DNA of 56,887 nucleotides from Candidatus Kaiserbacteria bacterium RIFCSPLOWO2_01_FULL_50_24. GTDB lineage: Bacteria > Patescibacteriota > Minisyncoccia > Phycocordibacterales > UBA2100. The position numbers were made by a program, and so were the translations under genes. This document shows positions 1 to 56,887 of this stretch, one piece after another. The stretch's first letter is position 1. The number at the start of each line of letters is the position of its first letter. The notes beneath the pieces are model-generated. The model did not search any database and was not told the DNA's origin. It worked only from the letters and a program-made list of their open reading frames with translations. The stretch lies in NCBI GenBank assembly GCA_001783335.1, contig MFLU01000015.1, positions 1 through 56,887 of the forward strand, read 5' to 3'.

Positions 1-1
1 G

Positions 2-469
2 AGCGGGACTATTATAAAAAACAACGTGGAAGATAGCGGCGGAGGAAAAACTGTGGACGTGCTTATTGTGCCGGGAAAATTTCAGGGAGAAGGATGGATT
101 TTTAAATACGATCATCTTGCTTTGGAGCCGGGGCTCGCAGTCGGCAGTACTGTGCAAAAGGGTCAAAAAATTGGAATCAACGCCTTTGAACAGCGGGGGA
201 ATAACCATATTGGCCTCGAGTATCATGTCGAAAATTTCACCATTGCTCGTACCAAAATTTGCTGGGTAGATCTTCTGGAGCCGATGGCTCGACAGCAACT
301 GGAAGATGAATTTAATAAGATAAAAAATGCCCAAATGTTTTTAGAATCGTGGCAGACAGCAAACGCAGAGAGCTATTATCAATACAAAGGTCTTTTAGAT
401 AAAATAAAGTATCCGGATGGACCACAGCTTTGTTACCCCCTAGGAACCGATGCGCGAGTTCCTATGTAA
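2..469 (+). CDS. M23/LytM-like peptidase, C-terminal fragment (5' end outside window)
   Basis: The frame is open from the window edge. 'YDHLALEPGLAVGSTVQKGQKIGIN...HIGLEYHV' resembles the LytM core (HL..V..G..V..GQ.IG...H.H.E). Confidence 0.4.
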   Translation, partial: SGTIIKNNVEDSGGGKTVDVLIVPGKFQGEGWIFKYDHLALEPGLAVGSTVQKGQKIGINAFEQRGNNHIGLEYHVENFTIARTKICWVDLLEPMARQQLEDEFNKIKNAQMFLESWQTANAESYYQYKGLLDKIKYPDGPQLCYPLGTDARVPM

Positions 470-551
470 CAGGGAGGGCGTCGCCTACCTGTTTGGTGCG
501 CAATAAAACTCGAGTAATAGAATGGGGAAAACAATGTGATAGCATGCCTCC

Positions 552-1547
552 ATGCTCATAGACGAGGTATTGGTGACGCTTCATGCCGGCCACGGCGGGC
601 GCGGGGCGGTCGCATTCAACAAGGTAAAGCTCTCGCTTGGCCCAACCGGCGGCGACGGCGGCCGTGGCGCCTCTATCTATTTTGAAGGCGTTGCCGATAT
701 CAATATGCTGAAATTGTACGCAAGCCGCCGCGAGATTCGGGCAAAAAACGGCGGCAACGGTCGCGGGCAATTCATAGACGGCAAGGATGGTGCCGCCCTC
801 GTACTCAAAGTGCCGACAGGAACGAGTGTCGTGAATATGGAGACGGGTTACACGCGCGAGCTCACCCGTGTTGGCGAGCGCATCCTTGTGGCAGGCGGCG
901 GCGACGGAGGCCGCGGCAATTTCAAATTCCGCTCGGGCTCCAACACATCTCCGAAAGAATTTGAAGAGGGCAAAGATGGCGACGTCATATCCTATCGCCT
1001 CCTGCTCCGGCTTATCGCCGATGTGGGGCTCGTTGGACTTCCGAATGCGGGCAAATCGAGCCTTTTGAACGAGCTAACAGCAGCTGCGGCACAGGTGGGC
1101 GATTACCCTTTCACAACGCTTGAGCCCAATCTCGGCGCATACTACGGGCTCATCATCGCCGACATTCCGGGTCTTATTGAAGGCGCCTCGGATGGGAAAG
1201 GGCTCGGGGTGAAATTTTTAAAACACATTGAGCGCACTAAGACGCTCTTCCACCTAATTGCGACGGACTCCGACAATGTGCTCCGCGATTACGAGGTTAT
1301 CCGAGAGGAGCTCTTGAAATTCAACCCGAAGCTAGCGAAAAAGAGCGAGTGCGTCTTTCTCTCAAAGTGCGACACCGTGACGCCGGAAGAGCTGAAAGCG
1401 AAACTCGCGGCGCTGAAGCGAAAAAAAATAATCGCTACGCCGATATCGATCTTGGACGATGATTCGCTTGATGTAGTTAAGAAGATTCTCAATGAGATAA
1501 GCAAGACCGCGCCGTCTATCAACGCCGAAGAGCGGCGTGGTATTTAG
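552..1547 (+). CDS. obg: GTPase Obg/CgtA
   Basis: Gly-rich Obg fold (GGDGGRG, GGGDGGRGN), G1 'GLPNAGKSS', G3 'DIPGLIEGA'. Confidence 0.95.
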   Translation: MLIDEVLVTLHAGHGGRGAVAFNKVKLSLGPTGGDGGRGASIYFEGVADINMLKLYASRREIRAKNGGNGRGQFIDGKDGAALVLKVPTGTSVVNMETGYTRELTRVGERILVAGGGDGGRGNFKFRSGSNTSPKEFEEGKDGDVISYRLLLRLIADVGLVGLPNAGKSSLLNELTAAAAQVGDYPFTTLEPNLGAYYGLIIADIPGLIEGASDGKGLGVKFLKHIERTKTLFHLIATDSDNVLRDYEVIREELLKFNPKLAKKSECVFLSKCDTVTPEELKAKLAALKRKKIIATPISILDDDSLDVVKKILNEISKTAPSINAEERRGI

Positions 1548-1897
1548 AGGCGCGGCATCAGGGCTTGCTTTTTGGAAAAAGAGTCGGCTCCGCCGACACA
1601 AGCCAACTCTGCATCCCCACAGCAAGCTGTGGGTATTACAGGCCAATAAAAGACGCGGGGGGGTATCGGTGCGTGAACGATTCCTGAGTAAACGAGGGTA
1701 AGTACCGTTACATAGGCAAGAATGTCACATACATTGCGCAACAAATAACACATGCCAACAAACTTGAGAATGTTGGGGTGTGATGTTGGATGGAAGAGGT
1801 GTTCAGGCACTTTTTCACAAGACGACATGATAAACCGTTATCCCCCCATGGCAAAATGACAGTACCTAACACCACGTCCCTCCACTCAATTATAAAA

Positions 1898-1930
1898 AGA
1901 GTGCTGTCAGCATGTTGCTGACAGCACTCT
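1898..1930 (-). terminator. Intrinsic terminator downstream of purH
   Basis: 14-bp perfect stem 'agagtgctgtcagc'/'gctgacagcactct', followed by a T-run on the minus strand, 5 nt after the purH stop. Confidence 0.7.
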
Positions 1931-1935
1931 ATGGA

Positions 1936-3507
1936 TTAGTGGCCGAAGAACCCCCGGCCAACCTGATCCGGAATCATGTACAATGCAACGCCGTGTTTTG
2001 CGCAAACGTCGATTGTGGCCTTATCCTTGACCGAACCGCTAGAAGTGAAGATGGCGGTAGTGCCAGCGTCGATGAGAGTCTGCGGTCCGTCCGTAAACGG
2101 AAAGAATGAATCGCTGTAGGCAACAGCGCCAGCGACATCATGACCGGAACGTTTGGCACGAGTGATGGCGAGTTGCGCAGCGCCAACACGATCCTGCTGT
2201 CCGACACCGTTGCCGATAAGCTGATTGTTCTTCACAAGCGTGAGCGTGTTGCTGTTTGAAGTTGAGCCGATTGCCCAAGCGAGCATCATGTCATATTCCT
2301 GCGCTGCCGTCGCTTTGCCATGCTTCACAATATGTCCACGATCAAAATCGGGAACGAACGTGTAGTTCGGCTGTGCCAAGAATCCGCCACGAACCCAGCG
2401 GAACCGCGGCGTCTGATCGAGATGGTCAACAAGCCCACTAAGCGCCGGATTCGCAACGAATCGGCACTTATCGCCTTTTCGGCGAAGCATTGCTATCGCA
2501 CCTGGAGTGAAAGCTGGAGCGACGACGCCGTCCAGCATTTTTCCGACAAGCGATTCGCTAAGTTCCTCGTCCACTTCGAAGCTAGTCATGACCAGTCCGC
2601 CAAAGATAGCGAGTGGGTCGCCGGACATCATCTTCTTCAGAACTTCTGCTCGATCCGGTCCGGCTGCCGCGCCGCACGGATTTCCGTGCTTTACACCAAC
2701 CGCGATTGCCGTACTACCACCTCCATTGACTGCATATACCTCGGCGATATGGGTCGCTGTCTGAAGCAGACGATCAACGTCAACCCAGTTGTTGTAGCTG
2801 GGAGACGTTCCCTGAACCACAACGAACTTGTCGAGAGCGAGTGGATCCTGTGAGTCAGTTGAATAGAGATGCGCAGGCGTCTGCCACGCGTTCTCACCGT
2901 ACTTGCAGGACACGACTCTTGAAGCGATAGTACCTTCAAACGCGCCACCACTATGGAACCACGCTGATTCCAAACAGTAATCAGCAACAATCGCTTCCGC
3001 TTTGGCCGCAAGTGTATTCCTGAACTCGACCTCGTCTTGCTGATCACTCTTAAGCCATTCGACGACACGCATTCGGTCAGCTGGATCAACGACTACAATA
3101 CGTCGACCCTTAGCTCCCGATCGGATGAGAGCCGGACCGCCGATGTCGGTTTGTTCGATAACCGACTCCCCTGTTGCGCCAGAGCGGCGCGTTTCCTCTT
3201 TGAGCGGATACAGGTCCACACAGACAAGATCGATCCACGGATAGCCCAATTGGCGGAGTTCTTCTCGATGTTCTTCTGCGGCAAGCAAGCCACCGTGGAC
3301 TTGCGGAACCAAAGTTACCACTCGATGACCAAGAATTGCAGGAAGCCCCGAAAGTTCGGCCACGTCAGTCACCGAAACTCCGGCTTCCCGCAATGTCTTC
3401 GCCGTTCCACCAGACGAGAAAATTCGCCAACCGAGAGCAACGAGTTCTTGGGCAAATTCGATAATGTCATTCTTGTGATACACAGACAACAACGCGTTTT
3501 TTTTCAT
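1936..3507 (-). CDS. purH: Bifunctional AICAR formyltransferase / IMP cyclohydrolase
   Basis: MGS-like N-domain ('SVYHKNDIIEFAQELV..SSGGTAK') plus AICARFT domain. Start chosen at MKKNALL, which has 'aaaggaaaa' upstream. Confidence 0.9.
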   Translation of the reverse strand: MKKNALLSVYHKNDIIEFAQELVALGWRIFSSGGTAKTLREAGVSVTDVAELSGLPAILGHRVVTLVPQVHGGLLAAEEHREELRQLGYPWIDLVCVDLYPLKEETRRSGATGESVIEQTDIGGPALIRSGAKGRRIVVVDPADRMRVVEWLKSDQQDEVEFRNTLAAKAEAIVADYCLESAWFHSGGAFEGTIASRVVSCKYGENAWQTPAHLYSTDSQDPLALDKFVVVQGTSPSYNNWVDVDRLLQTATHIAEVYAVNGGGSTAIAVGVKHGNPCGAAAGPDRAEVLKKMMSGDPLAIFGGLVMTSFEVDEELSESLVGKMLDGVVAPAFTPGAIAMLRRKGDKCRFVANPALSGLVDHLDQTPRFRWVRGGFLAQPNYTFVPDFDRGHIVKHGKATAAQEYDMMLAWAIGSTSNSNTLTLVKNNQLIGNGVGQQDRVGAAQLAITRAKRSGHDVAGAVAYSDSFFPFTDGPQTLIDAGTTAIFTSSGSVKDKATIDVCAKHGVALYMIPDQVGRGFFGH

Positions 3508-3537
3508 ACAGATTTTCCTTTCAATTATACACAACCC

Positions 3538-3721
3538 TAGAACACATCTCAAAATAAATGGCGTAGCGAGGCAGTTTCCGGTCGTGCGAACCGAAACCCT
3601 GGAGGACGAGGCGTATCGAGATACGGCGAGTCCAAAGGGCGAGGTGCAGCCGACCGGAAACCGTCGCAGTAGCCAAGCAGAGGTCTTTTATCATAGCGGT
3701 TTATTTTGAGATGGGTTCTAG
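3538..3721. promoter_or_regulatory. 184-nt rod-like imperfect hairpin in the purH leader (function unknown)
   Basis: 22-nt terminal arms 'ctagaacacatctcaaaataaa'/'tttattttgagatgggttctag' with 1 mismatch, an inner 11-bp stem 'gtttccggtcg'/'cgaccggaaac', and an apical 'cgtat-cgag-atacg'. Confidence 0.3.
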
Positions 3722-3825
3722 ATATCCACAGAAAAGACGTGCGTCCCGAGGTGGGACTCTCGTGAAAATAGTATAGTGTGATGTATGCTGGTTGTTATTA
3801 TTTAAAAATAATTCACATAAAAAGT

Positions 3826-5184
3826 ATGAAGAAATTCATTATCGGTGCATTGTGTGTTGTCGTATTCGCAACTGCCTCGCCAGCCGTGGCTCAAACCACC
3901 GCCACGACAACAGCCGCAGATGCCACTCGACAACAGATACAAGCCCTGCTTCAGCAGATACAAGAGCTCCAACAGCAGGTAAAGAAATTGTATCAACAGA
4001 GAAAGGACATGCGGCGAGATGACCATGTCTTTGCTACAACAACACACGCCGAAGAACCGGAAGACGAAGTAGATCCCGCCACGCAACAAAAGATAGATGA
4101 TCTGCTTCAGCAGATAAAGACGCTCCAACAGCAGATGGAGACGCTCAAACAGCAGATACGGGACTTGCGCCAAGAGCGGAAGGAAATATTAAAAGAGATT
4201 CGCGCATTGCTCAAGCTGGAGAGGCCGCTGGCGCGCGGTGCGAACGGAGAGGATGTGCGCATGCTTCAAGAGGCGCTTGCGACCGACCCGGACATCTATC
4301 CGGAGGGAGACACCAGCGGATTTTTCGGTCCGCTTACCGAGCGTGCCGTAAAACGTTTTCAAGAACGATTCGGTTTGGAACAGGTGGGAAATGTGGGTCC
4401 GCAAACGCGAGAGCATATCAATTACATTCTTGAGCACGGCGCGGGTGAATCCGGCAAAGTGCCGCCGGGGCTTCTCACGAGATTCAAGGGAATGTCAATG
4501 TTCGAGGGCATGTCGGAGGCGGCAAAGCTGCGCTGCGAGACGTGGGCATATATTCCTGAAGAACGTATCCCGTTCGGCATATTCGCTCGGTGCTATGAAA
4601 TAGATCCTGCCACTCAAGAAAAGATAGACCCGCTGATTCAACAGATAGAGGCGCTGCAGCAGCAAATACAAGCGATCCAACAGCAGATAAGAGACCTGCG
4701 CGGGCAGAAGAAGGAAATACGAAAAGAGATTCGTACAATAATAAAACTGGAGAGGCCGCTCCAGCATGGATCAGAAGGAGAGGATGTGCGCATGCTTCAA
4801 GAGGCGCTTGCGACCGACCCGGACATCTATCCGGAGGGAGATACCAGCGGACTATATGATTCGCATACTGAGCGTGCCGTAAAACGTTTCCAGGAACGTT
4901 TCGGCATGGAGCAGGTGGGAAATGTCGGTCCGCAAACGCGAGAGCATATCAATTACATTCTTGAGCACGGCGCAGGCAAATCCGGCAAAGTATCGTCAGG
5001 CCTTCTCATGAAATTCAAGGGAGAATCAACCTTCGAGAGTCTGTCGGAGGCGAAAAAAGCGCGTTGTAAAACGGGATCATATTTTAAATCCTCATCCGCA
5101 TCCGGCACATCCGGCAAAATCCCGTCCGGCATATTCGCCCAGTGCGACGACCCGGAATCGTCGCCGACAGACGAGGAGGAGTAA
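3826..5184 (+). CDS. Secreted coiled-coil protein with two peptidoglycan-binding (PG_binding_1-like) modules
   Basis: Signal peptide 'MKKFIIGALCVVVFATASPAVAQ', Q-rich heptad-like stretches, and a duplicated 'GEDVRMLQEALATDPDIYPEGDTSG..ERAVKRFQERFG'. Confidence 0.7.
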   Translation: MKKFIIGALCVVVFATASPAVAQTTATTTAADATRQQIQALLQQIQELQQQVKKLYQQRKDMRRDDHVFATTTHAEEPEDEVDPATQQKIDDLLQQIKTLQQQMETLKQQIRDLRQERKEILKEIRALLKLERPLARGANGEDVRMLQEALATDPDIYPEGDTSGFFGPLTERAVKRFQERFGLEQVGNVGPQTREHINYILEHGAGESGKVPPGLLTRFKGMSMFEGMSEAAKLRCETWAYIPEERIPFGIFARCYEIDPATQEKIDPLIQQIEALQQQIQAIQQQIRDLRGQKKEIRKEIRTIIKLERPLQHGSEGEDVRMLQEALATDPDIYPEGDTSGLYDSHTERAVKRFQERFGMEQVGNVGPQTREHINYILEHGAGKSGKVSSGLLMKFKGESTFESLSEAKKARCKTGSYFKSSSASGTSGKIPSGIFAQCDDPESSPTDEEE

Positions 5185-5247
5185 AAACGGGTCGCCGGTC
5201 GATCCCCGCACACCGGCTTTGTTCTAAGTATTCTTTGGAGCTGGTTC

Positions 5248-5445
5248 ATGGTCCCAATCTTGGGGCTACCGGCCCTGTCACTAGTGCAAGCTATGGGAAT
5301 TGCGCTGGTAGTTAGGTTCATTATCTATCAGCACCACGACAGTAAGGATGAGGACGAGAACGCAATCTGGAAGGCGCTTGCGTTCGTCGTTCTTTACCCG
5401 GCGCTTGCTCTCTTCATCGGCTGGGTCGTTCACCTCTTCATGTGA
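5248..5445 (+). CDS. Small two-TM membrane protein (hypothetical)
   Basis: 65-aa ORF with two hydrophobic segments. A hairpin plus T-run follows at about 5497-5530. Confidence 0.3.
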   Translation: MVPILGLPALSLVQAMGIALVVRFIIYQHHDSKDEDENAIWKALAFVVLYPALALFIGWVVHLFM

Positions 5446-5815
5446 ATGACATTTGGCTATGGTGTGAACTTCAACTCTAAAGGGCGTCTTTGCGAAAACG
5501 GGACGCTCTTTTATTTTGATTGTGGAGAGGAAAAAGCTCTAGCAACAAAAAGTTAGACCTTTTTCTTAATTTGGGGTACTTGGGTCTCATAAAAAAGAAA
5601 AACTTGCTTGCACTAAGCGGACCTGTGCTGAGCCTCGTCGAATCAGTCGAAGTGGTACTGTCAGGAGAAATTTTCTTACAAAAACTCAGGGCGATTACTG
5701 AAAAAGTGATGTATAGAGCCCTATAAAGCCATCCGCCTCAAAGTCCTTGCGCAAATTAGATATATGTGATAGGATGCTTATCTATTAGTAGTTAGTTTAT
5801 TTTTAGTAATATATT

Positions 5816-6622
5816 ATGAGCATCAAAATAAAGAAAGTCGTTTTCGCTGTCATTGGTGCAGTGATAATTTCCGCAGGTGTCAGCGGAATATCGTTTGCCA
5901 ACGCCGACCATACATGGGGCCCGTATCACTGGGCACGAACATCGAATCCATTCACTCTTAAACTCGGCGATAACGTCTCGGGCGTTTGGGACACCCATCT
6001 TGCTCTTACGTCTGCCGATTGGAGTCTTTCATCTGTTTTGGATACGGTAATTGTAACGGGTAATAATGTACGGAAACCAAAAGCATGTAAGCCAAAGACT
6101 GGGCGAGGCGAGGTATGTAATGCTAAATATGGTTTCAACGGCTGGCTTGGAGTTGCTTCAATCTGGATATCTGGAGAGCACATCACACAAGGAACAGTGA
6201 AGCTTAACGACACGTATTTCAACACGTCTACCTACAACACATCACCGTGGAGAAATCTTGTTATGTGCCAAGAGGTTGGACACATTTTTGGACTCGACCA
6301 CCAAGATGAGATGTTCAGCAATCCAAACCTCGGAACCTGTATGGACTACACGAGCGATCCGGAAAGCAACCAGCATCCCAACACACACGATTACGAGATG
6401 CTTGAAACTATCTATGCGCACTTAGACACAACGACCACGCTGAACAAGACCGTTCGTAACACACCCATGCCTGACGTAAACCTCGATAATCCGAAGGACT
6501 GGGGTGTAGAAATACGAAGATCAAAGGATGGACGAGTGTCACTATTTGAGCGTGATCTTGGAAATGGAAAAAAGATATTCACACATGTTTTCTGGGTTGA
6601 GGGAGGTCATAGCGAAAAGTAA
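5816..6622 (+). CDS. Secreted metzincin-like protein (QExxHxxGxxH variant)
   Basis: N-terminal signal/TM 'VVFAVIGAVIISAGVSGISFANA', motif 'CQEVGHIFGLDH', and a downstream 'CMDY' Met-turn-like element. Confidence 0.5.
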   Translation: MSIKIKKVVFAVIGAVIISAGVSGISFANADHTWGPYHWARTSNPFTLKLGDNVSGVWDTHLALTSADWSLSSVLDTVIVTGNNVRKPKACKPKTGRGEVCNAKYGFNGWLGVASIWISGEHITQGTVKLNDTYFNTSTYNTSPWRNLVMCQEVGHIFGLDHQDEMFSNPNLGTCMDYTSDPESNQHPNTHDYEMLETIYAHLDTTTTLNKTVRNTPMPDVNLDNPKDWGVEIRRSKDGRVSLFERDLGNGKKIFTHVFWVEGGHSEK

Positions 6623-6645
6623 TAATAAAAAAGATAGCCTACACA

Positions 6646-6677
6646 AATACCACGGGCTCATACCCCGTGGTATTTTG
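6646..6677 (+). terminator. Intrinsic terminator after the metzincin-like gene
   Basis: 11-bp stem 'aataccacggg'/'cccgtggtatt' followed by 'ttttg'. Confidence 0.6.
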
Positions 6678-6855
6678 AGGACAACGCAAGGGCCGTTTTT
6701 TGGTAGTATTGACGCAAGGTTAGATGATACTGTGCGAAATAAGGTATTGAGACTAATCGGTGAAATCGCGCGCGATCAGTTGTAAGTGGCCGAAAAACAT
6801 CAAGGACTCGCCGCGAGGCATTTTCTTTTGAAGCCCGACCGCACAATATAATTTT

Positions 6856-8673
6856 ATGGAAATACGGAACATCGCGATTATTGCCCATGTGGACCATGGG
6901 AAGACGACGCTTACCGACGCGCTTTTGCGGCAGACGGGAGTTGCCGAGGAGGGTACGTCAATGGATTCAAACGCTCTTGAACGCGAGCGCGGCATCACAA
7001 TTTATGCAAAAAACGCTGCGATGCCATATAAAGGAACAAAAATAAACATTGTAGACACCCCCGGACACGCGGATTTCGGAAGCGAGGTGGAGCGCGTGCT
7101 CCGCTCCATTGATTCCGTGCTCCTCGTTGTAGACGCGCAAGAAGGCCCCATGCCGCAGACGCGCTTCGTACTCAAAAAATCACTGGAGCTCGGCATCAAA
7201 CCAATCGTCGTCATCAATAAGATTGATAAACCGGCGGCAGACCCAGCGAAATGCGAGGAGCAGGTTTTGGAACTCTTTTTAGAACTCGGCGCTTCAGACG
7301 AGCAGTCGGATTTTCCTGTCGTTTATACCAACGGCAAAGAGGGGGTTGCGAAACGCAAGCTCGAAGATGAGTCAAAAGATCTCACACCCCTTCTGGATAC
7401 GATACTTGAGTGCGTTCGGCCTGCTTCAAGTGAAACTACGGAGAGTGCGGTGCTCCGCCTCCAACCCTTCAATCTCGCGTACGACAATTTTCTCGGGCGA
7501 TTAGCGGTTGCACGTATATATGAGGGCACGCTTACGACAGGACAAAACGTATTCATAAAACGAGAAGGTGTGCAGACACGCGCAGGCAAAGTTACCAAAC
7601 TTTTCACTTTCCGCGGTCTGCGGCGTGAAGAAGCCGAACGCGCCGAAGCGGGCGACATCGTGCTTGTCGCGGGCTTTTCAGATATAGACATCGGCGAAAC
7701 CGTTACGTCGGACGCCGAAGCGCCGCTTCTCCCCTCCATTGCGGTGGACGAGCCGACCATCACGCTGGATTTTCTTGTGAACAATTCTCCCTTTGGCGGG
7801 CGCGAGGGAAAATTTGTGACGACACGACAGCTACGCGAGCGCCTGGAACGCGAGCTTGAGGTCAACGTTGGCCTTCGAGTTGAATTTTCCGGTGACGACT
7901 CCTCCGCCGGAGGCGGACCTGCCTTCGTTGGAAAGGTCTCTGGCCGCGGAGAGCTCCATATCGCAATACTTCTTGAGAATATGCGCCGCGAAGAATACGA
8001 GCTCCAGGTTTCCCAGCCGCAAGTAATTATCCGCGAAGAAGCGGGCGTCAAAACAGAACCGTTTGAAGAGGTCGTTATAGACATACCGAATGAGTATCAG
8101 GGCATTGTCATTCAACGACTTGGCACACGTGGCTTCGTTATGAAAAATATGACCGCGCATGCCGACCAACTCCGGCTCATTTTTGAGGGACCGACGCGGG
8201 GGCTCCTCGGCTATCGCAATCAATTTGTTATAGACACTAAAGGTGAAGGTATTATCGCCGCACGCGTTATCGGATTCCATACGTATGCGGGAGAAATCCG
8301 CACGCGCATCGTGGGCTCTATGATATCTATGGCATCCGGCAAAGCACTCGGCTACTCGCTCTGGAATCTTCAGGAACGCGGCGTGCTCTACATCACTCCG
8401 AGCACAGAAGTGTATGAAGGCATGGTAATCGGCAACACATCAAAGGGTGAAGAAATGACGGTCAATCCGACTAAAAATAAAAATCTTACCAACGTGCGTG
8501 CTTCCTCGTCAGACGAAGCGATTAATCTCACTCCGCCGCACGAGCTAACCATTGAGCGCGGACTTGAAATAATGGCAAAAGATGAATACTTGGAGATAAC
8601 TCCAAAAAGCGTGCGCCTCCGCAAGCAAAACCTGTCGGAAATTGAGCGAAGCCGAGCACGTAAGCCTGTATAG
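6856..8673 (+). CDS. typA: Translational GTPase TypA/BipA
   Basis: '[14 protein letters not shown]', 'DTPGHADF', 'NKIDK', and EF-G-like domain order over 605 aa. Confidence 0.95.
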
Positions 8674-8729
8674 TGAAATCCGCTTTGACAGTCCGGTTTT
8701 TATGCTATACAGTCCCTGCAGATAACCAT

Positions 8730-9983
8730 ATGGAGAAAACGATGCAATTTGAGAAAACAACAACGCGCTGTGGCGCACCGCTATACCTATTCCGTATGCC
8801 GCACGTTGGAAGCGTCGCGGTCGGTGTGTTGGTGTTTGCAGGCACGCGCGACGAGGCGTGGCCGAAAGAGGCCGGCATCGCGCACGCAACTGAACACATG
8901 GTGTTTCAGGGCAACGAACGGCTCCACGATTCGCGCGCTGTCGCGGCCGAAATAGAAGTCGTTGGTGGCGCTTTAAATGCGTGGACGTCAAAAGAAATGA
9001 CATTTTATTTCCGCGTCGTGCCGTCTGATTCGCTCAACGTTGCAACGCAATCACTCGGAAGCACGCTAAACACATCGCTTTTCCAGCCAGAGAAAATCAC
9101 ACCGGAAATGCAAAATATCGTGGAGGAGATACGGCGCACGCACGATTCCCCCGAAAAGTGGTGTCTTGATGTGTTTGAGACTGTCGTGTACGGCAAGCAC
9201 CCCCTTGGAAAATCAACGCTCGGCACGGAAGATTCGGTGACGAGCTTCACGCGCGACGATTTTAACACATTCATGGCGCGCTTGTACTGTCCGGCCAATT
9301 ACGCATTCATAGTTGTCGGCAACACAACGCGTACGAAAGCAGAAAAAGCGTTCAACAGCGTGTTCCAGCGAGACTCTCGTTCCTGCAAAAAGCGCCCTGC
9401 CGCACTTTTAGAGCACACGAATGGCACCCGCGAAATATTTGAGCGCGACATTAAGCAGGCGCATGTGTGCCTCGGCACCACGATAGGCAGCGCGCGCGAG
9501 CCGGACACAAAAGCACTGGGATTCTACAGAGCAATGATAGACGGTGGCATGTCGTTTCCGCTCTTTCAGGAAGTGCGCGATAAACGCGGGCTGTGCTACG
9601 CGATAGGCGCAGATGTGGCACCGTGGAGCGACTACGGCCTTTTTCAGGTGTATGTCGGCACAAATCCTGCGCGTATGCATGAGGCGCTTTTGTGCATTCA
9701 AGACATCGTTAAAAATTCATACAAAGACAGAGAACTTTTTGCGCAGGCGAAAACGCTCCTCCTCGGCAGAACGGCGATCTCTTTCTCAAGTCCGGTCGGC
9801 GTATTGCAACAGGCGGCGCAAGATATCGTATTTCTTGGAGGTCCTCGATCGCCTGCGGAAATCCGCAAGGAGATAGAGGCGCAAACGCCCGAAGGCGTTG
9901 CGCGGGCAGTTGAAAAACATTTGCTCAATTCAGATGAGTACTCATATGCCTACGTTGTGCCGAAAGGCACGAAGGTGCGATAG
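8730..9983 (+). CDS. M16 family (pitrilysin-like) zinc peptidase
   Basis: Inverted zinc motif 'HATEHMVFQG'. Start set at MEKTMQFEK. Confidence 0.85.
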   Translation: MEKTMQFEKTTTRCGAPLYLFRMPHVGSVAVGVLVFAGTRDEAWPKEAGIAHATEHMVFQGNERLHDSRAVAAEIEVVGGALNAWTSKEMTFYFRVVPSDSLNVATQSLGSTLNTSLFQPEKITPEMQNIVEEIRRTHDSPEKWCLDVFETVVYGKHPLGKSTLGTEDSVTSFTRDDFNTFMARLYCPANYAFIVVGNTTRTKAEKAFNSVFQRDSRSCKKRPAALLEHTNGTREIFERDIKQAHVCLGTTIGSAREPDTKALGFYRAMIDGGMSFPLFQEVRDKRGLCYAIGADVAPWSDYGLFQVYVGTNPARMHEALLCIQDIVKNSYKDRELFAQAKTLLLGRTAISFSSPVGVLQQAAQDIVFLGGPRSPAEIRKEIEAQTPEGVARAVEKHLLNSDEYSYAYVVPKGTKVR

Positions 9984-9993
9984 AAAGTGGTTT

Positions 9994-10020
9994 GATCCCG
10001 CGCAAAGCGGGATCTTTTGT
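9994..10020 (+). terminator. Intrinsic terminator after the M16 peptidase gene
   Basis: 'gatcccgc-gcaaa-gcgggatc' followed by 'ttttgt'. Confidence 0.6.
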
Positions 10021-10036
10021 TGTACACTCCAGATGC

Positions 10037-10645
10037 ATGAACAGCGAGACATTCCGCGCCGTAGGCAACCGATGCGCCGTTGATTTTGCGGCATTAGAAC
10101 TCCCCTACTCAGCAAAGGAGGCACTCGCCATTCTTGAGAAAGACGGAGTGCGTCCTATTGAGGTAGACATGCTCGCGCTCGCGCGCGAGCGCATCGGGAA
10201 AGCGGTGTATAAACGCGACGCAAAGATGTGCGACGCGCCAGACATTTTCAATTGCTCCACGTTCACCAAGTGGCTCTATACACAAAAAGGCATCTGGCTA
10301 CCACGATATGTTGTGCAACAAAGCGAGTATGGAGTTGCGTTGAAAAAAAGCGATATACGCCCATCTGACCTTTTATTTTTCACCGGAAGCGCCAATCAGT
10401 ATAGAAACAGCGCGGCCGACGGTATTTCTCACGTCGCCACGGCAAGTGCTACGAATACTATAATTCACGCCTCACATCGTGGCATACTGGAAGAGCCGCT
10501 CGCCGAGTACCTCGCCGGCCGCGAGCTAAAAGCAGTACGACGCATTTTGCCGCATGGCAACGTCCGTACACTCCAGATTCCGCCGGGCGTTGAGATAGAA
10601 CAATCCGACGACCTACGTTGGTTCATTCTGGGGCATCTGAAATGA
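10037..10645 (+). CDS. NlpC/P60 (C40) cell-wall peptidase
   Basis: 'FNCSTFTKWLY..GIWLPRYVVQQ..PSDLLFF..ISHVATA..IIHAS' carries the Cys/His signature. The start is placed after the upstream terminator. Confidence 0.7.
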   Translation: MNSETFRAVGNRCAVDFAALELPYSAKEALAILEKDGVRPIEVDMLALARERIGKAVYKRDAKMCDAPDIFNCSTFTKWLYTQKGIWLPRYVVQQSEYGVALKKSDIRPSDLLFFTGSANQYRNSAADGISHVATASATNTIIHASHRGILEEPLAEYLAGRELKAVRRILPHGNVRTLQIPPGVEIEQSDDLRWFILGHLK

Positions 10646-11588
10646 CGAAAGATGTGCCTGTATGTGTCACGACGGAACTTTTGAAAAGCTGTTTGTCGGC
10701 TACAAAAAGCGCACCACCAAGAACGAGTGCAAACATGAGTGCATAGATACTGTGACGCGTGTGTTTTTGGCGCAATTCGTACACAAGGAGGTAGGCAACA
10801 AAGAGAAGTAGAAATATAAGCAACGCTTGATAGGCGTAGCGAAACGATGTTTGCGGCGACGCAACAACGTGCTCCGCAAAAGATGCCTGCGCGGCCGCTT
10901 CGGCTCCCTGCGGCGTAAGCTCTTCCGAAGACACACCGAGTACAACGATTTCGTCCTCACTCTCCGTAGCTCTTTCTATATGTGATTCACTAGATGAGAT
11001 AACGGGTTTTGCTGGCGATACTTCACGTGGTACACCGAACATTTGCACCACGAGGGTGGTTGGCTGACCCTGATACAAACCATACGCCGTTGCAATACCG
11101 ACTTCGGTAAAACGAGTGTCTAAAATGTTTGCACGATGCATTGGCGAAGCAAGCCACGCGCGCTCCACATCAATGGAATCGGAAAATTGAATGGCAAGAT
11201 TTTCTCCCGCAAATTTGTAATCATAGCCGGCTTCGCGTATCCAATCCCATGGCTCCTTGCCATCCGGCCCGTTGTGAGAAAAATAGCCGATACGAGCCAT
11301 GTCGTTTGCCTTCGCCTGTGCCGCGACAATCAACTTTTCGCTCACCCTAAGCTCTACGGCACCATGCGCTCTACGATCACTATTCGCAAGATCGGCAAGC
11401 ACACTCGCCACAACTGCCGCAAAGTTGTTATGGGAAAGTGCGAGATACTGTAACCACGACGCGCCTAGAAGCATGACACTTATCAAAAGACACGCACCGA
11501 GCACCGTACCAGCCATCTGATATGGCACATATGCAGACTTTTTGTGCCGACGCACGTACCTAAACATCTTTTTGGGTTGAAACTTCAC
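10623..11588 (-). CDS. Membrane-anchored CAP/SCP (YkwD-like) domain protein
   Basis: 'AQAKANDMARIGYFSHNGPDGKEPWDWIREAGYDYKFAGENLA...WLASPMHRANIL', with N- and C-terminal TM segments. Confidence 0.75.
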   Translation of the reverse strand: MKFQPKKMFRYVRRHKKSAYVPYQMAGTVLGACLLISVMLLGASWLQYLALSHNNFAAVVASVLADLANSDRRAHGAVELRVSEKLIVAAQAKANDMARIGYFSHNGPDGKEPWDWIREAGYDYKFAGENLAIQFSDSIDVERAWLASPMHRANILDTRFTEVGIATAYGLYQGQPTTLVVQMFGVPREVSPAKPVISSSESHIERATESEDEIVVLGVSSEELTPQGAEAAAQASFAEHVVASPQTSFRYAYQALLIFLLLFVAYLLVYELRQKHTRHSIYALMFALVLGGALFVADKQLFKSSVVTHTGTSFVISDAPE

Positions 11589-11743
11589 CTATGCATTATA
11601 GCCCGCACATTTATTGGGGCATCGTTGCGCGGGCACACCTAGAGGATATCGTTATACATGAGTACTCCACCTTGCCGGAGGCGGATAGGTTCTCGTGAGG
11701 CACAACAGGAGAGCTATGCCCCAATAAGTGTGCTGGTTTGCCC

Positions 11744-14707
11744 CTACTTACCGAAACCAAAAAGTCGCTTTATGGCGCCCCAAATACCGCCACCGGAAGA
11801 TGCCTTATCTTCTCGCGAAGCGGCCACCGCGCCCACCTGCGAATCGTCGCTGTCAGTTGTCGGCTGTATCGCATCACTCGGTGTTACCACTTCCTCCTTC
11901 GGCAATACTGCCGTTTCTTCTGCTGATTTCGGTGCGACAGGAACAGAAGCCGGTATGCTCTGACCTCGGTAGCGATCAATAATCGCCTGCTCTTCTGGCG
12001 TGAGCTCAAAAGTGCGCGTGTTGTTGCAGAATACCTCGCTCACTTTCTTGCTTGTGGTGAGATATACAAAACCCGTTGACTTAGCGAGGCCCCATGGGTG
12101 GAGAACGCTCGCCGCATATTTCATTTGGAATGCGTGCACCGCGGCAATCGATGCCTCATCATATACGCCATTCACTTCTATTGCCGCGCCCTCAAAATTG
12201 CGAAGAACTGTTTGTAGCCGTCGCACCTGTTCCTGGTCGTTCTGGCGCCCCGGACGCAAAAAGCCATGGAGATACTGTTCGCAAGCGGCTGCCGATCCAT
12301 CTGTTTCCGTCGTAACGCCGAGCACTTGCCCTTGGGTAGAGCCCCCTCCGAGAGCCGGATTAAGCTGTGTCGCTATAGCACTTCCACCACCTCCACCGCC
12401 GGAAGATGGCGACGTTGAAGGCACAGGGGTTGCCGATGTGCCAAATGAGCTCTCGCCGCTTACCGATTCCGGAGAAGCAGACGAGATGGTGCGGAAGAAG
12501 TAGGTTGTGTCCTCCTCAAGTCCGCCGATAGAAACGCTGTGGCTAGTCACTTTCGTGTCAGTGTCAAACGTGTCTGTGGAAAAGGCGTAGCCGTAGTTCG
12601 GCGCGTCGCCGAGCGTTCCGTGCGACACCGTATCGTACACCACGCGACTCGTACCCGGACGATCCGTAAACCATGTAATCGTTGCGGAGGTTTCATCAAC
12701 ATCCGCCGCCTCCTCACCGGAGATTACCAAAAGCTGATAATTGCCGAACGAAAGTCCCTGTAGCTCACTTTCTGTGCCATGCACCCAGCCCTGATTCATC
12801 ACGCCCTCGTCAAAATCAATTTCGGTGAAAACGTCAAAGAACGAGTCCGTAAAGAGCGGCGCGGGTTCAAGCCCCTCGCGGAATAATAGGTCAACCTCAT
12901 CATCATGTGACTGCGTTGGGTATGTTTTTACCCAACCGTCCAACTCGCCTTCAAACGCCATAAGCCCTTGCTCAAGCGCTTGGTCCAGTCCCTCAAAGCC
13001 GCCGAACCAGTCGGGATTAAGTGGTAAGACAGCTATGCCGTTTGAACCAGTAAGTTGCATCGCGATAATTTCCGTCTGAATGACATCTGTTGGCTGTTGC
13101 GGCTCTTCGCTGTCGTCCTCAGAAGGCGGGTCAATATGCCTCTGCCCAACATGGCGACCAACTGCAACCGGATAATCCGCAACTGGACTCTCGCTTTCAT
13201 CCTGCACGCCGTCTCGGTTAGCATCGTTCCATTTGAATATCTCCACTATCGGCCAGCGCCAGTTTCCGAAGTTGTAGTTATAATAACCATCCTCGCAGTA
13301 ACCCGGTCCTTCATCACATTGATAATCCGGATATTCCTCAATATACACATCGTAGTAATATGGGTCTTCCTCCTCTTCAATAACACCGCCCGGATACGTC
13401 TGCGACCAGCCAAAGCGCTCTTCTTCGGAAATTCTCCACCACCCCTCTTCGCTTGATAGAAATTCAAATGTATATGTACCCTCTTCTGTATCTTCATCCT
13501 CTTCGTTCGTCACAGCGGTTTTTGCTACGCGATCGCCCTCAATGTCCTCAACGAGCTCAACGAACGCATCTTCGCAAACTTGTTCTTCCCCCTCACCTTC
13601 ACAAACCTCTTCTTCATTCATCGGCGTTGCGTAGATTGTCCACCCGGAAAGGCCAGGCTCTTCCTCTTCCTCCTCGCCGTAGTAGTACCATTCTCCGTCT
13701 CTGTTCACATCGTGAAACTTGTACCCATAGAGTTCAATTGTTTCGGCGTTTTCAAAATACACATCTTCCCAATCCTCGCCATTTTCGATGGTGATGTCGT
13801 ATCCGTTTGTGCCAAACTCATCTGCGCACACACCACTTACTTCCGCGTCTTCCGGATAGAGTTGCTGCCAACCATCCTGTGATTCCTCACATACGGAATA
13901 ATCGCCGGAGAAGAGGCCTACAAACTCATAGTATCCTTCTCCATCCGTCTCCGTGTTATACCATTCATCAGCTTCGTGATCGTACAGCCAGATAACCCAT
14001 CCTACGATAACCCATCCTTCATATTCATCTTGATCGTACTTATAGCCGGAGATGGAGCCAAGATTTTCACCGGTTAACAACACGCCGTCTACGCGGAAAT
14101 GTTTGTCGTCCTGGTCTGCATTGTTTCTGAAGCGTAGTCGGAACTCGGTATTATCAAGTGCGTCGGGGAGAGTAAAAGAGCCTTGCGCCGACCAAGAAAC
14201 ATCCTCGCTCATGTCGTGAGACTGAAGCTCCTCCCACCCGCTGATTACATCGCAGTCGCCGCTGCCTGCCCTATATTCAACAATGCCCTCGTCGCCGTCT
14301 TCATTATTTGAATTCGCATCACCCCTCCAATAATATGAAAGTGTGAGATTCCCATACCCTTCCGCATCTACTTCGCGACAGACCCACTCACCAACTTCGT
14401 CGTCTCCATCATAACCAATCTTTGCGAAAAGTCCGCCATTCGGACTCGCCGAATCATTACCGTCTTCTGTGGGAAATTCTGCAATCGTCGTACTGTCTTC
14501 ATCGAGCCCCTCTTCGTCCCAGCCAGGAATTTCGCTGCCACCGAAACCGTCATCACTATCACCGAACGACCCAACCCCTGACGAATGTGTATCATCAATG
14601 AGCGCCTCCGTCTCTGCAAACGCAAATCCTGCGGGAAAACTCATTAGTATTAAACTGGCGATAGTAACAACCGACACTGTTTTGCGGCCAGTCCGAGAAG
14701 CGCGCAT
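11744..14707 (-). CDS. Large acidic surface protein (CNA-B/SdrD-like repeats, FN3-like module, C-terminal PG-binding domain)
   Basis: Signal peptide 'MRASRTGRKTVSVVTIASLILMSFPAGFAFA', 'YGYKFHDVNRDGEW' and 'FKWNDANRDGVQDESE', 'TSATITWFTDRPGTSRVVYD', 'VRRLQTVLRNFEGAAIEVNGVYDEASIAAVHAFQ'. The start is uncertain (14707 or 14743). Confidence 0.7.
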   Translation of the reverse strand: MRASRTGRKTVSVVTIASLILMSFPAGFAFAETEALIDDTHSSGVGSFGDSDDGFGGSEIPGWDEEGLDEDSTTIAEFPTEDGNDSASPNGGLFAKIGYDGDDEVGEWVCREVDAEGYGNLTLSYYWRGDANSNNEDGDEGIVEYRAGSGDCDVISGWEELQSHDMSEDVSWSAQGSFTLPDALDNTEFRLRFRNNADQDDKHFRVDGVLLTGENLGSISGYKYDQDEYEGWVIVGWVIWLYDHEADEWYNTETDGEGYYEFVGLFSGDYSVCEESQDGWQQLYPEDAEVSGVCADEFGTNGYDITIENGEDWEDVYFENAETIELYGYKFHDVNRDGEWYYYGEEEEEEPGLSGWTIYATPMNEEEVCEGEGEEQVCEDAFVELVEDIEGDRVAKTAVTNEEDEDTEEGTYTFEFLSSEEGWWRISEEERFGWSQTYPGGVIEEEEDPYYYDVYIEEYPDYQCDEGPGYCEDGYYNYNFGNWRWPIVEIFKWNDANRDGVQDESESPVADYPVAVGRHVGQRHIDPPSEDDSEEPQQPTDVIQTEIIAMQLTGSNGIAVLPLNPDWFGGFEGLDQALEQGLMAFEGELDGWVKTYPTQSHDDEVDLLFREGLEPAPLFTDSFFDVFTEIDFDEGVMNQGWVHGTESELQGLSFGNYQLLVISGEEAADVDETSATITWFTDRPGTSRVVYDTVSHGTLGDAPNYGYAFSTDTFDTDTKVTSHSVSIGGLEEDTTYFFRTISSASPESVSGESSFGTSATPVPSTSPSSGGGGGGSAIATQLNPALGGGSTQGQVLGVTTETDGSAAACEQYLHGFLRPGRQNDQEQVRRLQTVLRNFEGAAIEVNGVYDEASIAAVHAFQMKYAASVLHPWGLAKSTGFVYLTTSKKVSEVFCNNTRTFELTPEEQAIIDRYRGQSIPASVPVAPKSAEETAVLPKEEVVTPSDAIQPTTDSDDSQVGAVAASREDKASSGGGIWGAIKRLFGFGK

Positions 14708-14857
14708 CCACCAACCGTGAGACAAACCAAGAGAAATAGGCATATTGTTAGTATGTGGCTCTAGTAAGCGATTAATTAAACTGCTAAAAATATGGTGAGA
14801 GTGTACACTATCTTCATGAAAAATGCAAGGTTCCGTTTTTTGTTTGTCGGTAGGCAC

Positions 14858-14867
14858 CTGTTACAAT
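14858..14867 (+). promoter_or_regulatory. Possible extended -10 promoter (TGtTACAAT) for the ABC transporter genes
   Basis: 'tgttacaat' lies about 6-9 nt upstream of the GTG/ATG at 14873/14876. No good -35 element is present. Confidence 0.3.
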
Positions 14868-14875
14868 AGCGTGTG

Positions 14876-15637
14876 ATGACCTATGCGCTCACGATACAAG
14901 AACTCCGAAAAACCTACGCGAGCGGCACGGAGGCGCTTAAGGGCGTATCGCTCACCATTCTGGAGGGCGATTTTTTCGCGCTCCTAGGTCCGAACGGCGC
15001 GGGGAAAACGACCATCATCGGAACCATCGTCAGTTTAGTAAACAAGACAAGCGGCACCGTATCTGTTTTTGGACACGACATTGACCGTGAGCCGGAAAAA
15101 GCGAAACAACAAATAGGCATCGTGCCGCAAGAACTCAATTTTAATATTTTTGAAAAACCGATTGATATTGTAGTAAATCAGGCGGGCTACTACGGTATTC
15201 CGCGAAGCATCGCCATCCCGCGTGCCGAAAAACTCCTCAAAGACCTCGGTATTGGAGACAAAATGTATAGAAAGGCGATGGAACTCTCCGGCGGCATGAA
15301 GCGACGCCTCCTCATTGCCCGCGCGCTCATTCACCAACCGCGCTTTCTCATTTTAGATGAACCGACGGCCGGCGTAGATGTGGAACTTCGTCGCGGCATG
15401 TGGGAATATCTGCGCAATCTCACAAAGGAAGGAATCACCATTCTCCTCACCACGCACTACTTGGAAGAGGCGGAACAGCTTGCCTCACACATCGCCGTCA
15501 TCAACAAAGGCATGATTATCGCCTCCGGCACGCTGGAAGAAATCTTGAAGCTGTATGACGAAAGCGCTACTTTCGGAGGCGGCTACCGTGGAGGCAGGCT
15601 GGAAGAGGTATTTTTGCAACTAACGAAGGAAAAGTAA
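14876..15637 (+). CDS. ABC transporter ATP-binding protein (ABC-2/DrrA-like)
   Basis: Walker A 'GPNGAGKTT', signature 'LSGGMKRRL', Walker B 'ILDEPTAGVD'. Confidence 0.9.
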   Translation: MTYALTIQELRKTYASGTEALKGVSLTILEGDFFALLGPNGAGKTTIIGTIVSLVNKTSGTVSVFGHDIDREPEKAKQQIGIVPQELNFNIFEKPIDIVVNQAGYYGIPRSIAIPRAEKLLKDLGIGDKMYRKAMELSGGMKRRLLIARALIHQPRFLILDEPTAGVDVELRRGMWEYLRNLTKEGITILLTTHYLEEAEQLASHIAVINKGMIIASGTLEEILKLYDESATFGGGYRGGRLEEVFLQLTKEK

Positions 15638-15639
15638 GT

Positions 15640-15890
15640 ATGTTCCAATCTACGAATCACACGAGTGCTACGAATGGCTACGAATTGCAAGAAGCACCAA
15701 ATGAACGCTAAAATTCCAAGCACCAAGCACCAAATTACAAACAATATCTAAATTACAATTACTAAATACCAAACACGACGCACCTGTTTTGTATTTGTGA
15801 TTTTGATAATTTGAATTTATTTGGAATTTGGGATTTGTAATTTGTTATTTTACTCATATTGTAGATTAGTATTTATTCGTAAATTGACGC
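15640..15890. repeat. AT-rich foldback element filling the ATPase-permease spacer
   Basis: The left arm (3x 'ctacgaat', 'ccaaattacaaa..') is mirrored by the right arm ('tttgtaatttg..', 'attcgta'). This is a 250-nt imperfect hairpin. Confidence 0.6.
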
Positions 15891-15892
15891 AT

Positions 15893-16675
15893 ATGAGTCC
15901 TGCTCAACTCTGGATAAGTTTTTACACCATGCTCCGCAAGGACATAGTGCGCATGTTCCGTATCTGGGTGCAAACATTCCTACCGAATGTGATAACCTCC
16001 GTCCTCTATTTCGCCGTGTTCGGCACGATGCTTGGAAGTCGCATCGGCGATATGCAGGGGGTGAGCTATATGCTCTTCGTCGTACCGGGAATCGTCATGC
16101 TTTCAATCGTAACAAGCTCATATGCCAACAGCTCCTTCACCTTCTTCCAGTCGAAATTCTTCATGCGTTCCATTGAGGAAATCCTCGTCTCCCCCACCCC
16201 GTCGTGGCTTCTGGTCGCCGGATTTGCCACGGGCGGCATCGTGCGCGGCGTTATGGTGGGCGCGCTCGTCTTACTTATTTCGCTCTTTTTCACGGGACTC
16301 ACTATCTCGGTATTTAACGCGCTCGTCATTTTCAGCTTTGCGATTCTAACGGCACTTGTATTTTCTCTCGCCGGGCTCGTAAACGGCATTTATGCAAAAA
16401 GTATAGACGCCATCAATATCGTCCCCACATTCGTTTTAACACCGCTTGTGTACCTCGGCGGCGTATTCTATTCGGTTGAGGTTTTGCCAGGATGGTGGCA
16501 TACGTTAACGCTCTTTAATCCGATTTTCTATATCATCAATGGCTTCCGCTACGGCTTTTTAGGTCTAGCCGATGTGCCGCTCGCCACCTGCTTTACCATC
16601 TTGGGCGCTTTCATCGCACTCGGCATTGCTGTGAATTGGTATCTCCTCCGCACCGGGCTTGGATTGCACCAATAG
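15893..16675 (+). CDS. ABC-2 type transporter permease
   Basis: Six hydrophobic segments, adjacent to the ABC ATPase. Start at MSPAQLW. Confidence 0.85.
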   Translation: MSPAQLWISFYTMLRKDIVRMFRIWVQTFLPNVITSVLYFAVFGTMLGSRIGDMQGVSYMLFVVPGIVMLSIVTSSYANSSFTFFQSKFFMRSIEEILVSPTPSWLLVAGFATGGIVRGVMVGALVLLISLFFTGLTISVFNALVIFSFAILTALVFSLAGLVNGIYAKSIDAINIVPTFVLTPLVYLGGVFYSVEVLPGWWHTLTLFNPIFYIINGFRYGFLGLADVPLATCFTILGAFIALGIAVNWYLLRTGLGLHQ

Positions 16676-16685
16676 AGATATATCC

Positions 16686-16708
16686 ATATCGACTTACGAA
16701 GTCGATAT
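16686..16708. repeat. TTACGAA-core palindromic element (copy 1)
   Basis: Perfect 'atatcgactt-acg-aagtcgatat'. Confidence 0.85.
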
Positions 16709-16757
16709 CAAGTACAAACTCCACTGGGTATTGCACACCAATAAAATCAGTCTTAAA

Positions 16758-16805
16758 ACACACACTACACATCTGGGACGGTCGGCCCAGATGTGTAGTG
16801 TGTGT
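16758..16805. terminator. 20-bp perfect hairpin between convergent genes
   Basis: 'acacacactacacatctggg' / 'cccagatgtgtagtgtgtgt' with an 8-nt loop. Confidence 0.5.
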
Positions 16806-16831
16806 ACGTGCGAGAAAATGAACAAAAAAGC

Positions 16832-16854
16832 GGGGCTCCGTTGGTCGGAGCCCC
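16832..16854 (-). terminator. Intrinsic terminator of the M29 aminopeptidase gene
   Basis: 'ggggctccg-ttggt-cggagcccc' with T6 on the minus strand. A nearly identical module lies at 18238-18260. Confidence 0.7.
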
Positions 16855-16860
16855 TTCACA

Positions 16861-18111
16861 TTATGCGAACTGTCTGACCCAGTGCCCCTTCTCAAGAAGA
16901 GGCACTGCGCGGCCTTCGCGAGTAATCGCAACCACATCAACATCTTTGTCGGAAATCATGACATCCAGATGAGTAGCGGAATCATTCCGCCCAAGTTTTG
17001 CAAGCTCTTCCTTGCTCATTTTCTGGCCATTCCGTATCCCCTTGGCATGGCCGCTTCCCGTTGCGATGTGACATGCTGCGTTTTCGGTATAGAGAATTTG
17101 GCGCAGTAGCGTGCTTTCTTTTGCGATAGGAGAATCAAGCCCCACAAGAGCTACTTCACCAAGACGCCGCGCACCTTCGTCGGTATTGATATAGAACTCG
17201 TATGTCTTCCAGCCATTGAGAGCACTTCCGTATGTGATAACGCCATCTTTGAACTCAAGCATGAGATCTTCTACGAGTATGCCAGAGACAATGGTTGGGC
17301 GAGTGATTTTCACCATACCATTCGTTTTACGCCAATCGGGCGTCGTGAACACTTCGAATGAAGGTATGTTTGCCTGAAATCGTTTGCCCTTCGCGGTAAC
17401 TGACGAACCTCCACACCATACTGACTCAGGCGCAAGCCCAACCCTTAGGTCGGTGCCGGGACCGTTGTACTCCAGAAAACGGATTTTGAGCGCATCCAGT
17501 TTTTTTCGACGTTCCAAAAGCAGTGCGCCCATATTTCTCCAACGCTCCAAGCAATCGGGCTGGTCGGCAAACGTCATCCGGAAAATTGCGTCCCAATACT
17601 TCTTATGCGCCTCTTCCAACGACAAGTCTGGATACACCTTTAGTGCTTCTTTGGGACTCGCAGGACACGCAACACACCACGCAACTTTTCCCTGATTAAT
17701 ACCTTCGTCGCGAAACCTTTTCAGCATCTGCGATTCCGCATTTCGGTGTTTAACTGAAAGTTCCGGAATACTATTGAACAAATCGGGCTCCGAATTGGTG
17801 CGTAGGGAAAGAAAACACCCCTCCGAGTCAACTATATTCTCCCGGCGTGAATGTACATACGGGGGAAAGAAGAATTTGTCTGCATCCGAACCGTGAATTA
17901 ATTGTGCATACGTGATACGCGGGCTACTGTATGCAAGATGCACATGCCGCGCGCCAAGCTCATACGCATATTCGCCCACAAGTGTCGCCAACTCTTCGGC
18001 ATACGGACCGAAATTTATCTGTACAAATTCGCCAGGCTCTATGTTGAGGCCGTGTACCGCGAGAATTTTTGCGTAATTCTTCAGCTTCTCGTCAAATGAC
18101 AGCTGCGTCAT
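16861..18111 (-). CDS. M29 family aminopeptidase (AmpS/PepS-like)
   Basis: 'KLKNYAKILAVHGLNIEPGEFVQI' N-terminus, length and overall pattern typical of M29. GGAGAA lies upstream of the start. Confidence 0.8.
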   Translation of the reverse strand: MTQLSFDEKLKNYAKILAVHGLNIEPGEFVQINFGPYAEELATLVGEYAYELGARHVHLAYSSPRITYAQLIHGSDADKFFFPPYVHSRRENIVDSEGCFLSLRTNSEPDLFNSIPELSVKHRNAESQMLKRFRDEGINQGKVAWCVACPASPKEALKVYPDLSLEEAHKKYWDAIFRMTFADQPDCLERWRNMGALLLERRKKLDALKIRFLEYNGPGTDLRVGLAPESVWCGGSSVTAKGKRFQANIPSFEVFTTPDWRKTNGMVKITRPTIVSGILVEDLMLEFKDGVITYGSALNGWKTYEFYINTDEGARRLGEVALVGLDSPIAKESTLLRQILYTENAACHIATGSGHAKGIRNGQKMSKEELAKLGRNDSATHLDVMISDKDVDVVAITREGRAVPLLEKGHWVRQFA

Positions 18112-18173
18112 CGGATTTTCTCCATTTTTGCCAAGCTAGAGCATGTCACATATCTTGCATCACCGCAAGCCCT

Positions 18174-18208
18174 ATATCAACTTACGAAGTCGATATGTAA
18201 GTTGATAT
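18174..18208. repeat. TTACGAA-core palindromic element (copy 2, degenerate/duplicated arm)
   Basis: 'atatcaacttacgaagtcgatat' followed by 'gtaagttgatat'. Confidence 0.75.
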
Positions 18209-18237
18209 GATTGTAAGGGTTGATAATGATAAAAAAA

Positions 18238-18260
18238 GGAGCTCCGTTGGTCGGAGCCCC
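18238..18260 (-). terminator. Intrinsic terminator of the E1 alpha/beta operon
   Basis: 'ggagctccg-ttggt-cggagcccc' with T7 on the minus strand. Confidence 0.65.
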
Positions 18261-18289
18261 TTACATGAGAACACTTGAATTGATTTTAA

Positions 18290-19309
18290 TCATGAGTACT
18301 TGAGTGCGTCGCGCGCCGCCGCGACAATGCGCTCTACGGAAGGAATGTACTGCTTCTCCAGTTGGGAAAGCGGCATTACCGTATCGTAACCGGCAACACA
18401 ATCGGGAGGCGCAAGTAATGCAAGCAAGCAGTGCTTCGCAACACGCTTGATAATCTCCCCGCCGAAGCCGCCAGTGTACGACGCTTCGTGAACGACAACG
18501 ACACGGCCGGTTTTTTTAACCGATTCCAAAATCGTTTTCTCGTCCATGTACTTTAACGTCGCCACGTCAATCACTTCGGCACTCACACCATCCTTTGCCA
18601 ACTCCTCCGCCGCTTGAAGCGTTTCAACGAGCGACGCACCCCAGCTGACGAGTGTAATATCGCTCCCCTCACGAAGCACAAACGCTACATCAAGCGGAAG
18701 TGCCACGCCATCATCCTCCACTTTTTCTCTGCCCAAGCGATACAGTCGCGTCGGCTCAAGAAAAACGACCGGGTCGGGATCCTGTATTGCCGCCAAGAGA
18801 AGACCATAGGCCTTGCGTGGCGACGACGGTATAACCACCCGCAACCCCGGCGTGTGCGCGAAGTATGTTTCCACGCTCTCCGAGTGATGTTCGGGCGCGT
18901 GAATTCCGCCGCCAACCGGCATACGTAGCACCATGGGGCATGTCTTTTCGCCACGTGTACGATTGCGTAAACGCGCCGCGTGATTCACGATATGGTCAAT
19001 CACCGAATACATAAAGCCGCTAAACTGAATTTCCACCACCGACTTCAATCCCTCTACCGCCATACCTACAGCGGCTCCCGCGATAGTGATTTCCGCAAGC
19101 GGTGTATCTATTACTCGCCTATCGCCGAACTCGTTCAAGAGCCCATCGGTCACACGAAACACACCGCCGTTCACGCCGATGTCCTCACCGAGAAGGACAA
19201 CAGTATCGTCGTCCTGCATCGCGCGCGCGAGCGCGCGGTTAAGCGCACCCACCATCGTGAGCTCTTCACCCAGGTCAACAGCACCACCAGTTTCTGCGTT
19301 AAGAACCAT
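18290..19309 (-). CDS. 2-oxoacid (pyruvate/acetoin/branched-chain) dehydrogenase E1 beta subunit
   Basis: Transketolase-like pyrimidine-binding and C-terminal domains ('VVLLGEDIG..GGVFRVT', 'GASLVETLQAAEELAKDGVSAEVID'). GGAGGA SD, 11-nt overlap with the alpha gene. Confidence 0.9.
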   Translation of the reverse strand: MVLNAETGGAVDLGEELTMVGALNRALARAMQDDDTVVLLGEDIGVNGGVFRVTDGLLNEFGDRRVIDTPLAEITIAGAAVGMAVEGLKSVVEIQFSGFMYSVIDHIVNHAARLRNRTRGEKTCPMVLRMPVGGGIHAPEHHSESVETYFAHTPGLRVVIPSSPRKAYGLLLAAIQDPDPVVFLEPTRLYRLGREKVEDDGVALPLDVAFVLREGSDITLVSWGASLVETLQAAEELAKDGVSAEVIDVATLKYMDEKTILESVKKTGRVVVVHEASYTGGFGGEIIKRVAKHCLLALLAPPDCVAGYDTVMPLSQLEKQYIPSVERIVAAARDALKYS

Positions 19310-20435
19310 GGTATTCCTCCTTTGTTGTATCAAGCGAGAATGCACGCGCTATTTCCAACTGCTCTTTGAGCGTGGCTGGCAATTTCGCGTGCATATGTAC
19401 GAACATGTCATCCACCGTTTGCGGGTGATTTTCAATAATGTTGCGATACGCCTTCACGGCACCTTCAACACGTTCCTTACACTCCGCCTGCAAAGCAACT
19501 TCATTCGTCTCATTCCATACACCCACTCGCTCCAGAAATAGCCGCAAACGAATGAGTGGCTCGTTTTTGCGCGCCTCTTCAACCTCTTCGGCGGAACGGT
19601 AACGGCTCGCATCATCGGCGGTTGTGTGACTACCGAGACGATAGGTAAGCGCCTCAATCACGGTCGGACCTTGGCCACTCCGCGCCCGCTCCAGCGCCTC
19701 TACCGTTACCTCATACATCGCAATGACATCGTTGCCGTCAACCTGCTTGCAAAACTGTACACCGGCGCCAACACCAAGTTGCGCGAGTGTTTCGGCTCCC
19801 GATTGGAGCTTGCGCGGTTGCGAGATGGCATACTGGTTGTTCACGATTACAAAAACGAGCGGCAAACGCCACACGCTTGCCCAATTCATTGCTTCGTGCA
19901 CATCGCCCTTTGACGTAGCGCCATCGCCTAGCATACATACGGCAACGCGATTTTCCTTGCGGATTTTCATCGCCATAGCAACACCAACCGCATGTCCGCA
20001 GTGTGTAGCAATCGTAATACATAGGGGAAAATCCTTGCGATTTCTCCCCGCGCGCTTATGTCCGCGTTCATCGCCTCCCCAACACAAGAGAATGTTGGTC
20101 ATGGCCTCTTCTTGCTCTTCATCCCGTCGTATTCGCGCATCATGTTCGCGATACGTCGTAAGAAGCACATCGTCGTCTTCCATGGCGCTTGCAACACCTG
20201 TGCCAACCGCCTCCTGCCCCTCCATAGAAGGGTATGTGCCAATTTGTCCTGTTTTTTGAAGATTAGAGGCTTTCGCGTCAAATACGCGCCCTAACACCAT
20301 CATTTTGTACCACTCAACAAGCTGTGCATGACCCTCGACGGCGCCGTACACCGCTGGCGCATCCTCTGCCAGGTTTCCACTGGGGTCTAGGTACTCTACT
20401 TTCTGTATAGAGAACTTGGCGATTTCCCGCTTCAT
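19299..20435 (-). CDS. 2-oxoacid dehydrogenase E1 alpha subunit (TPP-binding)
   Basis: 'GDGATSKGDVHEAMNWASVWRLPLVFVIVNNQYAIS' TPP motif. Start at MKREIAKF with a GGGGAG SD. Confidence 0.9.
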   Translation of the reverse strand: MKREIAKFSIQKVEYLDPSGNLAEDAPAVYGAVEGHAQLVEWYKMMVLGRVFDAKASNLQKTGQIGTYPSMEGQEAVGTGVASAMEDDDVLLTTYREHDARIRRDEEQEEAMTNILLCWGGDERGHKRAGRNRKDFPLCITIATHCGHAVGVAMAMKIRKENRVAVCMLGDGATSKGDVHEAMNWASVWRLPLVFVIVNNQYAISQPRKLQSGAETLAQLGVGAGVQFCKQVDGNDVIAMYEVTVEALERARSGQGPTVIEALTYRLGSHTTADDASRYRSAEEVEEARKNEPLIRLRLFLERVGVWNETNEVALQAECKERVEGAVKAYRNIIENHPQTVDDMFVHMHAKLPATLKEQLEIARAFSLDTTKEEYHGS

Positions 20436-20726
20436 TGTTTTCTCCCCTTTTCTTATTTCAAGCGCTCTTTCTGACAAAACTCTATCCCAAACAGGGGACA
20501 TTGACAAGTGTATGTGAATCTGAGAGAATGAGGGGTATGGGTCGTTTTTGTCAGCCATAATTGTATACTCAAGAACGAATATGAACGACGAAGCAACACA
20601 GCCACAGGGCGGCGAAACGCCGGCAGAGCCGGCTCAGCAATAGCCCATAGGTATCTTCAAAACCCCCTCTCGGTCGCTTTACGCGGCACGAGAGGGGGTT
20701 TTGGTTTTTGTTACTAGAAAAAGAAT

Positions 20727-20753
20727 GCCCCCTCCCGATTCTCGGGAGGGGGC
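20727..20753 (-). terminator. Intrinsic terminator after spoVR
   Basis: 'gccccctcccg'/'cgggagggggc' followed by a T-run on the minus strand. A second hairpin lies at 20659-20702. Confidence 0.7.
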
Positions 20754-20764
20754 TACATCAGTTG

Positions 20765-22270
20765 CTACGTGCTTTCGGAATGCCTGCTTCCATCGTAGCT
20801 AAAGAGCTTCGGCTTTTCCTCTACGATACTTTCCAAATATACCGGGCGGCGCCATAGGTAATACAGGTGCGCCATGACGCCATTGCGGTACGACGGCAGT
20901 AACTCCTCACCATGATAGTGATGTCGGAGATACCACTCACCTCGGTCGCTGTAATTCCCGTCAACGACGGCAACCGTCGGCAAACCGTACAGTGTGTAGC
21001 TATTTTTGAATATCTCCCGTATCACCTCCGGATCACGCGTGACAATTCTGTACACTATCTCGCCGGTTTCCTCATCGCGCTCCGCTTCGTATATGTAGAG
21101 CTTTTGAGAATGGACGAACTCCGGCGTGAAGAACTCCTCCGCCGCCATGCGGCTCGTGTAGTATTCGGCTACTTCAAATATCTTCTCGGCGCCTTTCATC
21201 GCGTTCGTGTTCCACTGTTCTTTTTTGAGCGGGTCAGTGCAATCTTCATATTCTCTACCGAACTGACCCTTATCCCATCGGAGCTTTACATACTCGTATA
21301 TTGCCGGACCAACAGAATACACATTGAGGTCACCCTTGTTCGCCTGCGTTACTTTTGCGTGAAAATCCAGATACATGCCATGCTCTTCCGCGGTAAGTAA
21401 CCCTTCGTCAAACAGACGTCGCATAATGCGCGCGTGCCAATAGGTCGCCCACCCCTCGTTAAGAAGTTGTGTCCGCCGATTCGGCGCGAGCGAACGCGCT
21501 TGATTCCTAATAAAGCGCAGTATATCGCGCTCCCAGTCCTCAAGAAGCGGCGCGCGGTCAATGGCGTATTTCAGAATGTCAAAGACCGGCTCCGGAGGAG
21601 TCTTCCGCCGCAGTGCTTTGAGGCGCGTTTCAATCGCCTTTTTCTCCGCCTCGCTTGCCTTGCGCGCGGTCGGAGAAAGATTCTGAAGCGCGCGAAGCCT
21701 CTCTCGCTCTGTCTGCATAAGATACGTGCGAACCGTCTCCTCATCCTGTTCTTCGTAGAATGGATCAAGGTTCTGGTGCCACTGGAGCGACATACCGGCA
21801 TCAATAATCTTTTCTACCGCGTCTTTTCCATAGGAATCCTCATACGCGCGGAACTTCACCGCGGCATGCCGCGCTTCTTCGGCAATGTCCGCGAACGACC
21901 TTCCGTGTTGTAGATACTTGTTGCGCAGGAAGAAGTCCACATGTCCAAAGACATGCGCGATAGTCAAGACATTGAGCGCAAACGGATTATTTGCCACCAA
22001 ATATGCACGGGGGCGTTCAAAATTCCACACTACTTCGTATGGAATACCGCCACCCGTGTGTTCATAGATGGTCCGAATGCGGTCATAGTCGCGTCCATAC
22101 GACCAGTGTGAGATGTTCGTCGGAAAATGGTATGCCATTGCCTCTATCATCCGTCGGGCAGAAACCACCTCAAAGTCAATCTCGGTGGTGTGCAGGCCGA
22201 ATTCTTCGGCGATATCTTTGATGCGCTTTTCAAGCGCGTTCATGCGGCCAAGTTCTTTCGGTGTCAGCAT
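20765..22270 (-). CDS. spoVR: SpoVR/YcgB family protein
   Basis: 'HWSYGRDYDRIRTIYEHTGGGIPYEVVWN..AHVFGHVDFF', typical of SpoVR. Confidence 0.9.
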   Translation of the reverse strand: MLTPKELGRMNALEKRIKDIAEEFGLHTTEIDFEVVSARRMIEAMAYHFPTNISHWSYGRDYDRIRTIYEHTGGGIPYEVVWNFERPRAYLVANNPFALNVLTIAHVFGHVDFFLRNKYLQHGRSFADIAEEARHAAVKFRAYEDSYGKDAVEKIIDAGMSLQWHQNLDPFYEEQDEETVRTYLMQTERERLRALQNLSPTARKASEAEKKAIETRLKALRRKTPPEPVFDILKYAIDRAPLLEDWERDILRFIRNQARSLAPNRRTQLLNEGWATYWHARIMRRLFDEGLLTAEEHGMYLDFHAKVTQANKGDLNVYSVGPAIYEYVKLRWDKGQFGREYEDCTDPLKKEQWNTNAMKGAEKIFEVAEYYTSRMAAEEFFTPEFVHSQKLYIYEAERDEETGEIVYRIVTRDPEVIREIFKNSYTLYGLPTVAVVDGNYSDRGEWYLRHHYHGEELLPSYRNGVMAHLYYLWRRPVYLESIVEEKPKLFSYDGSRHSEST

Positions 22271-22271
22271 C

Positions 22272-23603
22272 TTACTCCTCCCATCGGTCTTGTTTTAGGA
22301 ATGCCTTCAGCGCAGGAAGAATGTCCTCCTTTTGGCGAAGCTGCAAGCCAAGGAGCGGCACATCTTCATGGTGACTCACATATACCGGTAAGTTTCCTTC
22401 TTTTTCCCGCGCCAGCTGGAATGCCTCCACAAAGGAGTTGAGCAGACCAGAGGCACGTTCTCCCCTCTCTTCTCCCGGGCGAATATCGCAGTACCCGAAC
22501 ATGTTAATCTTGCGCTCGAACAGTTTTTTGAGCGCCACAACCGACCGGTCAGGGTAAAAATCATCGCCGTCGGATGAATGCCATACGTAGATGTTCCACG
22601 AGCTTGCGGGATATTCACTCTCTATGAGACCGTCAACAAGCTCATACGACGAAGCACATACCGTGCCGCCGGATTCCCCGGTCGAGAAAAATTCTTCTTC
22701 CGGAACAAGCCGCGCCGTCGCGTGGTGAATAATAAAGCGAATCTCCACACGTTCATAGAGTTTGCGCAAAAATTCCACCAGCCAAAACAGCATTGAGCGC
22801 GCAAAATACTTTTTCTCGGTATCCATGGAGCCGGAAACGTCCATGAGCGCGAACACTACCGCTCGAGAGTGAAGCGCGGTGTTTTTCACAATCTTGTGGA
22901 AGCGCATGTCATCCGCGTGAAGTATCGGGAACGGAATAATTTCTTTGGCCTGTTCAGTTACCACCTTGTCACGCAAAAGTTTCAATGCTTCGGCATAGAT
23001 ACCGCCCGACTGTTTCAACGCGCAATAACACAAAAGCTCGTCCTTGCCACTATCGCGCTCCAGTGCGCGCAGCATGTGCCAAAATCTTCGCATGCCTTCT
23101 TTTGCCGTTTTTTTTCTATCAAGGAGCACGTAGGGACCTGTGTGTTCCGTACCGCGAATCTTGTAGCCGAGATCAACGATAATCTCGCGCACATTTTTTT
23201 CCTCAAGACGAGGGAGGCCAAGATCTTCAAGCATCATTTCAATGAGCTCTTCTATCTCCACCTCGGTCTCAATGTAGTCCACGCCCGGCTCACTTCCGGC
23301 TTGGCCCTTTTTGCCTGGCTGATTGCCCGGTCCGGGCCGCCGACCGATAACGTCACCCACGCCGCCTTCCCCCTGGCCCGCGCCGACAGCGCGCCCCTTT
23401 GCAGAGCCATGGCGGAAAATGGGTATTTGTATCTCCCTGATAGGAATCTTTACGACTTTTCCTTTCTCACGTCGCGTAATGATTGCTTCCTCGGAGATTA
23501 TCTCCGGCAATCGTTTTCTAATCGCCTCTCGCTGTTTGTCGCGATGACGCCTTGCGTCCGCCTTACCGCGTTCGGCAACCACATCAGGAACAGTAATGGG
23601 CAT
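22272..23603 (-). CDS. yeaH: YeaH/YhbH (DUF444, vWA-like) protein
   Basis: 'RHRDKQREAIRKRLPEIISEEAIIT' N-terminus and 'FALMDVSGSM' MIDAS-like motif. The stop lies 1 nt before the spoVR start. Confidence 0.9.
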   Translation of the reverse strand: MPITVPDVVAERGKADARRHRDKQREAIRKRLPEIISEEAIITRREKGKVVKIPIREIQIPIFRHGSAKGRAVGAGQGEGGVGDVIGRRPGPGNQPGKKGQAGSEPGVDYIETEVEIEELIEMMLEDLGLPRLEEKNVREIIVDLGYKIRGTEHTGPYVLLDRKKTAKEGMRRFWHMLRALERDSGKDELLCYCALKQSGGIYAEALKLLRDKVVTEQAKEIIPFPILHADDMRFHKIVKNTALHSRAVVFALMDVSGSMDTEKKYFARSMLFWLVEFLRKLYERVEIRFIIHHATARLVPEEEFFSTGESGGTVCASSYELVDGLIESEYPASSWNIYVWHSSDGDDFYPDRSVVALKKLFERKINMFGYCDIRPGEERGERASGLLNSFVEAFQLAREKEGNLPVYVSHHEDVPLLGLQLRQKEDILPALKAFLKQDRWEE

Positions 23604-23649
23604 CTGTTTCTCCCTATAGTTCTCTACATATCACAGTATCAAAAAAACA

Positions 23650-23669
23650 CCCCGCAATTGCTTGCGGGG
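23650..23669 (-). terminator. Hairpin plus T7 between prkA and yeaH (terminator/attenuator)
   Basis: 'ccccgcaa-ttgc-ttgcgggg' followed by 7 T on the minus strand. Confidence 0.55.
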
Positions 23670-23686
23670 CGTTGAATTCCATGGTG

Positions 23687-25738
23687 TTACTCGCTAAGGT
23701 ACTCTCGAGCTTTTTCAACCGTTTCTCTGGCGCACACCGGACAAAACCCGTGATCTTGCTCCAAAACGCCAAATAGATCGTTCACTCGCTTCTGCTCCTC
23801 TGTACCATGCGGTTTATCGGTCGCAAGAACCAGCGCCAAACTGCTACGCGAGTCCTCTAAGAGTTTTTTGTTAATCGCTCGCCGAAGCGGCGGATAAGTA
23901 TCGGGTGAGATATTTTTGTACTCCAAAAGCTCGCCGCGAAATACTTCCGATTGCTCCTCGCTCAAATTGAGATGTTTTTCAACCGAACGCATCAGCTTCA
24001 CGTCTGGCTCTCGCGGCTTTCCGGTTATCGGATCTTTACGAATAGCCGGCGCCCCTTCGCGCAAGAACTTCCGCTTCGTGTCGCGGTAATATTTCACCTC
24101 GTCCACGTACCGGCTGAACAGGTCGCGCGCCAAGTCGTCATACGCCTTGAGGAATGCGCGGCTCACAGTCGTCGTGGTCCACTCTTTGTGCTCCGTCGTC
24201 ACCGAGCCCTCTTCACCGGATGACAAAAGCGTCATGAACTTCTCAATGTCTTCAGGGCTGTAGCCCATACGGTGCCCTTCCTTAAAGACATCGCGGAGCG
24301 CTCGGATAACCGAGAGCGGCGTCAAGCATGCGTCTTTCGGATTTTGCGACATCTGTTTGACAATTTCGGTGTTTAGGGCCGCGAGCACGTCTCGCGAAGA
24401 AACACCGAACATTCCTTCCCGCTTCGCGAGGTCAGAATTCGCCTGTCCCTCGTCAAAGAGTTCGTGAATGTCCCGCGGACGCGTGTCCGCGCTATCAAGT
24501 TCGGTTAGAAGTTTTTCGCCGTTATATATCTTTGCCTTCGTTAGAAGACCCACTTTTTTCTGCGACGGCACGAGCCGTGTCAAGACCGCAAAGAGCGCGG
24601 CAAGCTCCAGAGCACCTGGTGCGATGTGACACTTCTTCAGGCGCACAAAGTCGCTGTCACGCTCAACCAACTTTTGGTACACCGCCAGCTCATCTTTTAC
24701 GCGAACCGGATACGGGAACGGCACCACATAGAACCGATTGTGCAGTCCCTCGTACTTTTTGTTGGACGCGAATTCCTTGAAGGGCGTCATGTTCGTATGC
24801 CCAACAACAATCGCATCCACAGACAAGTGCGGAAAGCTTGAACCTTGAATTTCCAGCTCGCGCTCCTCGGCAACCGAGAAGAACACACGAAGTACTTCAG
24901 GGTCACTTGACGTCAGCTCTCTGCCTTCGCAGATACCGCGCTCTGCTTTCGGGATTTTGCCCGAAATTTCATACGCGTGCGGATGGTCAAATCCGTGTAC
25001 CGAGGTGATACTGATGTTTTCCCGCCCGGTAAGCGCAGTTACGTCAGCCGATTTTTCGTCCGACGGCTCAAACGACGTAATGCCGCGAACCGCCTGAATG
25101 GAAAATCCCATCGGTTCCACGGGAATGTCTTCCCAATGCACGATATCGTCATCGTCTTTGTCGGTAAATTCTTTCTTGAGCCGGTCTCGACAAATGGGGC
25201 ATAAATCACCCTCAATCCGAATCCCGAGCTCTTTCTCAAACTCCTCACGCTGCCAGCGCGGCAATGCATGGAGCGGGTCTTCAAACTTGGGGCACCCTGT
25301 CAGCATGTAGACCGGCCGTATGTCGTACCCCTCAAATCCCTTCTTCAGCATACGCACGAGCGTAGACTTGCCGGAGGCCGGCGGACCAACAATAAGAAGT
25401 ACCTGTTTTGCCGTTGAAGCGCGATTTTTTCCGGCCTTGAGATACGTGGCAATCATTTCAACTGCCCGATCAACACCAAAAAGATCCTTGGCAAAGAATG
25501 GGTAACGCTTCTTTACACCCATCCAAAGCTCTCCCTCTGGAATGTCTATGACATTTTCGTCACCTGGGCCGCATACAATCTCGTCGCCGCGCCCGTATGC
25601 ATCTTGCGCGACACGCGAATCCTCTGCCACAAGTCCAATATATTCCTTAACCGTCCGGACCGTGCGCGTCGCATATTTTTGTTTCTTACTCCGCTTTCGT
25701 TTTCTATCCTCACGAATAAACTTGCCGAGGTCGATCAT
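23687..25738 (-). CDS. prkA: PrkA family serine protein kinase (AAA+ N-domain)
   Basis: Walker A 'GPPASGKST', PrkA-length body. Start at MIDLGKF with an AGGAGG SD. Confidence 0.9.
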   Translation of the reverse strand: MIDLGKFIREDRKRKRSKKQKYATRTVRTVKEYIGLVAEDSRVAQDAYGRGDEIVCGPGDENVIDIPEGELWMGVKKRYPFFAKDLFGVDRAVEMIATYLKAGKNRASTAKQVLLIVGPPASGKSTLVRMLKKGFEGYDIRPVYMLTGCPKFEDPLHALPRWQREEFEKELGIRIEGDLCPICRDRLKKEFTDKDDDDIVHWEDIPVEPMGFSIQAVRGITSFEPSDEKSADVTALTGRENISITSVHGFDHPHAYEISGKIPKAERGICEGRELTSSDPEVLRVFFSVAEERELEIQGSSFPHLSVDAIVVGHTNMTPFKEFASNKKYEGLHNRFYVVPFPYPVRVKDELAVYQKLVERDSDFVRLKKCHIAPGALELAALFAVLTRLVPSQKKVGLLTKAKIYNGEKLLTELDSADTRPRDIHELFDEGQANSDLAKREGMFGVSSRDVLAALNTEIVKQMSQNPKDACLTPLSVIRALRDVFKEGHRMGYSPEDIEKFMTLLSSGEEGSVTTEHKEWTTTTVSRAFLKAYDDLARDLFSRYVDEVKYYRDTKRKFLREGAPAIRKDPITGKPREPDVKLMRSVEKHLNLSEEQSEVFRGELLEYKNISPDTYPPLRRAINKKLLEDSRSSLALVLATDKPHGTEEQKRVNDLFGVLEQDHGFCPVCARETVEKAREYLSE

Positions 25739-25900
25739 GGTCGCCCCTCCTTTCTTTCTTCCCATTTTACTCTTTCTTTACGCTACCATATTCGCGCGCA
25801 TGCAATACTTGCGTATGTGGATTGTGTATGGTAGGGTTCTTGCAGAAAAAGAGTGCCAAAAAACGGCACCAACATTGACAGAAGAAGAAAGGAGTATAGA

Positions 25901-27287
25901 CATGAGGACTTTACGGCTGTTTACGGTGGCAATTACGGGTCTATTTCTGGCTCTAGCTCCACTCGGGGCGGAAGCACAGAATTCTCAATCGCCGGAAGAC
26001 GCGGCACGCGAGCGCGTCGTGAACGAGGTGATTGGACTTGTCAGAGATTCGTATATCCGCGTGCTTACGGCGGAAGAACTCACCGAACTGCGGAATAATT
26101 GCATAATCGCCTTAGAAAGCGATGAATATATGCGCGACTGCATGGCACAGCTTGACCCGCACACGAGATACGTGACGCCGGAGGCGTTGGACGAATTTGA
26201 GGACGCGCAGCGGCCAAAATCATTTGGCGGCGTCGGTATCGTGGTGAGGCATAGTGACGACCCGCCCGGCATCATGGTAGTGGATATAATTGAGGGAGGC
26301 CCGAGCGAGCGCCTCGGCATCAAGGCCGGAGATGTCATTGTGGAAATTGCGGACGAGAGCGGCGAAATGCTTTCAACCGCAGACATGATGATTGAGGAAA
26401 CGGTAGATCTCATGCGGGGAGCAATTGGCTCCACCGTGCGTATCAAAGTCAAGCGGGTGGATGAGGAAACACTTATATCCTTCACCATCACGCGTGAGAC
26501 TATTAAACCAAAACTAGTGTACAAAGAATTGAAGCCGGATGGCATTGGATATGTCCGGCTTGAGAATTTTGGAAGAAACGCGACGCAGGACATAGAAGAC
26601 GCGTTGTTCGCGCTTGTGAGGAAGAACAATGCGCCGCTTTCCGGCCTCGTGCTGGACATGCGCTATAACCTGGGCGGACTACTGTACGAGGCAGATGGTG
26701 TCAACGACTTGTTTTTGACACGCGCTCCATACACTACACGGCTCGGCTTTGACGAAGACGCGGCAACAACCGTGCAGATAGAAGCACGCGGCGTGCTATC
26801 CGACTACAAACGATTTGTCGTTGGTCCTTCGGGAGATGTGCTCCGAGGCGCGCCAATCGTCATACTAGTGAATGGTGTCTGCGCCTCCGCGTGTGAACTG
26901 GTAGCCAAAACGCTCCAGATGCACGGACGTGCAATCGTTGCTGGCGTGGAGAAAACGTTCGGCAAGGGCACCACACAATCCAGTATCCCGCTTAGGAGCG
27001 GGGGTAAATTATTGCTGACTACCTACCAGTATGTGATCGGCCCTAGGGGGTGCGAGGAGCCGGTACAAGGAGTTGGTGTGATACCGGACATTTTCCTCAA
27101 ACGCGCCGAAGGAGAAGATCCGATTGAGTTTTCTGAAAGAACACTACCGCACGCAATCGGCACCAGTGGCATTTCAAACGCAAACTGCCAGTATCATTTT
27201 TCCGTGCCGCCCGCACACTTTGACGCGACGCGGAGAATGCTCGGCATACTCGGCCTTGAGCCGATCGTTGCACCGCCACAAGAATAA
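25901..27287 (+). CDS. S41 C-terminal processing peptidase (Ctp/Tsp family) with PDZ domain
   Basis: Signal peptide 'MRTLRLFTVAITGLFLALAPLGAEA', PDZ 'GGVGIVV..GIKAGDVIVEI', 'LDMRYNLGG', 'CASACELVA'. AAGGAG SD. Confidence 0.85.
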
Positions 27288-27319
27288 GAATGACAAGTCA
27301 GACTTGTCATCTCCACTTA

Positions 27320-27356
27320 CCCCATCCTGAACAACTTCGGGATGGGGGTTGTTTTT
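27320..27356 (+). terminator. Intrinsic terminator after the S41 peptidase gene
   Basis: 'ccccatcc'/'ggatgggg' followed by 'gttgttttt'. Confidence 0.6.
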
Positions 27357-27515
27357 GATACGAACGCTACTACTTTCACAGCAAGGCTTCGCCTTGCTGT
27401 GACTATGAGACGCTCGGCTTGACGCCGATTGAGGCACCACAAGAATAGTTACTTCAGTCCAGCCACGCTTAACCGCGCGAACTGGAACTGGGCTTTTTTT
27501 GATACAGACACCACC

Positions 27516-27540
27516 AACTTGGGAGTTCAACTCCCAAGTT
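27516..27540. repeat. TTGGGAGTT-N-AACTCCCAA palindrome (copy 1)
   Basis: 'aacttgggagtt-c-aactcccaagtt', 12-bp arms. Confidence 0.8.
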
Positions 27541-27556
27541 AAGCACTGGTCAGGCT

Positions 27557-30500
27557 CTAGCTGGGAACGCACGCGGAGCCGTCCCAGTATTGGCCTGAAG
27601 AACAGCTTGAAGAACTTGATGTCGTGCTTGGCATGACGCAGTAATTACTACCACTGTCCCATGTGCCTCCCGCTGAAGAGCAGCTTGACTGCATGCTGGA
27701 ATAGTCCGTTGTGGAAGAACTTACACAGCTTGAACCATTCCAATACTGACCTGACGGACAGTCCGTAGTTGATGTGGTTACGCAACTTGAACCATTCCAG
27801 TACTGGCCTGATGAGCAGGACGTTGTTGAGGAGCTTACACAGCTTGAACCGTCCCAGTATTGTCCTGAAGAACAGCTGGAAGAACCTGATGTTGTGCTTG
27901 GCATGGCGCAGTAATTACTACCACTGTCCCATGTGCCTCCCGCTGAAGCGCAGCTTGACTGCTGACTTGAATAATCCGTGGTGGAAGAGGTTACGCATGC
28001 GCTTCCGCTCCAATACTGGCCCGAGGGACAAAGCGACGAACCGGCGGGTCCTTCATATCCTCCTGTCGTTGTAGAGGTCTGGCAAGAGGTTCCATTCCAC
28101 CACTGGCCTGAAGGACACGACGTGGTGCTTGATGTAGTGCTCTGGTAGTAACAATACGATGTGCCTCCAGAGCCCGTGCTTGTGTACCACTTGCAATTCG
28201 CTCCGCCGGCAGTACACGATGATTGTGTAGCATAATTCGCGCATGAGCCGTAATCACCGGAGCCTCCAGTTGTTGAGGTCACACAACTTGAACCATTCCA
28301 CCACTGACCTGAAGGACAAGAGGTGCTCGAAGTAGTAACCGGCATACAGGCATTGCTTTCCCAGCGGCATCCAGACATTCCGGTGCAACTCGATTGACTT
28401 GTGTACATACCGCAGCCGCCGCTCCAACCGCTTTCGCACTGCGACGGAGCACCGAGCGACACACCGCTCGTTGAGAACGCCGCGCCCGAAGAGCTTCCTA
28501 CGCGACAATTAACGTAATCGGACTCGCACCACACGGTGTGGCCGACATATGCACTATTCTTTGTCGCGTTCGTGTAGAAACATTTTTGCATACCACTCGC
28601 GCCGCCTACATTATCCGATTCCATATCGTCCATCTTGTCATAACAACCGGAGTCAGCTGGGTAGTCAACTTTGCCGTCACCGTCGTTGTCTTTACTGTCG
28701 GAGCACTGCGGCGTCCAATTGGTACTTGTAAGTGCGCAGTATCCGCCATATACACTGCCCCCCGACACCGCCGTCCATGAGCAGCCGCTTACCGCTTTAC
28801 ATGATGTCTCTGTAGAGTATCCACCGCATGTATCTCCTCCTGTGTATCCACAATCAGTTGGACAGGATTGTGTCGTTTCGCCCATTTCACACATGTTATT
28901 ACCGCACTTAGCCGCATCGGCATTGCCGGAACAATCCGGTATGCCAAAGTTTTGCCAGTTCGTCGCCGAATCGTTTCCCGCACCCGGTTTCCACGCAAAT
29001 TTCGCTTTTGGAATTTTCATGCACTGTGCCTCAACCGATTTGATGAAGTCCAGATATTCCGCATCGGTGCGGTCAAGTATTGAGGACGACTCACTACCAT
29101 CGGAAAACTTCCACGGGTGTTGAGTCCAGCTAGAGCTTCCTTCCCGCCTAACGTCCGTTGTTTGCCCGCGCTCGCATTGTTCTTTCGTCGTATACACGAA
29201 CGGATTGGAACAGCCAGAAGCGTTTTTTTGTACGCACTGTCCACCTACTCCTCCCGACGATTCGTATGTCCAACCGGTAAAGTAGGCCTGACAGGTTATT
29301 TGCGCATCTCCTTTTACACACTTGGAATAACCACCCACCCCCGCAGACGCCGAAAGGTCGCAGCGATACCCCGCACTGCACTGATATCCTTCTTTGCCGC
29401 CGCAGAATGTCTGGTCGGTCGGATGAAGCCGGTACCCCATGTCTATCTGGTCGGTGGGGAGCGCCACCCTCCCGTGCGCCTCGTCGTCACAGTAACCACC
29501 TTGGACATCTCTATACCAAACGCAACCGGAGGAACTACACGACGACTCACTGATATATCCACGACATTGCGTGCCGCCAATCTGCCTCTCGTATTCGCAC
29601 CGCGGCGTCATTTGACACCCGCGCGCATCATATTGATTTAGAATTCTTCCTCCAACGCAGAAATTGCTGAATGTCGCTGGCAGTTGTGGACATCCGGTCG
29701 GCGTTTGCTTTCCGTCTTGCGGTTGTATTCTTTCTGACATTTTCGGCACAAACTCCGCGGGTACGCGGAATGGAAACGCACCACCCGGCACTTCAAGCGA
29801 GCGGCCGTCTGCAAATTCGCAGCGCACCTTGCTCTTCAAGAATCCGCCGGTGAATGAGCACAATTGGCTGAATTCTGATGCGTTGTAAATGGTGAAGCCT
29901 CTCGCCACACTCCCCCCGTCTTCCTCTGCGGGCGCATAATAATCGTCTGGTAGGAAGTTTGGCGCTTTCTTTTCCTCTCGTCTGCCCTCTCTATATCCTT
30001 CCGCCATCCGAAGGCCGTTCTCGGCAATCTGGAGCGCCGCCTGTGCTTCGCCATATGCGCGACCAATGTCGCGATATTCAAGCGATGTGCGTGCGACACT
30101 CAATTTCCTCTCCGCGGTTGCGCGTGTTCGCTCTATCTCCTGAATTGCAGGGTCGAAGTGCCCGTCTTCAAACCCAACATCAAAGGGAAGCTTTGCAATA
30201 ACACCCTCAAGCCGCGTGAGAGCCGCCTGTGCCGCGTCAATGTTTTGGAGCGCGCGATCGGGCGACTCAAATACTTCCCGCCTATCGCTAAAAATCGTGC
30301 TGAAATCAAACGAGCGAGGCGCGTCCTCAAAGAACGTCTGATATTTTTGATATTCCCCTTCAAACTGCTGGAGGCGGTTTGCGTCTGTGGTGTTTTTTAC
30401 GCGCTCTTCTACGCGGCCGTATTGCGCGGCGCGCAATCCATCTAAGACGCCGCGCATGGAGGCCGCTATACCGGCATCGTTTCCAAACGAATTAAGCGCC

Positions 30501-31945
30501 GCTATGTCTTCGGGATGGTCCCCGGCAAGCGATTTGTATATCACCTCGCGCTGGCTAGCGTTTCGCGCGTTTTCTATGTCGCGCCTAATTTCTTCTGCGG
30601 CCTTCTGCTTCAACAAGTTGAAAAACTCTTTTTTGTCATCCGGGATGAGCGCACTCATCTCTTCCAAAACCGAGAGGGACTTAGCGTCGTGGAATCGCTC
30701 AATAGACGCGTTGAACTCCTGTTTCTGCGCCTCATTCGTGCCCGCTTCTTCAAACTTTTGCTTCAGCCCCTCGGTCGCCTGCGCACGCACGCGCTCTAAT
30801 CCCGCGAACACCCCTTCCGATACGTTGTTTTCTATCTCCTTCAAGACGCGCACGTTCTCCAGCGTCCCTCCTATAAGGTGGCTAAGGAATTTTTCTTTTT
30901 GCTCGGGTGTGAATGTGGAAAGTCGCTCTTCGGTTTTTGCGAGCACTTCTTCTTTAATACCCGCTACCATATCGCGCACCTCGTCTGAAACCGGACGCAC
31001 TTCAAGCTCATTAATGACTTCAAGATGGCGCACCTCGCTGCCACCGACATCCTTTACAAAGTCCGCGAAGGTCGCTTTTTGCGATTCATCTGCCTGCTCA
31101 AGCTGAACTTGGAGCTTTGAGAGCACGTTGTCTCCCGCGTTTTGTATCGCACTTTTTGCCTCAAGCGGAACCCGTTCGGCAATCTCTTTAAGCACCTCGG
31201 CATTTTTGAAGTGCTTGAACTCCGAGCCGCTCTGCTCATCTAAGACCGACACGAGCTGTTCGGATATCGTGTCCGAATCGCCAAGGGCAAACACCGCGCC
31301 GAATGTTTGCGCGGTCGCGCCGCGCGCGTCTTGTATCGTGTCAAACGCCTCCGAGGAAAGCGACCCATCAAAGGTGCCGAGCACTTTGTGATATTTCGTT
31401 ACGATGTCAAGAACGCTGTTTGCAAGTTCTTCCCGTTTTTCATCGGATAACCCGGATGCTTCGCGCACTTCTTTGTCCACTTTTGCAAGTTCCAGTTCGT
31501 AGTTTAGAAGTGCGCGCACTATGGTGTCTTCGCTTATCCCCCCGCGCTCCGCGAGCTCTTTTGCCTCAAGAAGTTTTTCCGCGGCGAACTGCAGTTTTAA
31601 CTCCGCTTGCGCCGCGGGGTCAAAGGTGAACACGCTCGTTACGCCGCGCCGCAAACTCTTGAATATATAGAGCGGATTGTTCGGAAGAAAGCCGAGGTTT
31701 TCTATGCCAAAATCCGTCGGCTGGTAATTTTCGTCAAGATTTATTTTTTCTGCCACGTCCACCTCCTGCGCCGCGGCAACCGCGGCGGCAACCGAGAGGG
31801 CGCGCAAATACTGCGAGTCGTTTTCGTTAAACTGGAAAATACCCGCGTGAGCGAATTGAGGATTAAATAAAAACGCCGCGACAAACAAAAGCGCGGCCGT
31901 GGTTGATAATAAAAAAAATGAATCACCTGTTCGGATTATATACAT
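27557..31945 (-). CDS. Giant (1462 aa) secreted protein: helical N-terminal region and Cys/Ser/Thr-rich C-terminal repeat array
   Basis: Signal/TM 'FFLLSTTAALLFVAAFLFNPQFAHA'. At least 9 copies of 'C[PS]SGQ[YW]W[NDS]GS[SA]CV', 'CGNNMCEMGETTQSCPTDCG', and a 270-nt DNA super-repeat at the 3' end. Confidence 0.8.
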   Translation of the reverse strand: MYIIRTGDSFFLLSTTAALLFVAAFLFNPQFAHAGIFQFNENDSQYLRALSVAAAVAAAQEVDVAEKINLDENYQPTDFGIENLGFLPNNPLYIFKSLRRGVTSVFTFDPAAQAELKLQFAAEKLLEAKELAERGGISEDTIVRALLNYELELAKVDKEVREASGLSDEKREELANSVLDIVTKYHKVLGTFDGSLSSEAFDTIQDARGATAQTFGAVFALGDSDTISEQLVSVLDEQSGSEFKHFKNAEVLKEIAERVPLEAKSAIQNAGDNVLSKLQVQLEQADESQKATFADFVKDVGGSEVRHLEVINELEVRPVSDEVRDMVAGIKEEVLAKTEERLSTFTPEQKEKFLSHLIGGTLENVRVLKEIENNVSEGVFAGLERVRAQATEGLKQKFEEAGTNEAQKQEFNASIERFHDAKSLSVLEEMSALIPDDKKEFFNLLKQKAAEEIRRDIENARNASQREVIYKSLAGDHPEDIAALNSFGNDAGIAASMRGVLDGLRAAQYGRVEERVKNTTDANRLQQFEGEYQKYQTFFEDAPRSFDFSTIFSDRREVFESPDRALQNIDAAQAALTRLEGVIAKLPFDVGFEDGHFDPAIQEIERTRATAERKLSVARTSLEYRDIGRAYGEAQAALQIAENGLRMAEGYREGRREEKKAPNFLPDDYYAPAEEDGGSVARGFTIYNASEFSQLCSFTGGFLKSKVRCEFADGRSLEVPGGAFPFRVPAEFVPKMSERIQPQDGKQTPTGCPQLPATFSNFCVGGRILNQYDARGCQMTPRCEYERQIGGTQCRGYISESSCSSSGCVWYRDVQGGYCDDEAHGRVALPTDQIDMGYRLHPTDQTFCGGKEGYQCSAGYRCDLSASAGVGGYSKCVKGDAQITCQAYFTGWTYESSGGVGGQCVQKNASGCSNPFVYTTKEQCERGQTTDVRREGSSSWTQHPWKFSDGSESSSILDRTDAEYLDFIKSVEAQCMKIPKAKFAWKPGAGNDSATNWQNFGIPDCSGNADAAKCGNNMCEMGETTQSCPTDCGYTGGDTCGGYSTETSCKAVSGCSWTAVSGGSVYGGYCALTSTNWTPQCSDSKDNDGDGKVDYPADSGCYDKMDDMESDNVGGASGMQKCFYTNATKNSAYVGHTVWCESDYVNCRVGSSSGAAFSTSGVSLGAPSQCESGWSGGCGMYTSQSSCTGMSGCRWESNACMPVTTSSTSCPSGQWWNGSSCVTSTTGGSGDYGSCANYATQSSCTAGGANCKWYTSTGSGGTSYCYYQSTTSSTTSCPSGQWWNGTSCQTSTTTGGYEGPAGSSLCPSGQYWSGSACVTSSTTDYSSQQSSCASAGGTWDSGSNYCAMPSTTSGSSSCSSGQYWDGSSCVSSSTTSCSSGQYWNGSSCVTTSTTDCPSGQYWNGSSCVSSSTTDYSSMQSSCSSAGGTWDSGSNYCVMPSTTSSSSSCSSGQYWDGSACVPS

Positions 31946-32230
31946 AGGCGCACGAATAAATTATTAAAAATTAATAAGAGTATATGTATTGTACGCGTAC
32001 AGAGCGCATCATTAGAGCTTATCCACAGGGCTTGCCACACCTATGTTGGTGTGATGTTTCCATTGCCAACGTGGTGTCAGTTGTCAAAAAGCACGGTATG
32101 CTCGCTTGTCGTGATGCGAAGAAAATTCTCGCTAAAACACAAGCAATAACAGCAGCATAGGTGTGGGGGCTTGTGACCAGCATACTTATTTGCACCTAAG
32201 ACGCTTCACGTCGCACCTCATACATCGGCA

Positions 32231-32259
32231 TAATCCAAGAGGCGTCGCCTCTTGGATTA
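32231..32259. repeat. Hairpin 'taatccAagaggcgTcgcctctTggatta' (left boundary of the GC-rich island)
   Basis: Perfect palindrome. A related copy at 32873-32903 carries compensatory A/T swaps. Confidence 0.75.
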
Positions 32260-32306
32260 CTTTCTTATAATATCAAGGTCCGGCCTTGATAATGAATACG
32301 GAAAGC

Positions 32307-32335
32307 TTGACAAACGATACTCGCCGTGATAAGAT
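32307..32335 (+). promoter_or_regulatory. Sigma70-like promoter TTGACA-17-TAAGAT
   Basis: Consensus -35, 17-nt spacer, 4/6 -10. It lies 60 nt upstream of the ORF at 32396. Confidence 0.4.
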
Positions 32336-32395
32336 TAAGGATAGATTAAACAGCCCTATCCAAATGGTGGGACGGGAAAAGATGAGGAGACGACG

Positions 32396-32722
32396 ATGAA
32401 AAGGTTTCAGCTGGAAGACCGCGCCTCGAAAGGGACGGTGATCGAGGCGAAAATCTATGTGGAGCGTAAGGTGCTCCACATGAACCGGACCGCCACGCCG
32501 GCCTCCGTGAATCCGGCGACGGGCGCGGCGCGCCCGAATTGGAAGAAGGAACTGGATGAAGCGGAGGCGAAGCGCGTTGACGCGCTTCGCCTCCGACGCC
32601 GGAGTGGTGGCGCCGACATCGAGACCGGCCAGCGCGCCGCCAACCGGCGCCCGCGCCGTCCGCTCTCCGAAGCTGACCACGCGCGCCGCGCCGCCGCCCT
32701 CGCCACTGCAGCCACCGCGTAA
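32396..32722 (+). CDS. Hypothetical basic Ala/Arg/Pro-rich protein (108 aa) in a G+C-rich island
   Basis: GAGGAG SD 6 nt before the ATG, its own promoter-like motif, two downstream hairpins. No recognisable domain. Confidence 0.45.
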   Translation: MKRFQLEDRASKGTVIEAKIYVERKVLHMNRTATPASVNPATGAARPNWKKELDEAEAKRVDALRLRRRSGGADIETGQRAANRRPRRPLSEADHARRAAALATAATA

Positions 32723-32777
32723 CCTCAAGAACCGTCCTTACGGCTCTTGAGGAAGTAGCGTTCGTTGCGTAAAAGTA

Positions 32778-32816
32778 CCCCCTCGCCAAAGTATCGGCGA
32801 GGGGGATTGTTTTTTC
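32778..32816 (+). terminator. Strong intrinsic terminator
   Basis: 'ccccctcgcc'/'ggcgaggggg' followed by 'attgtttttt'. Confidence 0.75.
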
Positions 32817-32840
32817 ACATTTCACAACACTTTATACTAC

Positions 32841-32859
32841 TTGGGAGTTCAACTCCCAA
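32841..32859. repeat. TTGGGAGTT-N-AACTCCCAA palindrome (copy 2)
   Basis: 'ttgggagtt-c-aactcccaa'. Confidence 0.8.
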
Positions 32860-32872
32860 ATGATGCCCTGTG

Positions 32873-32903
32873 ACAATCCTAGAGGCGACGCCTCTAGGAT
32901 TGT
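32873..32903. repeat. Hairpin 'acaatccTagaggcgAcgcctctAggattgt' (right boundary of the GC-rich island)
   Basis: Perfect palindrome related to 32231-32259. Confidence 0.75.
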
Positions 32904-32955
32904 GCTGTACTGCCGTTCGGGGTAAGGCAAAGGTCGCCCTTAACGGAGCGCCCAC

Positions 32956-34221
32956 CTAGCAACCAGAGCCGACTATTTCTTTTCGGAGTTCAAGAATGGG
33001 CCGGATGGTGTTGAAACACGCGGAATCAATCTCTTCATTCTTTATGCACGTCGGCGGAGAAAGACGTAAGTATTCATAGCCGTCATGCCGATGCCCCGAT
33101 TTAACGAGAACATTCGGCTGGCGCCAGCCGCAAATCATCTCGTCACACAGCGGCCAAGCCAAGGGAATTCCATCGACCGCAACGGCAATGAGCGCGCCAC
33201 GATGCGTAACTTCCACCCCAGGAATACCTGCAAGGTTCTTCGCAAACCGCGCGCCAATCTCCATCGCGCGCTCCCCAACTTCGGGATGATCATGTAGATA
33301 GTCAAGCGTCGCAGACGCAGCCACACACCCACGCGGGTAGCCCCCAAAGGTGCTACCGTGCGTACCGGGCGTCAAAACCGACATAAATTCTTCGGTCCCC
33401 ACGAGCGCCGACACGGGAATCTCTCCTCCGCCCAACGCTTTGCCGAGGACTGTCGCATCGGGCCTGTATTTCTCTCCAAACTCCTGCCACGACATAAAAT
33501 ATCCACAACGATACAAGCTGTCCTGTATACCGTCCGTTCCAATATATACTCCACGCTCTCGCGCAAGTTCATGCACCTTCATGTAGGTACCGTCGTCAAA
33601 GAGTGGCCCGCCTTCCCCGCGGTGGATTTCCATAAAAATCCCGACGGTGTTTTCGTTGATTCTGCTCCGAACATCCTCAACGTCATGTTCCGCAACTACG
33701 ATACCCGCCACACGCGGCCCCTTTCCAAGCGACTGGCTCTGGTCAAACAGCGCGTTTGTGGAAAACGTGCGCGCCCGACCATGAAAGTAATCCTCAAACA
33801 AGATCACTTCCGGATACTCTATACCGCGATGATGCGCGTGCATCATGCACACGTCCACGAATGGCTCGGTGCTGGAGCGCCCATCTGACGCAGGGAGCAC
33901 CCTGTCAAAACCGGTCATCGCCCTAAGCTTCTCCACAAAATCTGCGTACTGTGTAGTGTAGACAACGCGCGAGCAATGCCCGACACACGCACGCTCGTAC
34001 TCTTTCTGCAAAGCGCGTATGGGCACCTTCCAGTTATGACCAATAAGAATTGAGGAGTATGCCGACAGAAGGTCGAGCACCTTATTCCCCTCCTTATCAT
34101 AAAGCCACGCGCCCACGGCGGCGTGCGCCACAAATTGGTAGGGGTTGTAGATACGCGCACTGTACTGATCAATCTTCTCTTTCGCGGCACTGCTTTCCGC
34201 GCCAAGAAGTCTGTGGGTCAT
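32956..34221 (-). CDS. Class-III PLP aminotransferase (ornithine/acetylornithine aminotransferase-like)
   Basis: 'LDLLSAYSSILIGH' and the PLP-Lys context 'ATVLGKALGGGEIPVSA'. Start at MTHRLLG with an AGGAGG SD. Confidence 0.85.
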   Translation of the reverse strand: MTHRLLGAESSAAKEKIDQYSARIYNPYQFVAHAAVGAWLYDKEGNKVLDLLSAYSSILIGHNWKVPIRALQKEYERACVGHCSRVVYTTQYADFVEKLRAMTGFDRVLPASDGRSSTEPFVDVCMMHAHHRGIEYPEVILFEDYFHGRARTFSTNALFDQSQSLGKGPRVAGIVVAEHDVEDVRSRINENTVGIFMEIHRGEGGPLFDDGTYMKVHELARERGVYIGTDGIQDSLYRCGYFMSWQEFGEKYRPDATVLGKALGGGEIPVSALVGTEEFMSVLTPGTHGSTFGGYPRGCVAASATLDYLHDHPEVGERAMEIGARFAKNLAGIPGVEVTHRGALIAVAVDGIPLAWPLCDEMICGWRQPNVLVKSGHRHDGYEYLRLSPPTCIKNEEIDSACFNTIRPILELRKEIVGSGC

Positions 34222-34286
34222 GTTCGCCTCCTTTTTGACCACTATTATCAAACTACTTTATACCACTCATGACCGAATATCACAAA

Positions 34287-34490
34287 TTAATTAAAAAGTA
34301 AAAATGAAAAGGTAAAAAGTACAGTTAAAAGTTAAAAATTACATCCCCATCGAGAGCACTCTTGATCCTAACTTTTAATTTTTCATGCCCCGTGCCAAAA
34401 TCTGCAAACGTGGTTTGAGCGCATAAAGAGGAATGGTGAGATTTTTGGTGCGGGGTCGTTTTTCATTTTTCGATTTTAGTTTTTAACTTA
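34287..34490 (+). repeat. AT-rich foldback element with conserved 68-nt core hairpin (copy 1, inverted copy at 44931-45140)
   Basis: About 200 nt aligns at roughly 90% identity to the reverse complement of 44931-45140. Core is at 34388-34455. Confidence 0.8.
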
Positions 34491-34564
34491 ATGTAATGGT
34501 GCGCCTGCTTGCCACTATTCACTACGGGGTCAACACCAGCACCTCTGGCTGATACAATGCATGC

Positions 34565-37222
34565 ATGCAAAATGTTTCCCTTCCGGCTGCCCCGTGGGCA
34601 TTGACGCCTGACGATGTGGCAAAGGCGCTTGAAACGAGCCGCGAGGGTCTCACCGAAAAAGAGGCCGAGGCGCGCTTAAAACACTTTGGTATGAATGCGC
34701 TTCCGCAAGGCAAAAAGCTCGACGCACTTGGTATTTTGGCACAGCAATTTAGAAGTCCCCTCATCTTCGTTCTCATCGCGGCAAGTGCCTTAACGATTGC
34801 GCTCGGCGAGTGGCTAGACACGGCGGTCATCGTTCTCACGATTTTCGTCAACGCGGGGCTCGGCTTTTACCAAGAGTTTCACGCAGAAAACGCGCTCCAA
34901 AAACTGAGCACCTATGTACGCGAGCGCACACGCGTTATACGCGATGAAATTGAACAGGAAATTGATTCGTCTCTTCTCGTTCCCGGCGATATACTCCGTC
35001 TTTCCTACGGCACACGCGTTCCCGCAGACGCGCGCGTGATAGAAAACAGCGGTTTGTCCGTTGATGAGTCAATTTTAACCGGCGAATCACTCCCCGTGGC
35101 AAAAAACGCTGATGTGATTTCTGAGGGTGCTCCGGTAGCCGAGCGCACCAACATGGTATTCGGCGGTACGCTCGTGGTAGAAGGATTCGCCACCGCCATC
35201 ACCTCGGCGACCGACGACCACATGGAGATAGGCCGCATTGCGGAATTGGTATCGGGAACATCACGCGAACGCACGCCCCTTCAATCGGCATTGTGGCGCC
35301 TCGCGTGGTTCATCTTTGGCGGACTCTTGATTCTCATCGCCGGTATTTTCATTCTCGGCATACTACGCGGAGAAGCGATACTGGAAATGCTCCTCATGGC
35401 GGCGGCAATATCCGTTGGCGCCATTCCATCGGCGCTCCCCATTGCACTCACCGTAATACTTGCAATGGGTGTCGTGCGCCTCGCGGCGCAAAAGGGCATC
35501 ATGCGTTCTCTCGCGGCGGCAGAAACACTCGGCAGTGCGACGGTCGTTATGACCGACAAGACAGGCACGCTCACGGAAGGAACCATGCGCCTCGTTGACG
35601 TACTCACTAAGGCGCGCCTCGTTCTACATAAAAAAGGAGAGGCATTGGGCGACAACGACGCGCGCTCTCCATCAGATACAACACATCTGAAGTGGCATAT
35701 GGGAGACGCTGAACGCGATATATTGGAGTCGGCAGTACTGGGAACCGACGTACTTATTGAAAATCCGTCTGAAAAACCAAGTGAATGGAAGTTCATAGGA
35801 CGTCCGCTTGAAACGAGTATTGTGGAGGCGGCACACCGGAGTGATATTGATGTCCGGCGCGATATGCGAAACCCCCCACTCTTGCCGTTCAGCTCCAGTC
35901 ATAAATTTTCCATTGTGTGCGGCCACGACGGAAAACACTGTATTGTGCTCGGCGCACCGGATGTATTGCTCGCACGATCCTCCATCTCAAAGGATGAGTA
36001 CATCGCGGCAATGAACGCCATACACGCGATAAGCGCGGAGGGCAAACGACTGGTCGGCGTTGCGAAGCTTCCGGAAGGCGCGACACACGCGCTCGTTAAA
36101 AAGGGCGTTGCAAAACCGGAAGACGCACAAGAGCTTTTGTTCCTCGGATTGCTCGTTATGCAAGACCCGGTGCGTAAGGAAGCGCGTGAAGCAATGGAAA
36201 AAATAGAGCACCTTGGCGCGCGCGTAGTGATGCTAACCGGCGATTTGAAGGGCACAGCAGAGGCTGTCGCACGTGAGCTTGGGTGGGAATTGAACGAGGG
36301 AAATACGCTCACGGGCGACGACTTGAAGCGGCTTTCCGACGAGGAGCTTTTGACGACTCTCCAAAACATCAAAATATTCGCTCGTGTAACGCCAGAGGAC
36401 AAATTACGCATCGGCTCGCTTTACAAAAAACAAGGCGAGGTCGTCGCCATGACTGGAGATGGCGTGAACGACGCGCCCTCTTTGAAGGCGGTTGATATCG
36501 GCATCGCGCTCGGGAGCGGCTCGGATGTGGCAAAAAGCACGAGCGACCTTGTGCTTTTGGACGACAACTTTAAAACCATTGTTGCCGCCATTGAAGAAGG
36601 GAGGCGCATACTTCAGAATATACGAAAATCGTTCACCTATTTGATGTCAAACTCACTTGACGAGGTGGCCTTGATAGGCGGAAGTTTGCTTGCGGGACTT
36701 CCCCTTCCCTTAACCGCGCTTCAGATAATCTGGGTCAACTTCATTACGGGGAGCTTGCCAGCCCTATCATTCGCGTTTGATAAGAACTTTGATGATAGTA
36801 AGAAACACGAACCGGTCTTGAACAGCGAGGTGCGATTTCTCACTATCGGCGTTGGTGTAGCAACGTCGGTACTCCTATTTATCCTGTACTGGGTATTGCT
36901 TCGCGCCGGCATAGCGCTTGAGGCGGCGCGTTCAATCATTTTCATATGCTTCGCGGCGTATATTCTTGTCGCGGCATACTCATTCAGGAGCTTACGCCGC
37001 CCGCTGTTCTCGTACCCAACGTTTGACAACAGGGCGCTAAACTGGAGCGTGGCGGCGGCAGGAGCACTCACAATACTGTCGGTCACGGCACCATTCCTCG
37101 GGTACGCGCTTGGAATCGCGATGCCGCGGATTGAGCTCCTATGGATAGTCGCCCTCTGGCTCGTCTTGAACGTCGCCGTTATTGAAGCGGCGAAGTGGGG
37201 ATTTAGAAAATTCAAAATGTAA
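34565..37222 (+). CDS. P-type cation-transporting ATPase (type II, Ca2+/Mg2+-like)
   Basis: 'DKTGTLT', 'TGDGVNDAPSLK', 'TGES', about 10 TM segments. Confidence 0.95.
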   Translation: MQNVSLPAAPWALTPDDVAKALETSREGLTEKEAEARLKHFGMNALPQGKKLDALGILAQQFRSPLIFVLIAASALTIALGEWLDTAVIVLTIFVNAGLGFYQEFHAENALQKLSTYVRERTRVIRDEIEQEIDSSLLVPGDILRLSYGTRVPADARVIENSGLSVDESILTGESLPVAKNADVISEGAPVAERTNMVFGGTLVVEGFATAITSATDDHMEIGRIAELVSGTSRERTPLQSALWRLAWFIFGGLLILIAGIFILGILRGEAILEMLLMAAAISVGAIPSALPIALTVILAMGVVRLAAQKGIMRSLAAAETLGSATVVMTDKTGTLTEGTMRLVDVLTKARLVLHKKGEALGDNDARSPSDTTHLKWHMGDAERDILESAVLGTDVLIENPSEKPSEWKFIGRPLETSIVEAAHRSDIDVRRDMRNPPLLPFSSSHKFSIVCGHDGKHCIVLGAPDVLLARSSISKDEYIAAMNAIHAISAEGKRLVGVAKLPEGATHALVKKGVAKPEDAQELLFLGLLVMQDPVRKEAREAMEKIEHLGARVVMLTGDLKGTAEAVARELGWELNEGNTLTGDDLKRLSDEELLTTLQNIKIFARVTPEDKLRIGSLYKKQGEVVAMTGDGVNDAPSLKAVDIGIALGSGSDVAKSTSDLVLLDDNFKTIVAAIEEGRRILQNIRKSFTYLMSNSLDEVALIGGSLLAGLPLPLTALQIIWVNFITGSLPALSFAFDKNFDDSKKHEPVLNSEVRFLTIGVGVATSVLLFILYWVLLRAGIALEAARSIIFICFAAYILVAAYSFRSLRRPLFSYPTFDNRALNWSVAAAGALTILSVTAPFLGYALGIAMPRIELLWIVALWLVLNVAVIEAAKWGFRKFKM

Positions 37223-37332
37223 ATATCAAAATGAAAAATGACAATGTAAAATTCAAAATAGTTTTCATTCGAACGATGGTGGATATTTTTACATTTTAAA
37301 TTGTGATTTTGAGTTTTAAATTTTTACATTTC
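37205..37332. repeat. AT-rich foldback element overlapping the ATPase stop codon
   Basis: Arms are built of 'aaaatgtaaa'/'tttacatttt' words around 'agttttcattcgaacgatggtgg'. Confidence 0.55.
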
Positions 37333-37350
37333 CACTTCTGACCAAAAACC

Positions 37351-37381
37351 AAAACGGTCCCAAAAAAACCGGGACCGTTTT
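37351..37381. terminator. Bidirectional terminator between the ATPase and SWIB genes
   Basis: 'aaaacggtccc'/'gggaccgtttt', with A/T runs on both sides. Confidence 0.7.
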
Positions 37382-37404
37382 GAAATTGCCTCGCACCCCG
37401 CCAC

Positions 37405-37659
37405 TTATGAGAGATGCTTAGATACCAAAGCGGTCATCTCAAACATGTTCACCTGCTCCTTTCCGCCGAATACCTTCTTAAGGTTGTCGTCGGCGTTGAT
37501 ATTGCGCCTGTTTTGCGCGTCCTGGAGCCCGTGCTCCTTGATGTACACCCACAGCTTCTTAACAACCTCCGAGCGGGGCATCGGCCCCGCGCCCACAACT
37601 GCCGCCAAATCGGCGCTCACGTTGAGGGGCTTCATAAATGCAGAATTTCCTTTTGCCAT
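37405..37659 (-). CDS. SWIB/MDM2 domain protein
   Basis: 'LAAVVGAGPMPRSEVVKKLWVYIKEHGLQD..NINADDNLKKVFG..VNMFEMTALVSKHL', which is the canonical SWIB pattern. Confidence 0.85.
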   Translation of the reverse strand: MAKGNSAFMKPLNVSADLAAVVGAGPMPRSEVVKKLWVYIKEHGLQDAQNRRNINADDNLKKVFGGKEQVNMFEMTALVSKHLS

Positions 37660-37895
37660 ATAACGTATTAATTATGCACACGCGATTAATTGCTAAAGTA
37701 TTACCTATTGTACCAGTTGCGCCCTAGGAGTACCAGAGCACTCCCACCTACTCTGTGGACAGCCCCTTAATACACAAATCTCAGAGGTCCGACCTATGGG
37801 AATACCCAGACACCACCACGAATTACGCATTTGCACGTTTGCCGTCTCGCAATGTATAGTAACTGACAGTCATATAGGGAAACGTGAGGTGAGCG

Positions 37896-38765
37896 ATGGC
37901 TGTAAGAACGCTAAAGAAAAGACGCCGCCTTGCGTCTCACGCCATGGGGCTCGAGCCGGAGCACGTAAAAGCGCTGTCAGGCGACTTTACGCTTGAGGAT
38001 GTACACGAGTACCGACTAAATAGAGCTCTCTACATCATTTATATCCAAACAAAAGATGTTGATCCGGAGAACGCGGAAGAGGTAAGTGAATCCGGCATAA
38101 CGCCGACGATGGCAAACCAATTTGCTCGCGGATTAAGTATTTTGAGCGGGCTTAATCCGGAAAGGCCAATACTTGCTGAGATGTCTACAGACGGCGGTGA
38201 GTGGGAAGCGGGAATACAAATGTTCGATTCCATTCTCGCCTGCCCAAATCCGGTAACTGTGCTGGCACACCGTTGGGCGCGCTCTATGTCGTCCATCGTC
38301 CCGCTCGCCGCGGATAAATTCGTTATGATGCCGGGCGCTAAATATATGTTCCATCACGGTACATATTCTTTCGGCGGACTGGAACAGGAGGCGGATACCG
38401 GCGACCTTGAGCGCCGCGAGGCGAAAGAAAGAATGCTTTTGCTGTATGTAACTCGTTTGCGCGAGCAAGGAGTATACAGCAAGTGGAGCGAACAGCGTAT
38501 AGTGAAAATGCTCGAGGAAAAAATTAAAGACCACGTTGATGTGTGGCTCTCCTCGCGCGAAGCGAGACGCTGGGGATTCGCCGACGATGTTTTCAACGGC
38601 AACTGGAGCACACTCCGCGCCGAAAAGCGGAACGAAAAGCGCCGCAAACGGATGCTTGAGGCACTTCACGAGAACATTAAAGTGGATGTGCGCGTTTCGT
38701 CGCGCTTGCGCACCCGCGAGCGTACAAAAAGAGCACCGGATACTTCAAAGCCACCATCGGATTAA
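37896..38765 (+). CDS. ClpP/S14-like serine peptidase family protein with a basic C-terminal tail
   Basis: 'ARSMSSIVPLAADKFVMMPGAKYMFHHG' parallels the ClpP Ser/His regions. GAGGTGA SD. Confidence 0.55.
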   Translation: MAVRTLKKRRRLASHAMGLEPEHVKALSGDFTLEDVHEYRLNRALYIIYIQTKDVDPENAEEVSESGITPTMANQFARGLSILSGLNPERPILAEMSTDGGEWEAGIQMFDSILACPNPVTVLAHRWARSMSSIVPLAADKFVMMPGAKYMFHHGTYSFGGLEQEADTGDLERREAKERMLLLYVTRLREQGVYSKWSEQRIVKMLEEKIKDHVDVWLSSREARRWGFADDVFNGNWSTLRAEKRNEKRRKRMLEALHENIKVDVRVSSRLRTRERTKRAPDTSKPPSD

Positions 38766-38786
38766 ATGATGGTGGCGTTTTTTTTC
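38751..38786 (+). terminator. Intrinsic terminator overlapping the ClpP-like stop codon
   Basis: 'ccaccatc'/'gatggtgg' followed by 'cgtttttttt'. Confidence 0.6.
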
Positions 38787-38820
38787 TATAAAATATACAA
38801 CACATCGCCCAACCCCCGTT

Positions 38821-38841
38821 CTTGGGAGTTGAACTCCCAAG
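38821..38841. repeat. TTGGGAGTT-N-AACTCCCAA palindrome (copy 3)
   Basis: 'cttgggagtt-g-aactcccaag', just upstream of uppP. Confidence 0.8.
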
Positions 38842-38862
38842 ATAATGCTACACTCTATAGGC

Positions 38863-39663
38863 ATGACATTCCTTGAGAGCATCCTGCTTGGCATCGTAGA
38901 GGGCGCAACGGAGTTTTTGCCGATTTCTTCCACGGGGCACTTGATTTTGGCGAGCTCGGTGCTTGGGCTTCCGCACACCGAATTTTTGAAAAGTTTTGAG
39001 ATTGCGATACAACTGGGCGCGATTGCATCTGTAGTTGTTTTATACTGGCGTTCCTTTTTGGATATTGAGCTTCTGAAGCGGCTTGCGGCAGCTTTTATTC
39101 CGACAGGTATTTTGGGCTTTCTACTCTATCCATACGTTAAAGAATATTTGATGGGCAACATGGCGGTCGTCTTGTGGGCGCTGGCGCTCGGCGGCATCGC
39201 CCTTATTATCTTTGAGCGGTGGCACCGCGAACTCCCCTGTTCGACTTACGAAGTCGAACATGGTGGTAAGCCGGTTGGATGCGATGTACGGGATATTACG
39301 TACCAACAATCCGTGTTTATCGGCCTCTTTCAGACACTCGCAATGGTGCCCGGTGTTTCGCGCTCCGGCGCCACAATAATTGGCGGACTTCTCCTTGGGC
39401 TTCGCCGCACGGTGATTGTTGAGTTCTCGTTCTTGCTCGCCGTTCCCACCATGCTCGCGGCAACGGGTTATGATATGTACAAAAATGCCGGCGTGTTTGC
39501 CGCCGACCAATTTCTTTTGCTCGTTGTTGGATTTATCACCTCATTCATCGTCGCGATGTTCGCCATCAAGTGGCTCTTGCGCTTCGTGCAAACGCATTCG
39601 TTCACATCCTTCGGCGTATACCGCCTTCTTCTAGTACTCGTATTCATACTGTTCGTCCTGTGA
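38863..39663 (+). CDS. uppP: Undecaprenyl-diphosphate phosphatase
   Basis: 'GIVEGATEFLPISSTGHL' and 'PGVSRSGATI' BacA motifs. Confidence 0.9.
   Translation: MTFLESILLGIVEGATEFLPISSTGHLILASSVLGLPHTEFLKSFEIAIQLGAIASVVVLYWRSFLDIELLKRLAAAFIPTGILGFLLYPYVKEYLMGNMAVVLWALALGGIALIIFERWHRELPCSTYEVEHGGKPVGCDVRDITYQQSVFIGLFQTLAMVPGVSRSGATIIGGLLLGLRRTVIVEFSFLLAVPTMLAATGYDMYKNAGVFAADQFLLLVVGFITSFIVAMFAIKWLLRFVQTHSFTSFGVYRLLLVLVFILFVL
39238..39260. repeat. TTACGAA-core palindromic element inside the uppP CDS (in frame)
   Basis: 'tgttcgactt-acg-aagtcgaaca' encodes 'CSTYEVEH'. Confidence 0.8.
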
Positions 39664-39680
39664 GGTAGAGTGATATGATA

Positions 39681-39843
39681 CAAAAGTAAAAGTTAAAAAT
39701 GAAAATCTAAAAACGACAAGGTAAAATTAAAAATTAAGCATATAGCTCAGCATACTCAGTTCTGGTCTTAGAACCACAAAAGAGAAGATAACTTTTAATT
39801 TTTAGTTGTACTTTTTAGTTTTTCATTTTTACTTTTTAATTTG
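39681..39843. repeat. AT-rich foldback element (arms related to 34287-34490, different core)
   Basis: The reverse complement of the right arm, 'caaattaaaaagtaaaaatgaaaaactaaaaagtaca..', closely matches the left arm of the 34287 element. Confidence 0.6.
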
Positions 39844-39847
39844 TATT

Positions 39848-40030
39848 ATGAAGCGCTTCATGCTCTTGACTCTACTTCTCCTGTCGCTCCCGATACTTTT
39901 GCATGTATATCAGCCGGAGTGGCGACTCGGCGGCCTTGGGCTTCTCTTCGGCACGATCGGCTACACCATCTCCCCTATTATTTTGTTTGTGATTTTGCTT
40001 AGGTACATTTGGAAGGCCTGGTGGTATTAG
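39848..40030 (+). CDS. Small two-TM membrane protein (hypothetical)
   Basis: 'MKRFMLLTLLLLSLPILL..GLLFGTIGYTISPIILFVILL'. Confidence 0.3.
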   Translation: MKRFMLLTLLLLSLPILLHVYQPEWRLGGLGLLFGTIGYTISPIILFVILLRYIWKAWWY

Positions 40031-40073
40031 GGCGCTCCGTCGGCGCACCTCCTCCGCTAAAGGTGTCAACCCT

Positions 40074-40098
40074 CATATCGACTTACGAAGTCGATATG
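40074..40098. repeat. TTACGAA-core palindromic element (copy 4)
   Basis: 'catatcgactt-acg-aagtcgatatg'. Confidence 0.85.
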
Positions 40099-40130
40099 GG
40101 CGTACAAGATCGATACGGGCGCGAGTGCGA

Positions 40131-40601
40131 CTATTTTGAGCGGCGAGATTTTTTGCTTTTGGTGCGCTTAGCGTTTTCTTCTTTCCACACGCGCTCGCGA
40201 AGCGCGGAAGAGGAGTAGTTATGTGAGCGGGAGTTGTAGTGCATTTTGATCGGCAGGTCGTGGCCGGTGAAGAGCTTGCCGCGCCAGTCGGCTCCGATTA
40301 TGCGAATGTCTGGCTTCCGCGTGCGAAGAATATTGTACAGGTCGCGCTCGGTTTTATACGGCACTATTTCATCAATATATTTGATACCGCGCAAAATTAT
40401 CATGCGTTCGGCAAGCGTCATAACCGGCTTATTTTTCTCCGGCCTGTCGCGCGACGGGTCCTCTTGGAGACACACGATGAGGTAATCACACGCGCGCCTT
40501 GCCTCGTCAAACATCAAAAAATGCCCGGCATGGCATAGGTCAAACGCCCCCGCCGTGATGCCGACCCTCTTTCTCTTGCGTGATTTTTTTGCGTCCGCCA
40601 T
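40131..40601 (-). CDS. Cytidylyltransferase-family nucleotidyltransferase (TagD/RfaE-II-like)
   Basis: 'GAFDLCHAGHFLMFDEAR' HxGH motif and 'IIGADW'. Confidence 0.75.
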   Translation of the reverse strand: MADAKKSRKRKRVGITAGAFDLCHAGHFLMFDEARRACDYLIVCLQEDPSRDRPEKNKPVMTLAERMIILRGIKYIDEIVPYKTERDLYNILRTRKPDIRIIGADWRGKLFTGHDLPIKMHYNSRSHNYSSSALRERVWKEENAKRTKSKKSRRSK

Positions 40602-40676
40602 CAGGCCAGAATACTAGAAAGTGTATGTAAAGAAAAGAGGTCGCTCATCGCGCAAGGCGCGACGAGCGACCCATGG

Positions 40677-41522
40677 TTATTGCCGTTTCGCATATTCGTC
40701 AAGGATTGTGGTTATGGCGAGAATATGCGCCTGCACGCGCTGTCCCATATCCCAATTTGAGATGGTCTCCATGGTGAACGCGTGGTCGGTGTAATTCTTG
40801 TGTAGAAAAACATCAAACGAAGCCGCCGATGAATAGATTGGGCTCATGCACCCTTCCGGATACGAGATGACTCCACCGGAATTTACCTCGCCGAAAATGG
40901 TCGGCTGGGTAGCAACTGGAATTCCTGCACCAGACACTTCTTGAATTATTTTCGCGCCGACTCTTTTTGAGTGGTCGTCTTGCAATTCCCAGAGCCAAAA
41001 TCCTCGTGGATTGTCGGATTTCGTAAAGCCGGCTTTTCGGAATTCCTCGCCAGCACCTTCAAGTTCATAGTCGCACTCATGAAGGTCAATAGTTACGGCG
41101 TAATTTTTTGGTCCGTCAAGAAGCGAGTTCACAACGAGCTGATTTTCCAGCGAAACGGGCCTCAACGTAAAGTCACGATTGAGGTCAATTCCTAATAGAT
41201 TTGTTCTCTTGTTGCGAACATAACCGCTCGGATTTACACACGGATACGCGAAGAAACGAAACTGTTCGAGATATCGTTCCAAATACTGTTCAATGAAGTT
41301 TAGGAGAGCCCACACTCCTGCCGGTTCGTTTCCATGAACACCGCCGGAAAGAAGCACGTCTTGTTTTCGTCCAATGCTCTTTGTGTCTACAACTATCATA
41401 AAGAGGGGTAGTTCCTGAAAACTATCATCGACTCTTCCGAGTTCCTGAACAGATATGCTAGAGCTGTAAGATTTTAAATCTTCAATTCGAGCACGCGCAT
41501 GATTCATGTACGATCTCGCCAT
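40677..41522 (-). CDS. M14-like zinc carboxypeptidase / AstE-AspA family hydrolase
   Basis: 'GGVHGNEPAG' (HxxE), 'GIDLNRDF', 'TIDLHE'. Confidence 0.65.
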   Translation of the reverse strand: MARSYMNHARARIEDLKSYSSSISVQELGRVDDSFQELPLFMIVVDTKSIGRKQDVLLSGGVHGNEPAGVWALLNFIEQYLERYLEQFRFFAYPCVNPSGYVRNKRTNLLGIDLNRDFTLRPVSLENQLVVNSLLDGPKNYAVTIDLHECDYELEGAGEEFRKAGFTKSDNPRGFWLWELQDDHSKRVGAKIIQEVSGAGIPVATQPTIFGEVNSGGVISYPEGCMSPIYSSAASFDVFLHKNYTDHAFTMETISNWDMGQRVQAHILAITTILDEYAKRQ

Positions 41523-41625
41523 CTTTCTTCTCCTTTAATCTTCTGAACTGCGGCAATGTATACCACAAAACAAATCGCCCCGCAATACCACTCGATAAAT
41601 CGAGGAGGCATTGCGGGGCCTTTTC

Positions 41626-41652
41626 ATATCGGGATTTACGAAATCCCGATAT
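41626..41652. repeat. TTACGAA-core palindromic element (variant arms)
   Basis: 'atatcgggattt-acg-aaatcccgatat'. Confidence 0.8.
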
Positions 41653-41694
41653 TATAATTTTACGTATTCGTCAAGAATGGTCGTTATGGCATAC

Positions 41695-41717
41695 ATATCG
41701 ACTTACGAAGTCGATAT
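41695..41717. repeat. TTACGAA-core palindromic element (copy 6)
   Basis: 'atatcgactt-acg-aagtcgatat'. Confidence 0.85.
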
Positions 41718-41760
41718 AGTACACAAAGAAGCCATGAAAATAGCGCTAATATCGACTTAC

Positions 41761-41910
41761 TGGCGACGTAGAGCGAGTAAAGTGCAAAAGAGCTTTTTTG
41801 CACTTTCGAGCCGAGGAGCCAGAAACCGGCGTAAACGTGATTGCGCTTTTGCGCAAGGAGTGCATTCCGACCCACAGGGTTAACGCCCTGTGGTGTCGGA
41901 ATGAGCCGGT
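41761..41910 (-). mobile_element. Structured MITE-like insertion (copy A) splitting a TTACGAA palindrome, TTAC duplicated
   Basis: Left half 'atatcgacTTAC' (41749-41760) and right half 'TTACgaagtcgatat' (41911-41925) flank 150 nt. These contain the closing stem 'aaccggc/gccggtt', the 'ttccgacaccacaggg..ccctgtgggtcggaa' hairpin, and 'ttgcgc-aaaa-gcgcaa'. Confidence 0.6.
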
Positions 41911-41936
41911 TTACGAAGTCGATATATTTTATTTTG

Positions 41937-42449
41937 CTACCTATCCAACGTGAGCCAACGATATTTCAATACGTTCCACTCTCGCGATTCGTCTTCAATG
42001 ACGCGCGTGAACAAATGCTCGTATTCCGGAAAATAGGTGTCGCCCTCTTTTTCGTCGTCAATGAGCGTGAGGTACAGCCGGTCTGTAATCGGCAACACTT
42101 GCTCGTACACTTGCGCCCCGCCGCCGATAAACACCTCATCAGTATCCAATTCTCTCGCTTTCTCAATCGCCTCTTCTGGCGATGGCACAACCACTGTATT
42201 TTTCCATGTTCGACCTACAAGGTCGAACATGGCGAGAGAACGTGAAAGGACAATATTAGTGCGCCCAGGCAAGGGCTTCCCAAGATAGTGGAGCACTGAT
42301 TCAAATGTCTTCCGCCCCATGATAACGGGATGTCCGAGTGTGAGCCGCTTGAAACGCTTCAGGTCGTCTGGAATCTGCCACAAAAGCTCGTTGTCCTTTC
42401 CTATAACACGACCCGCGCCAAGCGCCGCGATTATGTTTATTCGTGCCAT
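41937..42449 (-). CDS. folA: Dihydrofolate reductase
   Basis: 'INIIAALGAGRVIGKDNELLWQIPDDLKRFKRLTLGHPVIMGRKTFES'. Confidence 0.9.
   Translation of the reverse strand: MARINIIAALGAGRVIGKDNELLWQIPDDLKRFKRLTLGHPVIMGRKTFESVLHYLGKPLPGRTNIVLSRSLAMFDLVGRTWKNTVVVPSPEEAIEKARELDTDEVFIGGGAQVYEQVLPITDRLYLTLIDDEKEGDTYFPEYEHLFTRVIEDESREWNVLKYRWLTLDR
42204..42232. repeat. Palindromic element of the TTACGAA family (variant loop) inside the folA CDS (in frame)
   Basis: 'ccatgttcgacct-aca-aggtcgaacatgg' encodes 'AMFDLVGRTW' on the minus strand. Confidence 0.75.
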
Positions 42450-42451
42450 GG

Positions 42452-43282
42452 CTACACTATCATCGGCGCAGGAATAGCGGGGTGGTGTGAATAGTTTTCA
42501 AGTTTAATATCGTCCATTGTGAAGCCGTCAATGTCATTGATCGCCGGATTCAACCACAGACGCGGCAGAGGCATCGGCTCGCGCGAGAGTTGTTCCTTCA
42601 CTTGCGGGTAGTGTTCGTGATAGATGTGCGCATCGTTAAGCGTCAAAATACACTCGTGCGCCTCTGTGCCGGTTACTTGCGCCACCATGTGCAGTAAGAG
42701 TGCGTACGATGCAATGTTAAACGGCACGCCTAAAAACATATCGCAACTGCGCTGGACCATGTGGAGTGAAAGTTTGCCATCCGCAAGAAAGAATTGGAAC
42801 AGCATGTGGCAGGGTGGCAATGCCATTCTCTCTAGCTCGCCCGGATTCCACGCGGATACCACAAGCCGCCTATCCGTTGGATTGTTTTTTAGGTTATCTA
42901 CCACCTGCGCGAGCTGATCCACCTCTTTGCCATCATTAGTTTGCCACAAACGCCACTGTACGCCATAGATGCGGCCGAGATCGCCGTCAAATTGCGCCTT
43001 CGGTTTCCAATAATCGGACTGCGCGTTATCGGTCCAGATAGTTTTTTTCGCGCCACCCATTATTTCTTTCAGACGATTGTCATCGTTGGAACCTTCAAGA
43101 AACCACAAGAGTTCGCCCTTCACGGAGTTGAACGCCAATCGCTTGGTGGTAACGGCAGGAAAGCCATCGTCCATCTTAAAGCGCATCTGTTCGGCGAAAA
43201 TCGCCCTCGTCCAACCGTTGCGCCCCTCTCGGTCTATGCCCGTACCAATAATCTTCTGGAGTATCTCGTTGTATATTTTCAT
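42452..43282 (-). CDS. thyA: Thymidylate synthase (ThyA type)
   Basis: 'RTGTGT'-like 'REGRNGWT', 'LPPCHMLFQF', 'DMFLGVPFNIASYALL'. Confidence 0.95.
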   Translation of the reverse strand: MKIYNEILQKIIGTGIDREGRNGWTRAIFAEQMRFKMDDGFPAVTTKRLAFNSVKGELLWFLEGSNDDNRLKEIMGGAKKTIWTDNAQSDYWKPKAQFDGDLGRIYGVQWRLWQTNDGKEVDQLAQVVDNLKNNPTDRRLVVSAWNPGELERMALPPCHMLFQFFLADGKLSLHMVQRSCDMFLGVPFNIASYALLLHMVAQVTGTEAHECILTLNDAHIYHEHYPQVKEQLSREPMPLPRLWLNPAINDIDGFTMDDIKLENYSHHPAIPAPMIV

Positions 43283-43407
43283 GTTTCGTCTCCTTCTTTT
43301 CTGGAAGTAATCGTATCACTTTTTCTTTACCCGTCACCTTTTACGCCTTTCGGTTTTTATTGCTACGACCATGTGTAATCCTCTTAATAGCTGACAACTA
43401 GCGCCTG

Positions 43408-44082
43408 TCACCTGCGTTTTATATCCCTATCAAGATACAATCGCGGTAGCATGAGATCGGGCTTCCACGTGCGCTTAATGTGCGCCATGGTGCCCTCGGA
43501 TTGATACTTCCCTTTCTTCGCATAATCGGCTGCAAGAATCGGCCCCGTCTCAAAAAAGACGATTTGCGCGATGCGACGACCGACGACAAGCGGAATGTAG
43601 TAACGGGTTGACACGTTGCTTATTTCCATCGTCCAGCGATTCACATAGCCCACATCACCCCAGCCCGCACATTTGCACACAGAAATGAAACTGCGCCCGA
43701 GCGAGGAACGCGCTTTCATCATTGTAGTAACGTGTTCGCGCCCGCCGATGAATTCCTGCGTATGCGCCAAGACTGTCTCGCCGGGCGCGAGTAAGATTAT
43801 TTTTTCCTCCGGTGCGATGCCGCGCCAATCTACCGCGTAGAATTTAAGGACATCTTTCGCGTGCCGCGCCTTTCGCGCTTTCGTACCCCACACTCGCTCC
43901 ACATGTGATTTGTCATAAATATTGTATAGATTTTCAAAATGCGGCGGGTGCTGTTCTGTAAAATAGTGCTCACCGAGCGTTACGTCGTAGCTTGAGGTAG
44001 AAAGATTCCTGCGGTCAAACGGCTCAATCACGATTGAGCCGTTTTCCATATGCTCCAAAATTTTCCTGTCCGAGAGTGCCAT
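43408..44082 (-). CDS. dcd: dCTP deaminase family protein (long form)
   Basis: 'LSDRKILEHMENGSIVIEPFD..NLSTSSYDVTLG'. Confidence 0.8.
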   Translation of the reverse strand: MALSDRKILEHMENGSIVIEPFDRRNLSTSSYDVTLGEHYFTEQHPPHFENLYNIYDKSHVERVWGTKARKARHAKDVLKFYAVDWRGIAPEEKIILLAPGETVLAHTQEFIGGREHVTTMMKARSSLGRSFISVCKCAGWGDVGYVNRWTMEISNVSTRYYIPLVVGRRIAQIVFFETGPILAADYAKKGKYQSEGTMAHIKRTWKPDLMLPRLYLDRDIKRR

Positions 44083-44117
44083 CCTCGAAACTATACCATA
44101 CGCCCTAAGGTAAATAG

Positions 44118-44210
44118 AAAATAGTAGTGACTTCGTAAGTCATTCACATCTATACAAGTATTTTGCAAAATACTTGTATTAAAAGACGGTGGTTACGAAG
44201 TCACTATTTT
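44118..44210. repeat. Nested palindromes in the dcd/tmk divergent region
   Basis: The outer 'aaaatag(tag)tgacttcgtaa' pairs with 'ttacgaagtcactatttt'. The inner element is a perfect 28-nt palindrome at 44152-44179, 'atacaagtattttg|caaaatacttgtat'. Confidence 0.75.
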
Positions 44211-44238
44211 GAAAATGTAGTGTACAATGGGCATCACT

Positions 44239-44937
44239 ATGGCTCACGCGCACAGATGGAACAGGGGAAAACTTATTGTGGTAGACGGCTCGGATGGGGT
44301 CGGTAAGGGCACGCAGGTGGCGCTTCTGGTGAAGCGCCTAAAAAAAGACAGAGTGCGCGTGAAGACAATGGACTTCCCGCAGTATGAGAAGAATTTTTGC
44401 GGCGCGCTTATACGACGATGCCTTTCCGGAACATTTGGAAATTTTCTCAATACAGACCCGTATATCGCTTCCATCCTCTACGCCGCCGACCGTTTTGAAT
44501 CAAAGACAACGCTTGAGAAATGGCTCGCGGAAGGATACATCGTGATTCTTGACCGATACGTCAGCGCAAACCAAATGCACCAAGGAGGGAAAATAAAAAA
44601 CGCGCGCGAGCGTAAAAAATTTCTCGCGTGGCTTGACACACTTGAGCACAAGGCACTCGGTATCCCCCGCCCCGATTTAGTGCTCTATCTCCACCTCCCC
44701 GTTCCGATTTCGCTGAAACTCCTGAAAGAGCGCCGGCGCACGCACGCACGGAGAAAGAAACTTGACCTAGCAGAGCGCAATCGCCGCCACCTTGAAAACA
44801 CGCAAAAAACCGCAATTCAATTTCTGCGCAAAAATCCGCAGTGGAAGAAAATCACTTGCTTTAATCGGAAAGTAGTTCTGTCTCGTGAGAGAATACATGA
44901 AATGGTATATGAGATGGTTAAACAAACGCTTAATTAA
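44239..44937 (+). CDS. tmk: Thymidylate kinase
   Basis: 'IVVDGSDGVGKGTQ' P-loop and 'DRY' motif context. Confidence 0.9.
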   Translation: MAHAHRWNRGKLIVVDGSDGVGKGTQVALLVKRLKKDRVRVKTMDFPQYEKNFCGALIRRCLSGTFGNFLNTDPYIASILYAADRFESKTTLEKWLAEGYIVILDRYVSANQMHQGGKIKNARERKKFLAWLDTLEHKALGIPRPDLVLYLHLPVPISLKLLKERRRTHARRKKLDLAERNRRHLENTQKTAIQFLRKNPQWKKITCFNRKVVLSRERIHEMVYEMVKQTLN

Positions 44938-45140
44938 AAACTAAAAGCGAAAAATGAAAAACGACCCCGCACCAAAAATCTCACCGTTCCTCTTTATGCG
45001 CTCAAGCCACGTTCGCAGATTTTGGTACGGGGCATGCATGAAAAATTAAAAGTTAGGCCAAAGTGTACACTCAACGGGAATGTAATTTTTAACTTTTAAC
45101 TATAATTTTTAACTTTTCATTTTTACTTTTTAACTTATCC
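44931..45140 (-). repeat. AT-rich foldback element with conserved core hairpin (copy 2, inverted)
   Basis: The reverse complement aligns with 34287-34490. Core is at 44965-45032. It overlaps the tmk stop codon and ends 4 nt before glyA. Confidence 0.8.
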
Positions 45141-45143
45141 TAT

Positions 45144-46406
45144 ATGTACGACTACATAAAAAAACAGGATGCAGAAGTGTTTGCCGCCCTTCTAGGCGAG
45201 GAGGAGCGCGAACGCGATGGCTTGGAGCTCATTCCGTCCGAGAATTACGTGTCGCGCGCGGTGCGCGAAGCAAGCGGCTCCATTCTCACTAATAAGTACG
45301 CCGAAGGGTATCCGGGCAAGCGCTACTACGGAGGGCAGGGGTTCACTGATGCGGTAGAGGTGCTCGCTGTAGAGCGCGCGAAAAAACTTTTCAATTGCAA
45401 GTTCGCGAATGTTCAGCCGCACGCGGGCGCGCCGGCAAACATCGCCACCTACTTCGCGCTCATGGAACCGGGCGACACCATCATGGGTATGGACCTTTCG
45501 CACGGCGGACACCTGACGCACGGCCACCCCGTCACCTACATCACAAAAATCTTCAACTTCGTGCGCTATAAAATGAAAGACATTGAAACAGGAGAGATTG
45601 ATTATGACGAAATGCTCGCCACAGCGAAACGAGAAAAGCCGAAAGTTATTATGGCGGGATTCTCCGCCTATCCGCGCGAGCTTAATTACGAAAAATTCGT
45701 GGAGATTGGCAGGGAAGTCGGCGCCGTCGTCATCGCCGACGTCGCGCATATCGCGGGCCTAATAGCAGGCCGCGCGGCGAAAAACCCGTTTGACGCAGGG
45801 TTTGACGTGATGCTTACCACGACACACAAAACACTGCGCGGCCCACGCGGCGGCATGGTGCTGGTACGCGAAAGTGAAGAACTCGCGAAAAAAATTGATA
45901 AGACCATTTTCCCCGGCTTTCAGGGGGGTCCCTTGATGCACCAAATCGCCGCAAAGGCGGTATGCTTTGGCGAGGCGCTCCACCCAAACTTTCAAGTGTA
46001 CGCCGCGCACATAGTAAAAAACGCTCGTGCGATGGCGGAAGTATTCAAGCGTGAGAACATTCGCATGATTACCGGCGGCACCGATAATCACCTTATTCTT
46101 GCCGATATATATGGTTCACTTGGCATTGGCGGACAGGAAGCGCAAGATATTTTAGACACCATCGGCATTACGCTGAATAAAAATATGATAGCGGACGATA
46201 CGCGAAAACCAATGGACCCTTCCGGCATCCGCTTCGGCACGCCCGCGATTACCACACGCGGCATGAAAGAAAAAGAATGCGCGCGTGTCGCCGAACTCAT
46301 GCTTGAGGCGTTGAAAGCAAAAGACGACGCTGAAAAGAAAAAAGCGATACGAGCGGAAATAAAAGAGTTGTGCACCGCATTCCCCATTCCCGAATCATTC
46401 GTATGA
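45144..46406 (+). CDS. glyA: Serine hydroxymethyltransferase
   Basis: 'LELIPSENY', 'TTTHKTLRGPRGG' PLP-Lys motif. Confidence 0.95.
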   Translation: MYDYIKKQDAEVFAALLGEEERERDGLELIPSENYVSRAVREASGSILTNKYAEGYPGKRYYGGQGFTDAVEVLAVERAKKLFNCKFANVQPHAGAPANIATYFALMEPGDTIMGMDLSHGGHLTHGHPVTYITKIFNFVRYKMKDIETGEIDYDEMLATAKREKPKVIMAGFSAYPRELNYEKFVEIGREVGAVVIADVAHIAGLIAGRAAKNPFDAGFDVMLTTTHKTLRGPRGGMVLVRESEELAKKIDKTIFPGFQGGPLMHQIAAKAVCFGEALHPNFQVYAAHIVKNARAMAEVFKRENIRMITGGTDNHLILADIYGSLGIGGQEAQDILDTIGITLNKNMIADDTRKPMDPSGIRFGTPAITTRGMKEKECARVAELMLEALKAKDDAEKKKAIRAEIKELCTAFPIPESFV

Positions 46407-47026
46407 TTGATATTTTCGGGATGAGCCTAACTGAAATAGTACAGATTGTCGGCTACCCGGGCATCTTCGCGATTGTTCTTGCAGAATCGGGACTATTTTT
46501 TGCCGTGTCGCTCCCGGGCGCTTCGCTTCTTTTCACCGCCGGATTTCTCGCGTCGCAGGGGTACTTCAATATCTGGATTCTCACCGCACTCGTTATGATT
46601 GCGGCAATTCTCGGCGACACTATCGGCTACTGGTTTGGTGCGTGGGTTGGTCCGAAACTTTTTTATAACGAGGACTCGCGCTTCTTCAAAAAACGCTATG
46701 TGGACCAAACGCGTCGTTTTTACGAAAAATACGGTACGCGCACGATACTTTTTGCGCGCTTCGTCCCCATCGTGCGCACCTTTGCGCCAATACTCGCCGG
46801 GGTGGGCGAAATGGAGTATAAAAAATTTCTCTTCTATAACATCCTCGGTGCGGTCTTGTGGGGCGGAGGGTTCACTTTCGGCGGATACCTTTTGGGCGAA
46901 GTTATTCCGGGTATTGAGCACTACATCCTCCTTGTGGTGCTCGCAATCATTGTTGTTTCCATGATGCCGCTTGTCGTGGAGTGGATACGACACCGTCGCA
47001 AGGACGCAGACACACCCAACGTATAA
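46403..47026 (+). CDS. DedA family membrane protein
   Basis: 'ESGLFF..LPG.SLLFTAGFLA', 'FARFVPIVRTFAPILAG'. ATGA overlap with the glyA stop. Confidence 0.85.
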   Translation: MIDIFGMSLTEIVQIVGYPGIFAIVLAESGLFFAVSLPGASLLFTAGFLASQGYFNIWILTALVMIAAILGDTIGYWFGAWVGPKLFYNEDSRFFKKRYVDQTRRFYEKYGTRTILFARFVPIVRTFAPILAGVGEMEYKKFLFYNILGAVLWGGGFTFGGYLLGEVIPGIEHYILLVVLAIIVVSMMPLVVEWIRHRRKDADTPNV

Positions 47027-47044
47027 AAACATAAGCAACGGTGG

Positions 47045-47088
47045 CTCGTGTAGACTTTTTATACCATGGTATAAAAAGTCTACACGAG
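47045..47088. repeat. Perfect 44-bp palindrome
   Basis: 'ctcgtgtagactttttatacca|tggtataaaaagtctacacgag', with no loop and no mismatch. Confidence 0.9.
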
Positions 47089-47193
47089 CTGGTTGTCCAC
47101 CAATAAAAGCCGCTGTCCACGCACAGCGTGCGTAACGCGTTATACTGTACTTTATAAATGCTCCCTCCTGACATTGAGGGAAGTTATTTGTGT

Positions 47194-48333
47194 ATGGGCG
47201 ATGTAATGATCAAAGGCTTGCAGGTAATCCTTACTCTCGGGGCAATCCTTCTCCTGCTCCTCGCCGTACTCGCGCTCCTTTCGCCAAAAATGCGCGAGAG
47301 CGTACGAAAAATCGTTCACACATATCTACAGCTCACGCGCTACACGCGAAACCCGATTCTTTTACCCCGCGGCGGGAGTTACTGGGAATCCGAGGCGGTA
47401 TTTAATCCGGCGGCTTTGTACGAAGACGGTCGCGTACACCTCCTCTATCGCGCCGTCGGTCCAGATGGTGTATCGCGCTTCGGTTACGCGTCAAGCGGGA
47501 ACGGTTTTAATTTCAACGAACGCCTGCCGCATCCGGTGTTCACCTCTATCGCACCGCGCTCCATCGCGCCATCAGAGAAAAAATACTCTCCGGTCCTCTA
47601 CCCTTCCGGCGGAAGCTGGGGCGGCGCCGAAGACCCGCGCATGGTCGTGATAGACGGTCGCGTGTATGTCACATTCAACGCATTTGACGGGTGGGATTAT
47701 CTCCGCGTCGGTGTCATGTCGCTTTCACTTGACGACTTTCTCGTAAAGCGATGGTGTTGGGACGGACCGATATTCGTTTCGCCTCCTGGAGAAATTCACA
47801 AAAATTGGGTCCTCTTTCCGGAAAAACTCCATGGGAAATTTGCTGTTCTTCACAGCATCACGCCTGAAGTGCAGATTGACTATGTCACAGATTTGAACGA
47901 CCTCGCGGACGGCACGCGCACAATTCGTAGCCGCTTTGAACAAAAGAAAAACAGGAACGGCTGGGATATGTATGTGCGAAGCGCGGGACCGCCGCCGATA
48001 AAAACCGAGTACGGATGGCTCGTGCTTTACCACGCAATGGAAAAAAATGAAACAAGCCGCTATAAACTCGGCGCCATGCTCTTAGACATCAACGAGCCAA
48101 CGCGCGTCTTGCATCGCGCCCAGGCACCTATCCTTGCACCCGATGCGTGGTATGAGAACGACTGGAAACCGGGCATCGTCTATTCCTGCGGCGCCATCGT
48201 AAAAGACAATGATCTTCTCGTGTACTACGGCGGCGGCGACAAAACCACGTGCGTTGCCCACGCGCCGCTTCAAGAATTCTTGCACGCGCTTGTGACAGAC
48301 GCCGCGCCTGCATTAAACTCTGAGCCACTGTAG
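47194..48333 (+). CDS. Membrane-anchored GH130 (DUF377) family glycoside phosphorylase/hydrolase-like protein
   Basis: N-terminal TM 'LQVILTLGAILLLLLAVLALL', 'NPILLPRGGSYWESEAVFNPAAL..GRVHLLYRAVG', 'GGAEDPRMVVIDGRVYVTFNAFDG'. Confidence 0.75.
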   Translation: MGDVMIKGLQVILTLGAILLLLLAVLALLSPKMRESVRKIVHTYLQLTRYTRNPILLPRGGSYWESEAVFNPAALYEDGRVHLLYRAVGPDGVSRFGYASSGNGFNFNERLPHPVFTSIAPRSIAPSEKKYSPVLYPSGGSWGGAEDPRMVVIDGRVYVTFNAFDGWDYLRVGVMSLSLDDFLVKRWCWDGPIFVSPPGEIHKNWVLFPEKLHGKFAVLHSITPEVQIDYVTDLNDLADGTRTIRSRFEQKKNRNGWDMYVRSAGPPPIKTEYGWLVLYHAMEKNETSRYKLGAMLLDINEPTRVLHRAQAPILAPDAWYENDWKPGIVYSCGAIVKDNDLLVYYGGGDKTTCVAHAPLQEFLHALVTDAAPALNSEPL

Positions 48334-48358
48334 TCGCGTTCGTGATATTGTAAGTAAC

Positions 48359-50326
48359 ATGTTTGTTGTCAGGCGCTCCCAACACAACCCCATTCTCTCG
48401 CCCACGCTTGAGCACGCGTGGGAAATGGCATCCACGAATCCGTGTGCCATTTTAAAAGATGGAAAAGTGCACTTGTTGTATCGCGCCATCGGACGGCCCG
48501 ATCCTATGCTTAGCCCGCCAACTGCCATTTCAACGATAGGACACGCGACATCCGAACACGGCGTGCACTTTGAAAATCGCAAACAGTTCGTAGCGCCCTC
48601 TGAAGAGTGGGACAAATACGGATGCGAAGACCCGCGCACCACCTTGTTTGAGGGAAAATACTACACCTTTTACACAGCCATTTCACAAATTCCGTTCCGC
48701 GCCTCCGGAATCAAAATAGGATGCGCGGTGTCGGACGATTTTGAGCGTGTTGTAGAAAAACACGCTGTAACCACCTTTAACTCAAAAGCGATGACGCTTT
48801 TCCCTGAACGCATCAACGGCAAGGTCGTTGCAGCACTTACCGCGCACCCCGATGAGCCGCCTCAAAAGTTTGCGATAGCAGAGGCAGACCGCGTAGAAGA
48901 TTTCTGGTGCGCCCCGTTGGCGGCTACACCTCTAACGGAGCGCACCGACTTCTGGGATGAATGGCATAAAAATATTGACGCGCACTCTCTGCCCATCACC
49001 CGCTCCGGAGACGACTTCGTAGAGGTCGGCGCGCCCCCCGTGAAAACGAAAGACGGGTGGCTTTTGATATATTCCTATATAAAGAATTATTTCCGTGGCG
49101 CGGAGCGCACGTTTAGTGTAGAAGCGCTCCTTTTGGATATGAGCGACCCGATGAAAATAATCGGGAGAACCAAGTGGCCCATCATGGTGCCGGAAGAGCC
49201 GTATGAATTGTTCGGCATGGTTTCCAATGTGATATTCCCCACCGGGGCGCTCGTGCGCGACAATCGGCTTGATATTTACTACGGCGCGGCCGACACCGTA
49301 TGCGCGCGCGCGTCGCTCTCCCTACCTCAACTTCTCGCATCCATACAGGAGGAAACCCGGAGCGTAATCACGCGGTACGAAAAGAACCCCATCATAACGC
49401 CGGAGCCCTCGCATTCGTGGGAATCCCGAAGCACCATGAACGCGGCCGCAATTGAAATAGACAGCTCAATATACATTCTCTATCGCGCGATGTCTGAAGA
49501 TAACACCTCCACCATCGGACTCGCGATTTCCGACAACGGATTCATAGTGAAAGAACGATTGCCGAATCCAATATACGAACCGCGCGCGGATTTTGAGCAG
49601 AAGCACGGGAGTAGCACGGGAAATTCCGGCTGTGAAGACCCGCGCATCGTGCGCCTCGGCGACACACTCTATATGACGTACACCGCCTATGATGGCGCGG
49701 CGCCACCGCGCGTCGCCATCACCTCCATCTCCGTCTCCGATTTTCTGACGCGAAAGTTTGACCGATGGAAAATGCCGGCACTTGCGACACCCGATAATGT
49801 GGACGACAAGGACGCATGCGTGGTGCCGAGTAGCAAAAGTGGCGAGTACTTTTTCTTTCATCGTGTCAACCGTCGCATCTGTGTTGACATCATTGACGAC
49901 CTCTCAATGAAAAAGCGAGTGAATCGTTGCATTGAGATCATGGGTCCGCGCCACGGAACGTGGGAAGAGGAGAAAATCGGCATCAACGGCGTGCCGATAA
50001 AAACGAAAGCGGGATTGCTCGTGTTCTATCACGGCATCGCGTCGGATCACCACTACCGCTGGGGCGCGGCACTTTTAGACCCGAATAATCCAAATATCAT
50101 TTTAGGACGCACCGCCGAGCCGATATTTGAGCCGGAAGAAAGATATGAGATAGAGGGCGAAGTGAAGAATGTTGTGTTTTCAAACGGCGAGGTTCTTCGC
50201 GGCGACACCATTTTCATCTACTACGGTGGCGGCGACAAGGTGCTCAATGTTGCCACATGCAGTTTAAAGCGCATACTGGAGATACTTTCTCCCGCATGCC
50301 TTGATGGACACCATGAAGCTCACTAA
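48359..50326 (+). CDS. Tandem double GH130 (DUF377) module protein
   Basis: Two copies of 'NPI[LI].P....WE......N..A......V/I.LLYRA' and 'CEDPR' (residues about 8-330 and 340-650). Confidence 0.75.
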   Translation: MFVVRRSQHNPILSPTLEHAWEMASTNPCAILKDGKVHLLYRAIGRPDPMLSPPTAISTIGHATSEHGVHFENRKQFVAPSEEWDKYGCEDPRTTLFEGKYYTFYTAISQIPFRASGIKIGCAVSDDFERVVEKHAVTTFNSKAMTLFPERINGKVVAALTAHPDEPPQKFAIAEADRVEDFWCAPLAATPLTERTDFWDEWHKNIDAHSLPITRSGDDFVEVGAPPVKTKDGWLLIYSYIKNYFRGAERTFSVEALLLDMSDPMKIIGRTKWPIMVPEEPYELFGMVSNVIFPTGALVRDNRLDIYYGAADTVCARASLSLPQLLASIQEETRSVITRYEKNPIITPEPSHSWESRSTMNAAAIEIDSSIYILYRAMSEDNTSTIGLAISDNGFIVKERLPNPIYEPRADFEQKHGSSTGNSGCEDPRIVRLGDTLYMTYTAYDGAAPPRVAITSISVSDFLTRKFDRWKMPALATPDNVDDKDACVVPSSKSGEYFFFHRVNRRICVDIIDDLSMKKRVNRCIEIMGPRHGTWEEEKIGINGVPIKTKAGLLVFYHGIASDHHYRWGAALLDPNNPNIILGRTAEPIFEPEERYEIEGEVKNVVFSNGEVLRGDTIFIYYGGGDKVLNVATCSLKRILEILSPACLDGHHEAH

Positions 50327-51086
50327 ATGCATACCAATCGTGTTGTTTGACATGGACGGCACGCTTACGCGAAGTCGCCAACCGATCGAACTTGAGATGG
50401 GGGAACTGTTCGCAGAACTCACACATAACACCACGGTCGGCATCATGTCTGGCGGAGGATTTGAACAATTTGAAAGGCAACTACTCTCACGCCTGCCCGA
50501 TTCAACCGACAAAAGCCGTTTATACATTTTTCCAGTCACGTCGGCACAATGTTATGTGTGGAAAGACGGAGTATGGGAAAGCGTCTACGATCTTGCGCTC
50601 ACAAAAGATGAGTACGAAAAAATTAAGAAGGCCATTGATGTCGCACTCTCAAAAACAAGTATGGTGGAGGGTGTCCCCATGTGGGGTGAGCGCCTTGAAA
50701 ACCGGGGAGCGCAAATCTCATTCGCGGCGCTTGGTGCCGAAGCGCCTATAGATGAAAAAGAAAAGTGGGATCCAAAAGGGTTGCGCCGAAAACCATTTCG
50801 CGACAGACTACGCACAGAACTCCCGGATTTTGAGATACACATTGGAGGCACAACGACGGTAGACATAACAAAAAAGGGTATTGACAAGGCCTATGGAGTA
50901 CGATGGCTTTCCAAGCACACGGGCGTACCTATAAAAGACATGCTTTTTGTTGGCGATGCTCTTCATGAGGGTGGAAATGATGCCGTTGTCATACCCACGG
51001 GCATAGAAACACGTCAAGTATCAGGGCCCAAAGAAACGGCGACGGTCATTGAGGAACTATGCGTTCTATGCAAGAAGACAATCTAG
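50301..51086 (+). CDS. Eukaryotic-type phosphomannomutase (HAD-IIB, PMM/Sec53-like)
   Basis: 'LFDMDGTLT', 'GIMSGGGFEQ', 'SFAALG', 'GGTTTVDITKKGIDKAYG', 'GDALHEGGND'. Confidence 0.8.
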   Translation: MMDTMKLTKCIPIVLFDMDGTLTRSRQPIELEMGELFAELTHNTTVGIMSGGGFEQFERQLLSRLPDSTDKSRLYIFPVTSAQCYVWKDGVWESVYDLALTKDEYEKIKKAIDVALSKTSMVEGVPMWGERLENRGAQISFAALGAEAPIDEKEKWDPKGLRRKPFRDRLRTELPDFEIHIGGTTTVDITKKGIDKAYGVRWLSKHTGVPIKDMLFVGDALHEGGNDAVVIPTGIETRQVSGPKETATVIEELCVLCKKTI

Positions 51087-51221
51087 GACACATAAAAGAC
51101 ACTTTCCGATTCCCTGCTTCCACACAAATATCCTATCGGACAGATTGTCCTTTAGAATATGCTTGTTTTAAGCCATATTAAACGGCTCGCACGCGAGTGA
51201 GCCGTTTCTGAAGCTATCGTT

Positions 51222-51623
51222 TTATCCTATTGAAAACGCCCCTGCCCCTATCCCCCACCTGTATGAGCTCTCCTTTGACTTCACAAGCTCATGTAAACCC
51301 AGCACCTTTCAGACACCACAGGGCGTTAAACCCTGTGGGTCTGAAATCCACATGCACCCTGCGCCAGAGAGCGCAGGGCATTATAAGGTGCTGGGTAAAT
51401 ACCTTTCGGCAGTTGGGTCGGAAACGCCAAGCAGAGTCTCAACGTCATTATTCGTAATCTCTCCCTTCTCGCGCGCAAACGCGAGAACACGTTCAACGTT
51501 TTGTTTTCTCTGTCTTGTGCGTGCTTCATTTACTTTCGGCATGCCACTTTGTTTTTTCCGCCCAAAGTACATACCGAGCGCCACACCAACAATTCCCGCT
51601 GCAATCAGATATAGGTACTCCAT
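51222..51623 (-). pseudogene. Small membrane-anchored wHTH protein interrupted near its 3' end by the 98-nt element (current ORF 51381..51623)
   Basis: TM 'LYLIAAGIVGVALGMYF' plus HTH 'ITNNDVETLLGVSDPTAERYL'. Removing 102 nt (element plus one TSD) restores '..RYLHELVKSKESSYRWGIGAGAFSIG*'. Confidence 0.55.
51297..51394 (+). mobile_element. Structured MITE-like insertion (copy B) with GTAA target-site duplication
   Basis: Closing stem 'cccagcacc/ggtgctggg', hairpin 'ttcagacaccacaggg-cgttaaa-ccctgtgggtctgaa', hairpin 'ccctgcgc-cagaga-gcgcaggg'. 'gtaa' is present at both 51293-51296 and 51395-51398. Confidence 0.7.
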
Positions 51624-51652
51624 ATGAACATATTATATCGTATACTTTCTAT

Positions 51653-53323
51653 ATGTCCCTACGAGATGAAATCGCGCCACTTATTCAGGGTGATGCGGTA
51701 GACGACGCGGAAACGCTCAAAAAGTACAGCCGCGATACGAGTATTTTTGAAGTGAGGCCCGAGGTGGTGGTCTTTCCGAAAAATGCACGGGACGTGTCGG
51801 TGATTGTCACATTTGTGCGTGCAGAAAAGGAAAAAGGGAGAGATATTTCGCTCACCCCACGCGCCGCCGGAACCGACATGAGCGGTGGCCCTCTGACACG
51901 CTCCGTATCTCTTGTTTTCACGAAATACATGAATGTGCTCGTTTCCGTTGATGCCGAGCATCTCGAAGCTACCGCCGAACCCGGCATGTATTATCACGAT
52001 TTTGAGCGAGAGACGCTTGAAAAAACCGGCGGGATCCTGCCTCCCTACCCCGCTTCGCGGGAGATATGCGCGCTAGGCGGCATGATTGCCGACAATGCCG
52101 GAGGCGAGCTGACATTGAAGTATGGAAAAATGGATAGGTATGTAAAGGAGCTTTCGGTTGTTCTTTCCGATGGTTCAGAAGCAACGTTTGCGCCTATATC
52201 AATGCAGGAACTTGCCGAAAAAAAACTGCTTCAAAATCTTGAGGGAGAAATATACAGAAACATTCACGCGCTCGCAGAGGCAAACAAGGAGGAAGTTGGG
52301 GCGGCACGACCGAGCGTATCAAAAAATTCCGCGGGGTACGCACTGTGGGATGTGGTGAATGAGAAAAACGGCACATTTGATATCACAAAACTTATTGTGG
52401 GTTCGCAAGGTACTCTCGGCATCATTACGAAAGCGCGCTTTGAATTGGTGCGCATGAAACCACACCGCGCAATGCTCGTCATTTTTCTCTCCGACCTCGC
52501 CATACTACCGGAAGTGGTGCGCCGAGTGCTGAAATTTGACCCGGAGGCGTTTGAATCATACGACGACCACACATTTACGCTCGCGGTCCGATTCGGCTGG
52601 CAGTTTTTGGAGCATCTCGGACTTTGGAAAGCGCTCGCGCTTGGTTTCGCATTCTTACCGGAAGTGTGGATGACGCTGACACACGGCGTGCCGAAGCTCG
52701 TACTCATTGCGGAGTTTTCCGAGGACTCGCTTGAGGCGGCGCGGCACAAGGCACGCGATGCGTACGCGGAAATCCGCGGCTTACCGGTAACTGCGCGGCT
52801 CGCATTTGGAAAAGCTGAATCGGAAAAATATTGGAAAATCCGCCGTGAAAGCTTCGCGCTGTTGCGCAAAAACATGAAGGGGCTCCACGCCGCACCTTTT
52901 GTAGACGATATTGTGGTACACCCGGAAGATTACCCGCGCTTTTTGCCGGAACTCTCCGAGCTTCTGTCGCATTATAATATTACCTACACCATCGCCGGAC
53001 ACATCGGAAATGGAAATTTCCATATAATTCCGCTCATTAATCTTTCGCGGTCGGAACACCGGAAGGCCGTGTTAGAGCTCACGCCGAGGATGTATGAACT
53101 GGTCGCAAAATACAAGGGTTCCATAACCGGCGAACACAACGATGGCATCATCCGCACGCCATACCTCTCGCTCATGTTTAGCCCAAAAATGCTGGTGCTT
53201 TTCGCCGAGGTGAAAAAAATATTTGACCCTCTCAACATCTTCAATCCGGGGAAAAAAGTGGGCGGCACATTTGAAGACATCAAACGCCTTATGATGCATC
53301 CCGCCGAATCTGAAACAACATGA
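51653..53323 (+). CDS. FAD-linked oxidase (GlcD / D-lactate dehydrogenase-like)
   Basis: FAD_binding_4-like 'VVFPKNARDVSVIVTF..PRAAGTDMSGG' and C-terminal 'GSITGEHNDGIIR'. Confidence 0.85.
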   Translation: MSLRDEIAPLIQGDAVDDAETLKKYSRDTSIFEVRPEVVVFPKNARDVSVIVTFVRAEKEKGRDISLTPRAAGTDMSGGPLTRSVSLVFTKYMNVLVSVDAEHLEATAEPGMYYHDFERETLEKTGGILPPYPASREICALGGMIADNAGGELTLKYGKMDRYVKELSVVLSDGSEATFAPISMQELAEKKLLQNLEGEIYRNIHALAEANKEEVGAARPSVSKNSAGYALWDVVNEKNGTFDITKLIVGSQGTLGIITKARFELVRMKPHRAMLVIFLSDLAILPEVVRRVLKFDPEAFESYDDHTFTLAVRFGWQFLEHLGLWKALALGFAFLPEVWMTLTHGVPKLVLIAEFSEDSLEAARHKARDAYAEIRGLPVTARLAFGKAESEKYWKIRRESFALLRKNMKGLHAAPFVDDIVVHPEDYPRFLPELSELLSHYNITYTIAGHIGNGNFHIIPLINLSRSEHRKAVLELTPRMYELVAKYKGSITGEHNDGIIRTPYLSLMFSPKMLVLFAEVKKIFDPLNIFNPGKKVGGTFEDIKRLMMHPAESETT

Positions 53324-53825
53324 GCACAATGAGAAACGCGAATACAGAGAATGACATGAGGGGGAATGTGATGTAGTCGAATTCAAAGAAGGTGCGTGCG
53401 GCGCAGTCCACGCCACCTTCCGCAACGCACGGCGAACTCGTAATCCACCCCATCTGGAGCGCATGATGATAGAACGAAACACCTGCACCGAGTACAGAGA
53501 GCGCGATACTGTAGAGCGCGATATTCGCATCGCGCCGCCATGCGGCAATGCCGAAAAGAACGATTTGCGGGTAGAGGAAAATCCTCCCCCACCAGCAGAG
53601 ATAACAGGGCAAAAAGCCCATCGCTTCATACCATTGCGCCGCAAACATCGCCGTGAACGCAACTAAAAACCCGAGCCACAGCCCCCACTGGCGCAAAAAT
53701 TGAAAAATAAACACATCCCACCACTTCGTGCCACCAATATGAAAAAACACCAGTAAGAGATCTAGCGTGATAACCTGAAGCCAGATTACCGCAATGGCAA
53801 ACCAGTAATGAGAAAACTCGAGCAT
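53289..53825 (-). CDS. DsbB/BdbC-type disulfide bond formation protein
   Basis: 'LPCYLCWWGRIFLYP' CxxC in a TM context, plus a second Cys pair 'SSPCVAEGGVDC'. Confidence 0.7.
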   Translation of the reverse strand: MLEFSHYWFAIAVIWLQVITLDLLLVFFHIGGTKWWDVFIFQFLRQWGLWLGFLVAFTAMFAAQWYEAMGFLPCYLCWWGRIFLYPQIVLFGIAAWRRDANIALYSIALSVLGAGVSFYHHALQMGWITSSPCVAEGGVDCAARTFFEFDYITFPLMSFSVFAFLIVLMLFQIRRDAS

Positions 53826-53828
53826 ACC

Positions 53829-54197
53829 TCAATTCTGCGGCAATATGCATCCGCTTTTTTCTGCCAAAACCGCGAGCGGCTGCACTCCCGTAAGGCGGCT
53901 CGCATCGGCAAACTCCCACGTTGGGTACTGCTCAATGCCCGCATCCTTACACACCGCAAGTTGTCCCTGACTGTCGGCCGTAGAACATTCCACATACGAC
54001 AAAAGCTCCGCCGAACGGCCAAACAACCTTTTTTGACTGGCGCAATTCGGACACCAAAACGCGCCATAGAACGTAACACTCTTTTCCGTGAGACACTGCG
54101 CAAAGCCATCAAGCGCACCTGGTTTTGATTTAACGTAAAAAGAAGCGGCGACGCCGAGGATAATGAGTAACGCAAGACCGATCCAAAAGTATTTCAT
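53829..54197 (-). CDS. Membrane-anchored thioredoxin-like oxidoreductase (WCPNC)
   Basis: 'FYGAFWCPNCASQKRLFG' resembles the Trx domain partnered with VKOR/DsbB. N-terminal TM segment. Confidence 0.7.
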   Translation of the reverse strand: MKYFWIGLALLIILGVAASFYVKSKPGALDGFAQCLTEKSVTFYGAFWCPNCASQKRLFGRSAELLSYVECSTADSQGQLAVCKDAGIEQYPTWEFADASRLTGVQPLAVLAEKSGCILPQN

Positions 54198-54202
54198 GCT
54201 GG

Positions 54203-54637
54203 TTATAGTACCATCTCTTCGGCCGTAACAAAAGCACGCATCCGACAACGAGCACACCGGCATCCAGCTGGCTTTATATATTCGTCAAAATACTCTTCTC
54301 CATAATCAATCGTGAGCTCCTCCCCTCTCGCAATATCCCTCTGCGTATGTACCAAAATCTTTCCCTTACTGATAGACGCTTCGCAATTTGGTGCACATGA
54401 GTGATTGATGTAACGAGCAAGGTTGGCGCGCGACGAGCCGTCAACCGTCCACTTGCGATCTATTTCAAACAGATACCGGCTCTTCATGGTGTCGGCACGC
54501 TTCGTCGGAACCTTCTTTCCGGTGTACTCAAGCACAAAGACCCCTTTTTTTATCCACTCCGTTGCAAAAAGCCCTTGTCCCACTTCCGGGTGGACCTTCT
54601 GAACAGCAAAGCGTGTTTGTAGAATGCTGCGTTTCAT
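54203..54637 (-). CDS. SET domain protein-lysine methyltransferase with post-SET Cys cluster
   Basis: 'GQGLFAT..FVLEYTG', 'ARYINHSCAPNC', 'EELTIDYG', 'CRCARC'. Confidence 0.85.
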   Translation of the reverse strand: MKRSILQTRFAVQKVHPEVGQGLFATEWIKKGVFVLEYTGKKVPTKRADTMKSRYLFEIDRKWTVDGSSRANLARYINHSCAPNCEASISKGKILVHTQRDIARGEELTIDYGEEYFDEYIKPAGCRCARCRMRAFVTAEEMVL

Positions 54638-54891
54638 GTTAGAGGTTCTTAACGAGTGACAACGAATTTAGAAACTCTTATCGTGTCTAGCGAGCGGCAT
54701 CGCGAAAACTTGTTTTCATGATCCGCGAGCGAAGACACGATATGCCTTTGGCATACACCCCGTGAAATCCTCGCCGAAGGCGAGGAGCCGCAAAGCGGCA
54801 TTTCGCTGGGGTCACGTGTGGTTAGCTCACTGCAATTCATATCAACACTCAAAAATAAAATATAGCGCGCAGTATACCATACCGCGTGTGA

Positions 54892-55925
54892 TTAGGAGAA
54901 TTCCAACATTTTCTGCCGTAGTTTCTTCGCATTCCCATGCCCCAGTAGCCCAACATACGACTGTACGATCTGGTTATCCTCTTCAAGCCCAGTAGCGCGC
55001 TTCAACATCCGTCGCTTTGTAGTCGTCCGCAGTACGCGGTGCCGCGGAAAGTGCACCCAGCCGAGAAAATCCACACCACTCGCGAATGTTTTGATAAACA
55101 CCTTATCCGGATGCAATTCAAGTTTCAGTTGTTCGTGCAAAAATATGGCGATACGCCGACGCATTGACTCGAGTAGTTGTTTGTCATGTGAGAGAACAAC
55201 AAAATCGTCTGCATAACGAATGTAGTATTTCGCTTTCAGTGTGTGTTTTGCGAATTGGTCAAACTCGTTCATGTAGACATTGACGAGCAGTTGCGAGGTA
55301 AGATTGCCGAGCGGGAGCCCTGTGCTTAATGTGCCAGAATTGAAACTTCCAACAATTCCCGCAATGAGCTGAAGCGTGCGCCTGTCGGAAATGTAGTGCC
55401 GAATAATACTCATGAGAATCGTGTGATCAATGGAAGCAAAAAACTTGCGGATATCGCACTTTAAGATATGACAAGTTTTTTTGTTGTTCCGTGACACTCT
55501 AAACGCAAACTGCCGGAAACGATTCATCGCCCTATGCGTGCCCTTCCCCTTCCTGCACGAATACGAGTCGGCAATGAACGTGCGATCAAAGAATGGGTAA
55601 AGTATGCGGTGGAGCGCGTGGTGTACCACACGGTCGCGCGCCATCGCCTTGTGGATATCGCGCGGTTTCGGATCGCTTATCCTGAAGTGCTTGTACGCGC
55701 CATGCTTGTATGTGCCCGCCGCGAGTTCGCGATGGAGCGCGAGAATGTTGTCCATAAGCCGATGCTGAAACTCCTGCACGTCATCTTTGCCGCGCTTTCC
55801 TCGCACGAATTCTTTCCACGCCGCGAGCAAGTTTTCAACAGAAATGATATCCTCGTATGTATGAGCGAGCAGAATTCTCTTAGAGTAACCCCCCCCCCCG
55901 ACGGAATTTGCCTGTTATAGAACAT
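54892..55925 (-). CDS. DGR reverse transcriptase, with ATG (55925) and RT body in different frames across a G11 tract
   Basis: 'LPLGNLTSQLLVNVY' (DGR hallmark [IL]GxxxSQ) and 'YIRYADDFVVL'. The body frame is open back to 55913 but has no ATG/GTG/TTG before the TTG at 55830, which cuts the conserved 'EDIISVENLLAAW' helix. Confidence 0.85.
55889..55899. repeat. C11 (G11 on the RT strand) homopolymer
   Basis: Counted directly: 'taaCCCCCCCCCCCgacgg'. It lies inside the RT 5' coding region and 9 nt upstream of the avd TTG. Confidence 0.95.
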
Positions 55926-56264
55926 ATCAAGAAACTATACCGCGCATGGCTGCCAATTCGTCGCAATATGCCACGCAGTGAGCGTTTCGGAATCGGCGGA
56001 AAGATTGATGTGCTTCTTCTCGATGTGGCAGAATTGTTGCGTTTCGCTTCATTCTCTCGCACGGATGAGAAAGTCCCGCTACTAGGCAGGGCCATTGTGA
56101 AAATAGATTCCCTACGGTTTTTTGTTCAGTTAGCGTGGGAGACCAAACTCATCCCAGATAAACAATTTGAAGAGCTTGCTATTCTTATTGAAGAGATCGG
56201 CCGTATGACGGGCGGCTGGCATAAAGGACTTCTATCGAAAGCCCCACTCAACAAAGAGCGTTGA
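55908..56264 (+). CDS. avd: DGR accessory variability determinant (Avd, four-helix-bundle protein)
   Basis: 'MPRSERFGIGGKID', 'LRFFVQLAWETKLI', 'IEEIGRMTGGWHKG' (Avd-type iGkmlGGW). TTG start, 118 aa. Confidence 0.75.
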   Translation: MPVIEHIKKLYRAWLPIRRNMPRSERFGIGGKIDVLLLDVAELLRFASFSRTDEKVPLLGRAIVKIDSLRFFVQLAWETKLIPDKQFEELAILIEEIGRMTGGWHKGLLSKAPLNKER

Positions 56265-56282
56265 GCGGGGAAAGCGTAGGGT

Positions 56283-56394
56283 AGCGGGAAACGAACTCGT
56301 TGCCTGCATTCCAGCTGTTCGGGTTGGAGGGCGAGTAGGCCTCGACGTTCCAGCCATCGTCGTTCCAGTTGGCGTTCAGAGCCCAGAGCACGTT
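56283..56394 (-). repeat. DGR template repeat (TR)
   Basis: 112 nt matching 56713-56824. It has 25 A on the minus strand, 18 of them substituted in the VR. It reads AAC-rich codons (NANWNDDGWNVEAY..NSWNAGNE). Confidence 0.85.
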
Positions 56395-56632
56395 AATGCG
56401 CAAAACCATCCATATCGCTATCACTGCGGTTCGAATACTCTAATCCGCTGTATCTGATTTGGGACATAAAAGTCCACCAGTTTTGCACACCGATCCTATT
56501 TCTTTTTTGTGAGCGCCCTTCGGGCACGCTCGCGCGCGGCGTACCATTCACGATTCTGTCCCGAAGATGCCCGAGGGGCTGCGCGAGAGCCGTAGCCTTC
56601 GCGCCAGAGCGCTCCTTGTGTATCACTATATC

Positions 56633-56685
56633 AAAAAATCGACCCTTCAATTTCCTGCCAAAGTGGCAAAAAATCAAAGGGTCGA
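56633..56685 (-). terminator. Branched hairpin plus T6 downstream of the DGR target gene
   Basis: Outer stem 'tcgaccctt'/'aagggtcga', inner 'tgcca-aag-tggca', T6 on the minus strand. It starts about 25 nt after the target stop. Confidence 0.5.
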
Positions 56686-56710
56686 AAAGTCTAGAGCAAA
56701 GTTTTTAGGA

Positions 56711-56887
56711 TCAGCGGGAAACGAACCCGCGGCCTGCATCCCAGCGGAACGGGTTGGAGGGCGAGAGGGCCTCGACGAACCAGCCACCGCCGCTCCAGAG
56801 GGCGCCCAGAGCCCAGAGCACGCTGTTGCCGTCGTTGTCCTTGACGAGGACGTAACCAGCCGTCCACGTAAGATTGCCGACAGCTTG
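56711..56887 (-). CDS. DGR target protein, C-terminal 58 aa only (5' end outside window)
   Basis: The minus frame from the window edge reads 'QAVGNLTWTAGYVLVKDNDGNSVLWALGALWSGGGWFVEALSPSNPFRWDAGRGFVSR*'. The '..GFV/R' ending is typical of CLec/FGE-like DGR targets. Confidence 0.75.
   Translation of the reverse strand, partial: QAVGNLTWTAGYVLVKDNDGNSVLWALGALWSGGGWFVEALSPSNPFRWDAGRGFVSR
56713..56824 (-). repeat. DGR variable repeat (VR) at the C-terminus of the target gene
   Basis: Same register as the TR. There are 19 mismatches, 18 at TR adenines. Confidence 0.85.

Follow-up and report, generated by a model that had tools for sequence, protein, structure and literature searches.

A previously undescribed, multi-phylum family of short hairpin elements, probably non-autonomous IS200/IS605-type transposons, with one copy interrupting a winged helix-turn-helix gene in a Kaiserbacteria genome

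Results

Copy B and the Gene It Interrupts

The window, by which we mean the whole 56,887-nt stretch of DNA that was analyzed, from a Candidatus Kaiserbacteria bacterium of groundwater that belongs to the candidate phyla radiation (CPR), contains two copies of a short and strongly folding element, one of which (copy B) lies within a small protein-coding gene. The features of this gene and of copy B are as follows.

51381..51623, minus strand: truncated host gene of 80 aa, with an N-terminal hydrophobic helix and a helix-turn-helix; its last four codons and stop come from the element
51222..51292, minus strand: 3′ remainder of the host gene, displaced by the insertion, with 23 codons and a stop that are open and in frame once 102 nt are removed
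51293..51394, minus (top) strand: element copy B, 102 nt, CCAGCACC...GGGTTTAC
51395..51399, minus strand: target pentanucleotide TTTAC, host sequence inside the codons TAT-TTA-C of the conserved R-Y-L motif
51385..51394, minus strand: 5′ arm of the closing stem, CCAGCACCTT, pairing with 51298-51308 (AAGGTGCTGGG); subfamily-specific
51379..51382, minus strand: left-end guide AATG, directly 5′ of hairpin 2, which pairs with the target TTAC by the IS608 rule
51357..51378, minus strand: hairpin 2 (H2, left subterminal), CCCTGCGC-TCTCTG-GCGCAGGG, from folding and covariation
51307..51346, minus strand: hairpin 1 (H1, right subterminal), with a 9-bp upper stem, a bulged T and a lower stem, scoring 56.4 bits against the family model
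51324..51327, minus strand: AACG within the loop of H1, immediately preceding CCCTGTGG, a candidate for the right-end guide that would pair with the terminal TTAC
51293..51297, minus strand: element-borne 3′ terminus TTTAC, the right cleavage site by comparison across copies

The initial annotation had described GTAA repeats at 51293-51296 and 51395-51398 around a 98-nt core, and both coordinates and sequence are as it claimed, although the repeat is really one of 5 nt (GTAAA at 51293-97 and 51395-99, as read on the plus strand). Loose ends in assembled metagenome contigs mark boundaries at 51293 and 51399, and a near-twin of copy B with other flanks (locus L097) provides boundary evidence for 51293..51394. 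Relatives of copy B occur in Moranbacteria (L028, L064, and L158), and these three loci and L097 have its closing stem in common. The stem is equivalent to an 11-bp terminal inverted repeat, a feature of this subfamily (B/B2) only. As a single strand, copy B folds with −37.6 kcal/mol (z = −8.8 relative to dinucleotide shuffles).

The minus-strand gene 51623..51381 does end early within the element, as had been annotated (...TAERYLPSTL*, 80 aa), and the proposed 102-nt deletion restores the frame, joining ...TAERYL to HELVKSKESSYRWGIGAGAFSIG* with the stop at 51222-51224. The restored protein has 99 aa and ends in ...TAERYLHELVKSKESSYRWGIGAGAFSIG*. An exhaustive profile search with the 80-aa product (cut-off E ≤ 0.001) identified 417 homologs, mostly of 95–106 aa, that match the query only to residue ~77, which is the insertion point. 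Orthologs ending at RYLPSTL would have spoken against a split gene; the homologs instead run on for ~22 residues, and the restored tail aligns with their C-termini, being of equal length and having the same pattern (L-x-E-L-x-K ... G ... G ...). The R-Y-L motif is nearly invariant among them. A word-indexed search of the protein collection for the uninterrupted 99-aa gene returned only the window's own 80-aa protein.

By Pfam, the host family is among the winged helix-turn-helix domains (HTH_24, DeoR-like, DUF977). Copy B inserted 3′ of the TTTAC in codons 75–77, and the wing-forming last 23 residues are replaced by PSTL*. Given the Pfam placement and the hydrophobic N-terminal helix, the insertion removes the wing of a small membrane-anchored protein. 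Ten related contigs from Rifle-type groundwater and soil, which include the CPR MAGs GCA_001783485.1 and GCA_001779655.1, carry both window insertions with identical sequence, while the assembled contigs of four groundwater or soil metagenome runs, in which rare variants are dropped, held no excised allele or empty-site joint. Both window copies look fixed.

Copy A and Its Landing Site

The only other copy in the window, copy A, is in the opposite orientation to copy B, as was first noted, and lies within a palindrome.

41749..41760, plus strand: host palindrome, 5′ half, ATATCGACTTAC, whose last four bases are the target TTAC
41761..41914, plus strand: element copy A, 154 nt, TGGCGACG...GCCGGTTTAC
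41834-41837, plus strand: guide AACG
41841-41856, plus strand: decayed hairpin 2
41864-41902, plus strand: hairpin 1
41915-41925, plus strand: 3′ half of the host palindrome, GAAGTCGATAT, after copy A

An H1 covariance model run with its filters off gave two matches in the window, copies A and B only, and the H1 pattern is expected 0.00 times in shuffles. Copy A folds as a single strand with −52.6 kcal/mol (z = −9.9 relative to dinucleotide shuffles). Its landing site is the TTAC loop of a repeated intergenic palindrome, which is intact (ATATCGAC-TTACGAA-GTCGATAT) at 16686, 18174, 40075, and 41695, thereby offering an empty-site comparison inside the window. Since the filled site reads ATATCGACTTAC / TGGCG...GCCGGTTTAC / GAAGTCGATAT, copy A inserted 3′ of TTAC in the loop of the palindrome hairpin, with the element itself ending in TTAC. 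The earlier observations that both copies sit at TTAC (GTAA on the opposite strand) and that their H1 lower stems differ by a compensatory change, A-T in copy B vs. C-G in copy A, are both real. Relatives ~90% identical to copy A were found in MAGs labeled Kaiserbacteria and Saccharibacteria, and their closing stem changes in a compensatory manner, from AAACCGGC/GCCGGTTT to AAACTGGC/GCCAGTTT. Copy A has begun to decay in its left hairpin.

A Family of Elements with Two Covarying Hairpins

Two scans with the H1 stem as the pattern, the first covering species-representative genomes and the second metagenome contigs, produced ~120 true loci that represent ~85 independent insertions. The hosts include Nitrospirota/Thermodesulfovibrionales (with several copies per genome), Parcubacteria, Saccharibacteria, Moranbacteria, Kaiserbacteria, and Bacteroidales, and further copies come from peat, sediment, and groundwater metagenomes. 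The family is previously undescribed and spans several phyla; a full-text literature search with the hairpin sequence retrieved unrelated primers only.

All copies are short (95–170 nt) and have one layout on one strand: after host T-T-N-A-Y there follow a short leader, a 4-nt guide, H2, a linker, H1, a spacer of 8–13 nt (longer where an extra hairpin is inserted) and a 3′-terminal TTTAC or, less often, TTTAT. The consensus of H2 is CCCYGYGS - TCT(C)TG - SCRCRGGG, and that of H1 is CCCACAGGG - TNAAYG - CCCTGTGG with a bulged T, followed by G and a 3-bp lower stem. As the copies were gathered with an exact H1 stem pattern, the constancy of this stem is partly a matter of ascertainment; a model search added a few diverged H1 hairpins. 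Nearly all copies other than copy B are intergenic. There was no bias among copies in orientation relative to neighboring ORFs, GC skew was uninformative as to strand bias, and scans of viral contigs for H1 and for H2 found unrelated hairpins only. The depth of source-metagenome contigs was 68–151 over H1 vs. 3–11 in the flanks, and contigs break inside the element.

Both hairpins are present in all copies and both covary. Among 42 distinct H2 sequences, 87.6% of cells pair and five of the nine pairs have changes on both sides (50 cells); none of 500 shuffles reached the observed covariation score. In the H1 lower stem, whose three pairs are outside the search pattern, 95–98% are paired vs. 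54–91% in shuffles, with alternatives that include A-T/G-C/T-A and G-C/C-G/T-A/A-T. The bulged T of H1 is a likeness to the hairpins of IS608. The initial reading of a small mobile element that is under structural constraint and interrupts a wHTH gene is supported.

Search for a Transposase and for RNA Partners

Apart from two RAYT-like genes, neither the window nor 1.09 Mb of DNA flanking the family copies yielded a Y1 transposase, a TnpB or a full-length element bounded by these ends. A phmmer search against all ORFs of the 1.09 Mb with three queries (an approximate IS608 TnpA, the Y1_Tnp of L013, and the IscB of L084) found no partner, clustering of neighboring ORFs identified no recurrent transposase, and a regular-expression search for left-end modules that lack a nearby H1 revealed no full-length element. 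One copy is directly adjacent to an IscB/HEARO element whose left flank is likewise TTGAT, so at least one of the hosts contains IS200/IS605-superfamily elements that share this target motif.

The presence of this neighbor bears on whether the hairpins act as RNA, for instance as a mobile small-RNA gene in which the right end is an omega-RNA-type scaffold and the 3′ flank the guide for a TnpB- or IscB-like nuclease, a role that could coexist with DNA transposition. In IS200/IS605 elements the right end contributes to the guide RNA of TnpB, and the TAM is identical with the target motif (PMC8612924, PMC10055086). Covariation in both hairpins and the retention of H1 and its loop, while the rest of the element diverges, would suit such a function. 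However, hairpins in single-stranded DNA explain the covariation equally well, and no TnpB or IscB adjoins the other ~84 copies. In Rfam 15, neither the window nor 14 loci had a relevant match at the gathering score, and at E ≤ 10 both window copies had chance-level matches only; the suggestion in the initial annotation that the element is possibly an RNA thus found no support, and we consider an RNA role unlikely.

The two RAYT-like genes are in Nitrospirota (L013 and L043), where a Y1_Tnp with a DnaA-C-like helix-turn-helix tail (Pfam E = 5e-8) is 2–4.5 kb from a copy. Such proximity could be read to mean that the family consists of REP/REPIN-like repeats whose spread and maintenance depend on a domesticated Y1 transposase of the RAYT type, present as a single copy. 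REP/BIME/REPIN sequences resemble the family in having GC-rich imperfect hairpins with a conserved 5′ tetranucleotide and in being thought to be handled by a Y1 enzyme, but they differ from it with respect to its defined ends, two-hairpin unit and guide-matched targets. Nor are REPs known to insert in a guide-matched fashion 3′ of a tetranucleotide. As both RAYT-like genes are flanked by unrelated inverted repeats of their own and not by H1/H2, we rejected them as the source of the family, and no such gene was found in the other loci; maintenance by a domesticated RAYT appears distinctly improbable.

Flanks and Polarity

The two window copies cannot by themselves settle whether insertion duplicates the target, as both have TTAC on either side. 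With left boundaries set from subfamily consensus, the family has TTTAT, ATTAT, TTGAT, TTCAT or T(T)TAC as its left flank. At the right terminus nearly every copy has TTTAC, so that in most insertions a left TTAT or TCAT faces a right TTAC. Because the left flank usually differs from the constant, element-borne 3′-terminal TTTAC, we conclude that there is no duplication, and the GTAA/TTAC that flanks copy B can no longer be considered a target-site duplication. In head-to-tail tandems at L111, L162, and L056, the second copy follows directly upon the terminal TTTAC/T of the copy upstream, which served as its target. Wherever the boundary was usable (70 insertions), T-T-N-A-Y is next to the H2 end and on the same strand, without exception, i.e., the insertions have a single polarity.

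These data were compared with those expected of a classical MITE derived from a DDE transposon, whose terminal inverted repeats are bound by the transposase and whose staggered cuts would duplicate a 3–5 bp target (TTA, TTAC, or TTTAC). Viewed in isolation, copy B fits this description, since its termini form an 11-bp inverted repeat and GTAAA borders it at either end, as does copy A with TTAC on both sides, and most copies allow TTA to be read as a 3-nt repeat. However, only B/B2 adds a terminal closing stem and most subfamilies are without terminal inverted repeats; beyond TTA the left flank is usually unlike the right terminus, in which the base after TTTA is always C or T; and duplication of a non-palindromic target by a symmetric transposase should give both polarities and not one in 70 of 70 insertions. 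Covariation between the flank and an internal tetranucleotide (see below) has no place in such a model. Terminal inverted repeats with an identical duplicated target in either polarity are not what the family displays, the classical DDE-type MITE is already disfavored on these observations, and we judge it very improbable. The MITE-like label of the initial annotation is therefore replaced: given the flanks, the polarity, the lack of terminal inverted repeats in most subfamilies and the pairing of the left flank with an internal 4-nt guide, the elements are better termed PATE-like IS200/IS605-type.

The Left Guide Matches the Target

IS608 inserts 3′ of TTAC, bears at both ends subterminal imperfect palindromes with an extrahelical T, and is cleaved 19 nt 5′ of its left hairpin and 10 nt 3′ of its right hairpin at tetranucleotides that are read by the four bases 5′ of the hairpin foot (PMC3201880). 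As the pairs stated for IS608 are G-35:C-3 and A-34:T-4, with A-2 unpaired (PMC3201880), guide base g1 pairs with t-3 and g2 with t-4; the third pair, g4:t-1, we infer from AAAG/TTAC and GAAT/TCAA, the sequences that have been published. When the tetranucleotide immediately 5′ of H2 was read in this register, the following guides and targets emerged.

Guide AACA, AATA, or AAAA: target TTAT (~40 insertions, subfamilies C, D, E2, and B2)
Guide GACA: target TCAT (9 of 10 insertions in subfamilies F and G)
Guide AATG: target TTAC (copy B and L097)
Guide AACG: target TTAC (copy A, two further loci and a mini-element of 41 nt)
Guide TACA or TATA: targets TGAT (6), TTAT (4), and TAAT (1), with T tolerating G, T or A

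All three positions match in 55 of the 70 insertions, and 193 of 210 positions match overall. None of 20,000 permutations of guides among subfamilies reached 55 full matches, each position tested separately gave p ~0.001–0.002, and the IS608 register was the best of 24 possible guide-target mappings. Guide and target also switch together within subfamilies, as in B (AATG, TTTAC) vs. B2 (AATA, TTTAT) and in G (GACA, TTCAT) vs. its L127 variant (AACA, TTTAT).

The Right End

A right guide of the IS608 type was sought and not found: the tetranucleotide that precedes the H1 foot is variable and does not conform to the AANG rule for TTAC. H1 shares with H2 an 8-bp duplex, CCCTGTGG paired with CCACAGGG, in the opposite connectivity. 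The last bases of the H1 loop, AAYG, immediately precede CCCTGTGG, just as guide and arm are arranged at the left end ("guide plus arm"). The loop AAYG fits AANG, the guide predicted by the IS608 rule for TTAC. The loop ends in AAYG in 76 of 84 copies and in AATA in five, all five of which terminate in TTAT. The last loop base and last terminal base combine as follows in 84 de-duplicated right ends.

G in the loop, C at the terminus: 66
G in the loop, T at the terminus: 10
A in the loop, T at the terminus: 5
A in the loop, C at the terminus: 0

The five A/T right ends come from at least two lineages (B2 and L088/L103), and the idea of a loop guide draws on only two independent G-to-A / C-to-T lineages. 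It is reasonable, if unproven, that the AAYG of the H1 loop would serve as the right-end guide; with the guide embedded in the loop, H1 would be a circular permutation of the H2 module. A layout in which the right hairpin is a permuted left module, with the same CCCTGYGG/CCRCAGGG duplex and extrahelical T and with AAYG in the loop, may be new for IS200/IS605 elements, and we put forward tentatively what it would imply: either a loop-reading clade of Y1 enzymes, possibly in CPR, or a right end that is doubly constrained as DNA site and guide-RNA scaffold. A real loop-embedded right guide would add to the substrate geometries known for Y1 HUH transposases, enzymes that attract interest as programmable integrases acting on single-stranded DNA.

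Discussion

The explanation that we consider probable is that both window elements are non-autonomous, PATE-like single-strand DNA transposons of the IS200/IS605 type, members of an undescribed family that is moved in trans by a putative Y1 HUH transposase. It is mainly the matching of guide and target that leads us to assign the family to the Y1 HUH "peel and paste" mechanism. By analogy with IS608, the transposase would bind both hairpins in single-stranded DNA, and the guide 5′ of H2 would recognize the left cleavage/target tetranucleotide through base pairing. [quoted passage not shown] Seamless excision is what "peel and paste" predicts, in agreement with the initial claim that precise excision restores the frame, and loss of copy B in this manner would be expected to restore the host gene.

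A last alternative, that copy B behaves like an intron and is removed from the RNA, with the 99-aa protein still being produced, would accommodate the exact restoration of the frame on removal of 102 nt, the 23 downstream codons that are still open and the fixation of the insertion in all sampled strains, but is exceedingly improbable, as 102 nt is far too small for a group I or II self-splicing intron, Rfam yielded no ribozyme or intron match, nearly all other copies are intergenic, and the restored tail departs by alignment from the homologs at several conserved positions, as expected under relaxed selection.

Single-strand transposition by a Y1 enzyme would place the family beside IS608 and ISDra2 (IS200/IS605, Y1 HUH TnpA), with which it has several features in common. 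Insertion occurs 3′ of TTAC or of a related sequence of four or five nt, in a single polarity, and does not duplicate the target. Both ends have subterminal hairpins with an extrahelical T, the left hairpin is preceded by a 4-nt guide whose pairing register is identical (g1:t-3, g2:t-4, g4:t-1), and the right cleavage site is inside the element ~10–17 nt 3′ of the hairpin. Unlike IS608 and ISDra2, the family elements are only 95–170 nt and have neither tnpA nor tnpB, their two hairpins share an 8-bp duplex with opposite connectivity, their third guide base is C or T and not A, and no IS608-type guide is found 5′ of the right hairpin foot, the candidate being the AAYG of the loop. The right terminus also equals the target consensus TTAC, in contrast to the TCAA of IS608.

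Palindrome-associated transposable elements (PATEs) of haloarchaea and Geobacillus are short and non-coding, have IS200/IS605-type ends and are presumed to be mobilized in trans (PMC3119063, PMC4810608, PMC10055086). The family is like them in all these respects, a likeness of description, and differs from them in its hosts (CPR bacteria, Nitrospirota, and Bacteroidales) and in that no parent IS with matching ends is known.

On this assignment, a pseudogene-like truncation in a CPR genome would be explained as a reversible insertion, and the family copies represent a natural covariation record of the IS608 rule that the guide reads the target at work in uncultured CPR and Nitrospirota, with subfamilies retargeted by one-base changes in the guide. 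The spread of the family crosses phyla and includes reduced CPR genomes. The sequence/structure model can be utilized to annotate repeats that break metagenome assemblies, where contigs end inside the element and depth spikes 10-fold.

Small, strongly folding repeats inside protein-coding genes, such as copy B, also occur among the Rickettsia palindromic elements (RPEs) and other in-gene MITEs. RPEs insert in frame and are translated, whereas copy B brings a stop after four residues and truncates the protein.

Related Short Repeats

Among the loci outside the window that were recovered in genome and metagenome scans with the hairpin-1 stem pattern, we noted a mini-element of 41 nt, CCAGCACCTTGAACGCCCTGCGGTCAAGGTGCTGGGTTTAT, which directly follows a TTTAC flank and occurs at about 2866-2911 of L056 and also in L081 and L091. 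Of the subfamily to which copy B (51293-51394 of the window, minus strand) belongs, it retains only the closing stem, the guide AACG (the four nucleotides directly 5' of the left hairpin) and one hairpin arm. In L056 the mini-element ends in TTTAT and is directly followed by a full element. The stem CCCACAGGGT...ACCCTGTGGTG is common to two other short repeat families (L092, L119, L128, L132, and L136; L122, L137, and L151), whose loops and flanks differ from those of the element; one example of these stem-sharing repeats, AGAGTTTATTCCGATTTGCT...AAATCGGAATAATGTTTA, has terminal inverted repeats.

Genes Neighboring Element Copies

RAYT-like proteins (Y1_Tnp with a DnaA-C-like tail) are encoded within a few kb of element copies at two loci, and an IscB gene with its HEARO RNA (L084 2590-4440) abuts an element copy directly, tail-to-tail:

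L013 1844-2852 (minus-strand coordinates), RAYT-like gene
L043 4510-5485, RAYT-like gene
L084 2801-4132, minus strand, IscB (443 aa)
L084 4164-4405, minus strand, HEARO RNA (124.6 bits)

The L013 gene has its own inverted repeat on either side (GGGGACGTTGCCAA / TTGGCAACGTCCCC), and that of L043 seems to sit between direct repeats of ~40 nt derived from the 3' end of a host gene. At L084 the junction of the IscB element and the element copy reads ...TTTATTTAC / TTGATTCTCC, and the IscB element has TTGAT as its left flank, which is also the target used by the adjoining element's subfamily. At L033 (1-7500), a Parcubacteria 23S rRNA gene carries a group I intron as well as a large insertion, both of which interrupt it; the gene is followed by the 5S rRNA, and an element copy lies just downstream.

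Other Repeats in the Window

An intergenic palindrome, ATATCGAC-TTACGAA-GTCGATAT, is repeated in the window with constant loop orientation and may be a terminator or REP-like site. The loop of a fifth such palindrome is the insertion site of copy A (41761-41914, plus strand). The AT-rich intergenic repeats (100-200 nt, units AAAAGT/AAAATG-like), in which complementarity between the two members of a pair reaches 95% over 103 nt, are a separate family unrelated to copies A and B. Long genes at 3778-5184 and 27557-31945 contain internal repeats, and a diversity-generating retroelement occupies 54892-56829.

16686-16708, 18174-18196, 40075-40097, and 41695-41717, TTACGAA-loop palindrome
39235 and 42204, palindrome variants
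34286-34490, 37202-37344, 39682-39849, and 44930-45138, AT-rich repeats
3778-5184, gene region with Q/L-rich units in 21-nt phase and a 531-nt duplication (3922-4896)
27557-31945, gene region with tandem 57-nt units (27707-28319)
54892-55875, minus strand, retroelement reverse transcriptase
55968-56264, plus strand, retroelement bAvd
56283-56399 and 56713-56829, retroelement template/variable repeat pair (117 nt)

The template and variable repeats mismatch at 21 positions, 18 of which are T on the plus strand and thus A on the minus strand, the adenine-specific pattern.

Follow-up and report, generated by a model that had tools for sequence, protein, structure and literature searches.

The window, by which we mean the whole 56,887-base stretch of DNA analysed here (G+C content, 51%), contains a diversity-generating retroelement (DGR) comprising a reverse transcriptase (RT), the accessory variability determinant (Avd), and a template region (TR)/variable region (VR) pair with adenine-directed differences. 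These elements are arranged in the order target gene with VR, TR, avd (reversed), and RT (Table 1). The RT matches Pfam RVT_1 (7.5e-22), finds its best NCBIfam similarity in a group II RT, under that model's cutoff, and carries LPLGNLTSQ, the [ILV]GxxxSQ motif of DGR and group-II-intron-like RTs. Its homologues number in the thousands, are mostly from Patescibacteria, and are annotated as members of the RT/maturase family, with 56-73% identity among those examined. Avd matches Pfam bAvd PF22296 (1e-14) and NCBIfam DivGenRetAVD NF033474 (8e-20; 71.1 bits versus a cutoff of 80), its residues 1-106 corresponding to profile positions 1-104. Alignment of TR with VR places 20 of 26 aligned mismatches at TR adenines, and within the core of the alignment every mismatch but one (T>C) does so.

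Several further elements surround these genes. The hairpin just 3′ of the target gene resembles a terminator; if it acts as one, TR would need a promoter of its own within the ~240-nt spacer. On the minus strand, the segment between the RT stop and a SET-domain gene (54640-54895) is predicted to form a strongly structured RNA (MFE -93.4 kcal/mol; z = -4.8 versus shuffles) that matches no Rfam family; it also contains all three substitutions (54762, 54745, and 54724) that separate the window from the near-identical contig L002 described below. Scans of the window with Rfam (gathering threshold) and for tRNAs returned no matches, and a sigma-70 consensus scan around the avd/RT junction returned one site, at chance level.

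Table 1. Features of the DGR locus in the window, and the perfect repeats found at the equivalent junction in six orthologous loci
Feature	Location	Strand	Basis or remark
G11 homopolymer (C11 on + strand), simple-sequence repeat	55889..55899	-	sequence read directly
RT body frame (DGR reverse transcriptase)	54892..55914	-	stop 54892-54894; Pfam RVT_1
TTG 55830, first canonical start in RT body frame at G11	55828..55830	-	truncated 312-aa P0001
ATG 55925, frame-A start	55923..55925	-	joins RT body at 12 or 9 G
TTG 55930, frame-B start	55928..55930	-	joins RT body at 10 or 13 G
avd, divergent from RT	55908..56264	+	Pfam bAvd, NCBIfam DivGenRetAVD
avd-sense ATG, antisense of RT His codon	55861..55863	+	extended Avd MSEQNSLRVTPPPRRNLPVIEH.. 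only at 12 or 9 C
TR	56283..56391	-	TR/VR alignment
VR, 3′ end of target gene	56713..56821	-	TR/VR alignment
DGR target gene, 3′ part	56711..56887	-	full gene 210 aa in L001; window ends inside gene
Terminator-like hairpin, 20-bp stem then T run	56640..56684	-	just 3′ of target gene stop
(TGATTGC)x11.1	L036		replaces G run
(CTGG)x10.2	L031		replaces G run
(AG)x16	L063		replaces G run
(TTCG)x9	L071		replaces G run
(TGGC)x6	L081		replaces G run
(TGGC)x8	L082		replaces G run

The 5′ end of avd shares 18 bp with the RT leader around a run of 11 G residues, the sole G/C run longer than 7 in the window (the next longest being G7 and C6). The initial annotation, made from the sequence alone, had claimed that this run puts the RT start codon out of frame and lies close to the divergent avd TTG; both statements are borne out, with 8 bases separating the run from that TTG at 55908. 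The RT body frame is closed 5′ by TAA 55917-55915, downstream of which it reads QANSVGGGGYSKRILLAHTYEDIISVENLLAAWKEF (- strand), and it is open to its stop at 54892. Its openness had thus been described correctly, and its upstream limit, given earlier as 55913, is 55914. The first ATG, GTG, or TTG in this frame is TTG 55830, as previously proposed, which encodes the second L of ENLL, so that at G11 the RT body has none of these codons ahead of its conserved N-terminal subdomain.

From ATG 55925, translation would read MFYNRQIPSGGG into the G run in a frame differing from that of the RT body. Gain of one G or loss of two fuses this ATG to the RT body, giving a continuous RT of 344 or 343 aa, respectively. 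The initial annotation had recognized this junction and had missed a second one: the third frame, entered from TTG 55930 or, further 5′, from ATG 56095 (a long ORF), reads ..LICSITGKFRRGGG and becomes continuous with the RT body when the run has 10 or 13 G. Because the RT leader has a start codon in two frames, two of the three length classes (12/9 G and 10/13 G) are ON, and the only OFF class is the one with 11 G. ATT (55875-55873) and CTG (55872-55870) codons do lie in the RT body frame at G11, and NCBI annotates the G11 form from the ATT (MLLAHTYEDIIS, P0121), which makes leaky, weak initiation at this length possible.

On the opposite strand, ORF 55534-55920 (+) holds the avd-sense ATG 55861-55863. 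This ATG joins the Avd frame at the same length class (12/9) at which ATG 55925 joins the RT, so that both long forms would be ON together. ATGs homologous to 55861 are the sole possible Avd starts in many sister loci, and we infer that the corresponding N-terminal extension of Avd may be used in the window as well.

To locate the N-terminus of the RT, we compared orthologues from a scan restricted to one genome per species (80 loci), a comparison that the initial annotation had recommended. No orthologue in this species-level scan starts its RT at the equivalent of TTG 55830, a position whose use by orthologues the initial annotation had named as grounds for refutation; where a start exists between the run and the RT body, it always lies 6-12 codons ahead of the Y of YEDIIS. 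The 60 best database matches (65-73% identical) display two kinds of leader 5′ of a conserved GGG. The first, M[FL]N[DN].Q..P.GG.., corresponds to the ATG frame of the window, and the second, MRS..GK..RGGG or ..CSITGK.RWGGG, to its TTG 55930 frame; the remaining best matches start M.R.QF.H.YEDIIS just past the Gly run. Orthologues P0017, P0026, and P0035 likewise read M[FL]N[DN].Q..P.GG from an ATG homologous to 55925, and the tract-less locus L018 reads MFNDRKIHLLHNYEDIIS straight from that ATG.

Structural considerations agree with this placement. In the RT alignment, Y24, I27, S29, N32, and L33 are invariant, and all are lost with a start at TTG 55830. In the AlphaFold model, residues 21-40 are predicted with high confidence (pLDDT ~96), whereas residues 1-14, comprising the leader and Gly run, fall below 50 and appear disordered. 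A TTG 55830 start cuts through helix 30-41 of the N-terminal subdomain (pLDDT ~96), matching the earlier claim that a conserved N-terminal helix would be severed. The Bordetella phage RT uses its N-terminal extension subdomain to contact both Avd and the template:primer duplex (bioRxiv 10.1101/2023.10.23.563531). A protein started at TTG 55830 would accordingly lack conserved structure that is modelled as ordered, and the RT leader looks like a dispensable tail. Since the leader is modelled as disordered and residues 21-40 as ordered, either leader frame would be tolerated and the truncation would not.

Strain-level sequences were gathered by exact-protein look-ups, and 4 of about 14 OFF-type contigs of the same strain were compared at the DNA level. 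The G11 form is present in four assemblies, namely the window, L001 (ENA), L003 (NCBI GCA_001783485.1), and L004 (JGI), the latter three being 100% identical to the window across 4.1-5.0 kb. This recurrence indicates that G11 is not a one-off assembly slip, with the qualification that the four contigs are not certainly independent, as several assemblies may re-assemble the same Rifle aquifer runs. Eight contigs carry the truncated 312-aa product, whose 90% cluster comprises seven members. A further contig, L002 (ENA ERZ4903055), is 99.92% identical to the window and carries G10 together with an intact 345-aa RT (P0125), called from the equivalent of TTG 55930 (MICSITGKFRRGGGYSKRILL..). Over 5 kb, L002 differs from the window by three substitutions, all downstream of the RT, and by one indel, the G10 itself; the G run is the sole indel in this interval even though A/T 7- and 8-mers are present. 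Metagenome contig scans using the flanks with a variable gap, or a 38-nt downstream flank, returned no matches.

Three assemblies break or contain an N gap inside the VR-bearing target gene (window end at 56887; L003:1948-1989; L002 start). Such breaks are expected if VR is heterogeneous in the population and are an indirect hint of recent DGR activity; for other lineages, the 700-nt flanks retrieved stop short of VR.

The same variation recurs in other lineages. Each of the 10 RT clusters examined (at least 90% identity) includes both frame-A and frame-B leaders as well as truncated N-termini on the same RT bodies, with called RT lengths inside single clusters of, for example, 353/345/313, 349/320, 358/347/307, and 372/364/335 aa. 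At the DNA level, the first cluster includes runs of n=9 (three contigs), n=10 (one), and n=8 (one) between identical flanks, with 0-1 mismatch in 950 nt of RT, and the second includes n=9 versus n=10 (three contigs) with 0 mismatches. Altogether, run-length differences accompanied by 0-3 substitutions per 1-5 kb were found as 11 versus 10, as 8/9/10, and as 9/10, in three lineages.

A few sequences in this comparison call for separate mention. The "OFF" form P0157, from a Kaiserbacteria cluster, was rejected as a tract variant: its run has 10 G, and the frame break comes from a 2-nt difference adjoining a scaffold gap, probably an assembly artefact. P0143, in the cluster of P0027, reads ..RWGWGYS.. 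for ..RWGGGYS.. through a G-to-T change that interrupts the run and could be either a locked-ON allele or a sequencing error. Scaffold gaps lie at or near the repeat in L070, where an N run adjoins G10, and in L088, where an N run is located ~25 nt upstream of the tract; both are consistent with length heterogeneity or with sequencing difficulty at the run. L090:245-277 differs from L094 by five A-to-N differences in ~30 nt, located ~430 nt 5′ of the RT start where TR should be, which may represent a TR/VR swap in assembly or a real template change.

The run is conserved far beyond these strains. Among the 73 species-level loci with enough upstream sequence for repeat counts, 61 have a G run of at least 8 (8-14) at the same head-to-head avd/RT junction, and 64 have a run of 7-14 at the homologous position (7 G in 2 loci, 8 in 10, 9 in 17, 10 in 19, 11 in 12, 12 in 2, and 14 in 2; mode, 9-10). 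By comparison, the remaining 415 kb has only 4 G/C runs of at least 8. In six loci that lack the G run, exactly that junction is occupied by other perfect repeats, with units of 2, 4, or 7 nt (Table 1), and the repeat has been lost in some loci, such as L018, or is interrupted, as in L042 (GCGGCGGCGGGG).

This pattern suggests that selection keeps a slippery repeat at the site, conserved or re-invented across orthologues, and not one particular sequence. The variety of repeats at a single position points to hypermutability as the function and speaks against a role as a specific RNA, a Shine-Dalgarno sequence, or a peptide. Two candidate roles for the G run were rejected individually: a Shine-Dalgarno or specific RNA element, because unrelated repeat units replace the run in other loci, and a conserved Gly/Pro linker, because the frame through the run differs among orthologues and is often non-coding for RT.

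Sister loci differ in how the two genes relate to the repeat. In 50 loci, a start codon of the RT itself, mostly ATG (GTG or TTG in six), follows the run. A TAnnnT hexamer, most commonly TAGAAT, stands 0-2 nt past the run in 26 of these 50 own-start loci versus a 5% background, a statistic that is only indicative as the loci are phylogenetically related, and in 16 of the 26 the RT start codon follows exactly 7 nt after the hexamer. This spacing is the predicted geometry of a -10 box with a leaderless transcript. In such own-start loci, the run probably acts on RT promoter spacing, on the avd frame, or on both. The window keeps TACTCT at the place of the hexamer, and its ATT lies 14 nt from the run versus 13 nt for the ATG of own-start loci.

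One orthologous locus, L019, has two further G10 runs (L019:3404-3413 and L019:5253-5262). Behind one of them come a perfect TATAAT, 6 nt, and the start ATG of a secreted, signal-peptide-bearing protein with SGYAWSENTGW repeats, forming the same module; the other ends 12 nt short of the ATG for a second Avd-like protein of the four-helix type. These genomes may thus use poly-G modules more generally for phase variation.

The avd side varies in parallel. At the Leu codon aligned with Avd residue 1, 28 loci have TTG and 25 have a non-start codon (TTA, CTC, CTT, or CTA). The Avd frame of those 25 continues across the C tract, read there as Pro, until it meets an ATG antisense to the RT His codon. 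When 62 loci were classified by both genes, 23 had local starts for both, 26 had a local RT start and a tract-dependent avd (12 in frame, 14 not), 12 had an RT that depended on the tract and an avd that started locally (7 in frame; 5 out of frame, the window among them), and in 1 both genes were tract-dependent and both in frame. Since 23 of the 62 loci have canonical starts for both genes, the repeat is not a purely translational switch everywhere. In the subclade of the window, the spacer is 9 nt shorter and no longer contains the local ATG, so that the RT must be read through the run.

Collectively, these observations support the ON/OFF switch by slipped-strand mispairing that the initial annotation had raised: near-identical contigs carry G10 and G11, the run is present clade-wide, other repeats replace it, and three states coexist in 10 clusters. 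We therefore favor, with a probability of roughly 0.6, the reading that G11 is one copy of a contingency locus whose slippage toggles the RT and which is conserved in a large DGR clade of Patescibacteria (CPR), a group of ultra-small bacteria. G11 lies in a 5′ ORF and exceeds the instability threshold for simple-sequence repeats (about 7-8 or more for G/C), and at the sequence level a change in its length moves the RT between in-frame and out-of-frame states.

Under the proposed mechanism, a hypermutable repeat would be kept at the head-to-head avd/RT junction, here inside the 5′ coding leader of the RT, where replication slippage would add or remove G residues. With 12 or 9 G, ATG 55925 would initiate RT translation, and with 10 or 13 G, TTG 55930 would do so; at 11 G the RT body would follow a stop without a usable start, and RT output would be lost or reduced to a trickle. 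As cDNA synthesis needs the RT-Avd complex, adenine-directed hypermutation of VR would then be OFF until the next slip. From these sequence comparisons we infer that frequent, reversible slippage within populations produces the length differences, that no RT protein is made at G11, and that DGR activity would follow the switch.

A broader version of this model is more tentative, and we would put it slightly short of an even chance. It holds that a clade-wide, bidirectional switch in the overlapping 5′ ends of avd and RT sets heritable, reversible states of the whole DGR, acting through the RT frame here and through RT promoter spacing and/or the Avd frame elsewhere, which would make CPR hypermutation a stochastic, bet-hedged trait in which one hypermutable site would govern another.

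Transcriptional slippage or recoding, in which RNA polymerase or the ribosome slips on the long G run and by which every DNA length would give some in-frame mRNA and hence a low constant RT level or two leader isoforms with no heritable switch, appears unlikely. A run of 8-14 is long enough for it, and the RT body is perfectly conserved in strains with OFF lengths. ON/OFF states are spread nearly at random across species, as if DNA length were free of frame selection; this spread fits fast switching and equally fits RNA polymerase slippage with an irrelevant DNA length. However, DNA length itself varies between near-identical genomes and is not fixed, and repeats with 2-, 4-, and 7-nt units, on which RNA polymerase slippage is not known, occupy the same site. 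The multi-nucleotide repeats and DNA differences argue against RNA slippage, and homopolymer loci may still use it; to our knowledge, documented bacterial transcriptional slippage involves A/T runs and not G/C runs.

The RT might instead be made at G11 from the non-canonical ATT 55875 or CTG 55872, with the run serving in a 5′ UTR or promoter to tune RT and/or avd transcription. The annotation of P0121 from the ATT, the hexamers past the run in sister loci together with TACTCT and ATT at like spacing in the window, and the L019 module of G10, TATAAT, 6 nt, and ATG would all fit such an arrangement. The Ile at the ATT is, however, simply the conserved I of R-I-Q-F, and relatives in the subclade have ATG-initiated leaders that cross the run in either of two frames. 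As start codons, ATT and CTG are very weak, and leaderless mRNAs are known to need AUG. We regard initiation at these codons as very unlikely to account for the locus.

Homopolymer sequencing or assembly error, with a true length of 10 or 12 and an ordinary intact RT, is also highly improbable here. Long G runs are error-prone, one assembly of the strain gives 10, and there are assembly gaps directly at the run (L070) or close to it (L088), yet G11 occurs in four assemblies from three sources with no other indel in 5 kb, and the three-state pattern appears in 10 of 10 clusters with several contigs agreeing per length. Error would also leave both the conservation of the repeat and its replacement by other repeat types unexplained. 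As a general explanation it is unlikely; for any single contig it is possible. Finally, a decaying DGR, in which the frameshift is a fixed inactivating mutation and the RT a pseudogene, is hardly credible: G11 does dominate the available assemblies of the strain, but the 1-kb RT frame has no other lesions, the RT body is identical in ON (G10) and OFF strains, Avd, TR, and VR are intact, and the breaks inside the VR gene in three assemblies are as expected for a heterogeneous VR.

The slippage switch, if true, would have consequences for both DGR biology and annotation. Little is understood of what activates, restrains, or silences DGR mutagenesis, and surveys describe many DGRs as apparently inactive, without explanation (PMC8144416); a conserved repeat gating RT or Avd would be a simple, testable control. 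Sub-populations with the diversifier ON would explore target variants, and OFF cells would keep a working variant and be spared the cost of mutagenesis. On the practical side, gene callers truncate or mis-start these RTs, as seen in the NCBI ATT start and in calls of 288-374 aa for the same gene inside single clusters, so that catalogues of CPR DGRs will misjudge intact RTs unless the repeat is considered.

Simple-repeat phase variation and DGRs are each well known. Our literature search, which covered work other than the main CPR-DGR paper (Paul et al. 2017), found no paper linking DGRs to simple-sequence repeats or phase variation. The large DGR surveys searched name neither homopolymers nor phase variation, and their single reference to a frame shift concerns one inside a VR sequence.

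The closest parallels are poly-G/C contingency loci in 5′ coding regions, such as those of Neisseria meningitidis (hmbR/hpuA) and Campylobacter jejuni. In the accounts of such loci within PMC3786947 and PMC8355987, a +/-1 change in the length of an 8-13 nt G/C run near the 5′ end of an ORF shifts the frame ON or OFF, and consensus genomes of close strains differ solely at the run, as here. The present locus differs in that the gated gene encodes a targeted-hypermutation enzyme and not a surface antigen or receptor, two of three frames are ON, and the host is an uncultured CPR bacterium in which switching is putative.

Repeats also occur in promoter regions, some of them divergent, as in the TA repeats of Haemophilus influenzae hifA/hifB and the promoter-spacer tracts of Neisseria porA/opc and Bordetella fim. 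The Bordetella promoter tracts are treated in PMC1891110. As at hifA/hifB, one repeat lies between divergent genes, and in sister loci the run adjoins a -10-like hexamer and would set the -35/-10 spacing. In contrast to those systems, the genes here overlap at their 5′ ends, the repeat lies inside the coding sequence of at least one gene, and the promoter is putative.

Phasevarions, built on phase-variable mod methyltransferases, share a repeat in an enzyme ORF and an ON/OFF state with population-wide phenotypic effects (PMC3230613). Their output is epigenetic control of a regulon, whereas here it would be mutational diversification of one target gene. With the DGR of Bordetella phage BPP-1, the locus shares the N-terminal extension subdomain of the RT, Avd, adenine-specific TR/VR differences, and a VR that forms the C-terminal end of the target. 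The avd gene of BPP-1 precedes TR and shares the orientation of brt, and no repeat is known there. The present locus, unlike BPP-1, is ordered target, TR, avd (reversed), and RT, with the repeat at the avd/RT junction.
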